Shown: positions 1 to 64,000 of the stretch, piece by piece | Position numbering within the stretch: the stretch's first letter is position 1 | How the letters are laid out: each line of letters starts with the position of its first letter | Source of the DNA: Guillardia theta CCMP2712 | Taxonomy: Eukaryota; Protista; Cryptophyta | Length of the DNA: 64,000 bases | Assembly (NCBI RefSeq): GCF_000315625.1 | Contig: NW_005434643.1 | Span: forward strand, 297,698 to 361,697 | Direction: 5' to 3' | Program-made: the position numbers and the translations under genes | The notes under the pieces: generated by a model | The model's input: only the letters and a program-made list of their open reading frames with translations | Database searches by the model: none | What the model was told of the DNA's origin: nothing

Positions 1-966
1 ATTCCACGGAATACTGGCGAGTCTTTGAGAACAAGGAGAGCATCAAGCAATATTTCTTCGTCAAAGTACTACAAATTTCATCTTTGTCATCGTCACGTTG
101 AACACTGTGATAGGAACACCTGACTGCGCAGAACATGGCGCTTCGTTTTGGAACCTAAAACAGTTCCTTTCTTCCACGAGAATTTGTGAGACAGCCTCTA
201 TAGACAAAACTCAACTCAGCTCTCTCAATACAAACCATCCATGCATGATTGCATTGCTCGTATTGCCTAACCTTGGTGATGCCAGGTGGCGGGGAGTCGC
301 CCGGAGAGGTTTGCGGTTGATCCTTGAGCTTCAAGCTGCGGTGAGATCGACTACGAGTAGCGAGAGCGTCGTGACGAGCCTTGCTCACATCCTTCCCTTG
401 CAGCAGGGAGAGGAGGAACGGAGACGCACTCCTTGGGGGCTCTGAGGACATGTGAAGTGCCTAGACGTGTTGACAATAGCAAGTTCACATATCAACACGT
501 CACGTCCGATAGAGCAACGAGACAGCAAACAGTCGAGATGTGAGCGCATCAGCAGAGAGCATACTTACAACACGACCCGCTCCTCGCCTCTTGCCTGCCC
601 TTGTGCATGCGCGACCAACGGCTGATACATGGAAGGCCAGGGGTCCGGGGTTCGTTCACATGCAACTTGATGCTAATGTTCAGAAGGGGCCCCAAAACAG
701 CCTTGATAACTTTAAATTAGAACCAAGCGTTTGGTGGAAGATTCAAACTTTGACGACAAACTCCGACAAGCTTCCTCACAGACAAAACTTGACCGACACA
801 CGACAAGAAAGAAGAGTCGAGAGAGAGGAGACAATACAAGACATGGCAGGAGAGTGTGGTGCATACAAATATTCCAGTGAGTGTTTATTGGAAAATCACG
901 GTTAATCAAACAAACCAAGACAAGAAACCAGATATCATGTCTCAAGAAAAACACAATCGTACAGCT

Positions 967-2919
967 TTAGTCAACCTCCTCAATGTGAGGGCCACCACTG
1001 CTCTCCCCAGCTCCCGATGCGGCAGCTCCTTCGCCTCCCATGCCCATGCCTCCCGGCATTTGCCCTCCGGCCGAGTACAGCTTCGTCATGATCGGCATGG
1101 CCACCTGCTCAAGCGCCTTCTGCTTGGCCTCGTACTCCTCGGGTGCGGCGCCATGGTTGGCCTCGAGCCAAGAGATGGTCTCCTCGATCTTTGCAGTGAG
1201 CGACGACTTGTCCGACTCGTCGATTTTGCCGGCAACCTTGTCGTCATTGAGCGTGTTCTTGAGTGAGTAGGCGTAGTTCTCCAGCGCGTTGCGAGCCTCG
1301 ACCTTCTTGCGCTGTCGCTCGTCTTCCTCCTTGAAGCGCTCCGCCTCCCGCACCATGCGCTCGATGTCGTCCTGGCTGAGGCGACCCTTGTCGTTGGTGA
1401 TGGTGATCTTGTTCTGCTTGCCCGTGGACTTGTCCTGCGCCGAGACGTTCATGATGCCGTTGGCGTCGAGGTCGAAGGAGACTTCGATCTGAGGGACGCC
1501 GCGGGGGGCCGGCGGGATGCCGTCGAGCTGGAACTTGCCTAGCAGGTTGTTGTCTTTGGTCATCTGGCGCTCGCCCTCAAAGACCTGGATGAGCACGCCG
1601 GGCTGGTTGTCGGCGTAGGTGGAGAAGGTCTGCGACTTCTTGCAGGGGATGGTCGTGTTGCGCTCGATGAGCTTGGTCATGACGCCGCCTGCCGTCTCGA
1701 TGCCGAGCGACAAGGGCGCAACGTCGAGCAGCAGCAGGTCCTGCGTCTTCTGCGAGTCCACGCCAGCAAGGATGGCAGCCTGGACGGCAGCACCGTAGGC
1801 GACGGCCTCGTCAGGGTTGATGCTCTTGTTCAGCTCCTTGCCATTGAAGAAGTCCTGCAGCAGCGACTGGACCTTGGGGATGCGGGTTGACCCGCCGACC
1901 AGCACGATCTCGTTGACCTGGCCCTTGGAGATCTTGGCGTCGCGCAGCACGCGGTCCACAGGGTCCATGGTCGCTCGGAAGAGGTCCGCGCAGAGCTCCT
2001 CGAACTTGGCACGCGTGATGTTGGTGTAGAAGTCGATGCCGTCATAGCACGAGTCCACCTCGATGGTCGTCTGCGCCGCCGACGACAGCGTGCGCTTGGC
2101 ACGCTCGCACGCCGTGCGGATGCGCCTGAGGGCGCGGGCGTTGTCGGAGGGGTCCTTCTTGTGCTTGCGCTTAAACTCCTGCAGCACGTACTGCACGAGG
2201 CGGTTGTCGAAGTCCTCGCCTCCCAGGTGCGTGTCGCCTGCCGTCGCCTTCACCTCGAAGATCCCGTCGTCGATGGTCAGTAGCGACACATCGAAAGTGC
2301 CTCCGCCCAGGTCGTAGATGAGGATGTTGCGCTCGCCCGAGCCCTTCTTCTCCAGGCCGTAGGCGATGGCAGCTGCAGTCGGCTCGTTGATGATGCGCAG
2401 GACGTTGAGACCCGCAATCATGCCCGCGTCCTTGGTCGCCTGGCGCTGGGAGTCGTTGAAGTAGGCCGGCACCGTGATGACGGCATGCTTGACCTCCTTG
2501 CCGAGGTAGGCCTCGGCGGTCTCCTTCATCTTGGTGAGGACCATGGACGAGATCTCCTCGGGCGAGAAGGTCTTGGTCTGGCCCTTGTACTCGGCCTGGA
2601 TGTGGGGCTTGCCGTCCTTGGGGACTACCTTGAAGGGGAAGTGCTTCAAGTCGTTCTGGAGGGCGGGGTCGTCCATCTTGCGGCCGATGAGGCGCTTGGC
2701 GTCGAAGATTGTGTTGTGAGGGTTCATGGCGGCCTGGTTTTTGGCGGCATCGCCGATGAGGCGCTCGCTGTCGGTGAAGGCAACCCAGGAGGGGGTCGTG
2801 CGGTTACCTTGGTCGTTTGCGATGATCTCGCAGCGCTCTTGCTGCCAGATGCCGACGCAGGAGTAGGTAGTGCCGAGGTCGATGCCAACGGCGGGTCCGT
2901 CGATCTTCTTGTTAGACAT
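967..2919 (-). CDS. HSP70: Cytosolic heat shock protein 70, copy A (650 aa, intronless)
   Basis: [35 protein letters not shown]-terminal GPHIEEVD (cytosolic EEVD). True start is ATG at 2919, matching copy B; the 717-aa ORF is an upstream TTG extension. Confidence 0.98.
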
Positions 2920-3474
2920 GGTAGTGGAAGAAAAGGAAGTGTAGGAAGAGAGAGAAGTCGGAGACAACGGTGCAAGGATGTAGAGTAGCGCGTGGGCGCC
3001 GAAAGCAAGGAAGTTTGTTGGGGGAGGAGGGGCAGGGCTCAGGGTTTTATAGGGGAGGGGTGGGGTCAGCAGAATGTTCTGCAGGTGCAGCCTGTCCCGG
3101 TGTACCGTGGTATTTCTCAAAATTTGTGAAAAATTTGTTCTGAAACTTCAAGCTATCTCAATTAATTTTCCTGATATCTTGAAATTTGATGGGTATTTTT
3201 GAGCCCTATGAACAATTTCAATTATCAAAACCTAAGAACATTCTACAAACGATTGTTCGATCGAAGGACCCGTCTGTTCTGCCTAAAAATACCAGCACCC
3301 ACCCGAATCGAAAGAACATTCGAAACGGGGTGGGTGTGAAATAAAACCCTGATCGCTCCCCCGCTCCTCTCAACAAACTTGCAGGCACTCCTTGTACGCT
3401 AGTTCTCAACCAACACCTCCTCCTCCTCAGCACTTACTTGTCTCTCTTCCTACACTTCCTTCTCTTCCTCTACC
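2920..3474. promoter_or_regulatory. Bidirectional heat-shock promoter with HSE-like nGAAnnTTCn units and TATA-like boxes
   Basis: aGAAtgTTCt 3071-3080, aGAAcaTTCt 3235-3244, aGAAcaTTCg 3313-3322; TATAAAA on minus strand at 3045-3051 and AATAAAA at about 3339-3347 on plus, each followed by similar CCCTGA...CAACAAACTT sequence. Confidence 0.75.
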
Positions 3475-5430
3475 ATGTCTAACAAGAAGATCGACGGACC
3501 CGCCGTTGGCATCGACCTCGGCACTACCTACTCCTGCGTCGGCATCTGGCAGCAAGAGCGCTGCGAGATCATCGCAAACGACCAAGGTAACCGCACGACC
3601 CCCTCCTGGGTTGCCTTCACCGACAGCGAGCGCCTCATCGGCGATGCCGCCAAAAACCAGGCCGCCATGAACCCTCACAACACAATCTTCGACGCCAAGC
3701 GCCTCATCGGCCGCAAGATGGACGACCCCGCCCTCCAGAACGACTTGAAGCACTTCCCCTTCAAGGTAGTCCCCAAGGACGGCAAGCCCCACATCCAGGC
3801 CGAGTACAAGGGCCAGACCAAGACCTTCTCGCCCGAGGAGATCTCGTCCATGGTCCTCACCAAGATGAAGGAGACCGCCGAGGCCTACCTCGGCAAGGAG
3901 GTCAAGCATGCCGTCATCACGGTGCCGGCCTACTTCAACGACTCCCAGCGCCAGGCGACCAAGGACGCGGGCATGATTGCGGGTCTCAACGTCCTGCGCA
4001 TCATCAACGAGCCGACTGCAGCTGCCATCGCCTACGGCCTGGAGAAGAAGGGCTCGGGCGAGCGCAACATCCTCATCTACGACCTGGGCGGAGGCACCTT
4101 CGATGTGTCGCTGCTGACCATCGACGACGGGATCTTCGAGGTGAAGGCGACGGCAGGCGACACGCACCTGGGAGGCGAGGACTTCGACAACCGCCTCGTG
4201 CAGTACGTGCTGCAGGAGTTTAAGCGCAAGCACAAGAAGGACCCCTCCGAAAACGCCCGCGCCCTCAGGCGCATCCGCACGGCGTGCGAGCGTGCCAAGC
4301 GCACGCTGTCGTCGGCGGCGCAGACGACCATCGAGGTGGACTCGTGCTATGACGGCATCGACTTCTACACCAACATCACGCGTGCCAAGTTCGAGGAGCT
4401 CTGCGCGGACCTCTTCCGAGCGACCATGGACCCTGTGGACCGCGTGCTGCGCGACGCCAAGATCTCCAAGGGCCAGGTGAACGAGATCGTGCTGGTCGGC
4501 GGGTCTACCCGCATCCCCAAGGTCCAGTCGCTGCTGCAGGACTTCTTCAACGGCAAGGAGCTAAACAAGAGCATCAACCCTGACGAGGCCGTCGCCTACG
4601 GTGCTGCCGTCCAGGCTGCCATCCTTGCTGGCGTGGACTCGCAGAAGACGCAGGACCTGCTGCTGCTCGACGTTGCGCCCTTGTCGCTCGGCATCGAGAC
4701 GGCAGGCGGCGTCATGACCAAGCTCATAGAGCGCAACACGACCATCCCCTGCAAGAAGTCGCAGACCTTCTCCACCTACGCCGACAACCAGCCCGGCGTG
4801 CTCATCCAGGTCTTTGAGGGCGAGCGCCAGATGACCAAAGACAATAACTTGCTAGGCAAGTTCCAGCTCGACGGTATCCCGCCGGCCCCCCGCGGCGTCC
4901 CTCAGATCGAAGTCTCCTTCGACCTCGACGCCAACGGCATCATGAACGTCTCGGCGCAGGACAAGTCCACGGGCAAGCAGAACAAGATCACCATCACCAA
5001 CGACAAGGGTCGCCTCAGCCAGGACGACATCGAGCGCATGGTGCGGGAGGCGGAGCGCTTCAAGGAGGAAGACGATCGACAGCGCAAGAAGGTCGAGGCT
5101 CGCAACGCGCTGGAGAACTACGCCTACTCACTCAAGAACACGCTCAATGACGACAAGGTTGCCGGCAAAATCGACGAGTCGGACAAGTCGTCGCTCACTG
5201 CAAAGATCGAGGAGACCATCTCTTGGCTCGAGGCCAACCATGGCGCCGCACCCGAGGAGTACGAGGCCAAGCAGAAGGCGCTTGAGCAGGTGGCCATGCC
5301 GATCATGACGAAGCTGTACTCGGCCGGAGGGCAGATGCCGGGAGGCATGGGCATGGGAGGCGAAGGAGCTGCCGCATCGGGAGCTGGGGAGAGCAGTGGC
5401 GCTGGTCCTCACATTGAGGAAGTAGATTAG
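3475..5430 (+). CDS. HSP70: Cytosolic heat shock protein 70, copy B (651 aa, intronless)
   Basis: Complete HSP70 signatures and C-terminal GPHIEEVD; differs from copy A only at DPSDN/DPSEN, EEDER/EEDDR and one extra Ala near the C-terminus. Confidence 0.98.
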
Positions 5431-6475
5431 TTGTGCGGTGATATGTATTGAAGTTGTATCAGTAGATGGAATGATATTTTATTGATGATGCACGAATAAA
5501 CGTGAGTGATCTTTATATATTGAACTCTTTTACGATTTCTTCTGATTTCAAGCAAAACGTTCAATTTTGAATGCTTTAATGATTTATAATGATTCAACAT
5601 TGTTCAATCAGCCTTTTGATGGTAACAGATCTTGAGAAGACTTACCTTCTTATTTTTTTGTTTCGACATGGAACTCATATCTCATCAGTATTTTTCCCCT
5701 ATAATATTTCTTTGAAATGATACTCAACACACAATTTTGGTTTCACGCAGACGCTATGGTGTAACTACTGCCACTACATAAAACTCCACTACCTCCCCAC
5801 AACGCACAAGTTAGTTACGCATGCGATTGCCAGTTCTGTTCGTTGAGCTCCGACTCATTTATCGCAGCTGATATTACCCTCCCTTTGATTCTTCACTGTC
5901 TTGAAATGTGCCTTTGATCTTTAGGCAAGGTAGCGATATCACTTCCTGTCTCAATCTTGTTCATCTTTAGTTCCTGAAATACTTTTTTTGAATTTCTTTT
6001 GGATATCACAATAGCAAGAATGTTGGTTGGGTCCAATTGAATCATACTGAACTCACTTCTTTAATCCTTGTTTTTGACATCCCACCTAACTTCTCCTACT
6101 TGTCTTCTATTGACTGTTACTCTCTACTTTTCGCTTCTCCTTTGATCTCCTCTCCTCTCTTCTCCTCTTCTGTCCTGTCCAGTCCTGCCCTGCCCTTCCC
6201 TGCCCTTCCCTACCCCTACCCCTCCACGTCTCGTCTCGTCATCGCACGTCAGCCCGCGACCCCCAGTTCGCCTCCCGCTCGCCCCCCGCTTTCGGTCAAA
6301 TTTGAGATCTATAAATATATACGTCGGAACGACCTCTGTTTCAATGCGATCCGCCTGTTTACCACACGAAACCCCCTCTTAATGGCCTCCTTAAGGTTTC
6401 ATAAGACTTTTTTTCGATATATTAAAAACATTTTATAGAAACCTCTTTTTAAACGAAGGCGCTAGGTTCCCGGGC

Positions 6476-6974
6476 ATGGTATGCGCACAATCGACGATGG
6501 CAGGGCTCTCTGCCGCTCTGCGAAGGTTCAGCTCGATCGCCTCAAGAGTGGAGGTAGGAGACTAAAATGATCTTTGCTTTCCTGTGCGTTTGTTTGATAT
6601 GTCAGCGTTCTTCTCAGCTGTTTCGTTCGACCTTGTGCTTTCCTTCTCTTCTTCCACTGCACTGAAACTCTGCTCCTGATAGCTGCTGACCGGTTGTGGT
6701 GCAGAGCCTTGGAGTGGCCTCTAAGACTGAGCAGGCAGCTGCGATGGCGAAGAAGTCAAGAAGAACAGTCCAGACAGAGAAAACATCTCCAGGGACGTTG
6801 AGGGTGGGATGCCCGGAGTGCGTGAAAGAGAAAGGCGAGCACGATTGTGAGCAGATCGTCACGTGGGACGAGCTCTTCAAGGTCGACCTCTTTTACCGCA
6901 AGTGAAGGCAGCCCAGCGAGTGTAAATAGACTGTGATATAGGAGGTATAGGGCGATGCGTCAAGAAACGGAATG
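6476..6974 (+). CDS. Small hypothetical protein, possibly mitochondrion-targeted (multi-exon)
   Basis: ATG 6476 gives MVCAQSTMAGLSAALRRFSSIASRVE then GT; later plausible exons SLGVASKTEQ...PGTLR, IVTWDELFKVDLFYRK, RYRAMRQETE*. No family recognised; exon chain uncertain. Confidence 0.35.
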
Positions 6975-7218
6975 ATCGAACACCAACGAGTGTTTGCTCC
7001 ATGCACCATGTCAACACTTTTGCCGTCAGTAGCCCCATGGAGGTAGAGACGTGACATCAATGTAGAGGAACCTCGACTCACGTCCAGACAGAAGGAATTG
7101 CAGGAGCGTTGTCAACAGAAGTCTTTTATTTGATGGCAAAACACAACAATGACACAACGGCTGTCCGCCCGTACCAAGTCGAGCAAGGGTTTCCTGCGTC
7201 CTTGGATATATAGATACA

Positions 7219-9571
7219 TTAGCGCCTCCTGCAGATGTACTTCCCCTGAGACCGAAGCTCGAGCTCCTGCCGCTGGAGCATAACACTGATAGCCTGCACA
7301 CAAACATCAGCCCACTCCTCCTCATCCCATCACCAGCTAACTCCTCACCTTTCGCACAGCTCCCTCCGACAGCCCTCGCTCCTTCAGCTCCCCCACGAGC
7401 GATCGCTCTGGCACAGACATGCCAATGCCAACCCGCTCCTTGATCGCCTTCTCGCTCTTGAGCACGTCAGCCATCACCGCTGGGCTCGTCATCCCCTCCA
7501 TCATCAGCCCCTTGCTCGCCGCATCCTCGGTAGACTCCTTGAATAGCTGGACTGCTTCCTCCACATGGCGCTCCGTCGCTAGGGGAGATAAGGTCAGCTT
7601 TGCCAGCGACTCTGAGATGCGGATGATAGCCTCCAGCTGCCTGACTGTGATGGGGATCGCGGGGGCTCCTTCCGAGCTTTCCTGTGCGTACCGCTGCCTG
7701 ATCCTGATGTACTCGTCCTGGAGGCGCTTGGCTGCTGACTCCGAGAGCCGAGGGGAGCACTTGGTGCGCGCGTAGCAGATGTACCTCCTCATGGTATTGA
7801 GATCGATCTCTCCTTCCACCTGCTGCACGCTGCTTCCACTGTGCAGGGACATCACGTGCCTTGCGATTCGCTGATCCCTCTCCTCATTCCTCGCGTCACG
7901 GATGATGAAGATCAAGTCGAAGCGAGACAAGATGGTGCTCTGAAAGTCGATGTTGTCCACGGCACTCCTCATATCGTCGTATCGTCCAAAGGTTGGGTTG
8001 GCTGCGGCCAGCACGGCCGTTCGGGTGTTGAGCATGGTGGTGATGCCAGCCTTTGCGATAGAGATCGTCTGCTGCTCCATGGCCTGGGGGATCAGAAGAG
8101 TCAGAAGGGTCGAGCTTCACAATCTTCCTCTTCGTACCTCGTGGATGGCGACTCGGTCCTCCGGCCTCATCTTGTCGAACTCGTCGATACACACGACCCC
8201 TCCATCGGCCAGCACCATCGCTCCTCCCTCCAGGTAGAACTCCCCAGAGTTTGCATCCTTCACTACCGACGCTGTCAGACCCGCTGCGCTGCTTCCCTTG
8301 CCGGAGGTGTAGACGGAGATCGGAGCAACCTTCTCAATGAACTTGAGCAGCTGAGACTTTGCCGTGGAAGGGTCTCCAAGCATGAGGACGTTGATGTCTC
8401 CCCTCAGCCTGCCGCCATCGGGCAGGAGCTTCCTGGAGCCACCGAACAGCTGGCAGCAAAGAGCTTTCTTGATATCCGCGTGCCCGAAGATTGAGGGGGC
8501 AATGCTCCCGCGCAGTTTCTCCACGAAGTCTGGGCTTGCTGCCATGCTGCGAAACTTGGACTCCTGCATAGCATGTCACAAGGAGTAAGCAGCAGCCTTT
8601 GGCATACCTCTTCCTGCGTGAAGTCCGATTCCGTCATTCTTCCTCCTACTCCGCTCACTTCCATGATTCCAAGAGCTCTCAGGTACGGCACTCGAACCGA
8701 GGAAGCACTACCACCAGCAGAGTCAGCGAGCAGCGCGACAGTCAGAGGGCTCGTTCGATTCTTACCTGGCTTGCCGGGGCTTCTGGTTCAGGATGGTGAA
8801 GATTCCCGCAGCAGATATGACGGCACCAGGAACCACTCGACCGACGAGGTGACGGTCGAGAGTCACCGTGATGTGTCGGGGCATCTCGCCCGTCGGCACT
8901 TGCTCCGGTAGCTCCTGGATCTTCAGGGTCTGCAGGTCTACATACTTGGAGCGGTCGGAGAGGACTTGGAAGGGATCTAGAGGACACTTCTGCTGCAAGT
9001 CTGCCCCGGGATTTCCCTCGCACGCCCTTGGAAAGCTGCAGCCATGCAGGCCAGGCTTGACCAACACGTTGACAAGCTTCTTGCAGCTCTTGCACTGCAG
9101 AGTGATCATCGTAGCCTTGACGCGGGGTTTGCTCGCTGATATCACGATGCCTTGAATGTGCACCAGCTTCGAGTAGTCCTTGGCAGCGAGGTCGCGCATT
9201 CCCACAGGGTTGCAGGTGCTTGTCACGATGACTTGAACGTCTGGTGGGGTGTCGCCCTCCTCCCGCCTACCCACAAGCATGGAAGCGTACACATCTCTCG
9301 CGGCCCTCTCAAAGATCGGCATGAGCTCTGCTGGCTTCTCCCGGAGAGCGTCGTTGAGCTTGGGGTTGAAGGTCATGAGATCGTCCAGGTTCACTTCCAG
9401 GCGGTACTCGTGCATGTTTGTGTTCTTCTTCAGCTGATCTCTGTAAGGGAACTCGTCCCCCACCTGGAACTGCCGGATGAAGTCTTGAAATTCGGCGACT
9501 CCGAAGGACCTGCTGTCCTCCGCCAGTCCTTGATCGCTCCATGTTACCCTCCCCTCGTCGAAGCCCGACAT
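7219..9571 (-). CDS. MCM5: DNA replication licensing factor MCM5 (multi-exon)
   Basis: Starts MSGFDEG; zinc-binding CKSC..C..CPLDPF; [15 protein letters not shown]; Walker [10 protein letters not shown]; IDEFDKM; [11 protein letters not shown]; arginine finger LSRFD; [11 protein letters not shown]; last exon [24 protein letters not shown] after a GT-AG intron. Confidence 0.95.
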
Positions 9572-9869
9572 GCCGCCGTCGCTGTTTCCTTCCGCCACAC
9601 CCAAATGGGGGTCCTTGAATCGAGCAGATCGGGGTGGGCATACTACCCCCCACCACTCTGCTACCATACAATCAGGGATATGGAGTTTTACCTAGGAAGA
9701 CATATATAGAATCTGTGCTCAATAAGGTATGTGAAATAAAGATATCCCACCCCAATGTTGAAAGAATGGGTGGGGTAGTGGGTAGGGTAGTCACAGGGCT
9801 CCCGCCCTCTTTCCAAGAAAGGAAGGTGCCCGACGGGCGAACCGGCGCCGGCGGCGCAAAACAGTAGGC

Positions 9870-10965
9870 TGTCACAACTGACTCAGTAGTTATGCGGCGA
9901 AGTCGTCACCTAGCCTACTAAAAGAGAGATTCTTTACTCAAAGTGAAGTTAAAAATCAGTACGAGGACAATAATGAGAGTCAAGGAGGCTTGACCCTGAC
10001 TAATAGTGGCACTGACTCTGTGAGTAGCCGCAAAGGCTAGTGAGCCTGAGTGAGTGGTAAGGCGGCTGCAAGGCCGCGTGCCGGGCGCTGGGCCCGGCCG
10101 CCAATCGGGTGACAGTCCGAACGTACTAGGCTAGCCTAGTAGGCTAGGTTCCCGGCCCGGGGCTGAGTGGCCGGCCGCCCGGCCGGCGTGCCACGGTGAA
10201 CGGTCCGATCCGCCGACTCAGCGATCAGCGGCCGATACAGCAGCCGCCGCCCCGGCGGCCGGGCCGGTGGGCCGGTCACGCCGCCGCCCCGCGTCAGTCC
10301 GGCGTGTTCGGACTCGTGACGCCGGGTCCGACGGTCAGCGGCCGCGCCCCGCGGGCTGGCGCCGGGCCGGCGCCCAGGCCGGCCGGGGTGACGCCGGTCA
10401 CGGCCAGTGCCCCGCCGCGCCGGCGGCCGGCCGGGCGGGGGTGACGCCGTGACTCAGTGGCCCCGCCGCACCGTGACTGCAGTACGGTCACAGTGACCCG
10501 AGTCACCGCCGGCCCGGCCCGGACAGACCGGGCCCGCCGGCGTCAACTTGGCATCCCGGCGGCGACTCCGCCCGGCGGGCCGTCACCGATAAGTTACCGA
10601 GTCACAACCGTTGAACGGTTCCAAAGTTCTGCGGCCGCTGAGTGCCTGCCAGTGCCAGCCGCTGCCCCGCCCGGTGACTGTGGCCGCGGGCGTGACTCCC
10701 GGAAACGGTTGAACTTCAGTTCAAGTTCGGAAGTTAGCCTCCGAGAAATCAGTCACGGTACGGACTCCGGACGGTCGGAGGACAATCATGGCCGGCATGG
10801 CAGGAGACTCTCGGCTGAGAGTCGAGGAGGCTTGACCCTGACACTGTCGCACTGGCCACACGGCGAGAAGAGAAAAGACCGTACAGCGAGAACCAAACTT
10901 CACCTAAATTGACAGTGACTCGGAGTCAGGCGGCCCGGGGCCCGGCCCGGGCGGCCGGCGGGGGA
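9870..10965. repeat. GC-rich low-complexity intergenic tract built from short semi-palindromic words
   Basis: Dense CCGG/GGCC, GTCAC/GTGAC, GAGTC/GACTC, CAGT, TTCAAGTT words; contains a diverged direct repeat (9941-10000 vs 10723-10842). Confidence 0.7.
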
Positions 10966-11632
10966 CTCTTTCAAACTTCAATCAGGATTTCAATCAGCGC
11001 GCCGGATTTCAATAAGTTTTTGGAAGGGGCTGGCCCGACTCTTCCATTTTTGTGTGCGGCAAACACACTCCATGCTCCGGCAGCCCCCGTGCGGGGCGGG
11101 GGCAGCGGCAGCAGCTCAGATCTTGTCCTGCTCGTGCCTGTCTCCCTGCATACCTTCCATATTTCTCTCTCGTTTGGTTTCCCTGCCATCTGCAGCTTGA
11201 TCTCTTTCTCTTTCTCTTCCTTCGAGCTTTGAATGCCCATAGCTCCCACACCACTCAACCTCTCCTCCCATTCATCGTTGTTGACTTCATTGTGCCCACA
11301 ATTTACCCTCTTTGTGCTGTATTATCTGAGAATTTCACTCCCTCGCCTCTCCATACACAACAGCATGCGCACAACGACTGTCTTTGAATTCGTCTGCTCT
11401 CCCTTGTCCTTTGCGCCGCCGACTCCCTTTGCCCGCCTTTCACCTTTGTCCTATCGTCTCTACTGATTCGTTTCTTTACGTGTCTTCAACTTATTTTTCA
11501 ACAGTTTCTCCCTCCACCCGCCTCCTGATACAATCTTTACGAGGACGCACCTGAGGCTCTACTGACTTTTTCTTCAGTCTTTGAATGTCGTAGAGGCTCT
11601 GATCAGCTCGCTGCTCCTTCATCGGACCGGCA

Positions 11633-11665
11633 ATGAAATGCTCCTTCATGCGCTCCCTTGCTTGG

Positions 11666-11709
<44 letters not shown>

Positions 11710-14700
11710 CTCGGCTCCTTCGGAAGGGTCCTCCCTCTCGACGAGGAGCGAGGCGGCAGGCAGCGTGGCTGGGGCTCGACCCAGGAGGAGGGGCGTTCCC
11801 CTAGCCCTCGTTGCCTGTGTCGACGGGACTGTGACGGCAGTCAAGGCTGACACGGGGTCCAAGGTTTGGTATGCCCTGTCACGTTGTGATGCCACGGCGC
11901 TGATAGCGAGCACTTCTGCAGGTCGCTGGACCTGGAGGGCCCGCTGCTGTCATCATGGCAGAACGAGAGTGTGTTCTTCGACGACGTCCTCATCCCTAAC
12001 ACCGACGGCTCCCTGTACCTCTTCTCCAAGAAGACGTCCAGGTGACTGCGCGACTGCCTCTCCTTGCCCCCTCACCTCGCTTCCTGTCCACAGGCTGCAG
12101 CGACTGCCTATCTCACTGCAGGACCTTGTTGAGAACTCCCCGTTCGTGGCCGACGACGGCTCCTTGTACGTGGCTCAGAAGCGCTCGCAGTTCTACATCG
12201 TCTCGCGGGACTCGGGGACCGTCCTCTCCGACGTGTCGGTCGATGAGAAGGAGGACGGGGACTTCTTGCGCAGCTTCCGGGAGGAGACCGCAGCTGGGAA
12301 CCTGCTCGTGGGCCGCTACGAGTACTTTGTCAAGGCTGTGCATCCGCGCTCCAAGGAGGAGAGCTGGCGGGCCCGCCTGTCCTACTTTCCGACCGTCCGG
12401 CACCTCCAGGACAGTCTGCATGACCCCAACATGGATGTCTCGGGGATGGAAGACCCAGGGGCCTACTTCTACCATGAGGGCACGTTGTACGCTGTGGACA
12501 TTATGACTGGTATGCTTGAGTGGTGGCAGCAGCTTCCTGCCCCTCCTATGGCTGTTCTTGTCATAGGAGCGAATGACGTGGCGGTCGAGAGATTCGTCTT
12601 CCCTGCCTCAGCCCCACTCAGGTGATATCCGGGCTGCTCCTGCTCCTGCTGCTCCTCCATCTGCTCCTCCTTCCTGCTCCTGATTCTGCGCTTTTTGCTC
12701 TTGTTGCTTCTGACCTCCAACTTTCAATGCACGGCGCTGACTGCCAGTTGTCTTCAGCTCCAACGTCGATCTGTGGAAGAGCCGCATGCTGGTCGGGGAA
12801 GACCTCCAATACATACAGCTCCATGGCTCGCAGCTGTTTGCTGTCAACGGAGTCTTGCAACCGGCCGACAGGTTGATCTCGACACCCGCAGGCTCGGCAG
12901 AGGACGAGGACGAGGAAGCGAGGAAGAGGATGAGCTGGTGGAGCTGGATGGGGCAGCAGAACCGGAGGAGGATCGAGCAGAAGATTGCGCAGCTTGAAGG
13001 GAGTCCGGGGGCCACGTCGACGTCCCATCTGGAGGAGGACTTGAGGCTGCAGGACAAGTGTATCCTCAGCGAGTCGAACTTCCCTTCCTGCATGGAAGGT
13101 CTCCATCCCCTCTCGACCCCTCTCAAGGCTCTCTCCCAGTATGCCCAGCTAGAGGACACCCAGCTCGCCATCGACCCCTCCTCAGCTGAAGTTCAGCCCG
13201 AGGCCAGCGGGATAAGGGTGCAGCCTTCCAACTTCTCGGAGGCAGACGTGAGGCTTCAGCCGGAAGAAGCGTCGAAGGCGCCGCCTCCCTCAGGGCCAGT
13301 TGAGGAGGCAGCGGGGAAGGACGCGGGTCGTCAGGGGACTCGGCAGGAAGAGGGAGGAAGAGAACATGCGTCCCGAGCCGAGCTGGCATGGCGGGTGGTG
13401 ACCTGGCTCGCGCGCGAGTGCGGCATGTCGGAGGTCAATGTGATTTTCTTCTCTTCCCTGATCCTCTTCCTCCTGCTCGCTGGAACGTACATCGAGATTG
13501 GACATCGGTGGCAGGAGCAGGAGCAGCAGAGTTTGCATGCTGGGGCCGGCAGCCAGGCTGGAGGAGAGCAGAAGAAGAGGCAGGGGGGGGCGAGGGGAGG
13601 AAAGAACCTGCGGCGGAGGAAGGAGGCGATAGCCAGGTCTCAACGAGACTCAGCAGAGGTGGTTGGAGCTTCTTCCCTAGTCTCCTCGGGGAGGATGGAG
13701 GAGGAGGATGCGGGGGAAGGAACTCACGCGCAGGAGGGACAGGGAGAAGTTCGGGTGGGTCGACTGCGGGTGCACACTGGAAGCATCCTGGGGCACGGGA
13801 GCCAAGGGACCATCGTCTACGTTGGGGAGCTGGACGGGAGAAAAGTTGCGGTCAAACGCCTGCTGTCGACCTTCGTCGACGTAGCGCTTGGAGAGGCAAG
13901 AGCTACTGACTGACTGACTGACTGACTGACTGACTGACTGACTGACTGACTGACTGCTGGTTCAGGTTGACCTGCTGATGAAGGCCGACGCGCATCCAAA
14001 CATCACGCGCTACTTCGCCAAGGAGGAGGACGGAGATTTCATCTACCTCGCCCTTGAGCTCTGCGACACGAGCCTAGCCAGCCACGTCGAGGAGCATAGC
14101 AACGCCAACAGCTCTGATATCAGCGCGGAGTTCTGCAGAAGGCAAGAGGAGGGAGGTAAATTCTTCCTTGAAATAGCTCTGTCACTCACCATCCTTCTCA
14201 AGCTGCGCAGCAAGAGCCTGTTTCGTCTCCCTCCGAGAGCAACGTGAACAAGAGCACTGGAGCACGAGACGTCTGTGTCGGAAGCGCGCAGGGATGGATG
14301 GAGGTGGATCGAGCTCAGCAGCTGCTGGCGGATCTACTTGATGGAGTCTCCTTCCTCCACAGGTGAATCAAAAACCCCAGTGGAGACAAGCTGCTGGCCC
14401 TGCTTCTTATTCGCTCCTTTCCCCTTCCTCTTCATCCTCCTACTGATTCTTCCTCTCCTTATTCTCGTCCTTCTACTCCTACTCCTGCTCCTGCTCTTGC
14501 TCCTCCTGCCCCTTGTGCACCATATGCCCCTAACTCTACCTGCTCTCCTTTCTCCGTCTTTTTTGTGCTTTTTGTTCCTCTCGGTTGTCCTCCTGAGCGG
14601 ATTTCCTTTCAGCATGGGAATCGTCCACAGGGACTTGAAGCCAGGGAACGTCTTGCTGACGGCCGCTGGAAGGTGAGGCGGAGGATGGGGAGAGGAGGAC

Positions 14701-16901
14701 AAGGAGGGAGAGAAGGAAGACAAGGAGGAATGAACAAGTGATGGGGGACGAGGATTTCGAGCGTGACTTTCTTGCAGGATCAAAATTTCTGACATGGGCT
14801 TCTCAAAGCGCCTGGACAATGGCCAGGTTACAAGGAGGAGAAAGGGGAGAGAGGAGAGGAGAGACACGAGTGCGACGGAAGGAAGAGTAAAGAGGTCGAG
14901 CAGAGAAGAAAACGGCAAGAATGGAGAGGAGGAGCAAGAGGAGGAGGAGGATGGGGATGCAAGGTATGCACAACAACGCAGAAAGTAACTTCCCACTCCC
15001 TCCCCAGTCCTCCTTCGACACGGTTCACGCGGGCACCATGGGATGGCGAGCGCCTGAGCTTCTGCTGAAGCAGGTGAGGGCAGGAGAAGCCTGCATGTCG
15101 TGCTGATGCTGCTCTCAGAGGTGCACCAAGTCTGTTGACATCTTCGCTGTTGGCTGCATCTTCTACTACGTCCTCACTCACGGTTCCCTCCATCTTCCAG
15201 CTCTGCTCCTTTCGCTTCATCTTGCATTTCCTTCTAATATTCCTAAAGTGCCCTTTTCATCTCCTCTCCTCCCCTCTCTCTCCTCTCTCTCCTCTCCTCT
15301 CCTCTCCTCTCCTCTCCTCTCCTCTCCTCTCCTCTCCTCTCCTCTCCTCTCCTCTCCTCTCCTCTCTTAGTCGTTCTTATTTCGTAGCATTTTCATTCTC
15401 CTGAGTCTTTTGCACTTCTTCTAGGTCATCACGCGTTTGGCGAGTGGCTTGAACGAGACTCAAACATCGTGCGAGATCGAACAAACCTTTCGTTGCTAGG
15501 TCCATACAAGCAACTCCCTCCTGTCCGCTCTTGTCCTCCCCACTTGTGTTGTCTTGTGTTTGCTGGCCCCCTCCTTTCCCCTCTCCCTCTCCTTGTCGCC
15601 GCCTTCCTCTCCCCCCTCGTCCTGCATCGGCAAGAGCTTGCCTGCTTCATGTTCACTCTCTCTCCTTCAGATCACTGGCCGGAAGCTCAGGACTTGATCG
15701 CTGAGCTCATTCGTCATGACTCGTCCAAGGTAATTCAGATCTCCTCGCTCGTGTCCCTCCGACAAATTTCAACATTGCCCTTCCTCCCTCTCCCTCTCCT
15801 TTCTCTTCCCATTCCCAAATCTCCTCCTCCTCCTCCTCCTCCTCCTTTTGAGCGTTTGCTCCTCATGTCATTGGATTGATCTCGCAGAGACCGACGGCAG
15901 CGGAGGCGAGGAAGCATCCCTTCTTTTGGAGCAAAGCAACATGTCTCCGGTGACTGCTGCTCGTCTCCCTTCTCTTCCTCCTTCATATCGCCTCCCTTTC
16001 TTGTCTGCTCCCGCTCTCCGCTCCCTCTTGCTCGTTGCCCGCGCTCTTATACTTTCTCAGCTTTCTGCTTGATTGCTCGGACCGTGTGGAGAACGAGGAT
16101 GCGTCTTCCTTGTTGGTAACGGCCATGGAGAGAAGAGCGCAGATGGTGAGGAACAAAGATGATTACTCCTTCGTTGTCAGCCCTGTACAATCTCGTCTCA
16201 ATTCTCGTCTTCCTCTTCCTCTTCCCCATATTGCCTCCCATCCTTCACTTCTTCTATTACGTTTATCTCGTCCACCTGCTCGTCTATTAGAAAAATCGCA
16301 ATATTTTACTACCACTATCTCCTCCTCCTCCACCACCACCACCTCCTCCTCCTCCATCTCAACTAATTGCTACTTTCTGTGTTGACGCTTCATCTGAAAG
16401 GTGTTCGCGAGCCCTTGGAACCTTCAGCTTGACAGCAGCTTCATTGCAACCTTGCTCGAGTACCTGAGACAAGACGCTTCCCCTGCTCTGACCCTGCTGG
16501 CAGGAGGAGGAAGTACAACTACAACTCCCTTAGAGATCTCCTGCGGGCGATCAGAAACAAGAAAAATCACTTCAGGCACGCCCTCCTCCCTCCCCTCTTC
16601 TCCATCTTCCTCCTCTCTCTGGACATGCTCTCGCTCCTTGTCATTCTTGTTCGCTGTGCCATGTTGCTCCTCACCTAACGCCACTGCAGGGAGCTGCCGC
16701 AGGCCGTGCAGGACATGCTGGGAGGAGTGCCGGACGGGTACATGCTCTACTTCAAGACCAAGTTCCCCCGCATCATTCTTGAGATGTACTTGTTCGCGCT
16801 TGAGACGGGTGAGGCAGCTGAGGGAGAGGTGAGGAGGTTGATGAGTATGTGCAGAGCTGACGAGGAACGAGGCTGTGTTTTCTGCCTACTTGTCTCCATG
16901 A
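11633..16901 (+). CDS. IRE1: IRE1 ER-stress sensor kinase/endoribonuclease (multi-exon)
   Basis: Signal peptide; luminal PQQ-like domain (ACVDGTVTAV...G.V.W, LPISLQDLVENSPF); TM helix (VIFFSSLILFLLLAG); kinase GHGSQGTIVY, VAVKRLL, HPNITRYF, HRDLKPGNVLL, ISDMG, GTMGWRAPE, DIFAVGC; KEN RNase RKYNYNSLRDLLRAIRNKKNHFRELP; final exon ELTRNEAVFSAYLSP*. Confidence 0.95.
13905..13956 (+). repeat. (ACTG)13 microsatellite in an IRE1 intron
   Basis: 13 perfect ACTG units inside intron 13896-13965. Confidence 0.95.
15260..15368 (+). repeat. (CTCTC/CTCCT)n pyrimidine microsatellite in an IRE1 intron
   Basis: Direct inspection. Confidence 0.9.
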
Positions 16902-17076
16902 GCGTTTTTCCCTGTTTGAACGTCTGAGGTTTTTGGAGTTGAAGGAGGAGGGTTGTACAGTAAGCGAGGGTATCAAGTATCTCGACTTCTTTATCCTTCA
17001 ACAGATTGTTACACTAAATCACAAGCAGCTCGACCCCAGCAGACACGCGAGGAGGAGCATCAGAGAGTCTGAGAGC

Positions 17077-18667
17077 TCACAACTCTCTCCACACGCTTGA
17101 GAGGCGGCTAGCGAGGTCGCGGCTGATGTCCCGGTCGAAGAGCATCTGCCCGTGGTTGGCGTTTCTCATGGTGTAGCTCCTGACGCAGTTGTGCTGCCCG
17201 AGGCGAGAGGCGTGCTGCTCGATGTGCCTGTGAACGGCATGGGAGGGAACGATCTCGTCGTGCTCGGAGAGGCACACGAGGGAGGGGATGTTCTGCTTCT
17301 GGAGGTCCTGCGCCCACAGGATGTTGCGGTACCACCAGAAGTTGCGGCGGAGGGCGTTGTTGAGGTAGAGCTCCGACCCGATGAGATCTCCCAGCTTGTT
17401 TCCCAGCTTCCTCCTGTCGTTGTCCTGCGTCTTCTTGTAGAGGAAGTTGTACAGCACGTCCTTTAGGTTCAACATCATCACCACTGGGTCGATGAGCCCG
17501 ATCCCCGCAACCCGCTCGGGCAGGTGCTGCACCATCCAGGAGAGCACGACAGACCCGTACGAGTGGCCCACCCAGAACGCGTCCTGCAGTTCCCAGCGCT
17601 GAAAGATCCTCTCGATGCCGTAGAGATGGTCGTCGATGGAAGGGACAACAGGGCTGATGGTGCAGGAAATGTGGGGGAGCTCGATGAGAATCATGGGGCA
17701 GTCGTTCACCATGAGCTCCTTGAGGAAGGACAGGTAGGTGATGAGACCAACCCCAACGCCATGCACGAACACGATCGGCTTCTTCTTCCTGCTCTCCTCG
17801 CACTCCGGCAGGCGGATCCAGTAACTGATTTCCCCATCCACGTGCTTGGCGAAGCCCTCCTTCCTCAGCTGGAAGCCAGCCGCTGCTCCTAGCAGCCACT
17901 GGCACACGAGGTAGAAGACGATGGGCTTGTGCTTGTACAGCAACGGCTCGATGGTAAACCTCATGCAAGGGAGAGGCTGCTGGCTCGGCAGACGGGTGGG
18001 AAACTCGTAGTTGAGCTGCTCCTGGATCTTGACGAAGATTCGGTGGATGCTGCACTTCTTGTCTTCGTCCAGCACCTCGTAGGTCGTGCTGAACGTGGCC
18101 CACGTCAGGAAGCTGTGAACGTCCTCCACGGTGATGGACTCGAACTTGGAGTCATAGAACCATCCCGAGAGGAACTGCCGCGTGCAGTGGGAGGAGGACA
18201 GGATCATGTCCCACAGCTCGTCAAGGTCTCGTGCGACGGGCTCCGGCTCCATCGGGGTCTCGAGCACACTCGCTTGCAAGCAGTTGTAGCCAAAGAACAT
18301 CATCTCTGCTATCCCGAGGACAATCGCAGGGAGGTTCGACCCTGATGTGAAGCTGGCAGTGACAAGAATGGCTAAGGAAATCATCCAGGGGAGCAAATCG
18401 GTCTTGACAGAGTGAGGATTGGAGAGATGTTGTGAAGCATCCATGCCGGATGGAATGGTCTCCCTCAACACCTTCTGATCACTCTCAAAGAACGAGAACG
18501 ATGTCAGCCGGTTCAAGCTGAAGTCCTTAGGGAAACTTGCTGCCTGCAGCAAACGTCACTACAAAACTCCGCACCTTGTCAGAAATGTTGCGTACCTTCA
18601 TTGCAGTTTTTCTTCTATGTGATCCAACGGATTGCATGGTAAGAGACCTTGCTGTAGGAGCATGCAT
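17077..18667 (-). CDS. Alpha/beta hydrolase with N-terminal membrane segments
   Basis: Oxyanion FVHGVGVG, nucleophile GHSYG, acid EHDEIVP, His NHGQM; 24-aa first exon (18596-18667) joined in frame through GT-AG intron 18544-18595. Confidence 0.85.
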
Positions 18668-20253
18668 AGAGATGGAAAACGCCAGCGATGGTGAGTAAAA
18701 AGCATACGAAAATGTTGTTAACTGAAGCAAAATCATCTGTCCGACCATGCCAGGAAACCGGAAAAGTTGAGAATGTGAAGATGCGAAACGGGAAGATAAA
18801 CAATGCAAGCAGATGCTTCGCAACTTCCCTGCCACTCCCCACCCAAGACTCCAAAGGAGTGGAAGGAGTGAGGAGTGGTGGTTGGTGACCGCGCGAGCTG
18901 TCGGGTGAGCTGATCAAGTACAGTAGATAGCTGACGGGTTACTGGAAGTTGACTCTCAGAAGACTGTAGAAGGAAGAGAGAGGAGGAGAGAAGATGAACG
19001 GCGAGGAGCAGGTGGTGGAGGAGGAGGAGCAGGGTCCTACGGGAGCCGGAGGCGACAGATGGGGGCAGGGGATGTGTAAATAGAATTGTGGGCTTAAAGT
19101 AAGACTGAAATGCTATATTTCTCTTAAAACAATTATTTGTACCAACATGTACAATAGAAAAACTCTTATAGTGAAATACTGAATTTAAGGCCACAAGAAA
19201 CGACCGCTCGCATGAGATAAGTCTAGATTACCACAGAGCTCTGTACCGGGATTTATAGCATTAAAACATTTATGTGTATAAGTATTTTTGGGGGGTTGCA
19301 GTACACATGGCCTCGTCATCAGACCCTCATAATATATCGAATAATATATTTTTCGTATATCTTAAAATAGTTATTTGTTATCTCGGTACGATCTGGATGT
19401 ACGGCCCCGACTGATCTCGTCTCGGTACCGCCATAAAATGGTATATCTGGAACTACCCACCCAGGACATCATGAGAATGGGAGGGGTACTTGCCTCCTCT
19501 GCAACCTCTCGGCCTTTTTTAGCAACCTGTTTACATCGACCACCCACCTCATTTGATCTTCTTCATGACCCCCACCCTATCCAACCCTGTCTTTCACCCA
19601 CCCTTGATAGGTTCTATCGCAACCTCACTTTCTCGTCCTTCTACCCCCACCCCCAAGAATCCCCCCGCTTGTATCCTCATTGTGAGTGAAACTGTCACAA
19701 CCGTTGTCTGGCATGAACAGGCCCGCCCCAGAATAAACACAATTCCCGGGCCCGGAGCCCGAGGTGCCGAAACACTGAGACTTACCGGGTGAGGAGTCTG
19801 AAGGCCCATCGAACATTCCGAGGTCCCTGCCCACGTCATACTCCCCAACCCTACCCATGTTTTGAAGATGTCACTCCATTGACCGGTACTTCCCAGATAG
19901 CAAAGTTCTGTCAATAACGGGTTCATTGGTACCCCACCCCCTCGTGTGGAGCTTTCTTCAGGCTCATACAGCACGCCAATGCACCTCATTACAACAACTT
20001 CAGACTACCCACCCATATTGTTTCACTACCCTACCCCCTTTGGGCTACGAAAGCAAAGAAACCCATTTCTTGGCAGCATTGGAATCTCGTTCATTCATAG
20101 AAAACTTTTATCAACTAAGATGAGTCAAACTTAAGTAACTGTTGTTGAATAATGCACTACCCCACCCAAAACAAGGACCCTACGTTTTTCACCACCCTAC
20201 CCACCCTGAGGGCACATGGACGACCGATCGCACTGAGCTAGAGTATCGTCGCC

Positions 20254-22955
20254 ATGCAGTGGAGGACGAGGGTGGCAGCGCTGGTTCTTTGTGCCGCTGT
20301 GATGGTGACAGGGGAAAAGCAAGAGAAGTTGCGGTGGGCACAAGACAAGGAAAGACTTTATGTCACCATCGCTGTTGAATGCGCAAGTGACAGGAGCGTG
20401 GGTCACACCGAAGATCGATTCTTGTTCTCCTGCAAGGGGAGTGATGGGAACTTACATAAGACAGACTTTGAGTTGAGAGAACCGATCAAACCGTCGGCCA
20501 GTCACTGCAAGCAACAAAGAGGAGAAGAAGTCTGCATGTGAGCATCTTGCCAACTACCCCTCTTTGCATCGCCTTCGAACATTGAATCTTGTTCAGCCCC
20601 CTCCCTATATTCTCCTCTCTTCTCCTCGACATCCCTCTCTCTCCATACACTTAGACGTGGATGTCGCAAGCATTGCTGATACTTGTAATGACAGACTACA
20701 AAAAGCGCACCCTCACTATTTCGACAAGCTTACAACTGATAAGGAAATCCTGAACATTCTGAAGCCAGATTGGTCGAGGTGGAAGGATGAAGACGAGGGG
20801 TGCGCATGATTGTGTCACCCTCTTGGCTGGCTGATTTTTTCTGTTCTTTGCAATACAGAGGAGCTTTCGAAAACGATTACGAGGTGTTGCCCAAGTCAAT
20901 CATGCTCCCGGGGACGGTCGAACTCGTGGACAAGACTGTCAAGGAAGGCAAAGTAGCCTTCGTGCACGCCTACTTGCCCTGGTGAGGAGGAGGAGGAGGA
21001 GGAGGAGGAGGAGGAGGAGAAGGAGGAGGAGGAGGAGGAGGAGGAGGAGGAGGAGGAGGAGATATGTAGGGATCGCTCACATGGTTGTAGGTGCAATATG
21101 TGTGCCTACACCCGGCAAGGCTTCATCCGAGCCGCAAAAGAACTCGGGGGGAACCAGACAAACAACGTCTTCATTTACATTGACGCGAGGGAGGACAAGG
21201 CGGCGGCAAAGCGCTACAACATCACGTGCGTGCCGGAGTGTTTCTTCGTCATCTCTAGGAATGGCGAGCAAGATGAGGTGATGGCGGCCAAGGGGAGTAA
21301 CGACGACATTGCAAATGCGATCAAGGCACATTTGCCCCCAGCGCTCAGCAAGGTGAGCACGGACAGCGAGGTCAATCATTTCATCGAGGAGAACGCAGTT
21401 TCTGTTCTCGTTGCGGTCAAGGGTGGTCTGATGTCCAAGGCGACCGACTCCAGTGAGTATGTTGCAGCCAAGAAAGCCGCACAGACCCTGCGGGGGAAGG
21501 TGATGTTGGAATCAAGGTGGAGGGGGTCAACTGAATCTGATTTGTCAGGCGAGCTTCATGTACACTGACAAGAAACTCTTGGGACTTGCGCCAGGAAACA
21601 TGCGGGTCTGGGTGAATGGATCAAATCCTCAGACCGCAGCGCTGGGCTCCGATTCCACGGCACTAGCGAAACAAGTCATTGGGCTGAGCTGGGGTCTAGA
21701 GCTCTTCAACTACACCTGGAAGAAAAGAGAAGTGTTCGACAGCGTTGGAATCCCGATCGCCCATGTGTATCCGGGTACCAAGTCAGAAGATCTTGAGATG
21801 TTCAAGGAAGTCGCGAAGGAGCTTAGTGGCAAGATTGCATTCCTCCGCTTCGCGGAATCTGAGAATTACATGCTCAAAGACTTTGGGCTTGTGGAAGACA
21901 AGTTCCCTGCATTTGGAATCGCTGAGAGCTTCGATGCCAAGGCAAAGAGATATGCCTTCGAAGGAGATTCTTTCACCAAGGAAAAAATCATTGAGTTCTG
22001 CAAACGTTTCCTTGATGGGAAGCTTGAGCCCTCTTACAAATCAGAAGTGGTTCCAGGGGGAGAGCATGTTCGTGGGACTGTGCGGCATGTTGTGTGGAAG
22101 ACTCTTGCCGAGAGCAAGTGGAATGACATCACTGCAAAAGAAGATGTTCTCCTCCTGCTCTACAAACCTTGGTCCAACGATAACCAGAAAGTTCTGACCA
22201 TATTCGACAAGGTTGCAGCGGCGTTGGAGAAGGTCGAAGGAGTTTCTTTGGGCAAGCTTGACACAAGCAAGAATCACTATGATGCCGAACGGTTTCCGAT
22301 TGATGAGTACAGCAGCGAACCAGCTGTCTTCTTGTGCAAAGCCGGATCGAAGCCGACACAGTTCGCCGGGGCGCTGACTCAGAAGGATCTCTTCAAGTTC
22401 CTTGCCAAGAATTCCCCAGCGGTTAAAGCCGGTTGGGAGACACTTGTGAAACCAAAGCTGCAAGAGATCAAGGCAGCAGAGGAAGAGAAGAAGAAGAAAG
22501 CAGAGGAGGCAGCAGCTGCTGAAAAGGCCAAACTAGAGGAAGAGAGGAAGAAGCTCGACGAGCTGGCGGCCACGGCTGAGAAGATCGACGTGGGCTCGAA
22601 AAAGGATGGGGGCCTGATCAAGCAGATCATCTCTCCCGGCTCAGGAGACTCAACCCCGCAAAAGGGAGACCTCGTCAAGGCTCACTACACTGGAACCCTG
22701 CTCGATGGAAGCAAGTTCGACAGCTCACGGGATCGGGGCGATCCCTTCTCTTTCACCATCGGGCAAGGACAAGTAATCGCGTGTTGGGACGAAGCCTTCC
22801 TTACCATGAAGAAAGGAGAGAGAGCTCTTTTGACTTGCACGGCTGAGAATGCCTACGGAGACAGAGGAGCTGGAGAGAAGATTCCTCCTGGCGCCACCCT
22901 CAGGTTTGATGTGGAGCTCATCGACTTTGGCAACAAAGCCAAGTCAGAGTTGTAG
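20254..22955 (+). CDS. ER-lumen fusion protein: signal peptide + p23/CS domain + PDI-like thioredoxin domains + FKBP PPIase + KSEL (about 780 aa, 4 introns)
   Basis: Exons join in frame: LRWAQDKERLYVTI...KPDWSRWKDEDE (CS/p23); AYLPW|CNMC (active Trx); IIEFCKRFLDGKLEPSYKSE (b'-x); YKPWSNDNQK (Cys-less a'); GDLVKAHYTGTLLDGSKFDSSRDRGDPFSFTIGQGQVIACWDE...AYG...IPPGATLRFDVEL (FKBP); C-terminal KSEL. Confidence 0.9.
20983..21061 (+). repeat. (GAG)n microsatellite in an intron
   Basis: About 26 GAG units inside intron 20982-21090. Confidence 0.95.
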
Positions 22956-23092
22956 GAAGGATCTCATTGGTGAAGAGAATACATGTTGTGTACACGCGTG
23001 GCATTCCAACTCAACTACGATCGCGACCATGCTGGAAGAATATACACTCTTTGTTACAACTATACATAGATGATCTACTGTAAGTAGCTTTT

Positions 23093-23428
23093 TCACATGG
23101 ACTGATTGTCCCTCGGGGAGAGAAGAAAGCGTCTTCGTCTCTTGACAATGTAGTTAGCAAACGATCCTGGCATAACAGGACGGGAGGTCGGAAGAACGTG
23201 ACTTGATTCTGTGTTCATAACGAAATTATGGGAGTGCCTCTTGTATTTGCTGCACCATTGTGGGAGAAACTCGAAGCAACCATGATGGTCCTCTTCACCA
23301 TAACTGATCGCGTCGTGGGATGATAGCAATATCGTGCTGCATTGGCGAGATCCTGCTGCCTGCGTGTGTACAAGGCGTCTCCTGAATTGCGACACGAATG
23401 CTCTGGACAACAGTGTACCTTTGACCAT
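23093..23428 (-). CDS. Small hypothetical protein A (111 aa), PGS[WF]A-basic family, putative mitochondrial presequence
   Basis: ATG 23428; MVKGTLLSRAFVSQFRRRLVHT N-terminus; shares LPQWCSKYKRHSH and VMPGSFANYIVKRRRRF with the ORFs at 32847 and 33788. Confidence 0.75.
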   Translation of the reverse strand: MVKGTLLSRAFVSQFRRRLVHTQAAGSRQCSTILLSSHDAISYGEEDHHGCFEFLPQWCSKYKRHSHNFVMNTESSHVLPTSRPVMPGSFANYIVKRRRRFLLSPRDNQSM

Positions 23429-24059
23429 CTCTTGCAAGGATATCGGATGTCTGCGGGAGTAAAGAAGCAGGTCAAGGGGAAGTGAGAAGATGCGGGAGGT
23501 TATCAAGGAGATAGGTTGTAGCGGTGGGAGGGCGGGGAGGGGGTGAGGACGAGAAGGATCGAACTGATCTGTCGGGGGAGCAGAGGGCGGGGTCTTGTTG
23601 GAAGTCAGGAACCCCGATGATGCTGACGTCAAGTGTCAGCGATCACCCTAAAACACGTCGTTTCGAATATCAAAAGAATCCTTTTTCAATCGAAAAGGTG
23701 TATGTTCACAAAATTTCATTGGTGGGTGGAGGAGCAAAGGGTGAATGTGATACTTTGAGAGGTAGGAGACCAGGGGTACAGGGGGAAACAGGGATGAGAA
23801 GGGGGTCAAGTGAAGTACCCCCTCCGATGTGATGCTCAACTTAAAAAGAAATTATAAAAACAGGACGGCCTCCTCTCCACCCGTCAATATCCATACGCGT
23901 ACCCCTTGACTTGGGACCTCGATTATTTCAACAAGAATTATAAAGGTACCCCCTTCCTGCATATGATTTTCACGGGTGTTGTGAGAGCATGGTTCTTTTT
24001 ATCATATTGAGTAAATCCAGTTACTCAACTAAACTTCAAGTCCCTCATACAGCACTTAC

Positions 24060-24260
24060 TAGGCTTCGCGCGAGGTCCGGGCCCGGCATGGAGGAGCCGC
24101 CCGGAACCCGGCGAAGACACTGAGGCAGGTCACGGCACTACTGCGTCGCCGGCGCTCCGATCTGAGGACTCTGACGCGGGCTCGGGGAGTGGAGGCTGCA
24201 CACGGAGAAGATCTCCGTGCACAGTTGACTCTCACGGCGATGGGCTCCGGGGCAACTATT
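24060..24260. repeat. Short GC-rich word tract of the same type as 9870-10965
   Basis: CCGGGCCCGG, GTCACGG, ACTGAG, TGACTC words. Confidence 0.4.
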
Positions 24261-24764
24261 CCAAGTATACCTGAGCTGAGGTTACGATAGGGGTGAAGGC
24301 AAGAGATTGTTCGAGTGGTTCAATAAGTAGATAAAGGGATCTGCAGACCCTGACGGACCACTCAGATGATAAGGGGGAAGATACAACGCTTCAGCATCGC
24401 TGTTCTGATTTACTACAGCACAAGCAGAACCTTACACAGAATTTGAAGGGTTGCAAAATACTTCAACTCTCTCAATTCAAACTTGAACTTTGGACCCAAT
24501 ATTTGGAGGCTTCATTTTCGTACTCAACATGAAAACTGAAAAGAGATCTTTTCGATAGACCCCTTCGGAGCGGCGGGCCGACAGGTGGTACACGTGGGTG
24601 GCTCACGGGATCAATCGGAGGAGTCACGGGATCCTTGGCCCCGTCCCCCTCGCAACTTCAACCGACCTCCTCGCGCATCCTCGCTCACTTGCTCTCCTCC
24701 CTGCTCCCTCCACGCACTTGTCGTCAACGCTCAGGTCGCTGATACCTCTTCCTCCTTTTCCACT

Positions 24765-25067
24765 ATGGTTTCTACCGACATCATGATCGATGCCCCTCAT
24801 GTGAAGATCTTGCATCAATCTAGCCCAGCAGATCGCCCCCGAGCCAACCGTATCTCTATCCAATCCACCGAATGGTTCCTTCCAACAACCGCTTCAAGCT
24901 GCAGGCAGGACAGCATCGAGTCCTCGCCTCCTCCAGCACACTTTGTCAAGAGAGGACGAGGAAACCGAGTGAAGCTGGACGAGAAGGTGATTGACTGCGT
25001 CAGCGTCAACGAGTGGAGACGGCAAAGAAACAGACAAGTCGGAGCTGAGTTGTCTCAAGAGCTGTAG
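24765..25067 (+). CDS. Hypothetical protein (about 100 aa) with basic C-terminal segment
   Basis: ATG 24765; KRGRGNRVK...EWRRQRNRQ; no complete domain recognised. Confidence 0.35.
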   Translation: MVSTDIMIDAPHVKILHQSSPADRPRANRISIQSTEWFLPTTASSCRQDSIESSPPPAHFVKRGRGNRVKLDEKVIDCVSVNEWRRQRNRQVGAELSQEL

Positions 25068-25184
25068 ACCTCTCGATGCCTGTGCCACCATTGAAACATT
25101 CTTCTTGTTGTATTATACATATTCAAAATAAACAGAATTGGAGTGAACCAAGATACAAAAACTGCCCCTCAGAGTGACAAGCAT

Positions 25185-28100
25185 TCACAGCACGACAACC
25201 TCGTCGTGGTTTGGCAGCTCTTTGACAAGTGTGTTGGACCTCGACAGTGAAGCATGCGACGGGGCGACCTGCGAGTCGACCAAGACGAGGCTGCTCGCAG
25301 TGACATCGAGGTCGAGGGAGGTAGTCGAGTCGCGGATCACTGTGACCACGACGGTAGCATGATTCTCGAGTAGAGAGAAGACCTGCGATGAGGTCAGAGT
25401 AGGTGAGAGTCATGGAGAACATGACAAGAAAGGTGAGAGGCAGTGAGATAGACGTCACCTCAGCATCCGTCACGATAGCAACATCTTGACCCTGCATCGC
25501 ATGCACAACATCTCCTTCCTTGAGAGACTCGCTCTCCGTATCTCCGTCAGCTTTCACAACAGTAAGCATGCCATCCTCTGTCCTCGCCAGCTCGAATCGC
25601 TGCTGGGCCCTGCCCTTCTCCAAGCTCTGCTTCAGCAACATGTTTCTCTTCCTGAGCAGCAAGGAACTCTCCTGGACTTGCTTCAACGCATTTCTGATCT
25701 CGATGTTGGAAGGAGCTTCCTCCACCTAGCAGCAGGTCAGCGACGGGAGAGGCCCCCGAGAGGTGAAGATGAATCAGACTTGGTCTATGGACTTGTCCAG
25801 CGTGAACACGCCTTTGACCCAATCACTTTCGTCCTGCATAGATGGTGAGCAAGACAAGGAGACAAGTCCAGGGACCTGCTGGGCAGCCGTGCGGTTGAAG
25901 AGGTTGGAGCGCATCTGATTCATCTTGGCGTGAAGCTCATTCCTCTTCATCTGCAACCAGGTCAACACACGACAGCGCCCACAGACAAGGGGAGAAGCAG
26001 CTCGAAGATGAGGATGAGGGGAAGAAGGAGGAGAGGAAGGGGAAGGGGAGGCTTTGAAATGAAGAGGAAAGAAAGGGGAGGGAGAAGGTTTTGATAAGAG
26101 AAAGACGACGTGAACGACGAAGAAGACAACGAGTAGGAGGACAAGGAAAACCTCGAGCAGGTCCAGCCCGTCCTTGACTTGCTTGCACTTGTCCTTCACC
26201 ATCTTATCGATGGGAGTCTCAGCATCAGCCTCCTCCTTCTGCTTGATGGCAGGGCTGTAGATTTCCACGTTCGCTGTCTCCCTGCCCTCCGACGCTCCTT
26301 TCTCTCCCTCCTCCACCCGAGCAGCTCCAAGTTTGACGTTCAAGTGCTTCGGAATCGAGTTCGTGTACACAGCAATACCATTCCTGCACGCCAGTCACTT
26401 ACGACTTCCCTTCTCCTCCCTTCCCTCCTCTCTCATTCACTAGAACCCTGATCTCCTCCACTTGTCCTCCTCCCTTCCTCCATTCGTCCTCCCGGCTCTT
26501 TCTCGCGCCCTCTGCTCCACCATCACCTGATGCTCGCCTCGTCGTCGAGGAACTTGTTCTGCACATTCATCCCACGGGAGGGAGCGAGAGGAGAGTCGAG
26601 GTCGCTGATCTTGATCTCTCGTTGCTTCCCCTTGGGCCGCAGGCTCCCTTCCAGCAGACAATCTCGATTCCACCTGCTCCCAGTAAGACCTGGCGCCCTG
26701 TCCCTTCCGCCAGACATATCTTCCTCCTTCTCACTCACTTGAGCCGGAGGTAAACCCTCCCCTTCACCGGCTCCTCCTCCTCGTAGGCTCCTTCCGGATC
26801 CTCGAGGTCGAACCATCCCTCCTGCATGAAACTGAGTCAATACATCCCTCCCCTCCCTCCCTCCCTCCCCTCCATCTCCCTCGCCTCTCCCTCCTCCTTC
26901 TTTTCCCCTGCCCCTTCTCCCCTCATCCCCTGAGCTCACCAGCGTACGGCAAGTCATGAGGGGGCAGAGTGGAACTCTGCCAAGTTGAATCAGCGGAAGA
27001 AAGGAGGTCGAGAGGTCATGGAGGAGGAGGACACAAGGACTGATGAGACGCGAGCAGGAAAAGAAGGAGAAGGGGGAGGAAGTGTTGTATGAGGGCTAAC
27101 CTGATTTCACCCATGAAGTCGTCGAGCGAGAGCTTATCATTGTCGAACATTTGTACGCGCAACATGGTGAAAGGGGCAGAGTGGTTCTGATACACCCCGT
27201 GATCGCTCAAGTTTCCTCCCTGCAATCGCGAGTGAGGGGAGGAGAAGAAAGGGCAAGACAAGTACCTCGAGGTACAGCTTGAACTTCTGATCGAACTTGG
27301 GGTTGAGGGACTTCGAAACTATCCGAGATTTCACCTGCTCCTCATCAGCATGCAAAAATCCCGCACCCCACTTCTTCCCTCACTTCCTCGTCATCTTCCC
27401 CTTCCTCTCTCCCTCCCCTTCTCCTCCTTGTCTTTCGTTTCCTCTTTTCCAATTTCTTCTTCCCAAAGATTGTACTTCTCCTCCCACCAGCCACCTCAAC
27501 CACCACCTCCACCATTTTGTCTCCCTCGCTCTCGCTTCCGTTCCGTTCAATCCTCTCTCACACCTTTGCGTACTCCCCAGGAAGAGACGGAGGTCCCTTC
27601 GACACAACCTGAAGAGATAAGAAGGTCAAGGAGACGAGGGGAAAAGAACTCAAACAGGAGCAGCAGCGGAAGGAGGGGGAAGAAGATGTGAGTTGGCTCA
27701 CCTTCCACATTGCCTGAAGAGAAATCGCAGATGGAACCCTCTTCACTCCCTGTGACACGTTTAAACGAGGAGGAGGTGGAGAGATAGGAGAGAGAGAGAG
27801 GTAGAAAGGGTGGAGGATGGGAAAGAGCAAGAGGGCAAGAGAGCAGTAAGAGGGGATGGGAAAGAGCAGGAGGGCAAGAGAGCAGGAAGAGGCAGGAGCA
27901 CTATAAGGAACAGCAAGTGGAAAGAGGGGGGTGTAGGTAGAGGGAGGAGCAGCATGCACGAACATTAACAGCCTCCGTCAAGTCGCCTTCCGACTTCCAT
28001 GAAGTCGATGAAGTGAGTCGTTTCCTGGCATGCTCTCAGTCCGATCCTCCTTGCTCCCTCTCAACCCCTGAACCCCATTCTCCTCTCTGACCATACCCTC

Positions 28101-31100
28101 CCTCCTCCCTCCTCCCTCCTCCCTCCTCCCTCCTCCCTCCTCCCTCCTCCCTCCTCCCTCCTCCCTCGTCTTACTCTCTCTCAAGGGCTGCACTCGTGGA
28201 CATGGTACGGGATCGTGCCAGGGGAGCAGAACGCTTTTCTTGAGGGATCTCGACCTTCAACCCCTTGAGGGGTCGACAAAGTTTATTCGCCTCCTTGTGT
28301 GTGGGCTGTGGCGCGTCCTGCTCCTGCTCTTTTCCCTTCATCCCGATCAGAGACTGTTGGAGCGACGAGTTAGTGAAGGCCGCGATGACAGAAGGAGAAG
28401 AGGCAGCTTCATGCCTTGAGGCGAGAGATGACCGCTGAAAGTCCTAACGTCTCGAGTCAGTTTCCTTCCTTTTCTTCGCTCTCAAGTCACCAGATTGTAC
28501 GAGCAGCTTCAGCCTCGCGAATCTCGTGAGGGCGTGAGACGACGCGTCCTCGATCTCCTCTGCTCTTCTTGTCAGTCTCCTGGACAACCAGCGGCTGCTC
28601 TCACCCTCCTCGCGAGCGGTAGGAACGAGGCTGAGGAGGCAGTAGGGGTCGCTCAAGCCGTTGGCGTCCATGGCCGCGAGCCCCTCCGCCTTCACCAGGT
28701 GAACTTCAACGTACCTACACCATCAGAGTCATCGTCCTCCCTCGGCCCCTTCCTTCTCCTCCTTCGCCTCCTCCTGTCCTTCTTCTTGTCCCTTCCCTGT
28801 CTTCGCCCTTCCTCTACTCTTCTTCCCTCCACCTTGTCATCTCTCCTCTGTCCTCCTCTTCCCCTTCCCCTCCCCCCGCCCCATAGTCTCATTCTCCACC
28901 TTGGGTTGACATCTTCAAAGGCGCGCAGCAGCTGCTTAGTGCGACGGTCTCGCAGCATGTCCTCCATGTCACTCCTGTCCCCACGTCACCCGTCCATCCT
29001 CCATCCTCCTCCTCCTCTCGCACCTGCTCGTAAACTTGCGGAAGACGCAACCAGGCCCTCCGCACTCTTTGATGGTCTCAGCCAGTCCCAGCGGCAGCGT
29101 CTCGAGGTACTCTTCCTCCTGCGCGCACGTTCCTCGTCACCAGCAGGAGCATCAGCGGGACTGCCTCACGTTCCACTCCTCGTAGACGACTTCCGGGATA
29201 ACGTGCAGCCTGACCAGCAGCTGACAAGCTCGTGAGATGTTGTGCTCGTGAGAAACTGACAGGGCGGATGCTTCTCACCGCGTGGATCACTTCGAACAGG
29301 CTGTGAACCCTGCGGTAGAGCTGGAGGAACCGGTCAGATACATGCTGAAACGAGGAGGGGAAACGACAAGGAAGAGGAAGAGGAAGAGGAAGAGGGAAAG
29401 GGAGAAAGAAAGGGAGAGGGAGAGGGAGAGGACGAAGTGCATGGAGATGATGGAGAGTAAGACAAAGACGGAGATAGACTGAAAGAGGGGAAGCAGCAGC
29501 AACTCACAATGTCGGCTCCCTCGAAGAAGATGAGCCATGCCAGCAGCACGAACTTGGCCTCATAGTAGGAAGGGATCTATCGCAAACTCAGGGGAGAGAA
29601 GAGCATATCCGAAGGCATCACCCAAGAGAGAAGAACGTCCGTCATGTTCTCAATCACATTCAGAATGAGGAAGATGATCCAGAACGACAGCCACTGCCTA
29701 TCGTCGTCTCCTCCTGCCGCCATGGCCGTCAATGCAAGCATGTAGAGCGGAAGGAGAGGGGCGAGAGGAAGACGAGAGGTGAAACCAAGAGGACGAGTTA
29801 CACGAGGGACACAAGGAGTGAAAGAAGCAAGAGAGGAAGCAACAAGGGAGGAGCAGCAGCAGAAGAGAAACAGGAGGAGCCTGTGAGGCTTGCCTGGAGT
29901 CTCGATGGCATGAACTGACTTGAAGCAGGCCCATAGAGCCAGCACGTAGGAGAGTCTCATCGCCCACAAGCCAGAGCCTGTCGGCTCGTTGATGCAGAAC
30001 AAGGGATGCGCTCCTATTCCGGGCCAGTCACAATATGATCTCCCTCCCCTCCCCTCTCCTCCCATCCCCTCCCCTCATACACTTTTTCCCATCTCCTTGT
30101 CCTCACATCACCTGGTTCTCCACACTTGGGAGCTTTGCCGAGTGCGTTCGCGAGGGCTCCCACGTTCTCCGACATCATCTTGTTCATCTGAACTCCTTGT
30201 CACCTCCTCCTCCTTCACATCTCACACACACCTTTCGCCATTTCTTGTAACCGTCCGACAACTGACAGCCTGGAAATTTGTAGGTGCACATGTTGGATGG
30301 CTGAGCAAGATGTCAGGAAGGGACAGGGGAACGGGAAGTTCACTCGCCTCGCATGAAGCAGGAAAGTGATACTTGCACTTAGGAACTTCACCGAACTCGT
30401 CGATCTGTAGAAACGTCACACTCGATCCTCGGGGACTCAGTCACATGCCTGAGGGCAGTAGCCAGCAGCCACGCATGGAAACTTGGAGCTCTCTGAAAGA
30501 GCCTGGGACAGATGAGAGGAGGCGATTGGGCACAGGGGCGGTAGGGGAGGGGAAATAAAGTATGAGGTTGAAAAACGTGTAGAAAGAACAAAGGAAGGAG
30601 ACAGAAAAACTGAAGATGAAAAGACAGGCGAAAGATGCTTCTTACTTTGACGAGCTTGTCGCAAATGGTGATACACCTAGATGAAAACATCACATCTGCT
30701 CGGTAGCCTAGTTCTCGTTCACCTCTTGAGGCCAAAGCACATCGCCCGGCAGTCAATGTCTGACAGCCCTCCTTCTGCTTCGCCGGACAGCATCATCGTC
30801 ATGACCTACGAGCCTTGAGCATCCTCAACCCCTTCCATCCCTCTCACCTTGTCGCATAGAGTGCACATGGCGCCTTCGCCTTTGAATATCACGTCGACGA
30901 CCTGGAGGTACAAGATCAGCCGGCGCAAGAGCTTCCTCTGAGAGCTGACCAGCATCCCGATGTCCTTGACGGTCGTGATGGTCTTGGCGAACGCCATGGT
31001 TCCCCACAGCATGACCCTAGAGGTTCTCGCAGTCACGCTCAGGCACACAGCATGTCAGCTCCTCGCTACCATGGCGGCGGTAAGGGAATCCCTCCTGACA

Positions 31101-31272
31101 ACAGACATGTCAAGCTTGAACAAGGCAGCTCAAGAGCTTTACCTTCAGCTGGGGTTGGGAAAGACACGAGCAACAATACAAACAGAAGCGTCGCTAGATT
31201 AAAAATGTTTACCGCAGGTAAATTCACAGAGCAATATCTTCTCTCCTCACCTGTCTGCGCTGTACTGACCAT
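25185..31272 (-). CDS. Multi-domain membrane protein: signal peptide, saposin-like/Cys-rich region, TB2/DP1-HVA22 (REEP) domain, split C2 domain, coiled coil, PDZ
   Basis: MVSTAQTATLLFVLLLVSFPTPAEG; CTLCDK...CRAMC...CITICDK...PCVAAGYCP; FKSVHAIETPGGDDDRQWLSFW...WIPSYYEAKFVLLAWL (HVA22); VHLVKAEGLAAMDANGLSDPYC...SKSLNPKFDQKF...MFDNDKLSLDDFMGE...WFDL (C2); LKEGDVVHAMQGQDV (PDZ). Junctions traced in frame except about 27300-28500. Confidence 0.75.
28096..28166 (+). repeat. (CCTCCCT)n microsatellite, intronic
   Basis: Direct inspection. Confidence 0.85.
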
Positions 31273-31601
31273 GGAGTCTTGTATTTTGGAGATCAATACA
31301 ACATCAAATCAGTTTCCTGGAAATGACAAACGTGAGCAAGAAGGAAAGAGAGTGATTTGCTATCCAAAAAAAAAATTGTCACGTCGTGCTGCTCATGTTT
31401 CGGCGCTAAGCCTTGAATGAAGAACTTGACGATTAAGACGATGTCCATTGTGGTATGGTACTCAAGCAAGCACAATCCAGATACGGCCCGAGAGTTGAAG
31501 AGCCGGTCATGCTCGCGAATATAACTAGCGGAGGTTGTGAGATGTTAGGCATCACAAACGGATGCGTCAGGCTGCATGAGGAGAGGTTGAATCTCGAGTC
31601 G

Positions 31602-31697
31602 GAGCATGAGCATGAGCATGAGCATGAGCATGAGCATGAGCATGAGCATGAGCATGAGCACGAGCACGAGCATGAGCATGAGCATGAGCATGAGCAC
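31602..31697 (+). repeat. (GAGCAT)16 hexanucleotide microsatellite
   Basis: Tandem GAGCAT with a few GAGCAC variants. Confidence 0.95.
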
Positions 31698-32846
31698 GAC
31701 GTGGGCAAAGAGCGGGGTTGAGCGTAGAGCTCTGCCTTGCAATGAGCGGGTGATTCACATATGTGGCAACGATTATCCTGGGGGACGGGGTACCCGTAGC
31801 TTTTCCGAGGTGGTGGGGGTGGGTGACTATCTATCTAGTGGGACCTATAGAAAGAAGATCTTATAAGTAAAAGTCTATTTGATCATGGCTATGGTCCTTT
31901 GCTCGGCTTCAGAGAAAGAGGTCGCACTTTGGCGAGTGGGTGGGGTGGTACTTAGAAGCTCCTGAGTAAAGACGCACTAGGAGGGAGAATGAGGGGTGCA
32001 TGCCAATATGGACCCCCTAAAGGTAGCACTGCCAAACCATGAATTAGGGGTAGGGGTGTATACCCCTGTAAGAAGTTTACTTCCTTGATCTTAGAGAGCT
32101 CCTAGGGGGGGTCCTAGTAACTCTCCTATCAGAAATCCAAGGAGGTTTTTTTACTACACATAGTAAACTCGTGGCTGGAGGGAATCAAGGAGGGGGTAGT
32201 GGAAGTAGGGGTGCAAGTGATTGTAAATCATGGTAGTCTAGACGGGTACAACGACATGGAGGAGGGGTACGAGGGTTAACAACAAACATGGTCTAGTCTT
32301 CATCTCCTATAGTCCCCGAGCCCGGACGTTGGCCGGTCGCCGGGCCCGTCCGAATGTGGGGGACGGGAGGCCCTCCCTTCTATCGTGGAGTAATTTAAAA
32401 TGTTGTTGATCTTTACTTCATTATAAAAACCGAAAATAATCCTTTCTGAAAATCTATGGTAGGGAAATATAAAACTCTATTATCCAATCCCCCAGTCTTT
32501 GCGCCCCAAACAGAATCTCCCTCCGAATCCAAACTGGGCAAGTTTGCAACAGGTAGAAGAGCAAGGGGAGCGGCGGGAAATAGTGGCGAGTATGAAGGCG
32601 ACACCTGAATAGTAGCAAGGTCTTTAGTATGATCAGAATTTAGATTGTCAGTCCTGTACTTCAAAAGAACATGTGGTGTTTTCAACCCGTTGTGATAACG
32701 AAACGGGTCGTGACAATGCCTCATGTGTACTCGGTGATCAAATGCACTTGAAAATTCTGGCAAGTCTCGTCATTGTTGAAATTTAGTAATGGAATAGAAT
32801 AAGAGTTTGTTTTCTTATCTAAGACGTTGCTTGTAGGGAACCAGCC

Positions 32847-33188
32847 ATGCGGACAAATCGTATAGCACAAAGTTGTTGCAGAATTCCTTTCCTGAAGCCA
32901 GAAAATGCATTGGTAGGAGGTATTCAACGAGAACATTCACTGCAAATCAAACCTGTGACAATCGAAGATATAGACTCTCGCATTGCAGGCAGCAATGTAT
33001 GCTTTCAAGAATGGAAAAGCAAATATAAACAGTCAAAAATCGAAACCGGGTTTGATGGAAAATACTATCTCCCCCCTGACGAGGGAGCATCAAACAGGGT
33101 GCAAATGCCCGTATTGCCAGGTAGCTGGGCACGCTTGGTTCAAAGAAAGAGAAGACGTTTTCTAAACTCGCTACCGGGAAGGCAATAA
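32847..33188 (+). CDS. Small hypothetical protein C (113 aa), PGS[WF]A-basic family
   Basis: FQEWKSKYKQ and PVLPGSWARLVQRKRRRF; basic N-terminus; intronless. Confidence 0.75.
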   Translation: MRTNRIAQSCCRIPFLKPENALVGGIQREHSLQIKPVTIEDIDSRIAGSNVCFQEWKSKYKQSKIETGFDGKYYLPPDEGASNRVQMPVLPGSWARLVQRKRRRFLNSLPGRQ

Positions 33189-33404
33189 GTTCGTACGAAA
33201 AGTTGATGGACGTTTTGAAACAACTATCCAGATCAACAATTCTTTATTTTGCATATGAATAAAACCTCTCAATGAGGCTTTTACAATGGCATATGTGTGC
33301 ACAGGGATTACCCTTTTTACAAGAAATCAATCCATCACCTGTCATTCAACCAACTGGTTCTTCCGAGGCCACCATTTACATGTTTGTACAAGCCAAATAG
33401 TCAT

Positions 33405-33788
33405 TTACCGCGGAGGCCACACAAACCTCTTCCTGCGCTTCTGGAAACCATCTGCCCATGACCCAGGGCAGACTTTCTTCTGAGAATTTTGCCAAGTGCA
33501 GTGATCTGCACAATGCTTCTCTAGAAATTGAATGAGATCGTACTTGTGCGAGTGCTGCTCGTATTCTTGACACCATTCTGGGGCATACTCCCATATCGAT
33601 GGGGTTGACGACCCTTGAAATTCAGAGGGAGGTTCTTCCTCGTTGTCGTTGAACTGCACGCTTGTTGCAGTTGAAAAACATCTAGACGCGGTCAAGCCGT
33701 TTTTGGCGACCGATACCCGGTCGGGAGATAATACGGACCTCAGCAAGTATCCAGTAGCAGCTTTTCTCATTTGCAGCAGGTTGCTCAT
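33405..33788 (-). CDS. Small hypothetical protein B (127 aa), PGS[WF]A-basic family, putative mitochondrial presequence
   Basis: ATG 33788; presequence-like MSNLLQMRKAATGYLLRS...ASRCFST; YAPEWCQEYEQHSH and VCPGSWADGFQKRRKRF. Confidence 0.75.
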   Translation of the reverse strand: MSNLLQMRKAATGYLLRSVLSPDRVSVAKNGLTASRCFSTATSVQFNDNEEEPPSEFQGSSTPSIWEYAPEWCQEYEQHSHKYDLIQFLEKHCADHCTWQNSQKKVCPGSWADGFQKRRKRFVWPPR

Positions 33789-35979
33789 CACCTCTGATGC
33801 AGCACAGAACAATCTAGCTGAATTTTGGCAAAATCTGTGTTTCTTGTACAAGGAAAACTTTGATGGCGAAGAGGAGCGCTTCTTTCCGAAATTCAAATGT
33901 TCCCAACTTCGAAGATTCAAGGTGCAAACTCCTTTCCTCAATGAAAATTGTAAAATCAAATTTGCCTCTGTTTCAGATCAAGATTAAATTGCCAAGATTC
34001 AAGCGAAAGTAATACCCAAGCAGAAAACGCAGTTCTAATAGACCTTGGAGGGGAAGTGAAATGTAGAAATCGAAACCTCGTTTGAAGTCGAAAACAGTAA
34101 AAGATATCTTGAAATACTCCAATCCCGATTCACGAATACAGGCGATAGTCTTGGACGAGAGCGAGCTCACGAAGAAAGGTCCAGGTGTGTTGAAATGAAA
34201 TGAGCGCAATGGAACAAGGGGCTGGTTGACCTAGTCGGGGAGAAGCTGATGAGAGTCCGAACGAAGGGGGGTGGGGTGGGTGGCTTGTACCTGTACCGGT
34301 GCAATTTTCGATGAGGATTCTAGATGGGTGGGGTCTAGAGGGTGGTAGAGTTTACCTGGGTGGATGAAGAGCGATGGATGCTAGAGAAGGTGGGTGGGGG
34401 TAAATTGGTTCGAAACATCAAACTTGCTGAGTATGGTAGGGGTGTGGACTAGTACAGATAACAGCATGACATGGGGTTACTCCAGCACCCTACCCACATT
34501 ATGTCAAGGTAGATTTGTTCTCCTCGAACTTTGGGGGGTAGGGGTGGCCTTCCAAACCCTCATATTCTTGGCAAGGCGGGGGTACAGTCATCCATGGGGG
34601 CACAGGGGGGTAGTAGCACAGAACCAACTAAGGTGAGATGATACCCTGACTTTATTAAGGGCTTGTTCGAGGAAATTAACCTCTATGCGTCACAATAAGT
34701 GCAACCATCAAACGGATTGAAAGGAGGGGTTCTACAAAACAAATTCACGAAAACATAGTTTTTCACTTCATAAAATCGTTGTGGGTCAGCAGGCCACACC
34801 CCGTCCCCCAATTGACCCCCTTTTACCCCAGTCAGCCCATATAGCGTTAGGTGGGTACTCCTTCCACCTACCACCTTTGCTGACAATTATGAAATCTCCC
34901 TCAGATACTCTCCAACCACCCCACGGACAACACCACCCCCTCACACAACCTGCACCAAGCTTTACTCAAACCTATCCTGCCCACTGCTGTTCCTCAAACT
35001 TTACTGATAATTTCACTTAACTGCGCGCTGGACCATTACTTCACCCCGCGCCATGCCCGCAATGTCGCTGTGGCCGCCGCCGAATGAGACGCATGCCGGC
35101 GTCTATCGCAGTGCGGCGGAAGGTCACCCGGCAATCCATGAAGAAACTTGTCAGCGGCAGCCACCAAGCTGATTGGCTGCTGCTCAAAAATCCCAAGGCT
35201 GGTATTTTCCATGATTGAGTGTCAGATCGTGCGCTGAGAGGTAAACTGAGACACAAGTTGATCAACCGGGTGGCCTGGTACTCGAAGTGAAGTAGAGAAG
35301 CTGGAGTGATGCGCCAAGAAAGATCTCTGGCGCTCAGAAGGGTCAGCCCGAATACTGCAGACCGAGGAAACTCCCTGAGGGATTGAGCTGTGAGCTCCCG
35401 CTGGGCGGGGATGAAAAGCATACTACCAGGCGTCCCAAATCAATCAGGCGAGAGGATCCAGTCATTGTCGCACGCCTGAGGAAGCTCCGCCAAGCTCCAT
35501 CAAGTGTCTGTGAGTGTCCAAGAAGGCAGCCAGCATGGGGACAACATCCCCAGCGTCCGCCTGCTGCGGTTGGCGGATTCGAAGCTCGGTGTCAGAATTG
35601 ATCCGGTGGAAGAGTGGCGGTGTAGGTAAAATCCAATGCTGGAAGATGGCAATTTCTCCCGCCCATTTGAGAAACTTGGCAGTCGCAGTCCAGAATGCGG
35701 TGTAGGCCAAGCCCTCCTGCGGGGCCGGGGTGAACCCATCCGATGATCCCCTCCAGCACTATAAGGCAACTGACGTTCAAACGGTTTGAAGTAGGCAAAC
35801 TGAAGGTCGGACGGTGGGGTGTCAGGGGCAGGTTGCAGGTCGGATGAGCTCTCCGGTGCCTGTTGCTGAGGCCACTGAAACACCTTCGCAAGAAGACGGA
35901 GATTCGCGACTTCAAATCGCTTGCACCGTGGCACTTGGCAGCTGTCACTCAAGCATGGGAGATTGGGCAACGTAAGAAG

Positions 35980-36345
35980 TACTCAGGCACTGGCCCGGCC
36001 GGCCGGGACTGTAGGGTGGGAACGCGGCCGGTCGCCGCTTCAAGAGCTGTTGAAACCCACCGTGAGTGACGCAACTTGGGAAATGCCCGGTTGTTCCAAC
36101 TCAGCCGGTCATTTCAGCGTTGACCGTCACAGTAGTACTGTGACCGCCGCCCGGGGCCCGGGGTCCGAGTCACGCCGGTGGCACTGGACTCTTTCCCCGT
36201 TGGCGGGCTGGCCGGGTACGCCGCACCGGCACGGTCAGGGCCGCGCAAGGCGGGGCCCGGCCGGCGGTACTACACTAGTGACGGCAGGCGGCAGACTACC
36301 CGGAACCGCACTGGCTGCAGCCTGAGGTGACTGAAGAGTTGATCA
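35980..36345. repeat. GC-rich word tract (same type as 9870-10965)
   Basis: GGCCCGGCCGGCCGG, GTCACAGT, GAGTCAC, ACTAGTGAC words. Confidence 0.65.
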
Positions 36346-36459
36346 CGTTACTTGAACGTGATAATGGCACCGTGATAGTTCATGGGCATTTTGAGGTGCG
36401 GGGGAACCTCGCCATAGATACATCCCACGCGATCATCTTTGGGATATCAATAGGTGAAA

Positions 36460-37701
36460 ATGAGGTTGATTGAATTGAGCAGAGCGTTGCGAAATGTTAG
36501 GTATACTTGTATTCTTGGAATGATATGTACAATTTTTCTAGTGTATGATCAATGCATGAAGAGCCTGCACAGCCTGACAAAAGCAGCTGATGATTGGATC
36601 TTGCTTCGTAACCTCTCACAAACTTCCTCACGTCTGAATTGTTCTGGACCCTCCACAGTCAATATTGAGCATTTGAGTTTGGAAAGTTACTTAATGTTCA
36701 ATGACAGTGAAAGCTTTCAACACTCTCTAACAACATGGCAGAATCCTCCAACCTGTGCAGGCAAACGATTCTTAGTTTTGTCTTGGTACTTTTCGAGTGG
36801 AGTAGGTTCCTTTCTTCATTTGCGTGCACTTTCGTTGCTTTATGGATTGGAAGCTGGATGTGTCGTTATCGATGATCCTGAAATGCAATGGGAATGGACA
36901 CCAAAGTCATCACAGTTCTGTGGGACTAGGTTACCCGATTGCTATTTTCAACGATTATCTAACTGCACATTTAGTCCCGAATATATTCGTGCTGTACAAA
37001 CAAAAAATATTAACAATTCCAACTTTATTTTTCTAACAGATGCAAGAGTGAGAAGTCTATACAATCATTACATGGATGTACCTCGGAATGGAGGGTTGTT
37101 TGGATTCTCAAAAAAACATCCGCACTATTGGATGTCACAACTGATTAGATATGTCGTACGCGTTCGCCCTTTCCTGTACAAACGATATGTTGAACCGCAA
37201 ATTGTTAACCTATATCCCAAAGGTGTGCCATGCGATTTATTTTCTGTCTTCATTCGTCATGGCGACAAGTACCATGAAACAGAGTTGGTCTCGGTAGATG
37301 AATACATCCGCCTTCTGCAAAACCTCAAAGCGAAACATGTTTATGTGAATTCTGATAGTCAGCTGACGCTTGATTTTTTCATTAAAAGGAGTCGTGGCTT
37401 ATTTGATCTGTATTATTTGAATGTTTCACGCCAGTCAAATGGAGCTGGACTATTGGGCGAACATGGCAAAATTTGGAATAAGATACTGAATTCAGATGAC
37501 GTGTACTGGCACATGATTGACAATCTGAAAGAGTTGTATGTTTCAGTTCTGGCCAAGCTCATGATGGGGCAACTAGCGAGTAATTGGAATCGTTTGGGAC
37601 ATGAAATTCATGATTCATACGGCCTTGCACAATACCGATACATTCATGTTGGACCCTGCGAAAAAGACAGAAGGAATGTGATGGATTGCATTGGTATTTG
37701 A
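36460..37701 (+). CDS. Type II membrane glycosyltransferase, alpha-1,6-fucosyltransferase (GT23/FUT8)-like
   Basis: N-terminal TM; GVGSFLH; motif I VFIRHGDKYHE; motif II VYVNSD; motif III MMGQLASNWNRLGHE; intronless and AT-rich. Confidence 0.8.
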   Translation: MRLIELSRALRNVRYTCILGMICTIFLVYDQCMKSLHSLTKAADDWILLRNLSQTSSRLNCSGPSTVNIEHLSLESYLMFNDSESFQHSLTTWQNPPTCAGKRFLVLSWYFSSGVGSFLHLRALSLLYGLEAGCVVIDDPEMQWEWTPKSSQFCGTRLPDCYFQRLSNCTFSPEYIRAVQTKNINNSNFIFLTDARVRSLYNHYMDVPRNGGLFGFSKKHPHYWMSQLIRYVVRVRPFLYKRYVEPQIVNLYPKGVPCDLFSVFIRHGDKYHETELVSVDEYIRLLQNLKAKHVYVNSDSQLTLDFFIKRSRGLFDLYYLNVSRQSNGAGLLGEHGKIWNKILNSDDVYWHMIDNLKELYVSVLAKLMMGQLASNWNRLGHEIHDSYGLAQYRYIHVGPCEKDRRNVMDCIGI

Positions 37702-38650
37702 CGATCATGTCTCCAGCGGTTCATTCTCTTGAGTAGCCCTCGAATTCGGTGGCAAAGGACGTGCAGTACAGGGGCTGCTGAGAATCTTCACAAAAAAACT
37801 TTTTTGTGCAATGCATTCCAAGTTCTGATGATAGAGTGAGAAGCTGTCAAAAGCGAGAGCATCTCTGAGTTTTTCACATCAATCATTGATATACTCTACA
37901 CAGGTTAGTCCTTCAGTACAACATTTTCAACTCAACACAATGTAGTGGCAGTGATATAAAAAATTTAGACTAAATGAATGGATCCAGACAAGAGGCATTG
38001 TTGTTGCAAGTCCCTAAATGTTAAACAAATTGAATTTCAAATTCACAAAGGGTGTTGGGGACATCTGACAGTAGCACCGTAAACAGGCTTGGTGCAGGGC
38101 AAACGTGGGCCTCAACCCCCGACGATTGGATCTCAGTGGGTGTCTGAAGGTCCAGTGTGGGGGGCGGCCAAACTGCGAAGCTTCACAGTTCAATCCGAGT
38201 GAAATGATCCCCGGCGATCGCAAGGCAGCACTTAAAAGATGGCAGTACAGTGCGGCAAGCAATCATCCAGTACGAAACTTTCTGAAACAGTCATGTAATG
38301 GTCGGGGAGGTTAGTAACTAGCAACCACAACTGTGCACCCGGGCATAACCCCTGGGAGTCCAAGTCGAGATATCTGATGCTGAGCTATGTTTATTTCTCT
38401 TGAATGAACAACTTCATAGAAAAGCCACGGCCAGGAATCTGACGCATTGAGGCTGTCATCTTTAATCGAATCAAAGCTTTGGATATTCTAGACGCTTTGT
38501 GAACTGCAATTAGTGAGAATGCCCAGAAATGTCATATTCCAGCGAATAAGGAAATGTGTCACAATCAATTATCCATGATTTTGTTGTGATCAAATTTACC
38601 AGGAGTAATCAGTTTTACAAGCTTTTATGAATCAATACTACAATCACAAT

Positions 38651-38836
38651 TTACGAGCGGTTGTAGAAGTAGTCCCAGTGGTTGCGAGCACGGACCCAGT
38701 CGTCATAGGCAGCAGCATCGTTGGCCTTGTAGTAGGTGTCAGCAGAGGCATTGTAGAGCTGGCGGGCCTGGGCGTTCTGGCCGGCGGCCTTGGCGTAGAG
38801 CGCAGCAGCAGTCTGTCCGTAGAGGGTCTGGAACAT
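38651..38836 (-). CDS. 61-aa Ala/Tyr-rich microprotein
   Basis: MFQTLYGQTAAALYAKAAGQNAQARQLYNASADTYYKANDAAAYDDWVRARNHWDYFYNRS*; strong C-ending codon bias (TAC, AAC, GCC) in AT-rich surroundings; ATG directly after a CAG acceptor (5'-UTR intron). Confidence 0.7.
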   Translation of the reverse strand: MFQTLYGQTAAALYAKAAGQNAQARQLYNASADTYYKANDAAAYDDWVRARNHWDYFYNRS

Positions 38837-40247
38837 CTGGACGAAATGATCAGATGAAATTGAAAAGAACTCGTAAGCAGACAAATGAATGCGTTCAAAT
38901 ATTTGTCAAGACTTCAGAATCAACAAGGAAACAGGATGTTACACATATAGCTCTGCCATGCATACACATTACACCAACAGCTCTGCGATGAATATGCGGT
39001 ATATCAAATGCATGGCTCACCTCTGGTTTGAGAAACTTTGCCTCCTCCCCTCTTTTTGTGCCCCCTGTGCTATTTCGGGTGCGCTCACCCCCACCCTCTG
39101 ATTTCCTGGGGGTACCCCTACAATACCCCATAAGTACCCCAAAGCTCTGTTGCTCTATTCCTGGCGTCAAGTTATTTTCAGGTATTATCCTCGAATATTA
39201 TTGATAAATTTGAAATCATTGGAAAAATAATCAAATATCTCTAATTTGACAAATTGTACACATACATCGTAACCGTTCACTGATACATCATAACGGAATG
39301 TAGCTCAGTCATCACCCTCATCCCCACCCTCAAGACCAAGAGAATTTGTTTCTGGAATAGCTTCTGCCTCTTAAATTTGTAATTTCAAAATAAATTTTCA
39401 AACTGCTGAAATGGTTTAGGAGCTCATTCCTGAACTCATACAGCGCGGTGCTCCCGAAATACTGCTTGGACCGAAAATGGCAGAAGCATATGCAAGGACG
39501 AGAAGTCGCGGGCTCTCTTTACCCTTCCTCTTGCAAACTCCCTCACACTTCATCCCGCTCCTCTCGTATCCAATAGCTATTCCATGCTCGGTGTTCTTCG
39601 ACAACTAGTGCTGCTTGTCCATCGAATACTTCTCCTCCCTCAACCGCAACCATCCAGCACTCTCCTTCCTGTCAACACTGCTGCACTCTCCCTGTCAACA
39701 CTACTGCTCTCTCCTCCTTCCTCTTCATCAATCTGCTCACTCATTTTGTCTCTGAACTCTTCCCTCATTAATCCTATGCTATTGCTTTTGGTTGAAATTT
39801 ATTCCTTTTCATTGCGAATTCTTGATTTTCTCCTCATTCGGGATATTTCCGGCTCTGACCAAATGCTTCATTGACATTAAATTTTGTTCCAATGGGCCTG
39901 ATATTACTTGTTGTTTCGTGGATGAAGAGCGTAGCCACTGTTTTCAAACTAGTGGACGTAGACGTAGATCAAGGTTGGAAGCAGATTTGAAGTGTCATCA
40001 CTGAAAGCCGGCCTAACAAGGGTTGAGATAGTGAATCTCACTGGAATATGCTGGTGCAGGTCAGAGGCCAGGGATACAGTTGGCAATCCTATCCGCGGAG
40101 CTCGTCGTATTCAGCGCGCTACCATGAATATGACCTCGCAGTACGAGGTGGAGGCTAGCAGGGGAATCATTCTGTTCATGACTTGTGTCTCTAGGTCTTG
40201 ATTGACTCTAGGAGATCGCGCAGTGAAGGCTTGCTGACACGGCAGGG

Positions 40248-40928
40248 ATGGAGAAGCCTCTTGTCAGGTGCTCCGTGTGCGGCTGCTCGTGTCGCCTCAT
40301 GTTGCCTGCAGTCGCCGGAGGTTTGGGGCTGCTTCTTGTAGTCTTCTCTCTGCATGCAAAGTCTGCGACATTGAGTGCGGCAAACATCAAGAGTTCAGCG
40401 AGCAGAGCTGTCGGTTCTAAGATGCAAGTGAAGAAGGTCTCCCTCCAAGAGGGTCAAGCTGCTGAGGTTCTCGAGTTGTCTTCGCCCATGATGTATGACG
40501 CATGTGAGTAGGGGTCCGGCGAGGGTTCGGCTGCTCCTGCTCAAGATGGAGCGGGCGAGGGTGACGGTCAGGGACAACCCTACTTTGGGCAGTTTGAGAT
40601 TCCAGCTGGATTGGAGGATGAGGATGAGGGGGCGCCCTGTGCTCACAAGCTTCCCAACGGTGAAGGTGAGGAGGAGGGGGGCAGGTTGTGATGCCCTGCT
40701 GTAGGGCAGTGTGAACCTCGAGGGAGTCAAGACATCGAGCTCAGCCCTCAGGCGGGCCTCATTCTTGTCTTGTGTGCTTTCATCCCAGCTGTTGCGTCGT
40801 TGATCTACTGGATCCGTGAGCCCTCAAACGTGAGCAGCAGGGACAGAGGTGGATGCGAGGCGGCTGATTGTGAATTACAGGGTTTGGAGGGCCTCCTCGA
40901 AAACTACAAGTTTCCCGAGGAGTTGTGA
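40248..40928 (+). CDS. Hypothetical single-pass membrane protein (multi-exon, junctions unresolved)
   Basis: ATG 40248 with hydrophobic AVAGGLGLLLVVFSL; several GT-AG introns; last exon GLEGLLENYKFPEEL*. Confidence 0.4.
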
Positions 40929-40994
40929 AGAGTGTCTGCAGTGCTCTCGTTCTTCTCTTCTTGTAACCTATTCAAATAGTCGATCTTCTCATTA

Positions 40995-43163
40995 TTAAAT
41001 TTGCTTAGAGTTTTGATCCGGGCTGCTGGGAATGAGCTCGACTAAGATTTCGTGTTTGAATTTTCCCCGTTCTGCATCTTCAAACGACATGCGCATAGCA
41101 AACAACCCGGGAGGCTCTGGAGCGGTGGAACTACTTTCCGCCTTGGGCATGGAGAACTGGCTGAGGTCAATAGCAACGCGAGCAATATTCTTCAGCCTGC
41201 TTTCCGCAATCACAAGATGTGGCAGAGATTCACTGCCATGTACCTGCTCACGATCTCTCCAACTTCCCCTCGCCCTTGCCCTTGTGTCCCCAAACTTGCA
41301 GCCTCCCAGCCCTCTTCCGGATCATACCTCAACGGCTGTGAGCAGACGGCAGGCACAGGACAACGTACCTTGCTTCCAGCAGGATCTCGACGCCCCCCCT
41401 ACCTCCTGTCTGTCCTCCTTCCATCGACTGTCCACCTTGCAAGTTGACAGGCTGTAAGATCATCACTCACTGGAGCAGCAAGGGTGTGGAGACCGCGAGG
41501 CAGATCTTGACGGGCGAGTCCGTGGGGTTACGGAGGACAAGCAGAGCACGGCTAGTAGAGGGATGAACCTCCTCGACCTCAAGGCTCCAGGCGTGTCAGG
41601 AGGTGAGCAAGAGGCTTGACAAGTGAACCTGGGTATGAGCATCGATGCATTGTGATTAACACTGAGAAGAAGGTAAGCAGACAACGAGGAACAGCAGAAA
41701 AAAATAGTGTTGCTGCTGGTGCGGTAAACATGTGTCCCACCGGAATCTAGCAGAAGAATTGCTCGAGTCGAACTTGCGAAGGATGCGTTTGCAAGCAGCA
41801 CAGCGGCGGAGAGACCTGAGGCTCCAGGGTGAGAGAGCAGGAAGAGAGCAAGAGGTCACGCTACTAGCCTGCAAGCAAGCGGGCAACGGAGAGGCGTCAG
41901 GCTCGCGATATCGTTGTCTGTAAGTCTGCAGAGGAGGCTTCACGCATTCAGCACAGCGAGTTGATCTCTGCCTGCTTGCCGCATGCCTCTGAGCGATCGT
42001 TGCCCTCCTTGCAGGAACAGCACGTGCACTTTCCAGCTGGATAGATATGTCAAACTTGCTCGCCTTGCTCGCCAGCAGAGCAGAGGTCCAAATTTACCTG
42101 CACCGGATGATTCTCCTCTACCTCCTCCCCATCCTTCCTGGGGGCGTAGACTGTCGGCTGCATCTCCACACTCAGACTTTCCTGCGGTTGACAGCTCGAC
42201 AGCTCGTAAACTTTCAAGTACCGGACTTGCTTGCAACGTACTGATGAGCTTGTTGAACTCCTGCAAGTACATAGTCCACAAAGAGGTACAAGAGGAGGTG
42301 CAGGTGCAGGTGCAGCAGTAACAGAAATAAGCAGAACAGGAGTGGCAGGAGGCAGGAGGATTAGGATGATACAGGAATGAAGCGTCCTGGGACCTGCAAG
42401 CAATCGTCGTTTCTCTCCCTCTTGAGACTGTTCAGAACAAGAGCTGAAGGATCTTCCGCGTGCCATCCGCAGTCGACTGACTCCCACTTGCAGAATGTGC
42501 AGGAGAAGAAGGCACGACCTGCAACCAGTGATGCTCAGCGCCGACAAGACCAGGGGGCGAAGACCTGAGGAGGAAGAGACCGTAGAAGTCTGTAAGAGGG
42601 TCTCGCAAAGGGGGCAGATGAAGCACTTGGTGCATCTGCAGAGCAAGAGAATGAGGTGGAGAAACACTGAGAAGTGTTTCACTTGTGAGAGAAGATCCGA
42701 GCCTCTTCCTCCTGCACTACCTCCAGGCAGCTCGGACAGAACAAGAAGTCCACCTCCTGCCATCAACTCCGTCACCTCCCCGTTCTTCCTCCCCTTGAAA
42801 GCCTTCACCTCTTGCACCTCTTGCATACTTTTGAGCGAGAGATTTCCTTCTTGACTTGTGCAGTTCTGCGATGAATTTAACGACAAATTGACCTTTGCTT
42901 CTTGCTCTGCTTGACCTCCCTAACCCTCAAACCTGTTATCCGCCTCCCTCTCCACAGCTTTCATCCTGGCCGGTGAAGAGAGCCAGCCACCTCACTGTTC
43001 GCTTACTTCCTCTTTCTGCTCTTCTCTTCTTCCCTCCTCCTCCTCCTCCTCCCTACCTGGCATACATACAGTCGCTCAAGCTCGCGCCTCCCGCCATAGC
43101 GCACTTCCATCGGATCCGGGCCCTGAAAGCTCCTTTTCTACTGGAGCCCTCATCCCCGCTCAT
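40995..43163 (-). CDS. DCTN4: Dynactin subunit p62 (multi-exon)
   Basis: VDFLFCPSCLE...KCTKCFICPLC...FFSCTFCKWES zinc motifs and RSLRRCAACKRIL match the p62 pattern; start 43163 (or 43097) inferred. Confidence 0.8.
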
Positions 43164-43191
43164 TGCATCAACATCGTCGAGGCTGGTCGCC

Positions 43192-44910
43192 ATGGCAGGG
43201 GCGGCAGAGGCGCTGAAGCGATTTGAGATGGAGAATGGCGTGAGCATGGTGGACGGGGACGGAATCTATCGCTTCGACGCTGCTGAACAGACCAAGCTGC
43301 GCGAGCAGAAGCCTTGGAGCAAAGAGTGAGTGCAGCCGCATGTACAGTGAGAGTTTGCTGGCGGCAGAAGGGGATGAGGTTTTGTTTACGGGTTGGGGCG
43401 ATTTCATGCAACATTGTTGTTGTAATCTTGCACTCTTACATGAATTACGAGCAGCGCTACCTACTTCCAAAAAGTGAAGATATCTGCGCTTGCTTTGCTG
43501 AAAATGGTACGTTGACATCAACTGCTTTTTCTTCATCAACAGCTGCATATGACTCTCCTCAAGGCTATGCATGCTCGCTCCGGTGGTCAGCTGGAGGTTA
43601 TGGGAATCTTGCAGGGTATGTAGATGCAGAGGCGCGAAGAGTCTGATGTTAGGGTGATGGCAGGGAAACTAGAAGACAAGACGTTTGTTGTCATGGACGC
43701 CTTCGCGCTGCCCGTGGAAGGAACAGAGACGAGAGTGACGGCGCTGGATGAAGGATACGAGTACATGGTTCACTATCAGACCACTTGCGAGCGAACAGGA
43801 CGAGTAGAGCCGGTGAGAGGAGCAGGGAGCTGAAGCTGATAGAGGGCGAGGAAAGTGTTGAATGCTGATAGAAAGCAACTTAGGTTATCGGGTGGTATCA
43901 CAGTCATCCGGGATACGGCTGTTGGTTGTCAGGTGAGCTGTTTAATGAGGCTGCCAACCTTGTGAAGGCTGTGCAGGGATCGACGTCAGCACGCAGACGA
44001 TTCACCAGCAGCATGAGGACCCTTACCTGGCGATAGTGGTAGCAGAGATGGAGGTGGTAGAGACAATGCATGAGTTGCTCTCAGGTTGACCCGGTCAGAA
44101 CCATGGCTGCTGGCAAGGTTGACGATGCAGATGATGACAAGAGAACAACGTGCCCTGACAGGTTCACACTAGGTTGAAATCGGAGCCTTTCGCACCTATC
44201 CGCCCAACTACAAGCCGCCAGATGCGGTGGGACTTGGTCTTTTACTGTTGAGAGTAAGCTTGACGACCCTCCAGGCAGCGTCTGAGTATCAGACCATTCC
44301 GCTTGACAAGATCGAAGACTTTGGTGTCCACGCGAACCAATACTATCCTGTATGCACACGTGGTGAGATGGGACAACACTCATCTTGTATGGCAGTTGGA
44401 CATCTCCTTCTTCAAGTCGTCTCTGGACTCTCACCTACTTGTGTGTTGCTGCTTACTTTTCGCCGCCATGCTTGTGACGCTGTGACAAGGCGCTGCTGTG
44501 GAACAAGTACTGGATCAGTACGTTGTCGTCGTCGTCGCTTGTCTCGAACAGAGACTACACCACGAGATCGATCAAGGACTTGTCGGAGAAGATGGACCAG
44601 GTGGCTGCCTGTTCTTGTCACCTCGTTTCTTATCGCAGTTGACAACTACCCAGGCGGAGTCTCAGCTGAGCTACAGCAGCAGAATGGCGGGGTATTACCT
44701 CCCCGGCGACAAGAAGTCGGAAGATTCTCAAGTTTCCAAGATGTGCAAGGACGGGACCAAGATTGCTATCGAGCAGCTACAAGGGCTCATCACTCAGGTC
44801 ATTGTGATTGATGGAAGAGCCTCTGCATGAGCCTGAGCTTGCAACGACAGGTGGCCAAAGACAAGCTCTTCAACATGCGAATCAAGGGAGTGGAGATGAC
44901 AGACTCATGA
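43192..44910 (+). CDS. CSN5: COP9 signalosome subunit 5 (JAMM deneddylase, multi-exon)
   Basis: [89 protein letters not shown]. Confidence 0.96.
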
Positions 44911-45015
44911 GGGTTGTGCGGGTTTGTCGAAGAGACGTGACTTCACTGCATCAGCAAACACCGATACGTCAAAGAAGAACACCGATACTCCAAAGAAGAG
45001 TCTTTGATATTGTGT

Positions 45016-46066
45016 TCAAGAGCATTTGCGACCGTCTGTTGCCGGTGCAAGGGTGTCCAAGGTTTCCTGGTCAAGCATAAAGACGAGACAGTCGCCATCC
45101 GCCATGATGTTGAACTCTCTGGTCACCTCCGCACTCCACATCTCCTGTACATCCTGTGAGATGATTTCATGCCCAACATGTGCTTACCCCCAACACGTCT
45201 CCAGGACCGTACTCGCACTCGTCAGCGTCAAAGCAACGGGCTTCTCCTTCGATGAGAACGTAGAGCTTGTCCGCCGCTTGTCCTTTGCCGACGATGACAT
45301 CCCCGTCCCTGAAGCTGCGGGGAGAGTGAGCAAGAAGAGAGCAGAGGTAGCAGACTTACCGCGTGAGCTGCACAGAGTCAAGGATGTTGGTCATGACGTC
45401 CGGAGGGAGGCCAGACATGGCAGGGACTTGAGACAGCAGCTGCTCTGTGATAGATTTCTCGTACTTGGCGATCGATTTGATGAAGGTCTGGATGCTTCGT
45501 CTGTGCACCTGCCACAACCAACAGGTCTCGGACTCCACTAAGATGCTCGCAGCACGAGGCTGATTGTGCATCAGCGCAAGCTCCCCGAACGAATCGCCGG
45601 GGCCATAAGTTCCTTTGAACAGCGGAACGTCTCCTCCACCCTCTCGCTTGAGGATGCTCAGCTTGCCGCTTTGGACCACGTAGAAGATGTTGCCTTCATC
45701 CCCCTGCTGGATCACTACCTCCCCCTTGCTGTATCTCCCCAGAGCAAAGGCCTCGGCAACGAGCTCTTGGTACTTGAGATCGAGCTCTCCAAACAAGATG
45801 TTCTGAGCAATTGCTTTCATCAGCATTTCTTTGTCACTTCCGGGCGTTTCTAAGAAGTCTTCCGGCGCTGGCATGCTTTCAAGCTGTACTATAGAGGCTC
45901 GTCGCACGTTCTTGTCTTTGATAAACTTCCTGCTGTCCAGCTCATCCTTGTCCAGATCAACTTCAGAGCTCACGCTCGAGCGTCTTCCTGTCTTGGTGAC
46001 GTACTCAACTCTACAGTTGTCATTCATGTTTATGCCCAGGTATTCATCTTGAATCATCACGGGCAT
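45016..46066 (-). CDS. cAMP-dependent protein kinase regulatory subunit-like (two cNMP-binding domains)
   Basis: RRASI inhibitory site; NILFGELD; VIQQGDEGNIFYVV; SFGELALMHNQPRAASI; second domain FRDGDVIVGKGQAADKLYVLIEG after an intron. Confidence 0.85.
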
Positions 46067-46458
46067 GCTTGCTTACACGAACAAGACGAGCAAGAGGGAA
46101 GGAAGGTTCTCCTTAAGAAGCAGCTGCACAAGCTTGCAAGTAGAAGTTGATTGAGAAGCACAGGAGGGCAGGAGAGGAGGAGGAGGAGGAGGAGAGGCAA
46201 TGCTCCATTTGACCGCTCCTTCGACACCACCCCTCTTTCTACCCCCTACCCCATCTGACACACATCAACCCTTACTTATACCAGTGATTTGATGAGCAAT
46301 ACACGGGTGCATTTACTACCTCCACCGTACTTAGTACCCCACCCCCTCAATGGTCCTCACAAGTTTGTGGGACCGGCAGGCAATCCAACCGTTACGAATA
46401 TGAAACGTTCAATGTGAAGTGTAACATTCGGGGAATTACGGTTGAACAACGGCTAGGA

Positions 46459-49400
46459 ATGGCGGACGAGGAGGAGGGGGAGATAGACGTGCGAGGGTTC
46501 CGGATAGATCGATGGGACGCGGATGACGACATGCTGGAGCAACTTCAGTCAAGGTGCGATGACGTGTCCTCCCATGCTGATGGCCTGCCACTTTGCGTTA
46601 GAATCAGCGACGATGCGATGAGAGCTTGCTCGCTTGTCAAGACCTCAACGCATGTCATAACTGAAGTTTCTGCAGGTGTGGCTTGTGTAGAACGCATGGC
46701 ATTGTCATCGTCGGAAAGCCTGCTTCAGGGAAAGCTACACTGGCGGGGAAGCTGGCAGAGAAAATAGGGGCGATTCATATAGGGTTCCCTCAGATCTTGG
46801 AGGAGGCCCTTGAAACCTATGCGATGCACAATCAAATGTCGGAGTTGCGGGCAATGGTGGAGGGGTTTCACAAAGAGAAGCAGGTTCAGGGCGAGGGGGG
46901 AGAGGGGGAGAGGGAAGGGGAAGGCGCAGACGTGGACACGGGTGGTGGTGAGCCAAGAATGTCAGAGGAAGAGTATGAGGCGAAGAAAGGAGAACTGGAC
47001 GAGCTCGAGAGGTTGTGGCAGACAAAACGATGGTGCGAAGAATATGCTACAGCTGCAGATATGCTGCTCTCAGGCAAGAAAGTCGATACCGACACACTCA
47101 TGCTCCTCCTGCGAGCTCGCCTTCGCTTCCCGGATGTCGGTTTTCGGGGGTATGTCTTCGACACGCTGCTGCCAGGAGTTGAGCTCGAGCTCTTTCAGGA
47201 GCTCGAGCTCCCCCGCTTGGACTTCATCCTGCACACTGTCATGAGCGACGAAGACGTGCTCACGCGCATCGCCGGGCTCAAGCTTCACCTGCCATCGGGC
47301 CTGCTCTACTCAGAGTCTGACTTGACGCCCGGGATTCACCAGGCGCTGGTTCCCGCAGAAGCAGGCGAGGGAGAGGATCCGCCTGTTGATGAGGAGGGGC
47401 AGCCACTGATGGTCCGCTGGACGCCTCCTCCCGAGCTGTTGATGTCGCTGGTGCGACGGGAGGAGGACGAAGGAAAGACGCCGCAGGAGAGGCTGGCGAG
47501 GTATTACGAGAGGATGAGGAGCAGAGACTTTGGGAAGGTGATGGAGGTGACGCTGCCGTCTCGCGTGATGGGGTTGGACGCGAATCAAAGCCCTGACAAG
47601 CTTCTCCGCTGCGCTCTCCTCGCCCTCAACTTTGACCGCTGCCCCATCGTTCATCCTCCCTTGCCCGTCAGCTTTGAAGAAGGCGAGGACCCGTCCTTAG
47701 CCCTGGCGCTCAGCAAGGGAGTGGCTGAGATAGCGGGAAAGCGCTCGCTGTCTCCATGGGGTCACTTCTGCCCGGTGGCACTGGTGGAGGAGAAGAAGAT
47801 GCTGGTAGGAGACTCGAGGTTCGCCACTGAGTTCCTCGGAAGAATTTTCCTGCTCTCTTCTTGGGTCGCCCAACAGAAGTTTATCGACGATCCTGCCACG
47901 TACACCTCTTCCCCTCCTATGCCTCCGAGGATGCGCGTCATGGTGATCGGTGCGCCAGTGACGGGAAAGAGTGCAGGTATGCGGATTGACGTGTGTTTGT
48001 TTGCTGCTTCTCACTCCTCTCTCACCTGTCCAGTCGCCAACTGGATCGCGAGCAAATACTCTGCGAGGAGGTTGGACTGCTTCAAGCTCGTTGAGCTCGC
48101 AATGGCTGAAGGGGGGGGGGGGCTGGAGGCGGAGGCGCGAAGTTGTCTGCTGTCTGGTGAAGAGATTCGAGGAGACCTGATGATGCAGATATTAGGGAAG
48201 GAGATGGGCATCGAGCTCCAAAAAGGTGTGAAGTGAGGAAATGGTCGAGGAGGTGGATGACGAGTGTGTTTGCAGTAACTGTGAATGAGGAGGACGAGGA
48301 GGCAAAAGCGAAGCTCAGGCTTGCAGCACTGTCGTCGGAGGGGCCAGGAGGGGAATGGGGTCAAGCGCCTACGGGTCAAGGAGAGCTTAGCTTCGTGCTT
48401 GATGGGCCCCCGCTATCTCCTGACTTTGTGCACGCCCTCGCCGCTCACCAGCTGCTGCCCACCTGCGTCATCCTCCTTGAAGACTCGGAGGAGCCTGTTG
48501 GGCGCGTGAGGACGGATGCAGCGAAGGTAAAGAGAGGGAGGGGAGGGAGGAGGAGAGGAGTTGATGGGCGGCTGTAGGCGGGAGATCTCTACTGGGACCT
48601 TGGGAGGGAGGCGACGCTCGAGAGAACGACGGGCACACAATTTCCCTTCGCAGGGGCGGGAAGTTTGCAGCGAGCGAGGATGGAGGAGGTTACGAGCTTG
48701 TTAGAAGCTGCTGGGTGCCTGGTCGTCAAACTTCCTGCATCCCTCCCACTGCAGGAGCTGCAGGAGGCTGCGGCTGCTCGTGTCGATCCCTTCGTCTATG
48801 GATTTGTTGCTTCAGAGGATGCGAGGGGAGCGAGGCAGGTGGAGTGGGAGCCGGAGGGGAAAGAAGAGGACGGGGAGGAAGGGGAGCGAGCAGGGCTACA
48901 GGTACTCGGGTACCTTGGCAAGTTCTGCCCGGTGACGTGGAGGCGACAAGGAGCACTGATTCCGGGGAAGGAGAGCTTTGCGGCGGACTGGAGGGGGAAA
49001 ATTTATCTTTGCCGCGGGCAGGAGGAGCTTGACGCTTTCCTGTTCAACCCTTCCTTCTTCGCTCCTGTGCCTTCCGCTGCTCCTGAGTTTGTCCTGGGCA
49101 GCCGCGAGCCTCTCCTTCCACCTGCTCGGGTGATGCTGCTGGGGGCGTTGGGGTCAGGACGGAGAGAGCGAGCTGAGGAGATGGCCCGGCACTTCGGTCT
49201 CAACGTTCTCAACTTGCAGTCGCTGCTGCCTCCCAAGCCTCCAGCGAAGGCGGAGGAAGGGAGCGAGGAAGAGGAAAGAGAATGGACCGAGGAAGAGGTG
49301 GAGGAGCTCGTGCGAGGGTTAAAAGCTACTCTGAGCTCTCCCCCGCTCAGCGAGCAGGCTGTGCTGCTGGAGGGAGAGCCGCTGGCTGAGGGTTTCCTGG

Positions 49401-52204
49401 AGGCTCTGCTCAGAGAGAAGCTGCACCCTCACCTCGCCATCTTCATCGAGATGGGCGACGAGGAGGCGGTGCGAAGGCTCTACGGGAGCAAAGACGTCCT
49501 CCGCTTCCCTCGCCCCCATCGCCTGCCCTTCTATCCCTTCCTCGACCCCCGCAGGCAGCGGAGGGAACTGCGAGCGCTGAGACACCTGGGCATTGAGGCG
49601 CCGAATGCCAACCCGCGAGATGAGGAGGGGAAGCCGAAGGCAAAGCCGTCGGGAGAGGAGCTGCTGGCTGCCGCTCAAGAGGCCGAGGCGGCGGTGAAGC
49701 GAAAGATCGAGGAAGAGAACAGCAAAGCGACGGGTCAGCTGGAGGCGATGGCAGCTCGACTGGGAGAAGAAGAGGTGAAGGTTAGGAAGATGCAAGCAAG
49801 CGCATCAGAGGAGAAGCAGGAGCGATGGCTGCAGAGGGTCATAGGTAAGCTCCTTGCTCACCCCCAGTCACTGCTCGCTGCTCCACTTCCTCTTTCTCGC
49901 GAGAAGGCAATTACCCTCCTCGACACTCGCGTCCGCCGCCTCTCCAAGTTCGGCATGGTGTGTCCAGTGAGGCTGCTGGAGGAGGAAGGGGTCCTCGCGC
50001 CCTCCTGCATCAGCGACCTCAACTTCGCCGTCGCCTACGGCCCTCACATCTACCTCTGCAAGGACGCACTTGCCAGGCGCAGCTTTCTTGCCGATCCTGT
50101 TCGCTTTGTGCTGCAACCCCCTCCTCCTCCTCCCGCCTTCCAGCGCATCGTCGTGCTTGGACCCCCCAAGAGCGGTCGCTCCTCGCTAGCAGAGGCGATC
50201 GCTGCTGACCTCGGCCTTGTGCTCCTGACGCCGGCGCGGGTCGTGCGTGAGGTGCTGGAAGATGCTTCTTCGCTGGCAAAGAGGATCGGAGATGAGCTGA
50301 GAAAGGGCCTGGAAGTCTCCGAGGAGCTTCTGGGGCAGGCAATCTGTGCGGCAGCTCATCGTTACCCCGGGTGGGTGCTGGATGGTTTTCCTCGATCGCA
50401 ACAGCAGGCGGAGAAGATGGAGGAGGCGGATGTTGGGGTGACGTCAGTCATCCTGCTGAAGCTCGAGGACAAGGCTTGCAGGGAGCGAGCGACTAAGGAG
50501 CTCATGCGCAGAGGCGAGGACGGATTCTTCGAGAGACCGAGGAGGAGGAGGATCGCAGCAGATCCCGAGGAAGAGGAAGCGGAGGAGAAGGTGGAGGAGA
50601 CACCTCCTCTGTTGACAGGAGAGGAGGCGGTCAGGGAGGCGCTGGCAAGCCTCTCAACAGAGCGAGCAGACAGCGAGATGCAGGCGATCAGGAGAACCTT
50701 GACGAGGGACAAGGACGTGGAGGAGGTGGTGGATGCCAGCCGGAACCGAACGAGCGTGCACCGGCAGGTGCTGGGCGAGCTGAGGCGGGCGGCGAAGGGG
50801 AGGCAGGAGTACCTAATGAGGAGGGAGCTAAAGCATCCAGCACCGCTGGCGGAGCAGAGGCGCTGGATGAGGAGAGAGGACTTGAAGGAGAAGAGGGGCA
50901 ACTTCTGCGTGAAGGAGGAGGATGGAAGTATCATTGGCGATTATTGCCCCGTCGCCTGGAAGCTGGAGGAAGAGCTTGTTCTCTGCTCACCCGACGCGCG
51001 GCTAAGCAACATGCTGGAGGTCGCTGGTCGGTTCTTCTGCGCCTCCCCCAAGCACTTGCTCGAGCTTATGACCTCTCCCTCCTACTACCTTCACTCCCAG
51101 ACGCTCCCTGATCACGTTCCTCGGCGACTGGGGGAAGGAGAGGCAGCGAAAGTCGGAGAGGAGAGCTTGGAGTACAGGGGCTACTGCCCCGTCACTCTGC
51201 TCGATGGCCCAGGAGAAGATGCTGTAAGTGTGCGACCCTGACATCTCCTCCTAACACACGAGCAGGTAACGGGACAAAAGCTGCCTATCCAAGCAGCGCT
51301 GCTCAAGGTGACGAGACGCTATGCAAACCCTCTGACACCCTCCTGCTTCCACCTGCCTTTCCCGCTACCTCATGGCCTCTCGTTGACTGATTGATGGCAG
51401 CCCTCGTATGATGCTCCGCTGGCTGAGCGAATGTACCTCGTCAAGTATCAGGTGCGAGGGCGAGAGGGAGGCAGACAAGAGTGAAGTGAGAGCAACAGGA
51501 CAAGATTTACCGCATGTTGACCGAGGAAAAACTGGATCGCTTCATGCGCAAACCTTGGAACTTTGTCAACCTGAAGCTTCCTGTGAAGCTGGTCCGCCAT
51601 CTCCTTTCCTCCCTCCCTGCTCCCTGACTTGATTGTCACCTGCAGCCTTTCGACAAGCGGCCGCTCGACCTCGCCTCCCTGCCGCTGCCCGGCTACCTCG
51701 AGCATGCCGTGGTACAAGAACTCACCGCTGCTCTCCTCGCTGTGGGTCAGAAGCGACCCAAGTTCCCCGGTGAGCATGTTGGCCGCGCAAGGCTCGCATG
51801 CCTGAGCAGCCGCAGGTCTGAGCTCAGAGCAGTCAGCTCTGAAGCTCCTCGCCCTCCTCCTCCGCTCGCGTAACCGCCGCAACAACACCGTCGACAAGGT
51901 GAGACGCCTCAGCTCGCCTGACCCTGACGACCTAGCAGCGACTCCATGGGATGAACTTGGAGCTGTATGTTGGAGCTTGCGATCTGCTAGTAAGAGACGC
52001 TAAGGTGAGGACAGGTTGGAGAGGCAAGGGGGGAGTGGGGGGAAGGTGGGGGGGCAGAGAGCTGCAGAGCATGTGAGGGCAACAACGTCATGACCAGATG
52101 TGCAGGATGCTCAGCTACCGACGCCTGTACTGGCCGAAAGCGACGTGGTGGAAAGATACTTGAGTCTCGTAGAAGGAGGGCCCAAGGGTTGCGTGAAATA
52201 TTGA
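46459..52204 (+). CDS. AK9: Adenylate kinase 9-like flagellar multi-domain kinase (multi-exon)
   Basis: P-loop-like GKPASGKAT, GAPVTGKS, GALGSGR, GPPKSGRS; GWVLDGFP; five [FYV]CPV (YHS-like) modules each followed by F..[DN]P..[YF]-type segments; C-terminal LPGYLEH...RPKFP.LS typical of AK9. Confidence 0.88.
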
Positions 52205-52271
52205 TACCATGACTTATTGAAATGAAGCCTCACTCTCCCTCCCTCGCCCTCTCCCTGTCTTGACCTCCCTC

Positions 52272-55003
52272 TCAAACTTCTTCGACACGATTTCTACGAC
52301 GAGGAGGACTGAACAAGGGCGACGAGTGCGGCAGGCTCTCTGAGCTCAAGTTCTGGTAGCTCCCGATGCTCGCCATGAACTCTCGCACAGTTTCCAGCCC
52401 TCCCTCGAGCATCCGAGCCGTCGCTTCTCCATGCGCGTGTCCCGCGTGACGCGACAACTCCTGCCGCGGTGTTAGCACAAGAGGGAGCAAGTAGCGGCAA
52501 TGCCTGCAGGAGGTAATCGGAGCGCGAGAGGATGTCTCGGGCAGTCTTATGCTGCTTCTCGCTGAGGCCCGGGTAGGAGGAGCAGCCCTTGGGAACAGAG
52601 AGGAGAAGAGGCACTTGCGTGAGGAACCCGTTGATGCGCTTCAGATCCTCGTCGCTCACGGCTCGCCCACTCCCTCCGACCCTCTGACTCAGCTCCTCAT
52701 CCTCCGTCTGACTGAGAATGTTCAGCTTCATCACAAATGGCTCCACGAGGCCCTCAAACTCCTGCTGCTCTGTCAGTAACCCGCCTTGCTTCCATGCCAT
52801 GCACCTGGTAGAGCCGCAGCCTCCTTCTGTCCCACTCCTCCACCATCGCCTTCCGCTCGATGCCATCGATCCCAATCCCGAAGGATTCAATGGTGGGCCG
52901 GCAGAGCTCCAGGCATTCTTTCATACGGCTCTTCGACTTGATCATCCTCTCTGCATCCGTGTGCGCTCCTTCCTTGACCCGCTGCGCCTCAAGCGCCTTC
53001 ACCTTCTCACTGTCTGCTCCGGGGTCCAACTGCTCCCACCTGCGGTGATACTTCTCGATGCATTCCTTCTCCTCCCTAGTTGCGTACTCCACCTGCGCCA
53101 TTTTGCGGTCGATCAAGTCGCCCAAGGCTTTCTCGGTGATGGCGAAGACTTCGCACACCTCCGTCACAAACTGCCTCGTGTCGTTGCTCACGATCTGCTT
53201 CCAGGGCTCCCAGCGACAGTCGATGTATTGCCGGACGTTGTTCAGCACGTCACAGTACTTGTCGCAGCTGATGATGCTCTCTTCTAGATTGCGGCGGTGC
53301 TGGTCGATATGCTCCTTGACGTCCTTGATCAGCTGCTGGTCCACCTCTTCCTGCTAGGAGCGTCAGGGGCGCGCAAGACCTTAAGGGCTACCTTGAGCTT
53401 GGCGATGATGTACTCCCTCTCGGCTTCAGCAGCTTTCCGTTGAGCATCCATCAAACTATCCCAGCAATGTTTCACGTGCTCGTTTGCTGTGTCCAACTCT
53501 TGCAGAGCTCGTTTGTGGCTGTTGCTACTTGCGCGAGCTTGAGCATGCAGGTGGCTGAGGACGCTGTCGGAGTGGTTCATCTCGTTGAGCACGTTGAGGT
53601 CGTTTTGCCAACGTGCTCGTTGCACCTCAATCTCTCGCAGCTTCCCTTCGAGGCTTGAGATCGCCAGGCTATGGGGAGGCTCGTAGTCGTCTGTGTCCAG
53701 CGGGTTGTTGGGGTCGTAGGCTGCGTTCATCATCTTCTTCGCTTCCGCGTAGGTCTCAAGGCGAGACAAGAGGTTGGAGCTCGCGTCCTCCACTGCTCGC
53801 TCAATCTGCTGCACCAGGTCTAACGCTCTCTGCATCTTCCGCTCTCGATGAGACGCTTGGAACTCGTTGTACAGTGATTGCATGTACGCGGGGAACGAGG
53901 TGCTGTCGTTGTCTACGTTGAGCTTGCTTTGCAGGTCTGCCTGCTTCTCCTTGCACTTGATCATCTGCTGAGACATCACTGGAGGTCGAGCAGCAGCTCA
54001 CGTCTCATGCCTGCATGAAGGGCGTGTTGACGGCGATTCGAATTGAATCAATGATGTCCTTCTCGGCTGCTGGAATCTCAAGCCCCTGCAACTCCATCAC
54101 AACAATGCTGACCGCGACATACACCATAACACGCTTGCATCAACAATCACCATAACACGCTTGCATCAACGAATCACCATAACACGCTTGCATCAACAAT
54201 CACCATAACACGCTTTGAGTGAGAAAAGAAAGGACCTTGAGCTTCTGCAGTGCTCCTTCTAAGTAAGGAAGTGCATTCAAAATGCCTGACTGCCACTCTG
54301 TATACTTGGGATTCGTGGTGTAACTTTTTGCGTTCTCAATCAGGCTGGAATGTGAATTACTCTTGACAAAGAAACCTTGTCAGCATAAATCTTACCTGGG
54401 CAGATGTCGATATTCTACCTTGCCCGTCATCTGCTCCAAATCAGGATCTTCGTACACAGAGGGAGATCGTGACTAACTTGAAAGTAAGATGTGTCCGTGT
54501 TGATATTAGCCAAGGATCGCTTGCAGCAGTCTGCTAGCACATCGTCGTATTTCGACAAATGTGCTTGTCTTTCATAATGTATTAGAAGTCGAGGACAAGA
54601 GGCTTGAAGAACCTCACCGCTCGCTCATCTCTATGGACTTCTTGATGTTTTCGACGTGCGAAGTCCATGATTGAAGAAAAATCCTTTTAGCATGTTCAAC
54701 GGAGATGTTGTCATGATCTGATAAGGACAATGCTCTCGAGTTGGAGAAAGTTGAAAGAGCGTCCGTGGCATGCCCGCTTCTGGGGGGTGATGACCATGCA
54801 GGCAAGGTGTTGCCTGCTTGCAGTCCGGGAGTGGCTGGTTTCTGGATGCGATTGCTGAAGCTGATGCTCTCGTTGGAGAGAGAGGTACGAGAAGGGGCGA
54901 GCTCAGCATGCGAGAGAGGGCGCGAGGACATGCCAGGGCTCTTCTCTTCCACTGGGCGACCATGCGACGCGAGGGCTCGCATTGCAGCACCGGTCTCCGC
55001 CAT
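52272..55003 (-). CDS. Coiled-coil protein resembling the paraflagellar rod (PFR1/PFR2) family (multi-exon)
   Basis: KHCWDSL..., DQHRRNLEESIISCD, ALGDLIDRK, WEQLDPGA, CLELCRPTIE, DRRR occur in the same order and near-identical spacing as recalled PFR motifs; ATG 55003, last exon ends NRVEEV*. Confidence 0.7.
54122..54215 (+). repeat. 26-bp minisatellite (about 3.5 copies), intronic
   Basis: CACCATAACACGCTTGCATCAACAAT at 54122, 54148, 54175 and partial at 54201; no spacers. Confidence 0.9.
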
Positions 55004-55689
55004 AGAGGATCCAACGGTCTATTCGTACCTGGTACCCCCATACCCTTGTACCTCCCATGGACCCTGGTGAGTACCCCTGTTTTTATATAGGTTTGACCCT
55101 TGACCCCTCCCAGACTTGACCTACCCCACCATCACCCTATCTCCGAGCTTTGTACCTGGATTGCCCCTTCCAGTACTCTCTTCCTGTAACAGTCGCCATG
55201 GCGAGGCGATGCTGATGCAGCCGCTGGTACGCAAGCAAGGAGAGGAGGAGACATGAGCGTATCCGAGGGCCCTCGAGGCTTCTAGGGGACGTCATCGGGC
55301 ATAAAAGGTGGTAACGAGCGAGAGAGGTTTCAGATGGCACAAGTTCACTAGCTGCTCTCTAGCTGTGTTATCTTCCAGCCCTGCACGCGCAGAAATCATC
55401 GCAAGCAGTTTGACAGTCATCGGTTGAAGTGAGCAGATAAACATCATGAGCTGGGATTTTTGCAGCCCATCAAAGAATTCATTCGGGAATATCTGTGAGC
55501 CAAGGAGAACTCAGTCCGTCAAACAAGGTTTTACTTCCTACCCTCCATCCTAACCTGAATCGACTTCTTGCTACAGTGCTGCTGTCCATATGTATCCTAC
55601 CCAACATATCTGCAGACCCTTATTGATGACGATTCTTGGAACATGAATTGTCTTTGCTCCTCTGAAGCAAACGTTGAGCAGAAGAGGCG

Positions 55690-56208
55690 GTGCCGGAAGC
55701 GAAGACGATGAATGCCTCTCTTGCCAGGTGCTCCTCTACCTCGTCGAGTGAAGCTCATGGCGTTGGCAGCACAAAACAGCCGGCGGGTCAAGGAAAGCGA
55801 GGGGGGGTCGGCATCGTATGTTGCCACGAGGATCTGAGGTGCGGCATGACCGCCTGTGGGCTGCTGGTCTCATGCCCTCGCAGTGGTGCCTTGCGAGTCA
55901 TCGCTTGTGTCAAGGGCTCTCCCGCAGAGCGATCGAAGAAGATCTTTCCCGGCATGGCTCTGGTGAGGTTCTTGCTTTGCTCACTTGCATTGAGCGCAAT
56001 GGTGGCGAAGGTCAAGATCGACGAGGAGCCGGTTGAGGGGAAGTCGATGGAGCGAGTAGATCCCGTGCTTGTCCCTTGCGTTGGAGTGATCCTCCTTTTG
56101 CAGATCGGAATCCTTATGGGAGGCACCATCGGCAGCAGCGTCAGGCTCACCCTGCTGCAACCCGACAAGCACCCAGTCTCCGTCACTTTGCAACGAGCGC
56201 CGTGTTGA
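55690..56208 (+). CDS. PDZ-domain protein (3' part; 5' exons probably from about 55200)
   Basis: GGVGI, LRVIACVKGSPAERSKKIFPGMAL, KIDEEPVEGKS, G.IGSSVRLTL...VTLQR. Confidence 0.7.
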   Translation: MPEAKTMNASLARCSSTSSSEAHGVGSTKQPAGQGKRGGVGIVCCHEDLRCGMTACGLLVSCPRSGALRVIACVKGSPAERSKKIFPGMALVRFLLCSLALSAMVAKVKIDEEPVEGKSMERVDPVLVPCVGVILLLQIGILMGGTIGSSVRLTLLQPDKHPVSVTLQRAPC

Positions 56209-56431
56209 GGCTCGAGCCGCGAAGTGAAAGGATAGTCAGATAATGAGAGCGACATTGCAATAAGACTCTAGCACTAGTGACTCTAGGATGTGCCGTATGC
56301 GTCCTCGTCCTCGTCCCTTGCTCGCGTCTTCCATCACTGGTGCCTTTCTTGGATAGGAAGGGGGAGGGGGCTACCTCGCTTGGACGAGAGTCCGGCAATA
56401 CAGAAATAAAATTGAAGATTTAAAAGATTCG

Positions 56432-58522
56432 ATGCAACAGGAACTGAAGGGGCGGAAGCTGGGGGCGGAAGCTGGGGGCGGAAGGGAGGGGAGGGAGGGG
56501 AGAGAGGGCGGGGATTGCATAGATGGCGGGGGAAGGGAAGGGAAGGGAAGGGAAGGGGACAGGACGCAGCTGACCGAAATTTCCTCGCAGGCCGTGCAAA
56601 ATAATATCAATATCATCCTTGACAGGCGCTTGCAGAGCTCACGCATACAGGTCGTGGGCAGGTGCGTACAAGAAGAGTCAGGACAAGAAGGGTGGCCTTG
56701 TGAGTCTGAGGCGAGCTCCGGGCCTGTGCGAGTGGAAGAAGCCTTGCGTCTCCAAGACTCTGAGTCGATCCAAGACTTGCCATCCCTCTGCCTCCAGCTC
56801 CGACCTCCTCTGCAACTTCCAGAAAGCCTCGCTCATCAACTCTCGCATCCAGTCCACCATGGGCCGGCTCAAGGAAAGTGACCCGCTGTTCGAGCTCGTG
56901 CTCAAATGGATCCTCAGCTCCGAGTGGGACATGACTCTCACCTTGCGCGAGGCTCTTGAGCGCTGTGAAGCTTTGATCGCTTCCCACATCAAGAACCCTC
57001 TAGGCAGCGAGCTGTCTCGCAAGTGCCCTGGCATCGGCAAGTTCTTCATGGAGCTTCCTCTCACCAAAGCGCTGGACTACATCGGACAGAAAGTCGCGGT
57101 GGAGCAGAGGAAGTACGTTCCTCCAACTTTCTCCGAGGTCCGACAGATCTTCAACATAGCGCAAGTTTATGCGCTTAAAGCCGAGCCAAGCTGATGACCT
57201 TCGATGCTGACGACACCCTGTACGAGCACGGCATGGACTTGGAGCCAAGCTCGTGGCTTGTGGATGCCCTACTGACGCTGATGGAGAGAGGAATCTACGT
57301 TGCTGTGGTGACTGCAGCGGTACAGGCTTCAACTGTGCCTTCCTCCTCTCACTCTGCGTGCAGGGCTACCCAGGCAAACCAGACAGATACGCTGCTCGCT
57401 TCCGGGGGCTTCTAGAGAGAATGCAGGAGAAGAAGAGTCCCAGCAGTGTGACGAGAATGTTCTTTTGTGTTGGAGGAGAGTGCAACTACTTGTTTCGAAT
57501 CAATCCCGATTACAGGATGGAAGAGGTGGTCTACCCAGCTCAACTTGCTGATGCTTAAAGGCGCATGCAGGTTGATCCTGACGCCTTTTACACGGAGACC
57601 ATGAAGAGTTGGAAGCACGATGACATCGAGGAGCTGCTGAATGTTGCCGAGGCTGCCCTAAAGGAATCCTGCTCACGAATGAGGTTGGACGTGCAGTTTT
57701 TGCGGAAGGCGCGAGCAGTGGGATGCTATCCCACGAGGGCCGAGGTAATGGATATTGAATCTACTTTCTGCCTGCGTCTCCTAGCCTCACAGTTTGCTCC
57801 TGTCTTCCTGTTTCCCTTGCTTTTTTCATCTCACTCAATTTGTTTCGTCGCCTTCCTTCGCCTCGCCTTGGTCAGTTTTTTCCTCTGAAAGCTGTGAACT
57901 CTTGCAGGACCGGATAGCGTATGAGGCTCTTGAGGATGTGGCGCTGGCAGTGCAGGTGAGCGCGGGTCGCCTCCAGGAGAGACGAGGAGATTGATGTGGT
58001 TCAGGACAAGTTGATGCACTACTCCGAAGGCAGAGGCGTCGTTCCCTTCTGTGCTTTCAACGGCAATCGAGATGTAAATCGATCTACCCCTCATCAGCTC
58101 TCATGCTTACTTGGCTGGCTCTTGTTGTGTCATGATGCATCTTATTCGAGTGAAGGTGTGGGTTGACGTGGGAGACAAGCGGTATGGGATCGAAGCTCTT
58201 CTCCACTACCTCGTCAGTCTCTTCTTCTTGCTTGTTTGCTTTGTCTGACGCTGCCGACAAGAGCATCGAAGGAGAAGCCACGTGTCACATGGGGGATAGA
58301 TTCACTCTCACCGGTGCTACCTCTTCGCTCATGTGTAGCTCATTGCATGAGGACAGGCAACGACAAGAGCTCAAGGGCCGTCGCCAACACTGTCTGGTAG
58401 GAAGAGATGCCGCGTCAGTCGCTGCCTGACTCCCTTGCAGGGTCACGAACCCGTCGGAGACTGAGGAATACCTCGAGCTCTTTCTCAGAGTCTGGCGATT
58501 CGCTGAGCTTGTGCTCGTCTGA
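56432..58522 (+). CDS. ISN1: IMP-specific 5'-nucleotidase (HAD family, multi-exon; frame break at about 57190; ends approximate)
   Basis: RKYVPPTFSEVRQIFNIAQ, TFDADDTLY, VAVVTAAGYP, VGGECNYLF, PFCAFNG..DVWVDVGDK, HMGDRF, GND, WVTNPSET. Confidence 0.88.
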
Positions 58523-58569
58523 CTATCTTCTCGCAAGGATACTGGTGATGAGAGCTGCGTGCGGTGTGC

Positions 58570-59320
58570 GGACTCAAGGCCCAAAGGACCGAAGCAGGTC
58601 AGCGTCTCGAGGCTCTTGCCGGCCGGTTGAGAATGAGAGTCACGCGAGTTTGCAGGGGACCATCGAGTGGCACAAGGCGCAAATCATTCAGAACAACACC
58701 TCTGCCTAGTAGAGATCTCCAACCCCGCTGGCTGACTCCGCTGCAGCCTCTTGACGCTCGGAGTCGGCATGCAGTCAGGCACACAGCAAGTCGGAGTCGT
58801 CGGGCCCGGATCGAATCACCGGGCCGTATTCAGAGCCGAGCAGCTTTGCCACATCCCGACCTGCAGCCGCCGGGCTGGTCACTCAGACAGATAAGACAGA
58901 TAGCCTAGTCACGAGTAGGGCTCGGAGCCTCGCGTGAGTCTTGCGAGTCTGTGGCCGGCAGTGACCTCAGCACTTGAGGTTGGCACTCGGACGATGCCGG
59001 GCGGCGCGCAGTGACGGTCCGACGGCACTTACTGAGGCCGCCGCATGCCTTCCAACCGTCTGCTGTGGCAATTTTCGCATCGGCGGCCTTAGTGGCTTTG
59101 AGAGTAGGAACTGAGGGGCCTTTTCACTGTCAAGTTTCGTTTTGACCGGTTCAAGTTAAAGCCTCGTGCAGCCCAGGCTCCGTGCCGCTCTGACCCAACC
59201 CTAGTACCGTCTCACTATCCGGGACTAAGTTCCGGCGACTCGTGCTACTCACCGTGGCATGATACTGCGGCAGCCGAGCACTCAGAGCACTGTGACCCAA
59301 CGCGAAATGACTCACTGAAG
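58570..59320. repeat. GC-rich word tract (same type as 9870-10965)
   Basis: GAGTCAC, CAGTGAC, GGCCGG, ACTCAG, TTCAAGTT words; no credible ORF. Confidence 0.6.
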
Positions 59321-59828
59321 GGGAGGAGCCATCCGATGATCCGGAGGTCTGACGTATTCGTTACAAGGTCGTTACATGTAGGAGAAGGTGTTAGATGGTC
59401 GACTACAAGTTGGGGGGCAAGGCGATGGGAAGGGGGAGGGGGGGGGAGGAGGGGGAGGAGGATCGAGACGAGAGGTGAGACGATAAGAGATGTGCCAAGT
59501 CTTGTTAGGATGTCTCGGTTTTGATTCGGAAGGTAGAGGAGGCGTCGACTCCTCTTTCACTTCGCCATCTAGTTTGTCTTGCGCTGCAAATAGAACAATG
59601 GGAAAGGAAAGGAAAGCGTGAGACAGTAGTCGCAATGCATTTCATTTCTGACTTGACGTGAGGATTCCCACAGATAGAATTGCTGCCAAGAAACGCTTTG
59701 TCGTTACATGGTTGGATAAAGCAAACGCAAATCAAGTTTGTTGTCACTCTTGGAAAGCCGTTTTATCTTCTCTTTCCTCCTAGAGACCCAGACCCTCTAC
59801 AATCATTTCTAGGCTTCAGGATCCAATC

Positions 59829-60625
59829 ATGCGCCAGCGACAAGATGTCGCTGGTGAGGTAGAAAATGGAAGTGCTCCGGATCAGGTATGCTTTCTCAAT
59901 TTGCACCACGTGCTTGACGTCGTTCTGTTCAGGCATCCTTGCTGTTCAGTGGAAGACAGCGCAAGAGTCTTTGTGTGGCGTAAGAGACAACGACTGATGA
60001 AAGTAGGGCATAACAATTCACACAGATACTTTTTGCTTTTCGTTGGAGGAGTGTTCGGACTGCATTGGTGGTACCTTGGAGACTCACGCAAGTTTCAGCT
60101 CTACCTGCGGACCTTGGGCCTTTGCTTTCTCGGTGTGCTGCTAGACATGTGGGAGTTGCCATGGATTGTGGCAGAGCTCAACTCACACATCGTGTCGGAG
60201 AATGGTAAGTGATGACAAGAGATGCAGTGAGACTGACTGGAAAGACGGCAGATCTGACAGACAGAGGAGGGCAAGACTCCCCTCAGGGTTCGAATCGAGC
60301 GGCAGAAAATATTTCTACTGCGACATCAAATCGAGAGCAGAGGAGAGGGAGAGAACAACAGAGTAGAAACACAGCTCTAGGAGAGAGATCGACAGGTGGC
60401 TCCGAGCATGCAGCGGCTCCTCGTTGTGACTCTGGTACTACAGGAAGGCATCGATTAGGCCAAAGTTCTGAGCTCTCATACCTTCAAAGTTTGTTCTCCA
60501 ACATCGAGCCGGTGATCAATTCGAGCGTCATCTTCTCTAACCACCAAGACAGGCGGAAGTTTCTCGTGTGTGGTCCGAAAGTCGTCGCGACCTCACAAGT
60601 GCTGTTGAAAAGCTTTCAGCGATGA
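59829..60625 (+). CDS. TM2-domain membrane protein (3' end uncertain, may extend to 61339)
   Basis: Spliced RKSLCVAYFLLFVGGVFGLHWWYLG...TLGLCFLGVLLD matches the TM2 pattern. Confidence 0.75.
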
Positions 60626-61639
60626 GGTTCCCCTCCCACTCTCATCCCTCGCTTATTTTTTGTTTTCCTTTCCTCGACATGTGTTGATGTCTTGGTAGCG
60701 AGGCTATGCAACGGACAGTAAAGCTCGTGCACACGCCAGTTCCCACGGGCATTGGGAACGAAGCAAACCTTGACGAAGAGGTGAGCAGAACGTGAGGGCC
60801 TGAACATCAAGAGAGACTGGAGACTTTCCTTGTCTTTGCCAGTCCTTCTTCAGCATTTGTGCTTTCTTGGGGTATCAGATCGGGCTGACTCGCCAACAGG
60901 GAGTCAAAGAATGCCTCATCTGCTTCGGACGAGGGATAGATACGATTCTCCTCCCTTGCCAGCATTCTGGTGATTGATGCTGTTTCTGTGTTTGTCATGA
61001 CGATGCTCAGGACTATGTGTGTCATGTGCTGAAAGTGTACTTCGAAGATCGCCTTCCTTATGCCCTATCTGCCGGTAAACATTACTAGTATGCGTTTCCT
61101 ATACTGCATATCAACCTTTGGTCAGCATGGAAGTCTGTGAGGTCCTCCGCTTCGTCGGGGAGGAGAGCGTTTCCATCACCGTAGACAACAAGGGCGACAA
61201 CACGTTGCCACCAGACTTACAGGCTGAATCCAACCAAGAGACATCGCGATCCTCGCCTTCCACTGAACTAGTGGAATGCTCAAACGCGGAAGCCACAACG
61301 AGAGGTCAACAATCAGATGATGACGGGGAAAGAGAATGATTAGGTGTGCCATGTACAATAGATGGGTTTGAAATCTTTAACCGTTAATCGACATCGATAA
61401 GTATTCTGAAATAAGAGTGGGGAGAGTTCATTGTACCCTTATACGCAGTCCCTGCTGCCAGAAGCAGGAAAAATATCAAATGATGCAACTATCCATCACC
61501 AAGAGGCTTTGATGAAGGTGACCCATGGTCATTGGGAGGTGAGAGAAGACGAAGTACAATGTCAAAAGATTTGAAATCTTTAAAAACCTCAAGCGAAATG
61601 CTCAATTGAAAGCATCTCTTGCAGAAAGAGTCGCCAAGA

Positions 61640-61929
61640 CTACTGCTGGCGATAGTCGCAGTAGGTGTGGGAGCGGCCACCATCGCAGTTGTTGATGTAG
61701 CCGGTGGGGGGCATGTAGAGCTGCCAACAGACGTGATTAAGGGCATACAACACTGATCACCATCACTCACGGTGCCGTAGAAGTCATGGCCGGAACCCTG
61801 TCCGTCGAACTCTCCAGAGCCGAAGTAGATGTAGGAGGTTCCGTTGCCATTAACCCAGGACTGGGGCTGGATACCGTTGGAACCAGCGTAGCCGGTGTCG
61901 AAGGCGACAGACTCGAGGATGGAGAACAT
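61640..61929 (-). CDS. 79-aa Gly/Tyr-rich microprotein (2 exons)
   Basis: MFSILESVAFDTGYAGSNG...HDFYGT | LYMPPTGYINNCDGGRSHTYCDYRQQ*; GT-AG intron 61721-61770; strong C-ending codon bias. Confidence 0.7.
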
Positions 61930-62717
61930 CTCTGTATGCAAGTCAGATTCTTGTTTCTAATTGAACTGAAACCATGAAACCTGCTTCTTACAAATCAACA
62001 TCGTTTGTAGAGAGATTTTACACGCATGATTTACGACACTATATTCCGATGATAGATGAGCAAGCACAACAAGGATATCATTATCATTGCTGCCATGTTG
62101 TTGCTATGTTGTTGCAGATGTCATATGAGCGAAACTGGGTGACGCACAGAGTGAACCTCGTGGAGATCAACAGGCGACGTCATTTTTAACAGCAAACAAA
62201 AGCCTTGAGGACGAGGGAGATAGACGATCAGCATGGAAGAGGGTGAAGACGAAGGTCCAAGAGATAAAGAATGAAGGGGGTCAGAGGGAGGTACAGAGAA
62301 ACATGAAGCCATGATAAAAGATGAGCGGAGGTGGAAATGAGGGAAGGAAACTTGAAGAAGGTCAACAGACAGTTGAGGAGGAGAGCATGAAGGGCAGCGG
62401 AGGGAGGGAGACAACACATGCGGAGGAGATCCTGCATGACCTGCTTGATACGGCGATCGTCTCTCTTCTGTTCTATTTCTGGTGCATGGCCCCTACACCC
62501 CTGGTGGGCCCTCAGAACCAGGGGAATTGAGGGGGTTAGGTAGGACTCGCCGGATGATTCGAAGATTTCAGTGATGGCCGGCAGCCTGCAGCCAAGTTGC
62601 TCATAGCCTAGTAGTAGTTAAGTGAAGATATCAGTTAAGTTTTGGGGACTGACAAGCAAAACCCACACTCAGTGACTGAGTGATGTTTAGCATTACTAAA
62701 GGCACACAGCACACAGC

Positions 62718-64000
62718 GATTGCTTGATTGCCTGACCCTTAGGCTGCCTGATTGCTTGATTGCCTGACCCTTAGGCTGCTTGTCTGCGCGGCTTCGCGCT
62801 TGGGCTGGCGCTGCCGCGTCTGGCCCGGTGGGTGCCAGCAGTGCTGGTTCAGTTTTGGGCTTGTGTTTTGTGCCACAGTGTGATTGTGCAGCTTCTCGCT
62901 GTGCGCTTTGTGCCTGGAGGCTTAGCTTGTTCCTGCTTTGTTTTGCTTGAGGCACTTTTACCTTCTGCCAGTAAATCCATAGACTGCTCGAGATCTCTCC
63001 GCCGCCGTGCCCAGAAGCATCCTCTGGCGACCTTTTTTTCGTTGAGGCGCACGACTTCGTTCATAATGCTGGAGCGATCCTCTGCCGTCGTGTGAGGGCT
63101 CCTGCACTGGCTGGAGATGGCGCGGCGATCCCACCTGCCCCGGCTCAGGCTGTACCCCTGTGCATTTCCCTCTTCAAACTCTACCACGCCTGTGTCAGAG
63201 CCCCACAGGAAAAAGACTCTTGAACCCCAAAACCAACAAGCGAACGCAAGTTGCCCGGGCCGGGGGTCCGCCTGGGGCAGCGGATAGGGTTGCAAACCAG
63301 GCACTGCATGTGTACCAAACAGATGCCGGGGGGCGTCCTGCGTCATGGGTCCTGTAATACTAATTTATTTGTTTTAATGGTACAAATTACAATACTTTTA
63401 AGAGTCCAGCATTTTATGATGGTAGACCCCCCGAGCCCCTCCCCCCACCCTTCAGCCCTCTCGCGACCGGCTCCTTCTGCGGCCGGCTCCTTCTCGGCGG
63501 CTGCCCTTTCTCCGTCCGCGACCGCCCGCTTTGATGCGGCAGCGGACGTCTCGACTGACAGTGGTCAGTCGGCTGCCTCCGGGTATCGCGCGGCGTCTAA
63601 GGGATTTTATTCCTCCTGCATGCTCCTGCTGCCAAGTTGCTTGCTTGCCTGACCCTCAGTAGGCTGCATGTCTGCGCGGCTTCGCGCTTGGGCAGGCGCT
63701 GCCGCGTCTGGGTGCCAGCAGTGCTGGTTCTTTTCGGGCTCAGTTGTGTTTTGTGTGTGCAAGTTGTCACAGTGTGCAGCTTCTCGCTGTGCGCTGTGTG
63801 CCTGGAGGCTTAGCTTGATCCTGCTTTGTTTTGCTTGAGGCACTTTTTACCTTCTGCCAGTAAATCCATTATACCTTCTGCCAGTAAATCCGACTTCTTT
63901 TGCTTCAAGCAAAACAAAGCAGGAACAAGCTAAACCTCCAGGCACACAGTCCACAGCGAGAAGCTGCACAAACACACACAAAACACAAGCCCGAAAAGAA
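62718..64000. mobile_element. Repeat element remnant: about 230-bp direct repeats plus an inverted third copy
   Basis: 62752-62980 matches 63637-63869; 63901-64000 is the reverse complement of 63728-63842; duplicated 20-mer TACCTTCTGCCAGTAAATCC at 63848 and 63872. No transposase or RT recognised. Confidence 0.6.

What the first reader, a model, noticed from the sequence alone, without database searches (positions are those of the whole stretch)
25185..31272. Saposin-like + HVA22/REEP + split C2 + PDZ fusion: candidate membrane-contact tether
Seen: in-frame exon chain from a signal peptide through a saposin-like Cys pattern and a second Cys-rich block into a TB2/DP1-HVA22 domain, then a C2 domain retaining its acidic loops (DANGLSDPY, DNDKLSLDD) but interrupted by a long insert, then coiled coil and PDZ. 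Known: REEP/Yop1 proteins are small ER-curving proteins without luminal domains, saposins bind lipids, and C2 domains bind membranes via Ca2+. Inference: a protein coupling a luminal lipid-binding module and ER curvature to Ca2+-dependent binding of a second membrane.
Basis: partly seen in the sequence, partly recalled or inferred. Interest (0 to 1): 0.7.

Follow-up and report, generated by a model that had tools for sequence, protein, structure and literature searches.

The report
Algal REEP protein with lumenal, C2, PDZ domains
One real, expressed 35-exon gene of the cryptophyte alga Guillardia theta encodes a 984-residue ER-shaping (REEP/HVA22) protein that also carries a conserved cysteine-rich lumenal domain, a calcium-type C2 domain split by a long loop and a PDZ-like domain; it belongs to an unnamed, unstudied family seen so far only in algae whose plastid lies inside the ER.

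Summary
The minus strand from 31272 to 25185 is one gene of 35 exons.

- **One gene:** Transcript contigs of about 3.5 kb from three RNA studies span the locus. A 984-aa MMETSP ORF (P0005) maps residue for residue onto it.
- **Annotation error:** The G. theta reference annotation wrongly splits the gene into GUITHDRAFT_107876 and GUITHDRAFT_107875.
- **HVA22:** Pfam confirms it (E 3e-21).
- **C2:** There is one C2 domain (E 3e-15). Its two pieces are contiguous in the profile but separated by about 141 residues.
- **PDZ:** It fails Pfam's cut-off, but structure and profile comparisons support the fold.
- **"Saposin-like" region:** It is part of a conserved 14-cysteine domain with no Pfam family.
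  - No SapB profile matches it.
  - A moderate AlphaFold model has saposin-like proteins as its best, though weak, matches (Z 5.4).
  - A sequence profile instead hits only the membrane-binding hairpin of perforin-2 (E about 1e-3).
- **Family:** About 100 relatives share the lumenal domain plus HVA22, and long members also have C2. Named ones come only from cryptophytes, haptophytes and ochrophytes. The PDZ is nearly specific to Guillardia.

The tether function is plausible by analogy with MCTP and E-Syt proteins, but it is untested. The scan also noted a similar fusion on another piece of this genome (s1-434920), probably the paralogue.

The parts
25185..31272 (-). Whole coding region: 35 exons, 984 codons plus stop. 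The 5' UTR is about 44 nt (transcript start near 31316). The 3' UTR reaches about 24700.
   Evidence: P0005 maps 984/984 aa.
31143..31272 (-). Exons 1-2 (31272-31251 and 31193-31143): signal-peptide-like N-terminus, aa 1-24.
   Evidence: Hydropathy peak at aa 1-19. The Teleaulax orthologue and two other relatives also start with a signal-peptide-like segment before the PPPW motif.
29985..30901 (-). Conserved 14-cysteine lumenal domain, aa about 58-206 (exons 5-12). The first half (aa about 62-129) is helical and saposin-like. It is followed by four short strands and a long helix.
   Evidence: Alignments A1, A3 and A5 show invariant Cys. AlphaFold model with pLDDT 71. VIA-align matches. No Pfam family.
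29306..29927 (-). TB2/DP1/HVA22 (REEP) domain, aa 226-295 (exons 12-15). It is preceded by a hydrophobic segment at aa 209-227.
   Evidence: Pfam PF03134, 75.6 bits against a cut-off of 27.2. Matched exon by exon. Hydropathy.
28605..28714 (-). C2 domain, first piece (exon 19, aa 379-414; profile positions 2-36; holds the loop-1 acidic motif).
27573..28559 (-). Insert within the C2 domain, aa 415-555 (exons 20-25). It is basic and Ser/Thr-rich. Its sequence is not conserved, but its position is conserved in cryptophyte-type relatives.
   Evidence: Exons shown by joints and an open frame. Composition. Relatives.
26786..27572 (-). C2 domain, second piece (aa 556-645, exons 25-29; profile positions 34-104; holds the loop-3 acidic motif).
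25606..26785 (-). Charged, probably helical linker, aa 646-870.
   Evidence: Composition only. A coiled coil was not tested.
25290..25605 (-). PDZ-like domain, aa 871-950 (end of exon 34 and start of exon 35).
   Evidence: The ESM Atlas model of this protein has TM 0.65-0.75 to PDZ clusters. A profile search of PDB gives almost only PDZ domains, best E 0.0023. Pfam PDZ_2 scores only 15 bits.
25185..25289 (-). C-terminal tail, aa 951-984, and the stop codon.
   Evidence: There is a sub-threshold BORCS7 hit over aa 923-980.

Best explanation
This is a single gene for an ER membrane protein of the REEP/HVA22 family with extra modules on both sides of the membrane.

**Proposed arrangement**
- The N-terminal signal peptide places a conserved, disulfide-rich 14-cysteine domain in the ER lumen. 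The first half of that domain looks like a small saposin-type helical bundle.
- One hydrophobic segment (aa 209-227) crosses the membrane.
- The HVA22 hairpin (aa about 244-292) sits as a wedge in the cytosolic leaflet, so the protein should gather on curved ER.
- The cytosolic part carries a C2 domain with intact acidic (Ca2+-type) loops. A 141-residue basic loop is inserted between strands 2 and 3.
- A long charged linker and a PDZ-like domain follow.

**Most likely mode of action**
It is an ER-anchored, Ca2+-responsive tether or adaptor of the MCTP / extended-synaptotagmin kind.
- The hairpin anchors it in curved ER.
- The C2 domain, helped by its basic insert, binds acidic lipids of a facing membrane.
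- The PDZ docks the C-terminus of a partner protein.
- The lumenal domain binds lipid or a membrane surface on the lumenal side.

**Shown:** gene structure, expression, domain content, and conservation of the lumenal-HVA22-C2 core.

**Inferred:** topology, ER residence, lipid and Ca2+ binding, and tethering.
For: - **One transcript and one ORF:**
- **HVA22:** 75.6 bits.
- **C2:** 56.8 bits in two stretches that are contiguous in the profile.
- **Acidic loop motifs:** read directly in the sequence.
- **C2 relatives:** after the family itself, the next hits are MCTP1 and Doc2 C2 proteins.
- **PDZ fold:**
- **Lumenal domain:** invariant Cys pattern in 71 non-redundant relatives. A signal peptide is present in this protein, in the Teleaulax orthologue and in two other relatives.
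- **Saposin-like proteins are the top structural matches:** Na-SLP-1 Z 5.4, Ac-SLP-1 4.6, saposin D 4.3, granulysin 4.2, NK-lysin 4.1, caenopore-5 4.0, AOAH 3.9. These cover model residues 5-72 and nearly the whole target chains.
- **Core architecture is conserved:** 43 of 109 members have a detectable C2. Only two members with 250 aa or more after the HVA22 motif lack one, and one of those ends inside the C2 insert.
Against: - There are no functional data of any kind, and no paper mentions the gene or an HVA22-C2 fusion.
- Saposin support is weak. There is no SapB profile hit. Foldseek E values are 3.4 or worse. Z 5.4 is below the level at which helical matches are trustworthy, according to the tool's own note. 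The model is only pLDDT 71.
- The same stretch matches, by sequence, a beta-hairpin of perforin-2, which conflicts with the helical model.
- PDZ is below Pfam's cut-off (15.2 against 27 bits), and a classic GLGF loop is not evident.
- Many relatives lack a separate signal peptide and begin at the PPPW-hydrophobic segment, so the lumenal placement is an inference.
- C2 domains can also bind their own membrane in cis.
Confidence: 0.45

Rival explanations
1. cER staple. The family is an adaptation of algae whose plastid lies inside the ER lumen. The lumenal domain grips the periplastidal membrane, the next membrane inwards. The protein therefore holds the chloroplast-ER membrane to the plastid, or moves lipid between them, while C2 and PDZ face the cytosol.
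For: All named family members come from cryptophytes (Guillardia, Teleaulax), a haptophyte (Prymnesium) and ochrophytes (Thalassiosira, Odontella, Bacillariaceae, Tribonema, Chrysoparadoxa). By textbook knowledge, these are the lineages with an ER-enclosed plastid. Both candidate similarities of the lumenal domain (saposin-like proteins, perforin-2 P2 hairpin and PMC6989145) are to membrane- or lipid-binding modules.
Against: Most of the roughly 100 hits are unnamed marine metatranscriptome proteins. Absence from other eukaryotes was not tested exhaustively, because the word-indexed search scored only 8000 candidates. There are no localisation data. Ordinary ER lumen is an equally good address.
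Confidence: 0.15
2. Cis-acting ER shaper. The protein does not bridge two membranes. The C2 domain and its basic insert bind the ER membrane in which the protein sits, which tunes curvature or tubule stability in response to Ca2+. The lumenal domain stabilises oligomers or senses the lumenal leaflet.
For: - REEP/Yop1 proteins shape ER by hairpin wedging and oligomerisation (established knowledge).
- HVA22 is the best-conserved part of the family.
- The C2 of diatom-type members is divergent and often below Pfam's cut-off. That fits a supporting rather than a targeting role.
Against: There are about 85 residues between HVA22 and C2. In this species a further roughly 220-residue linker and a PDZ follow, which suggests reach towards other partners. 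The nearest C2 relatives are those of tethers and vesicle proteins.
Confidence: 0.2
3. The lumenal domain is not saposin-like. It is related to the P2 domain of perforin-2 (MPEG1): its Cx3C-x5-Cx3C stretch forms a disulfide-braced beta-hairpin with a hydrophobic/basic tip that inserts into acidic membranes.
For: - Family profiles searched against all PDB sequences hit only MPEG1 at E below 1; the single other hit is gp160 at E 2.6. The match covers its residues 401-455.
- E was 0.0019 with 20 sequences, 0.00058 with 32 and 0.0022 with 71. Five cysteines and the CVAAG motif align.
- That stretch of MPEG1 is the membrane-binding hairpin with tip LKIF, braced by two disulfides (PMC6989145).
- Only five residues separate the inner cysteines, which suits a tight hairpin.
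Against: - The match is short (about 50 residues), borderline in E, and cysteine-driven.
- The AlphaFold model makes this region helical, with its best local confidence (pLDDT 81-84).
- The rest of the P2 domain is not matched.
Confidence: 0.2
4. Artefact. Two neighbouring genes, as in the reference annotation (GUITHDRAFT_107876 and 107875), were merged by transcript assembly or by the reader.
For: The reference annotation has two models. Short-read contigs can join overlapping transcripts (caveat printed).
Against: - The frame is open across the supposed boundary, with spliced exons in between.
- The second model starts inside the C2 insert and so cuts a domain in two.
- Independent assemblies from three studies plus MMETSP give the same molecule.
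- Orthologues in Teleaulax and many others have HVA22 and C2 in one protein.
Confidence: 0.02

Closest known systems
REEP / DP1 / Yop1 / HVA22 ER-shaping proteins (Pfam PF03134), especially the REEP1-4/HVA22 type with one N-terminal hydrophobic segment before the hairpin
   Same: Clear HVA22 domain with the conserved acidic-Q-W-L-x-F/Y-W motif, the hydrophobic hairpin and a following amphipathic stretch.
   Different: Known members are small and have no lumenal domain. This protein has a roughly 180-residue cysteine-rich domain before the first membrane segment, and about 690 residues (C2, linker, PDZ) after the hairpin.
MCTP / QUIRKY / FTIP proteins (several C2 domains plus a reticulon-like ER hairpin region, Pfam PF08372)
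   Same: They combine Ca2+-type C2 domains with an ER hairpin anchor. Their C2 domains are the nearest non-family hits. They are the best functional analogy for an ER-anchored tether.
   Different: The order is reversed: here the anchor is N-terminal to the C2. The anchor is HVA22, not PF08372 (no hit). There is one C2 rather than 3-4. MCTPs have no lumenal domain and no PDZ.
Extended synaptotagmins / tricalbins / plant SYT1
   Same: ER hairpin anchor plus cytosolic C2 domain(s) that bind acidic lipids of a second membrane.
   Different: No SMP lipid-transfer domain is found here. Any lipid-handling module would be on the lumenal side instead.
Saposin-like proteins (SAPLIPs: saposins, NK-lysin, granulysin, caenopores, Na-SLP-1, the AOAH N-domain)
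   Same: CxxC at the start and Cx5C at the end of a roughly 60-residue helical segment. These proteins are the top structural matches of the model.
   Different: No SapB_1 or SapB_2 profile match. There are eight cysteines rather than six, and the segment is shorter. It is fused to a further beta/helix subdomain with six more cysteines. The Z scores are only 4-5.4.
Perforin-2 (MPEG1) P2-domain membrane-binding hairpin
   Same: Cx3C-x5/6-Cx3C followed about 16 residues later by CVAAG. MPEG1 is the only PDB protein hit at E below 1 by the family profile.
   Different: The match is only about 50 residues long and borderline in E. The region is predicted helical here but is a beta-hairpin in MPEG1 (PMC6989145). 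No MACPF domain is present.

Membership tests
REEP/HVA22 (PF03134) | Match to the TB2/DP1/HVA22 profile above Pfam's gathering score | tested here: met
   75.6 bits against a cut-off of 27.2, E 3e-21, aa 226-295 covering profile positions 2-73 of 77. Also matched exon by exon on the window.
REEP/HVA22 (PF03134) | Hydrophobic hairpin segments flanking the conserved motif | tested here: met
   Hydropathy peaks at aa 247-265 and 274-292, and an amphipathic stretch at 298-316.
REEP/HVA22 (PF03134) | ER residence and membrane-curving activity | not testable with these tools
   Needs localisation and reconstitution experiments.
C2 domain (PF00168) | Match to the C2 profile above the gathering score | tested here: met
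   56.8 bits against a cut-off of 22, E 2.8e-15, in two stretches. The exon pieces cover profile positions 2-36, 33-59 and 61-89.
C2 domain (PF00168) | Acidic Ca2+-ligand residues in loops 1 and 3 | tested here: met
   Read directly: the loop-1 motif D-x-N-G-x-S-D-P-Y and the loop-3 motif D-N-D-x5-D-D are present. Ca2+ binding itself was not tested.
C2 domain (PF00168) | One uninterrupted beta-sandwich of about 100-130 residues | tested here: not met
   About 141 residues are inserted after profile position 36. The same split is seen in Teleaulax and other relatives.
PDZ domain (PF00595 / PF13180 / PF17820) | Match to a PDZ profile above the gathering score | tested here: not met
   PDZ_2 scores 15.2 bits against a cut-off of 27, E 0.027. 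No hit on the single exons.
PDZ domain (PF00595 / PF13180 / PF17820) | PDZ fold | tested here: met
   The ESM Atlas model of aa 871-950 has TM 0.65-0.75 to nine neighbour cluster sets, eight of them PDZ by Pfam family or name. A 2-sequence profile against PDB gives top hits that are almost all PDZ domains (MPDZ E 0.0023, GRIP1 0.0042).
PDZ domain (PF00595 / PF13180 / PF17820) | Carboxylate-binding loop (GLGF-type) before strand 2 | tested here: inconclusive
   Only a D-G-M-L stretch lies at the expected place (read from P0005).
Saposin B-type domain (PF05184 / PF03489) | Match to the SapB_1 or SapB_2 profiles | tested here: not met
   No hit at E up to 1 for aa 25-195. No hit at E up to 10 in 20 family members.
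Saposin B-type domain (PF05184 / PF03489) | Six-cysteine pattern CxxC ... C ... C ... Cx5C | tested here: inconclusive
   The outer CxxC and Cx5C pairs are present and invariant. The middle has four cysteines (Cx3C-x5-Cx3C) instead of two, and the spacings are shorter.
Saposin B-type domain (PF05184 / PF03489) | Four/five-helix saposin fold | tested here: inconclusive
   The model has pLDDT 71 and pTM 0.52. VIA-align puts saposin-like proteins on top, but only at Z 4-5.4. The best Foldseek E is 3.4, also a saposin-like protein.
Perforin-2 P2 domain | Significant similarity over the P2 domain | tested here: inconclusive
   Only about 50 residues match, at E 6e-4 to 2e-3. The rest of P2 is not matched. 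Secondary structure disagrees with the model.
MCTP family | C-terminal PRT_C hairpin region (PF08372) and multiple C2 domains | tested here: not met
   No PF08372 hit, and a single C2.
BORCS7 (PF16088) | Match above the gathering score | tested here: not met
   17-23 bits against a cut-off of 27.3.

The most novel reading that the evidence does not exclude
The lumenal-domain/HVA22/C2 family is specific to algae whose plastid sits inside the ER lumen (cryptophytes, haptophytes, ochrophytes). Its cysteine-rich lumenal domain binds the periplastidal membrane, which would make these proteins the first candidates for a physical link, or lipid conduit, between the chloroplast ER and the plastid. That link would be coupled to Ca2+-dependent contacts on the cytosolic side.
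Probability: 0.12. Interest if true: 0.85.

Novelty: new variant of a known kind. Interest (0 to 1): 0.6.

Why it matters
REEP/Yop1/HVA22 proteins are thought of as minimal curvature wedges with nothing in the ER lumen. Here a conserved family adds two things to the wedge: a disulfide-rich lumenal module whose only detectable similarities are to membrane-active domains, and a cytosolic Ca2+-type C2 domain. That makes a protein able to act on both faces of the ER membrane at once.

How the ER that surrounds complex plastids is attached to, and exchanges lipids with, the membrane beneath it is an open question. A family whose named members all come from those algae gives a concrete candidate that can be tested in transformable diatoms.

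At a practical level, the G. theta reference annotation of this locus is wrong. Two partial models should be merged into one 984-residue protein. The lumenal domain also deserves a family definition of its own.

Tried and rejected
1. **My own exon model of the 5' third.** I built it from coverage bins and GT-AG rules. It suggested that the signal-peptide/Cys-rich exons were out of frame with HVA22, that is a long 5' leader with upstream ORFs. This was wrong. The MMETSP protein showed three small exons in 30848-31094 and GC-AG introns that I had discounted.
2. **Pfam exon by exon.** It could not see the PDZ or any lumenal family.
3. **First AlphaFold run with 20 sequences.** pLDDT 53, unusable.
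4. **ESM Atlas look-alikes for the lumenal part.** Nothing usable.
5. **Foldseek against PDB.** No match below E 3.4.
6. **Lumenal profile against the organism's own genome.** It found only this gene's exon 8, so it could not locate the paralogue.
7. **Regex census of C2 acidic loops across the family.** Too crude to use.
8. **BORCS7 reading of the tail.** Rejected as sub-threshold.
9. **Two-gene reading of the reference annotation.** Rejected.
10. **Literature.** There is no paper on these accessions or on HVA22-C2 fusions.

**Procedural notes**
- Read laying was given 6,000 letters.
- Window-derived searches were done exon by exon, by reference.
- The joined spliced model was never sent to any search tool. 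Full-length searches used the database protein P0005.
- The one local join served only to check that the spliced exons translate to P0005.
Full report
**Organism and locus.** The window is eukaryotic and intron-rich. Earlier notes of this scan called it a cryptophyte. I confirmed that: the protein encoded at the 3' half of the locus is identical to Guillardia theta CCMP2712 GUITHDRAFT_107875 (XP_005833244.1, UniProt L1JDT9). The gene lies on the minus strand.

**Is it one gene?** Pfam scans of single open frames, given by reference, placed HVA22 in two exons. They placed one C2 domain in three exons whose profile coordinates (2-36, 33-59, 61-89) follow one another.

Laying RNA data on 25301-31300 showed one transcript contig in each of three studies (3493, 3485 and 2803 nt). 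The contigs carry 33 joints, all with intron-like ends on the minus strand. The exons between the two C2 pieces are real and keep one frame open for 452 codons, while the other two frames have 12 and 19 stops.

A library-wide search with the exon holding the putative PDZ found the G. theta model P0001 (444 aa). Its 90% cluster also holds P0005, a 984-aa complete ORF from an MMETSP transcript. P0005 maps 984/984 residues onto the window in 35 exons, from the ATG at 31272 to the stop at 25187-25185. All acceptors are AG. Thirty donors are GT and four are GC. Introns are 42-229 nt, median 57.5. The 15 joints printed coincide with these borders.

The reference annotation splits the locus. GUITHDRAFT_107876 (P0042, 358 aa) starts at Met35. 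GUITHDRAFT_107875 starts inside the C2 insert. That split cuts a domain in two and is contradicted by the transcripts.

My own attempt to rebuild the 5' exons from coverage gave a wrong, out-of-frame picture, because I discounted GC-AG introns and missed a small exon. I withdraw it.

**Domains.** On P0005, Pfam gives two families above threshold: HVA22 (aa 226-295, 75.6 bits) and C2 (56.8 bits, two stretches).

The C2 pieces are aa about 379-414 and 556-639. The 141 residues between them are basic and Ser/Thr-rich. Their sequence is not conserved, but an insert at the same place occurs in Teleaulax and other cryptophyte-type relatives.

The PDZ is below Pfam's cut-off (PDZ_2, 15 bits). Three other lines support it:
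- The ESM Atlas's own model of this very protein superposes over aa 871-950 on PDZ cluster models at TM 0.65-0.75.
- Language-model neighbours of that segment are PDZ clusters.
- A two-sequence profile finds almost only PDZ domains in PDB, best E 0.0023.

I accept a PDZ-like fold. Membership by profile is not met. The 'coiled coil' between C2 and PDZ was not tested.

**The lumenal module.** Alignments of 20, 32 and 71 relatives show 14 near-invariant cysteines: CxxC, Cx3C-x5-Cx3C, P-C-x-A-A-G-x-C, then six more. Pfam has no family for it, and no SapB hit appears in any of 20 members.

With 71 sequences AlphaFold gave a moderate model (pLDDT 71, pTM 0.52). It has a helical first half, four short strands and a long helix. 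Foldseek found nothing significant. Its best row, at E 3.4, was a saposin-like protein.

The exhaustive VIA-align search of 48,161 chains ranked saposin-like proteins first:
- Na-SLP-1, Z 5.4 (73 aligned residues, rmsd 3.1)
- Ac-SLP-1, Z 4.6
- saposin D, Z 4.3
- granulysin, Z 4.2
- NK-lysin, Z 4.1
- caenopore-5, Z 4.0
- AOAH N-domain, Z 3.9

All of these lie on model residues 5-72 and cover almost the whole target. These Z values are low by the tool's own calibration. The fold assignment is therefore a lead with some support, not a result.

A profile search of all PDB sequences gave a different pointer. At E below 1 it hit only perforin-2/MPEG1, residues 401-455, at E 0.0019, 0.00058 and 0.0022 with the three alignments; the one other hit was gp160 at E 2.6. 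[quoted passage not shown]

The two pointers disagree on secondary structure, and I cannot resolve this here. Both point to membrane-active modules.

**The family.** Three homology searches gave about 100 proteins with the lumenal domain followed by HVA22. Of 109 collected members, 43 have a detectable C2. Only two members with 250 aa or more after the HVA22 motif lack one, and one of those ends inside the C2 insert. Further Pfam scans found no other domain.

Named members are:
- G. theta: this gene and a 702-aa paralogue, A0A7S4UTK0
- Teleaulax amphioxeia
- Prymnesium polylepis
- Thalassiosira minuscula and T. exigua
- Odontella aurita
- a Bacillariaceae MAG
- Tribonema minus
- Chrysoparadoxa australica

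. The rest are unnamed marine sequences.

The PDZ region was found only in G. theta and in one 105-aa fragment (only the first 23 family sequences were checked for it).

This protein, the Teleaulax orthologue and two other relatives have a signal peptide before a PPPW-hydrophobic segment. Many others begin at that segment.

I did not map it.

**How it probably works.** Three things are shown. It is one expressed gene. Its order is signal peptide, Cys-rich domain, hydrophobic segment, HVA22 hairpin, split C2, linker, PDZ-like domain. The first four modules are conserved across three algal phyla.

The topology is inferred. The Cys-rich domain would be in the ER lumen, given the signal peptide and invariant cysteines. 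One spanning segment (aa 209-227) would cross the membrane. The hairpin would wedge into the cytosolic leaflet, and everything after it would be cytosolic.

By analogy with MCTPs and extended synaptotagmins (established knowledge), the most likely role is an anchor in curved ER whose C2 binds acidic lipids of a facing membrane under Ca2+ control. The PDZ would add a protein partner, and the lumenal module would contact lipid or membrane on the other side.

The rivals are:
- a purely cis-acting ER shaper;
- a link between the chloroplast ER and the periplastidal membrane, suggested by the taxon range but not tested;
- a P2-type hairpin rather than a saposin fold for the lumenal module.

A chimeric-assembly artefact is essentially excluded.

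**Novelty.** The sequence is in public databases as 'hypothetical' or 'C2 domain-containing' protein, split in two in the genome annotation. I found no paper on it, on the family or on an HVA22-C2 fusion. It is a new variant of a known kind, a REEP-family protein, with an undescribed conserved lumenal domain.

Noticed in passing
window 30448, 30347, 29893, 28414 (minus strand donors): Four of the 34 introns of this gene are GC-AG (about 12%), far more than the roughly 1% usual in eukaryotes. One is seen directly as a CT..GC joint in the RNA contigs. This may be a general feature of G. theta introns and a trap for gene finders.
   Followed up: partly
window 25185-31272: The G. theta reference annotation splits this gene into GUITHDRAFT_107876 (358 aa, starts at Met35, lacks the signal peptide) and GUITHDRAFT_107875 (444 aa, starts inside the C2 insert). 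They should be merged.
   Followed up: yes
window 25197-25370 (aa 923-980): There is a sub-threshold Pfam match to BORCS7, a BLOC-one-related complex subunit (E 9e-5 to 7e-3, 17-23 bits against a cut-off of 27.3). It overlaps the last PDZ strand and the Ser/Thr/Val-rich tail. It is probably compositional, but it remains unexplained.
   Followed up: partly
window 25301-25500 and 28751-29007: In run X2 a second contig of depth about 620 overlaps the last coding exons. Contigs of X2 and X3 end with loose ends inside the intron at 28715-28899 and near 29007. Another, highly expressed RNA, or a repeat, therefore overlaps this gene.
   Followed up: no
window about 31570-31700: A long (CA)n/(TG)n microsatellite lies about 250 bp upstream of the transcript start. 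It gives the HEHE / CSCS / MLML open frames.
   Followed up: no
proteins P0032 and P0050 (Prymnesium polylepis); P0005 and P0012 (G. theta): The family has at least two old types, told apart by the N-terminus: a PPPW type and a K-P-x-V-x-x-W-x-x-L-N type. Prymnesium has one of each, G. theta has two of the PPPW type, and named diatoms have the second type. No tree was built.
   Followed up: no

Follow-up and report, generated by a model that had tools for sequence, protein, structure and literature searches.

A cryptophyte helical protein with a remote, colinear likeness to the core domain of euglenozoan PFR1 and PFR2

The paraflagellar rod (PFR) proteins PFR1 and PFR2 are textbook lineage-specific proteins that serve as markers of Euglenozoa and are studied as vaccine and drug targets. 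In trypanosomatids their genes form tandem intronless arrays, and to our knowledge nothing like PFR1/2 is known outside Euglenozoa. Published work describes the rod and its core proteins as restricted to Euglenozoa (PMC2813431; bioRxiv 10.1101/2024.04.19.590284), and a trypanosomatid paralogue of the PAR1/PFR3 type has been called a ‘divergent member of the PFR1/2 family’ (PMC2813431). Paralogues of this type, which we compared with the cryptophyte family presented here by description only, offer a parallel in which a strongly diverged PFR domain still builds rod-associated proteins; they differ in passing the Pfam profile PF05149 (Flagellar_rod) and in occurring only in Euglenozoa. A literature search found no report of a PFR homologue or a paraxonemal rod in cryptophytes. 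The gene described here lies in a window of 64,000 nucleotides of the Guillardia theta CCMP2712 genome (contig NW_005434643.1, positions 297,698 to 361,697), in which the original prediction had placed a PFR1/2-like protein of an apparently non-euglenozoan host.

The gene occupies positions 52272-55003 of the window on the minus strand, and these limits are exactly those of its coding sequence, from the ATG (55003) to the TGA (52272-52274). The blocks on which the prediction rested are carried by two large neighbouring ORFs, as seen in the ORF listing and the sequence. Transcript contigs from three RNA-like runs, all of which agree, define nine exons and eight introns, and of the latter seven measure 41-51 nt and one 150 nt, so that the ordinary short introns foreseen for this gene are borne out by its transcripts. 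Splicing yields a coding sequence of 2262 nt with a single open frame of 753 amino acids. The spliced contigs in all three runs demonstrate that the gene is expressed, every splice junction of the model is backed by the full-length orthologues P0035-P0037, and the genome contains one copy. The encoded protein is predicted to begin with a Ser/Pro-rich, probably disordered N-terminus, followed by ~650 residues of long α-helices.

Exon 1 (54618-55003; all exons are on the minus strand) encodes the Ser/Pro-rich stretch of ~100 residues, and the transcript contigs place the 5’ end of the transcript at ~55057. The joints of exon 2 (54478-54568) are found in the three runs and match orthologues P0035 and P0037. 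Transcript joints likewise delimit exon 3 (54396-54430, 35 nt), whose EYRHLPS junction is kept in the orthologues, exon 4 (54236-54344), exon 5 (54011-54085) and exon 8 (52504-52761), which shares the LYQ/EFE junction with the orthologues. Exon 6 (53392-53964, residues 233-423), defined by transcripts, contains KHCWDSLMDAQR at 53437-53472, where hhalign places the start of the PFR-like stretch, and exon 7 (52805-53350, residues 424-605), also defined by transcripts, contains its core. The PFR-core-like region as a whole (residues 399-576, 52892-53466 on the minus strand), delimited by hhalign, HMMER and their controls, is split by a 41-nt intron (53351-53391). The coding part of exon 9 (52272-52460) ends in the TGA stop codon, and the 3’UTR, followed by read depth on the minus strand, runs on to ~52200. 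Two of the eight introns, those following exon 5 (53965-54010) and exon 8 (52461-52503), are of the GC-AG rather than the GT-AG type, and both are spliced out in the three runs. The 150-nt intron contains an unstranded 26-nt tandem repeat of 3.6 copies (54122-54215), which is spliced out of the transcripts. A neighbouring gene on the plus strand (51900-52272), interrupted by a 101-nt GT-AG intron at 52003-52103, is polyadenylated at ~52242; because the 3’UTRs of the two genes overlap tail to tail, Logan contigs merge both transcripts. Searches of protein databases returned no self-match at or near 100% identity, so that a correct full-length model may be missing from the public protein set of Guillardia.

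The exon 1 protein is 83% identical to P0039, a Hanusia phi (cryptophyte) fragment from EukProt, which makes the host a cryptophyte of the Guillardia/Hanusia clade and, in agreement with the prediction, no euglenozoan. Remote searches used orthologue P0035 and exon pieces as queries, standing in for the spliced 753-residue protein. Word-indexed searches recovered full-length orthologues of 596-678 amino acids that are without a Pfam domain, and more divergent fragments with ~45-54% identity were also obtained (P0001, P0006, P0007, P0010, P0160 and P0161). One divergent fragment stems from an intron-bearing contig on which the CW block is retained in an upstream exon. On the metagenomic contig of P0001, the intron between the CW-block exon and the core exon (435-690) is rich in simple repeats of the (GT)n/(CA)n type. 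When exon 7 was compared by phmmer with 1.84 billion (1.84e9) representative proteins, 34 matches were found, all of them short, cryptophyte-like fragments of 38-70% identity, and no PFR protein was among them. Querying with the family alignment brought up no relatives beyond this cryptophyte-like set, in which Hanusia phi is the sole named taxon. Judged by these sequences, the protein founds a small family whose members known to date all come from cryptophytes or from cryptophyte-like fragments in metagenomes.

Genuine PFR comparators were collected by converting a published internal primer of the Bodo saltans PFR2 gene (PMC9544060) into a codon-degenerate pattern, with which metagenome contigs were scanned. 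The scan returned 21 loci, and in 18 of them the conserved PFR2 motif is in frame; these 18 PFR2 ORFs are mostly near-full-length (580-620 amino acids), a few being truncated. As a positive control, the six ORFs run against PF05149 scored 346-355 bits (~E 1e-105). A protein search from one PFR2 ORF then gave 120 PFR1/2 sequences, including those of T. cruzi, Leishmania, Eutreptiella, Neobodo and Diplonema, and pairwise identity among 22 non-redundant PFR1/2 proteins was 62-85%. The 753-residue protein is 20-25% identical to PFR1/2 over 136-175 columns, which falls short of the level of conservation seen among PFR1/2 orthologues (at least 62%).

A match to PF05149, whose curated gathering threshold is 23.4 bits, had been set beforehand as the test of the prediction, and none of significance was obtained for any family member: at E<=10, PF05149 matched neither the exon pieces nor the full-length orthologues nor the divergent fragments, and Pfam returned for these sequences only sub-threshold coiled-coil noise (MscS_porin, spectrin-like). 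In a six-frame PF05149 search of the genome (87,145,349 bp in 669 contigs), the 52272-55003 locus was not reported. A whole-genome search with the PFR1/2 alignment gave zero candidates, its first-look stage being too coarse to rank this locus. Since PFR1/2 are at least 62% identical throughout Euglenozoa, the absence of canonical PFR1/2 from the genome is meaningful, and on the strength of these searches the alga has none. Neither a PDB sequence search nor an ESM-Atlas feature search (exon 7 and P0035) gave a match, or in the latter case a usable one.

The sole PF05149 match in the genome (E 0.19), on a contig designated C242, was rejected as a tandem-repeat coiled coil with a 28-residue period. 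Its ORF (1548-2591 on the minus strand of C242 24842-28009) comprises at least 11 near-perfect 28-residue repeats (QQERNELEASSKELEGELQTLRQAQAHT), and the opposite strand also holds an open repeat ORF. This protein, as a generic coiled coil, shares with the window’s protein a charged helical composition and weak coiled-coil Pfam matches, whereas it reaches only 3.9 bits with an HMM of PFR1/2, as compared to 11.0 for exon 7, and has no colinear rare-residue motifs.

All of the quoted sequence blocks that had suggested a PFR protein exist in the spliced product at the places given for them. KHCWDSLMDAQR comprises residues 397-408 and IDQHRRNLEESIISCD residues 438-453 (53261-53308); LGDLIDRK follows at residues 499-506 (53102-53125) and EQLDPGA at 529-535 (53015-53035), with D532 33 residues past L499. 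CLELCRPTIE (residues 569-578, 52886-52915), GIGID (581-585) and DRRR (597-600, 52820-52831) complete the series. The corresponding PFR blocks given with the prediction, together with the 33-residue spacing, proved essentially right: the consensus of PF05149-positive PFR1/2 reads E(C/S)WRKIQ(D/E)LER, SQHKKLLELTVYNCD and LGQL(V)YKK in the first blocks, and ETFDPNA (D 33 after L) and ALE.F.PTE..L.QAGI(D/E)F ... RRS in the later ones. Shared with PFR1/PFR2 of kinetoplastids, diplonemids and euglenids are ~600-650 residues of long α-helices and, in the C-terminal half and in the same order, the motifs CW....R, QH..LE.(S/T)(I/V)..CD, I..R(W/Y)(D/E), LG.L(I/V)..K, E.(L/F)DP.A at 33 residues past LG, LEL..PT, GI(D/E) and RR....Y. 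The differences are the low identity, which stays under the Pfam threshold, and an N-terminal half without detectable relation; the 753-residue protein has in addition ~100 disordered residues at its N-terminus, and its C-terminal tail is longer. The gene, unlike those of trypanosomatids, is single-copy and intron-rich, and it belongs to a cryptophyte, for which no rod has been reported.

BLASTP aligned orthologue P0035 colinearly with one PFR2 over 465 columns (20% identity, E 0.006). When the family was compared with PFR1/2 by hhalign, the probability was 13.9% with 5 rows, 29% with 40 rows and 40% with 45 rows at full length (E 2.9e-4, 175 columns), and it reached 60% for the domain alone (E 8.6e-5, 136 columns). 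One and the same colinear alignment was returned throughout, its probability growing with the depth of the family, and the core cryptophyte sequences (E 0.0019) and the divergent subgroup (E 5.7e-4), queried separately, converged on a single PFR region. Residues 399-576 of the 753-residue protein are aligned with PFR2 322-510, within the PF05149 span of 258-544, and the 175 columns contain only two indels, one of 7 and one of 3 residues. The matches coincide with the rare residues W, CD, LG, DP, P-T and GI, positions at which both families vary little or not at all. Outside this region hhalign found nothing significant, either for the N-terminal halves, which gave a 26-column colinear hint (E 0.09), or for the C-terminal tails (E 0.45). 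Because PF05149 is unmatched, identity is confined to 20-25% and the N-terminal halves have no significant match, the protein can be no more than a remote homologue of the core domain in PFR1/2.

A second, short similarity concerns the stretch ERQAHLSKYDDV (54538-54622, residues 128-139, across the exon 1/2 junction), which resembles EYRAHLAKQEEV near the C-terminus of PFR2 and is kept in the orthologues as ERQMHLAKYEDL or ERQSHLARYEEV. HMMER pairs it with EYRAHLAKQEEV in the window’s protein and in P0037, at noise-level scores and non-colinearly with the main alignment. EYRAHLAKQEEV holds the HLA tripeptide, which we take to be the one implicated in trypanosome flagellar targeting.

Column shuffling, in blocks of 1, 7 and 21, never reproduced the hhalign result: none of 165 full-length shuffles and none of 400 domain shuffles (0 of 565 in all) reached the real score, and the domain score of 40.6 compares with a shuffle mean of 16 (sd 2.9, maximum 28.6). 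Reversing either the query or the target lowered the score to ~20 (E 0.11-0.2), and reversing both alignments brought it back to 35.8. With the PFR1/2 HMM, the exon-7 ORF ranked first among 573 natural ORFs from the window and the coiled-coil locus, at 11.0 bits as against 3.9 for the next. Single members of the family fared unevenly. P0160 scored 15.2 bits, a value reached by 0 of 1500 residue shuffles and 1 of 1500 seven-residue-block shuffles, and the window’s domain scored 7.7 bits (1 of 1500 residue shuffles). Residue shuffles attained the real score in 7, 6 and 11 of 1500 trials for P0037, P0001 and P0161, respectively, and in 97 of 1500 for P0035; P0161 moreover scored 3.9 bits as compared to 4.2 for its own reversal. 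Both proteins consist of helices rich in Glu, Lys, Arg and Leu, and helices of this kind readily give spurious matches. The P-values of 1e-4 to 1e-5 refer to one comparison, chosen by the earlier reader after the likeness had been noticed; multiplied by ~2e4 families they are near 1, in agreement with the 40-60% probability given by hhalign. The colinear likeness to PFR1/2 is more than chance in targeted tests and is far below the level at which a database-wide search would report it; the profile-profile signal is real, though weaker than what is commonly taken as proof of homology. What stands of the claimed PFR1/2 likeness is a set of motifs in the same order and with the same spacing, above shuffled and reversed controls; what does not stand is membership in PF05149 and any extension to the N-terminal halves.

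AF2 models of P0035 (mean pLDDT 66.6) and PFR2 (pLDDT 74.3) are both all-helical, and they display the architecture expected of the PFR family, namely an all-alpha fold of ~600 residues with long helices. In both, the predicted helices are interrupted where DP and GI(D/E) align, and a 45-residue helix lies between these two sites. These shared breaks are not independent evidence, as the same Pro/Gly motifs produce them. Shape searches with the P0035 model (Foldseek against the PDB, and the Atlas) gave generic helical matches only, and the Atlas negative is without weight because the PFR2 model, run as a control, likewise finds no PF05149 cluster there.

Taken together, the comparisons point, with moderate confidence on our part, to residues ~399-576 being a very divergent, remote homologue of the euglenozoan PFR1/PFR2 core domain (PF05149). 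Irrespective of its descent, the protein is not an orthologue of PFR1/2. A different account, possible in our view though somewhat doubtful, is that this is an unrelated, lineage-specific helical or coiled-coil protein, and that its likeness to PFR1/2 arises from chance, shared composition and helix-breaking motifs, having been noticed through a reader’s mental comparison with many families. In favour of this account are the lack of any match to PF05149, the absence of a PFR from the exhaustive phmmer search, an hhalign probability that does not exceed 60%, the unmatched N-terminal halves, HMMER scores inside the shuffle range for several members (P0035 above all), and reversed decoys that reach 5 bits. 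It accounts poorly for the failure of every column shuffle and reversed control to come near the real hhalign score, for a signal that rises as sequences are added, for two subgroups that settle on one register, for the 15 bits of P0160, and for matches that fall on rare, family-invariant residues with conserved spacing, interrupted by two indels in 175 columns.

That cryptophytes acquired a euglenozoan PFR gene laterally, and that it then diverged very fast, seems to us very improbable. Within the reach of our searches the PFR-like signal outside Euglenozoa is confined to one lineage, as an acquisition would have it, but PFR1/2 proteins that are at least 62% identical across Euglenozoa would have had to fall to 20-25% here with no intermediate sequences found. 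Eight host-type introns and an N-terminal half without PFR likeness also speak against a transfer, and the data give no hint of a donor. We give hardly any credence to the idea that the protein is a true functional equivalent of PFR1/2 and forms a paraflagellar rod, so far unrecognised, in the flagella of cryptophytes: all that speaks for it is the likeness of the domain, together with a comparable size and helical build. Against it stand the genome’s want of canonical PFR1/2, reviews that confine the PFR to kinetoplastids and euglenids (PMC2813431; bioRxiv 10.1101/2024.04.19.590284), and a literature search that turned up no cryptophyte rod.

If residues ~399-576 are indeed remotely homologous to the PFR core, the protein may, by analogy with PFR1/2, be a structural protein that self-assembles via its long helices into a cytoskeletal filament or lattice, possibly located in or near the flagella; both filament formation and the flagellar location are speculative, and a flagellar rod in cryptophytes would be pure speculation. 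The wider proposal, that the PFR core domain predates Euglenozoa and that its cryptophyte descendant builds an unnoticed filamentous structure in the flagellum or root apparatus, is one we regard as unlikely; were it true, PFR1/2 would be a recruited, pre-existing eukaryotic cytoskeletal protein rather than a de novo euglenozoan invention. Should the likeness turn out not to be homology, it would mean that motif-level resemblance between helical proteins can pass shuffling controls. If confirmed, the protein would be a new, distant variant of the PFR family in an unexpected lineage. A genuine relative in Cryptista would take the history of the PFR domain back beyond Euglenozoa, would serve as an outgroup that shows which residues are structurally essential, with W, CD, LG, DP and P-T/GI as candidates, and would point to an unstudied cytoskeletal element of cryptophyte algae.
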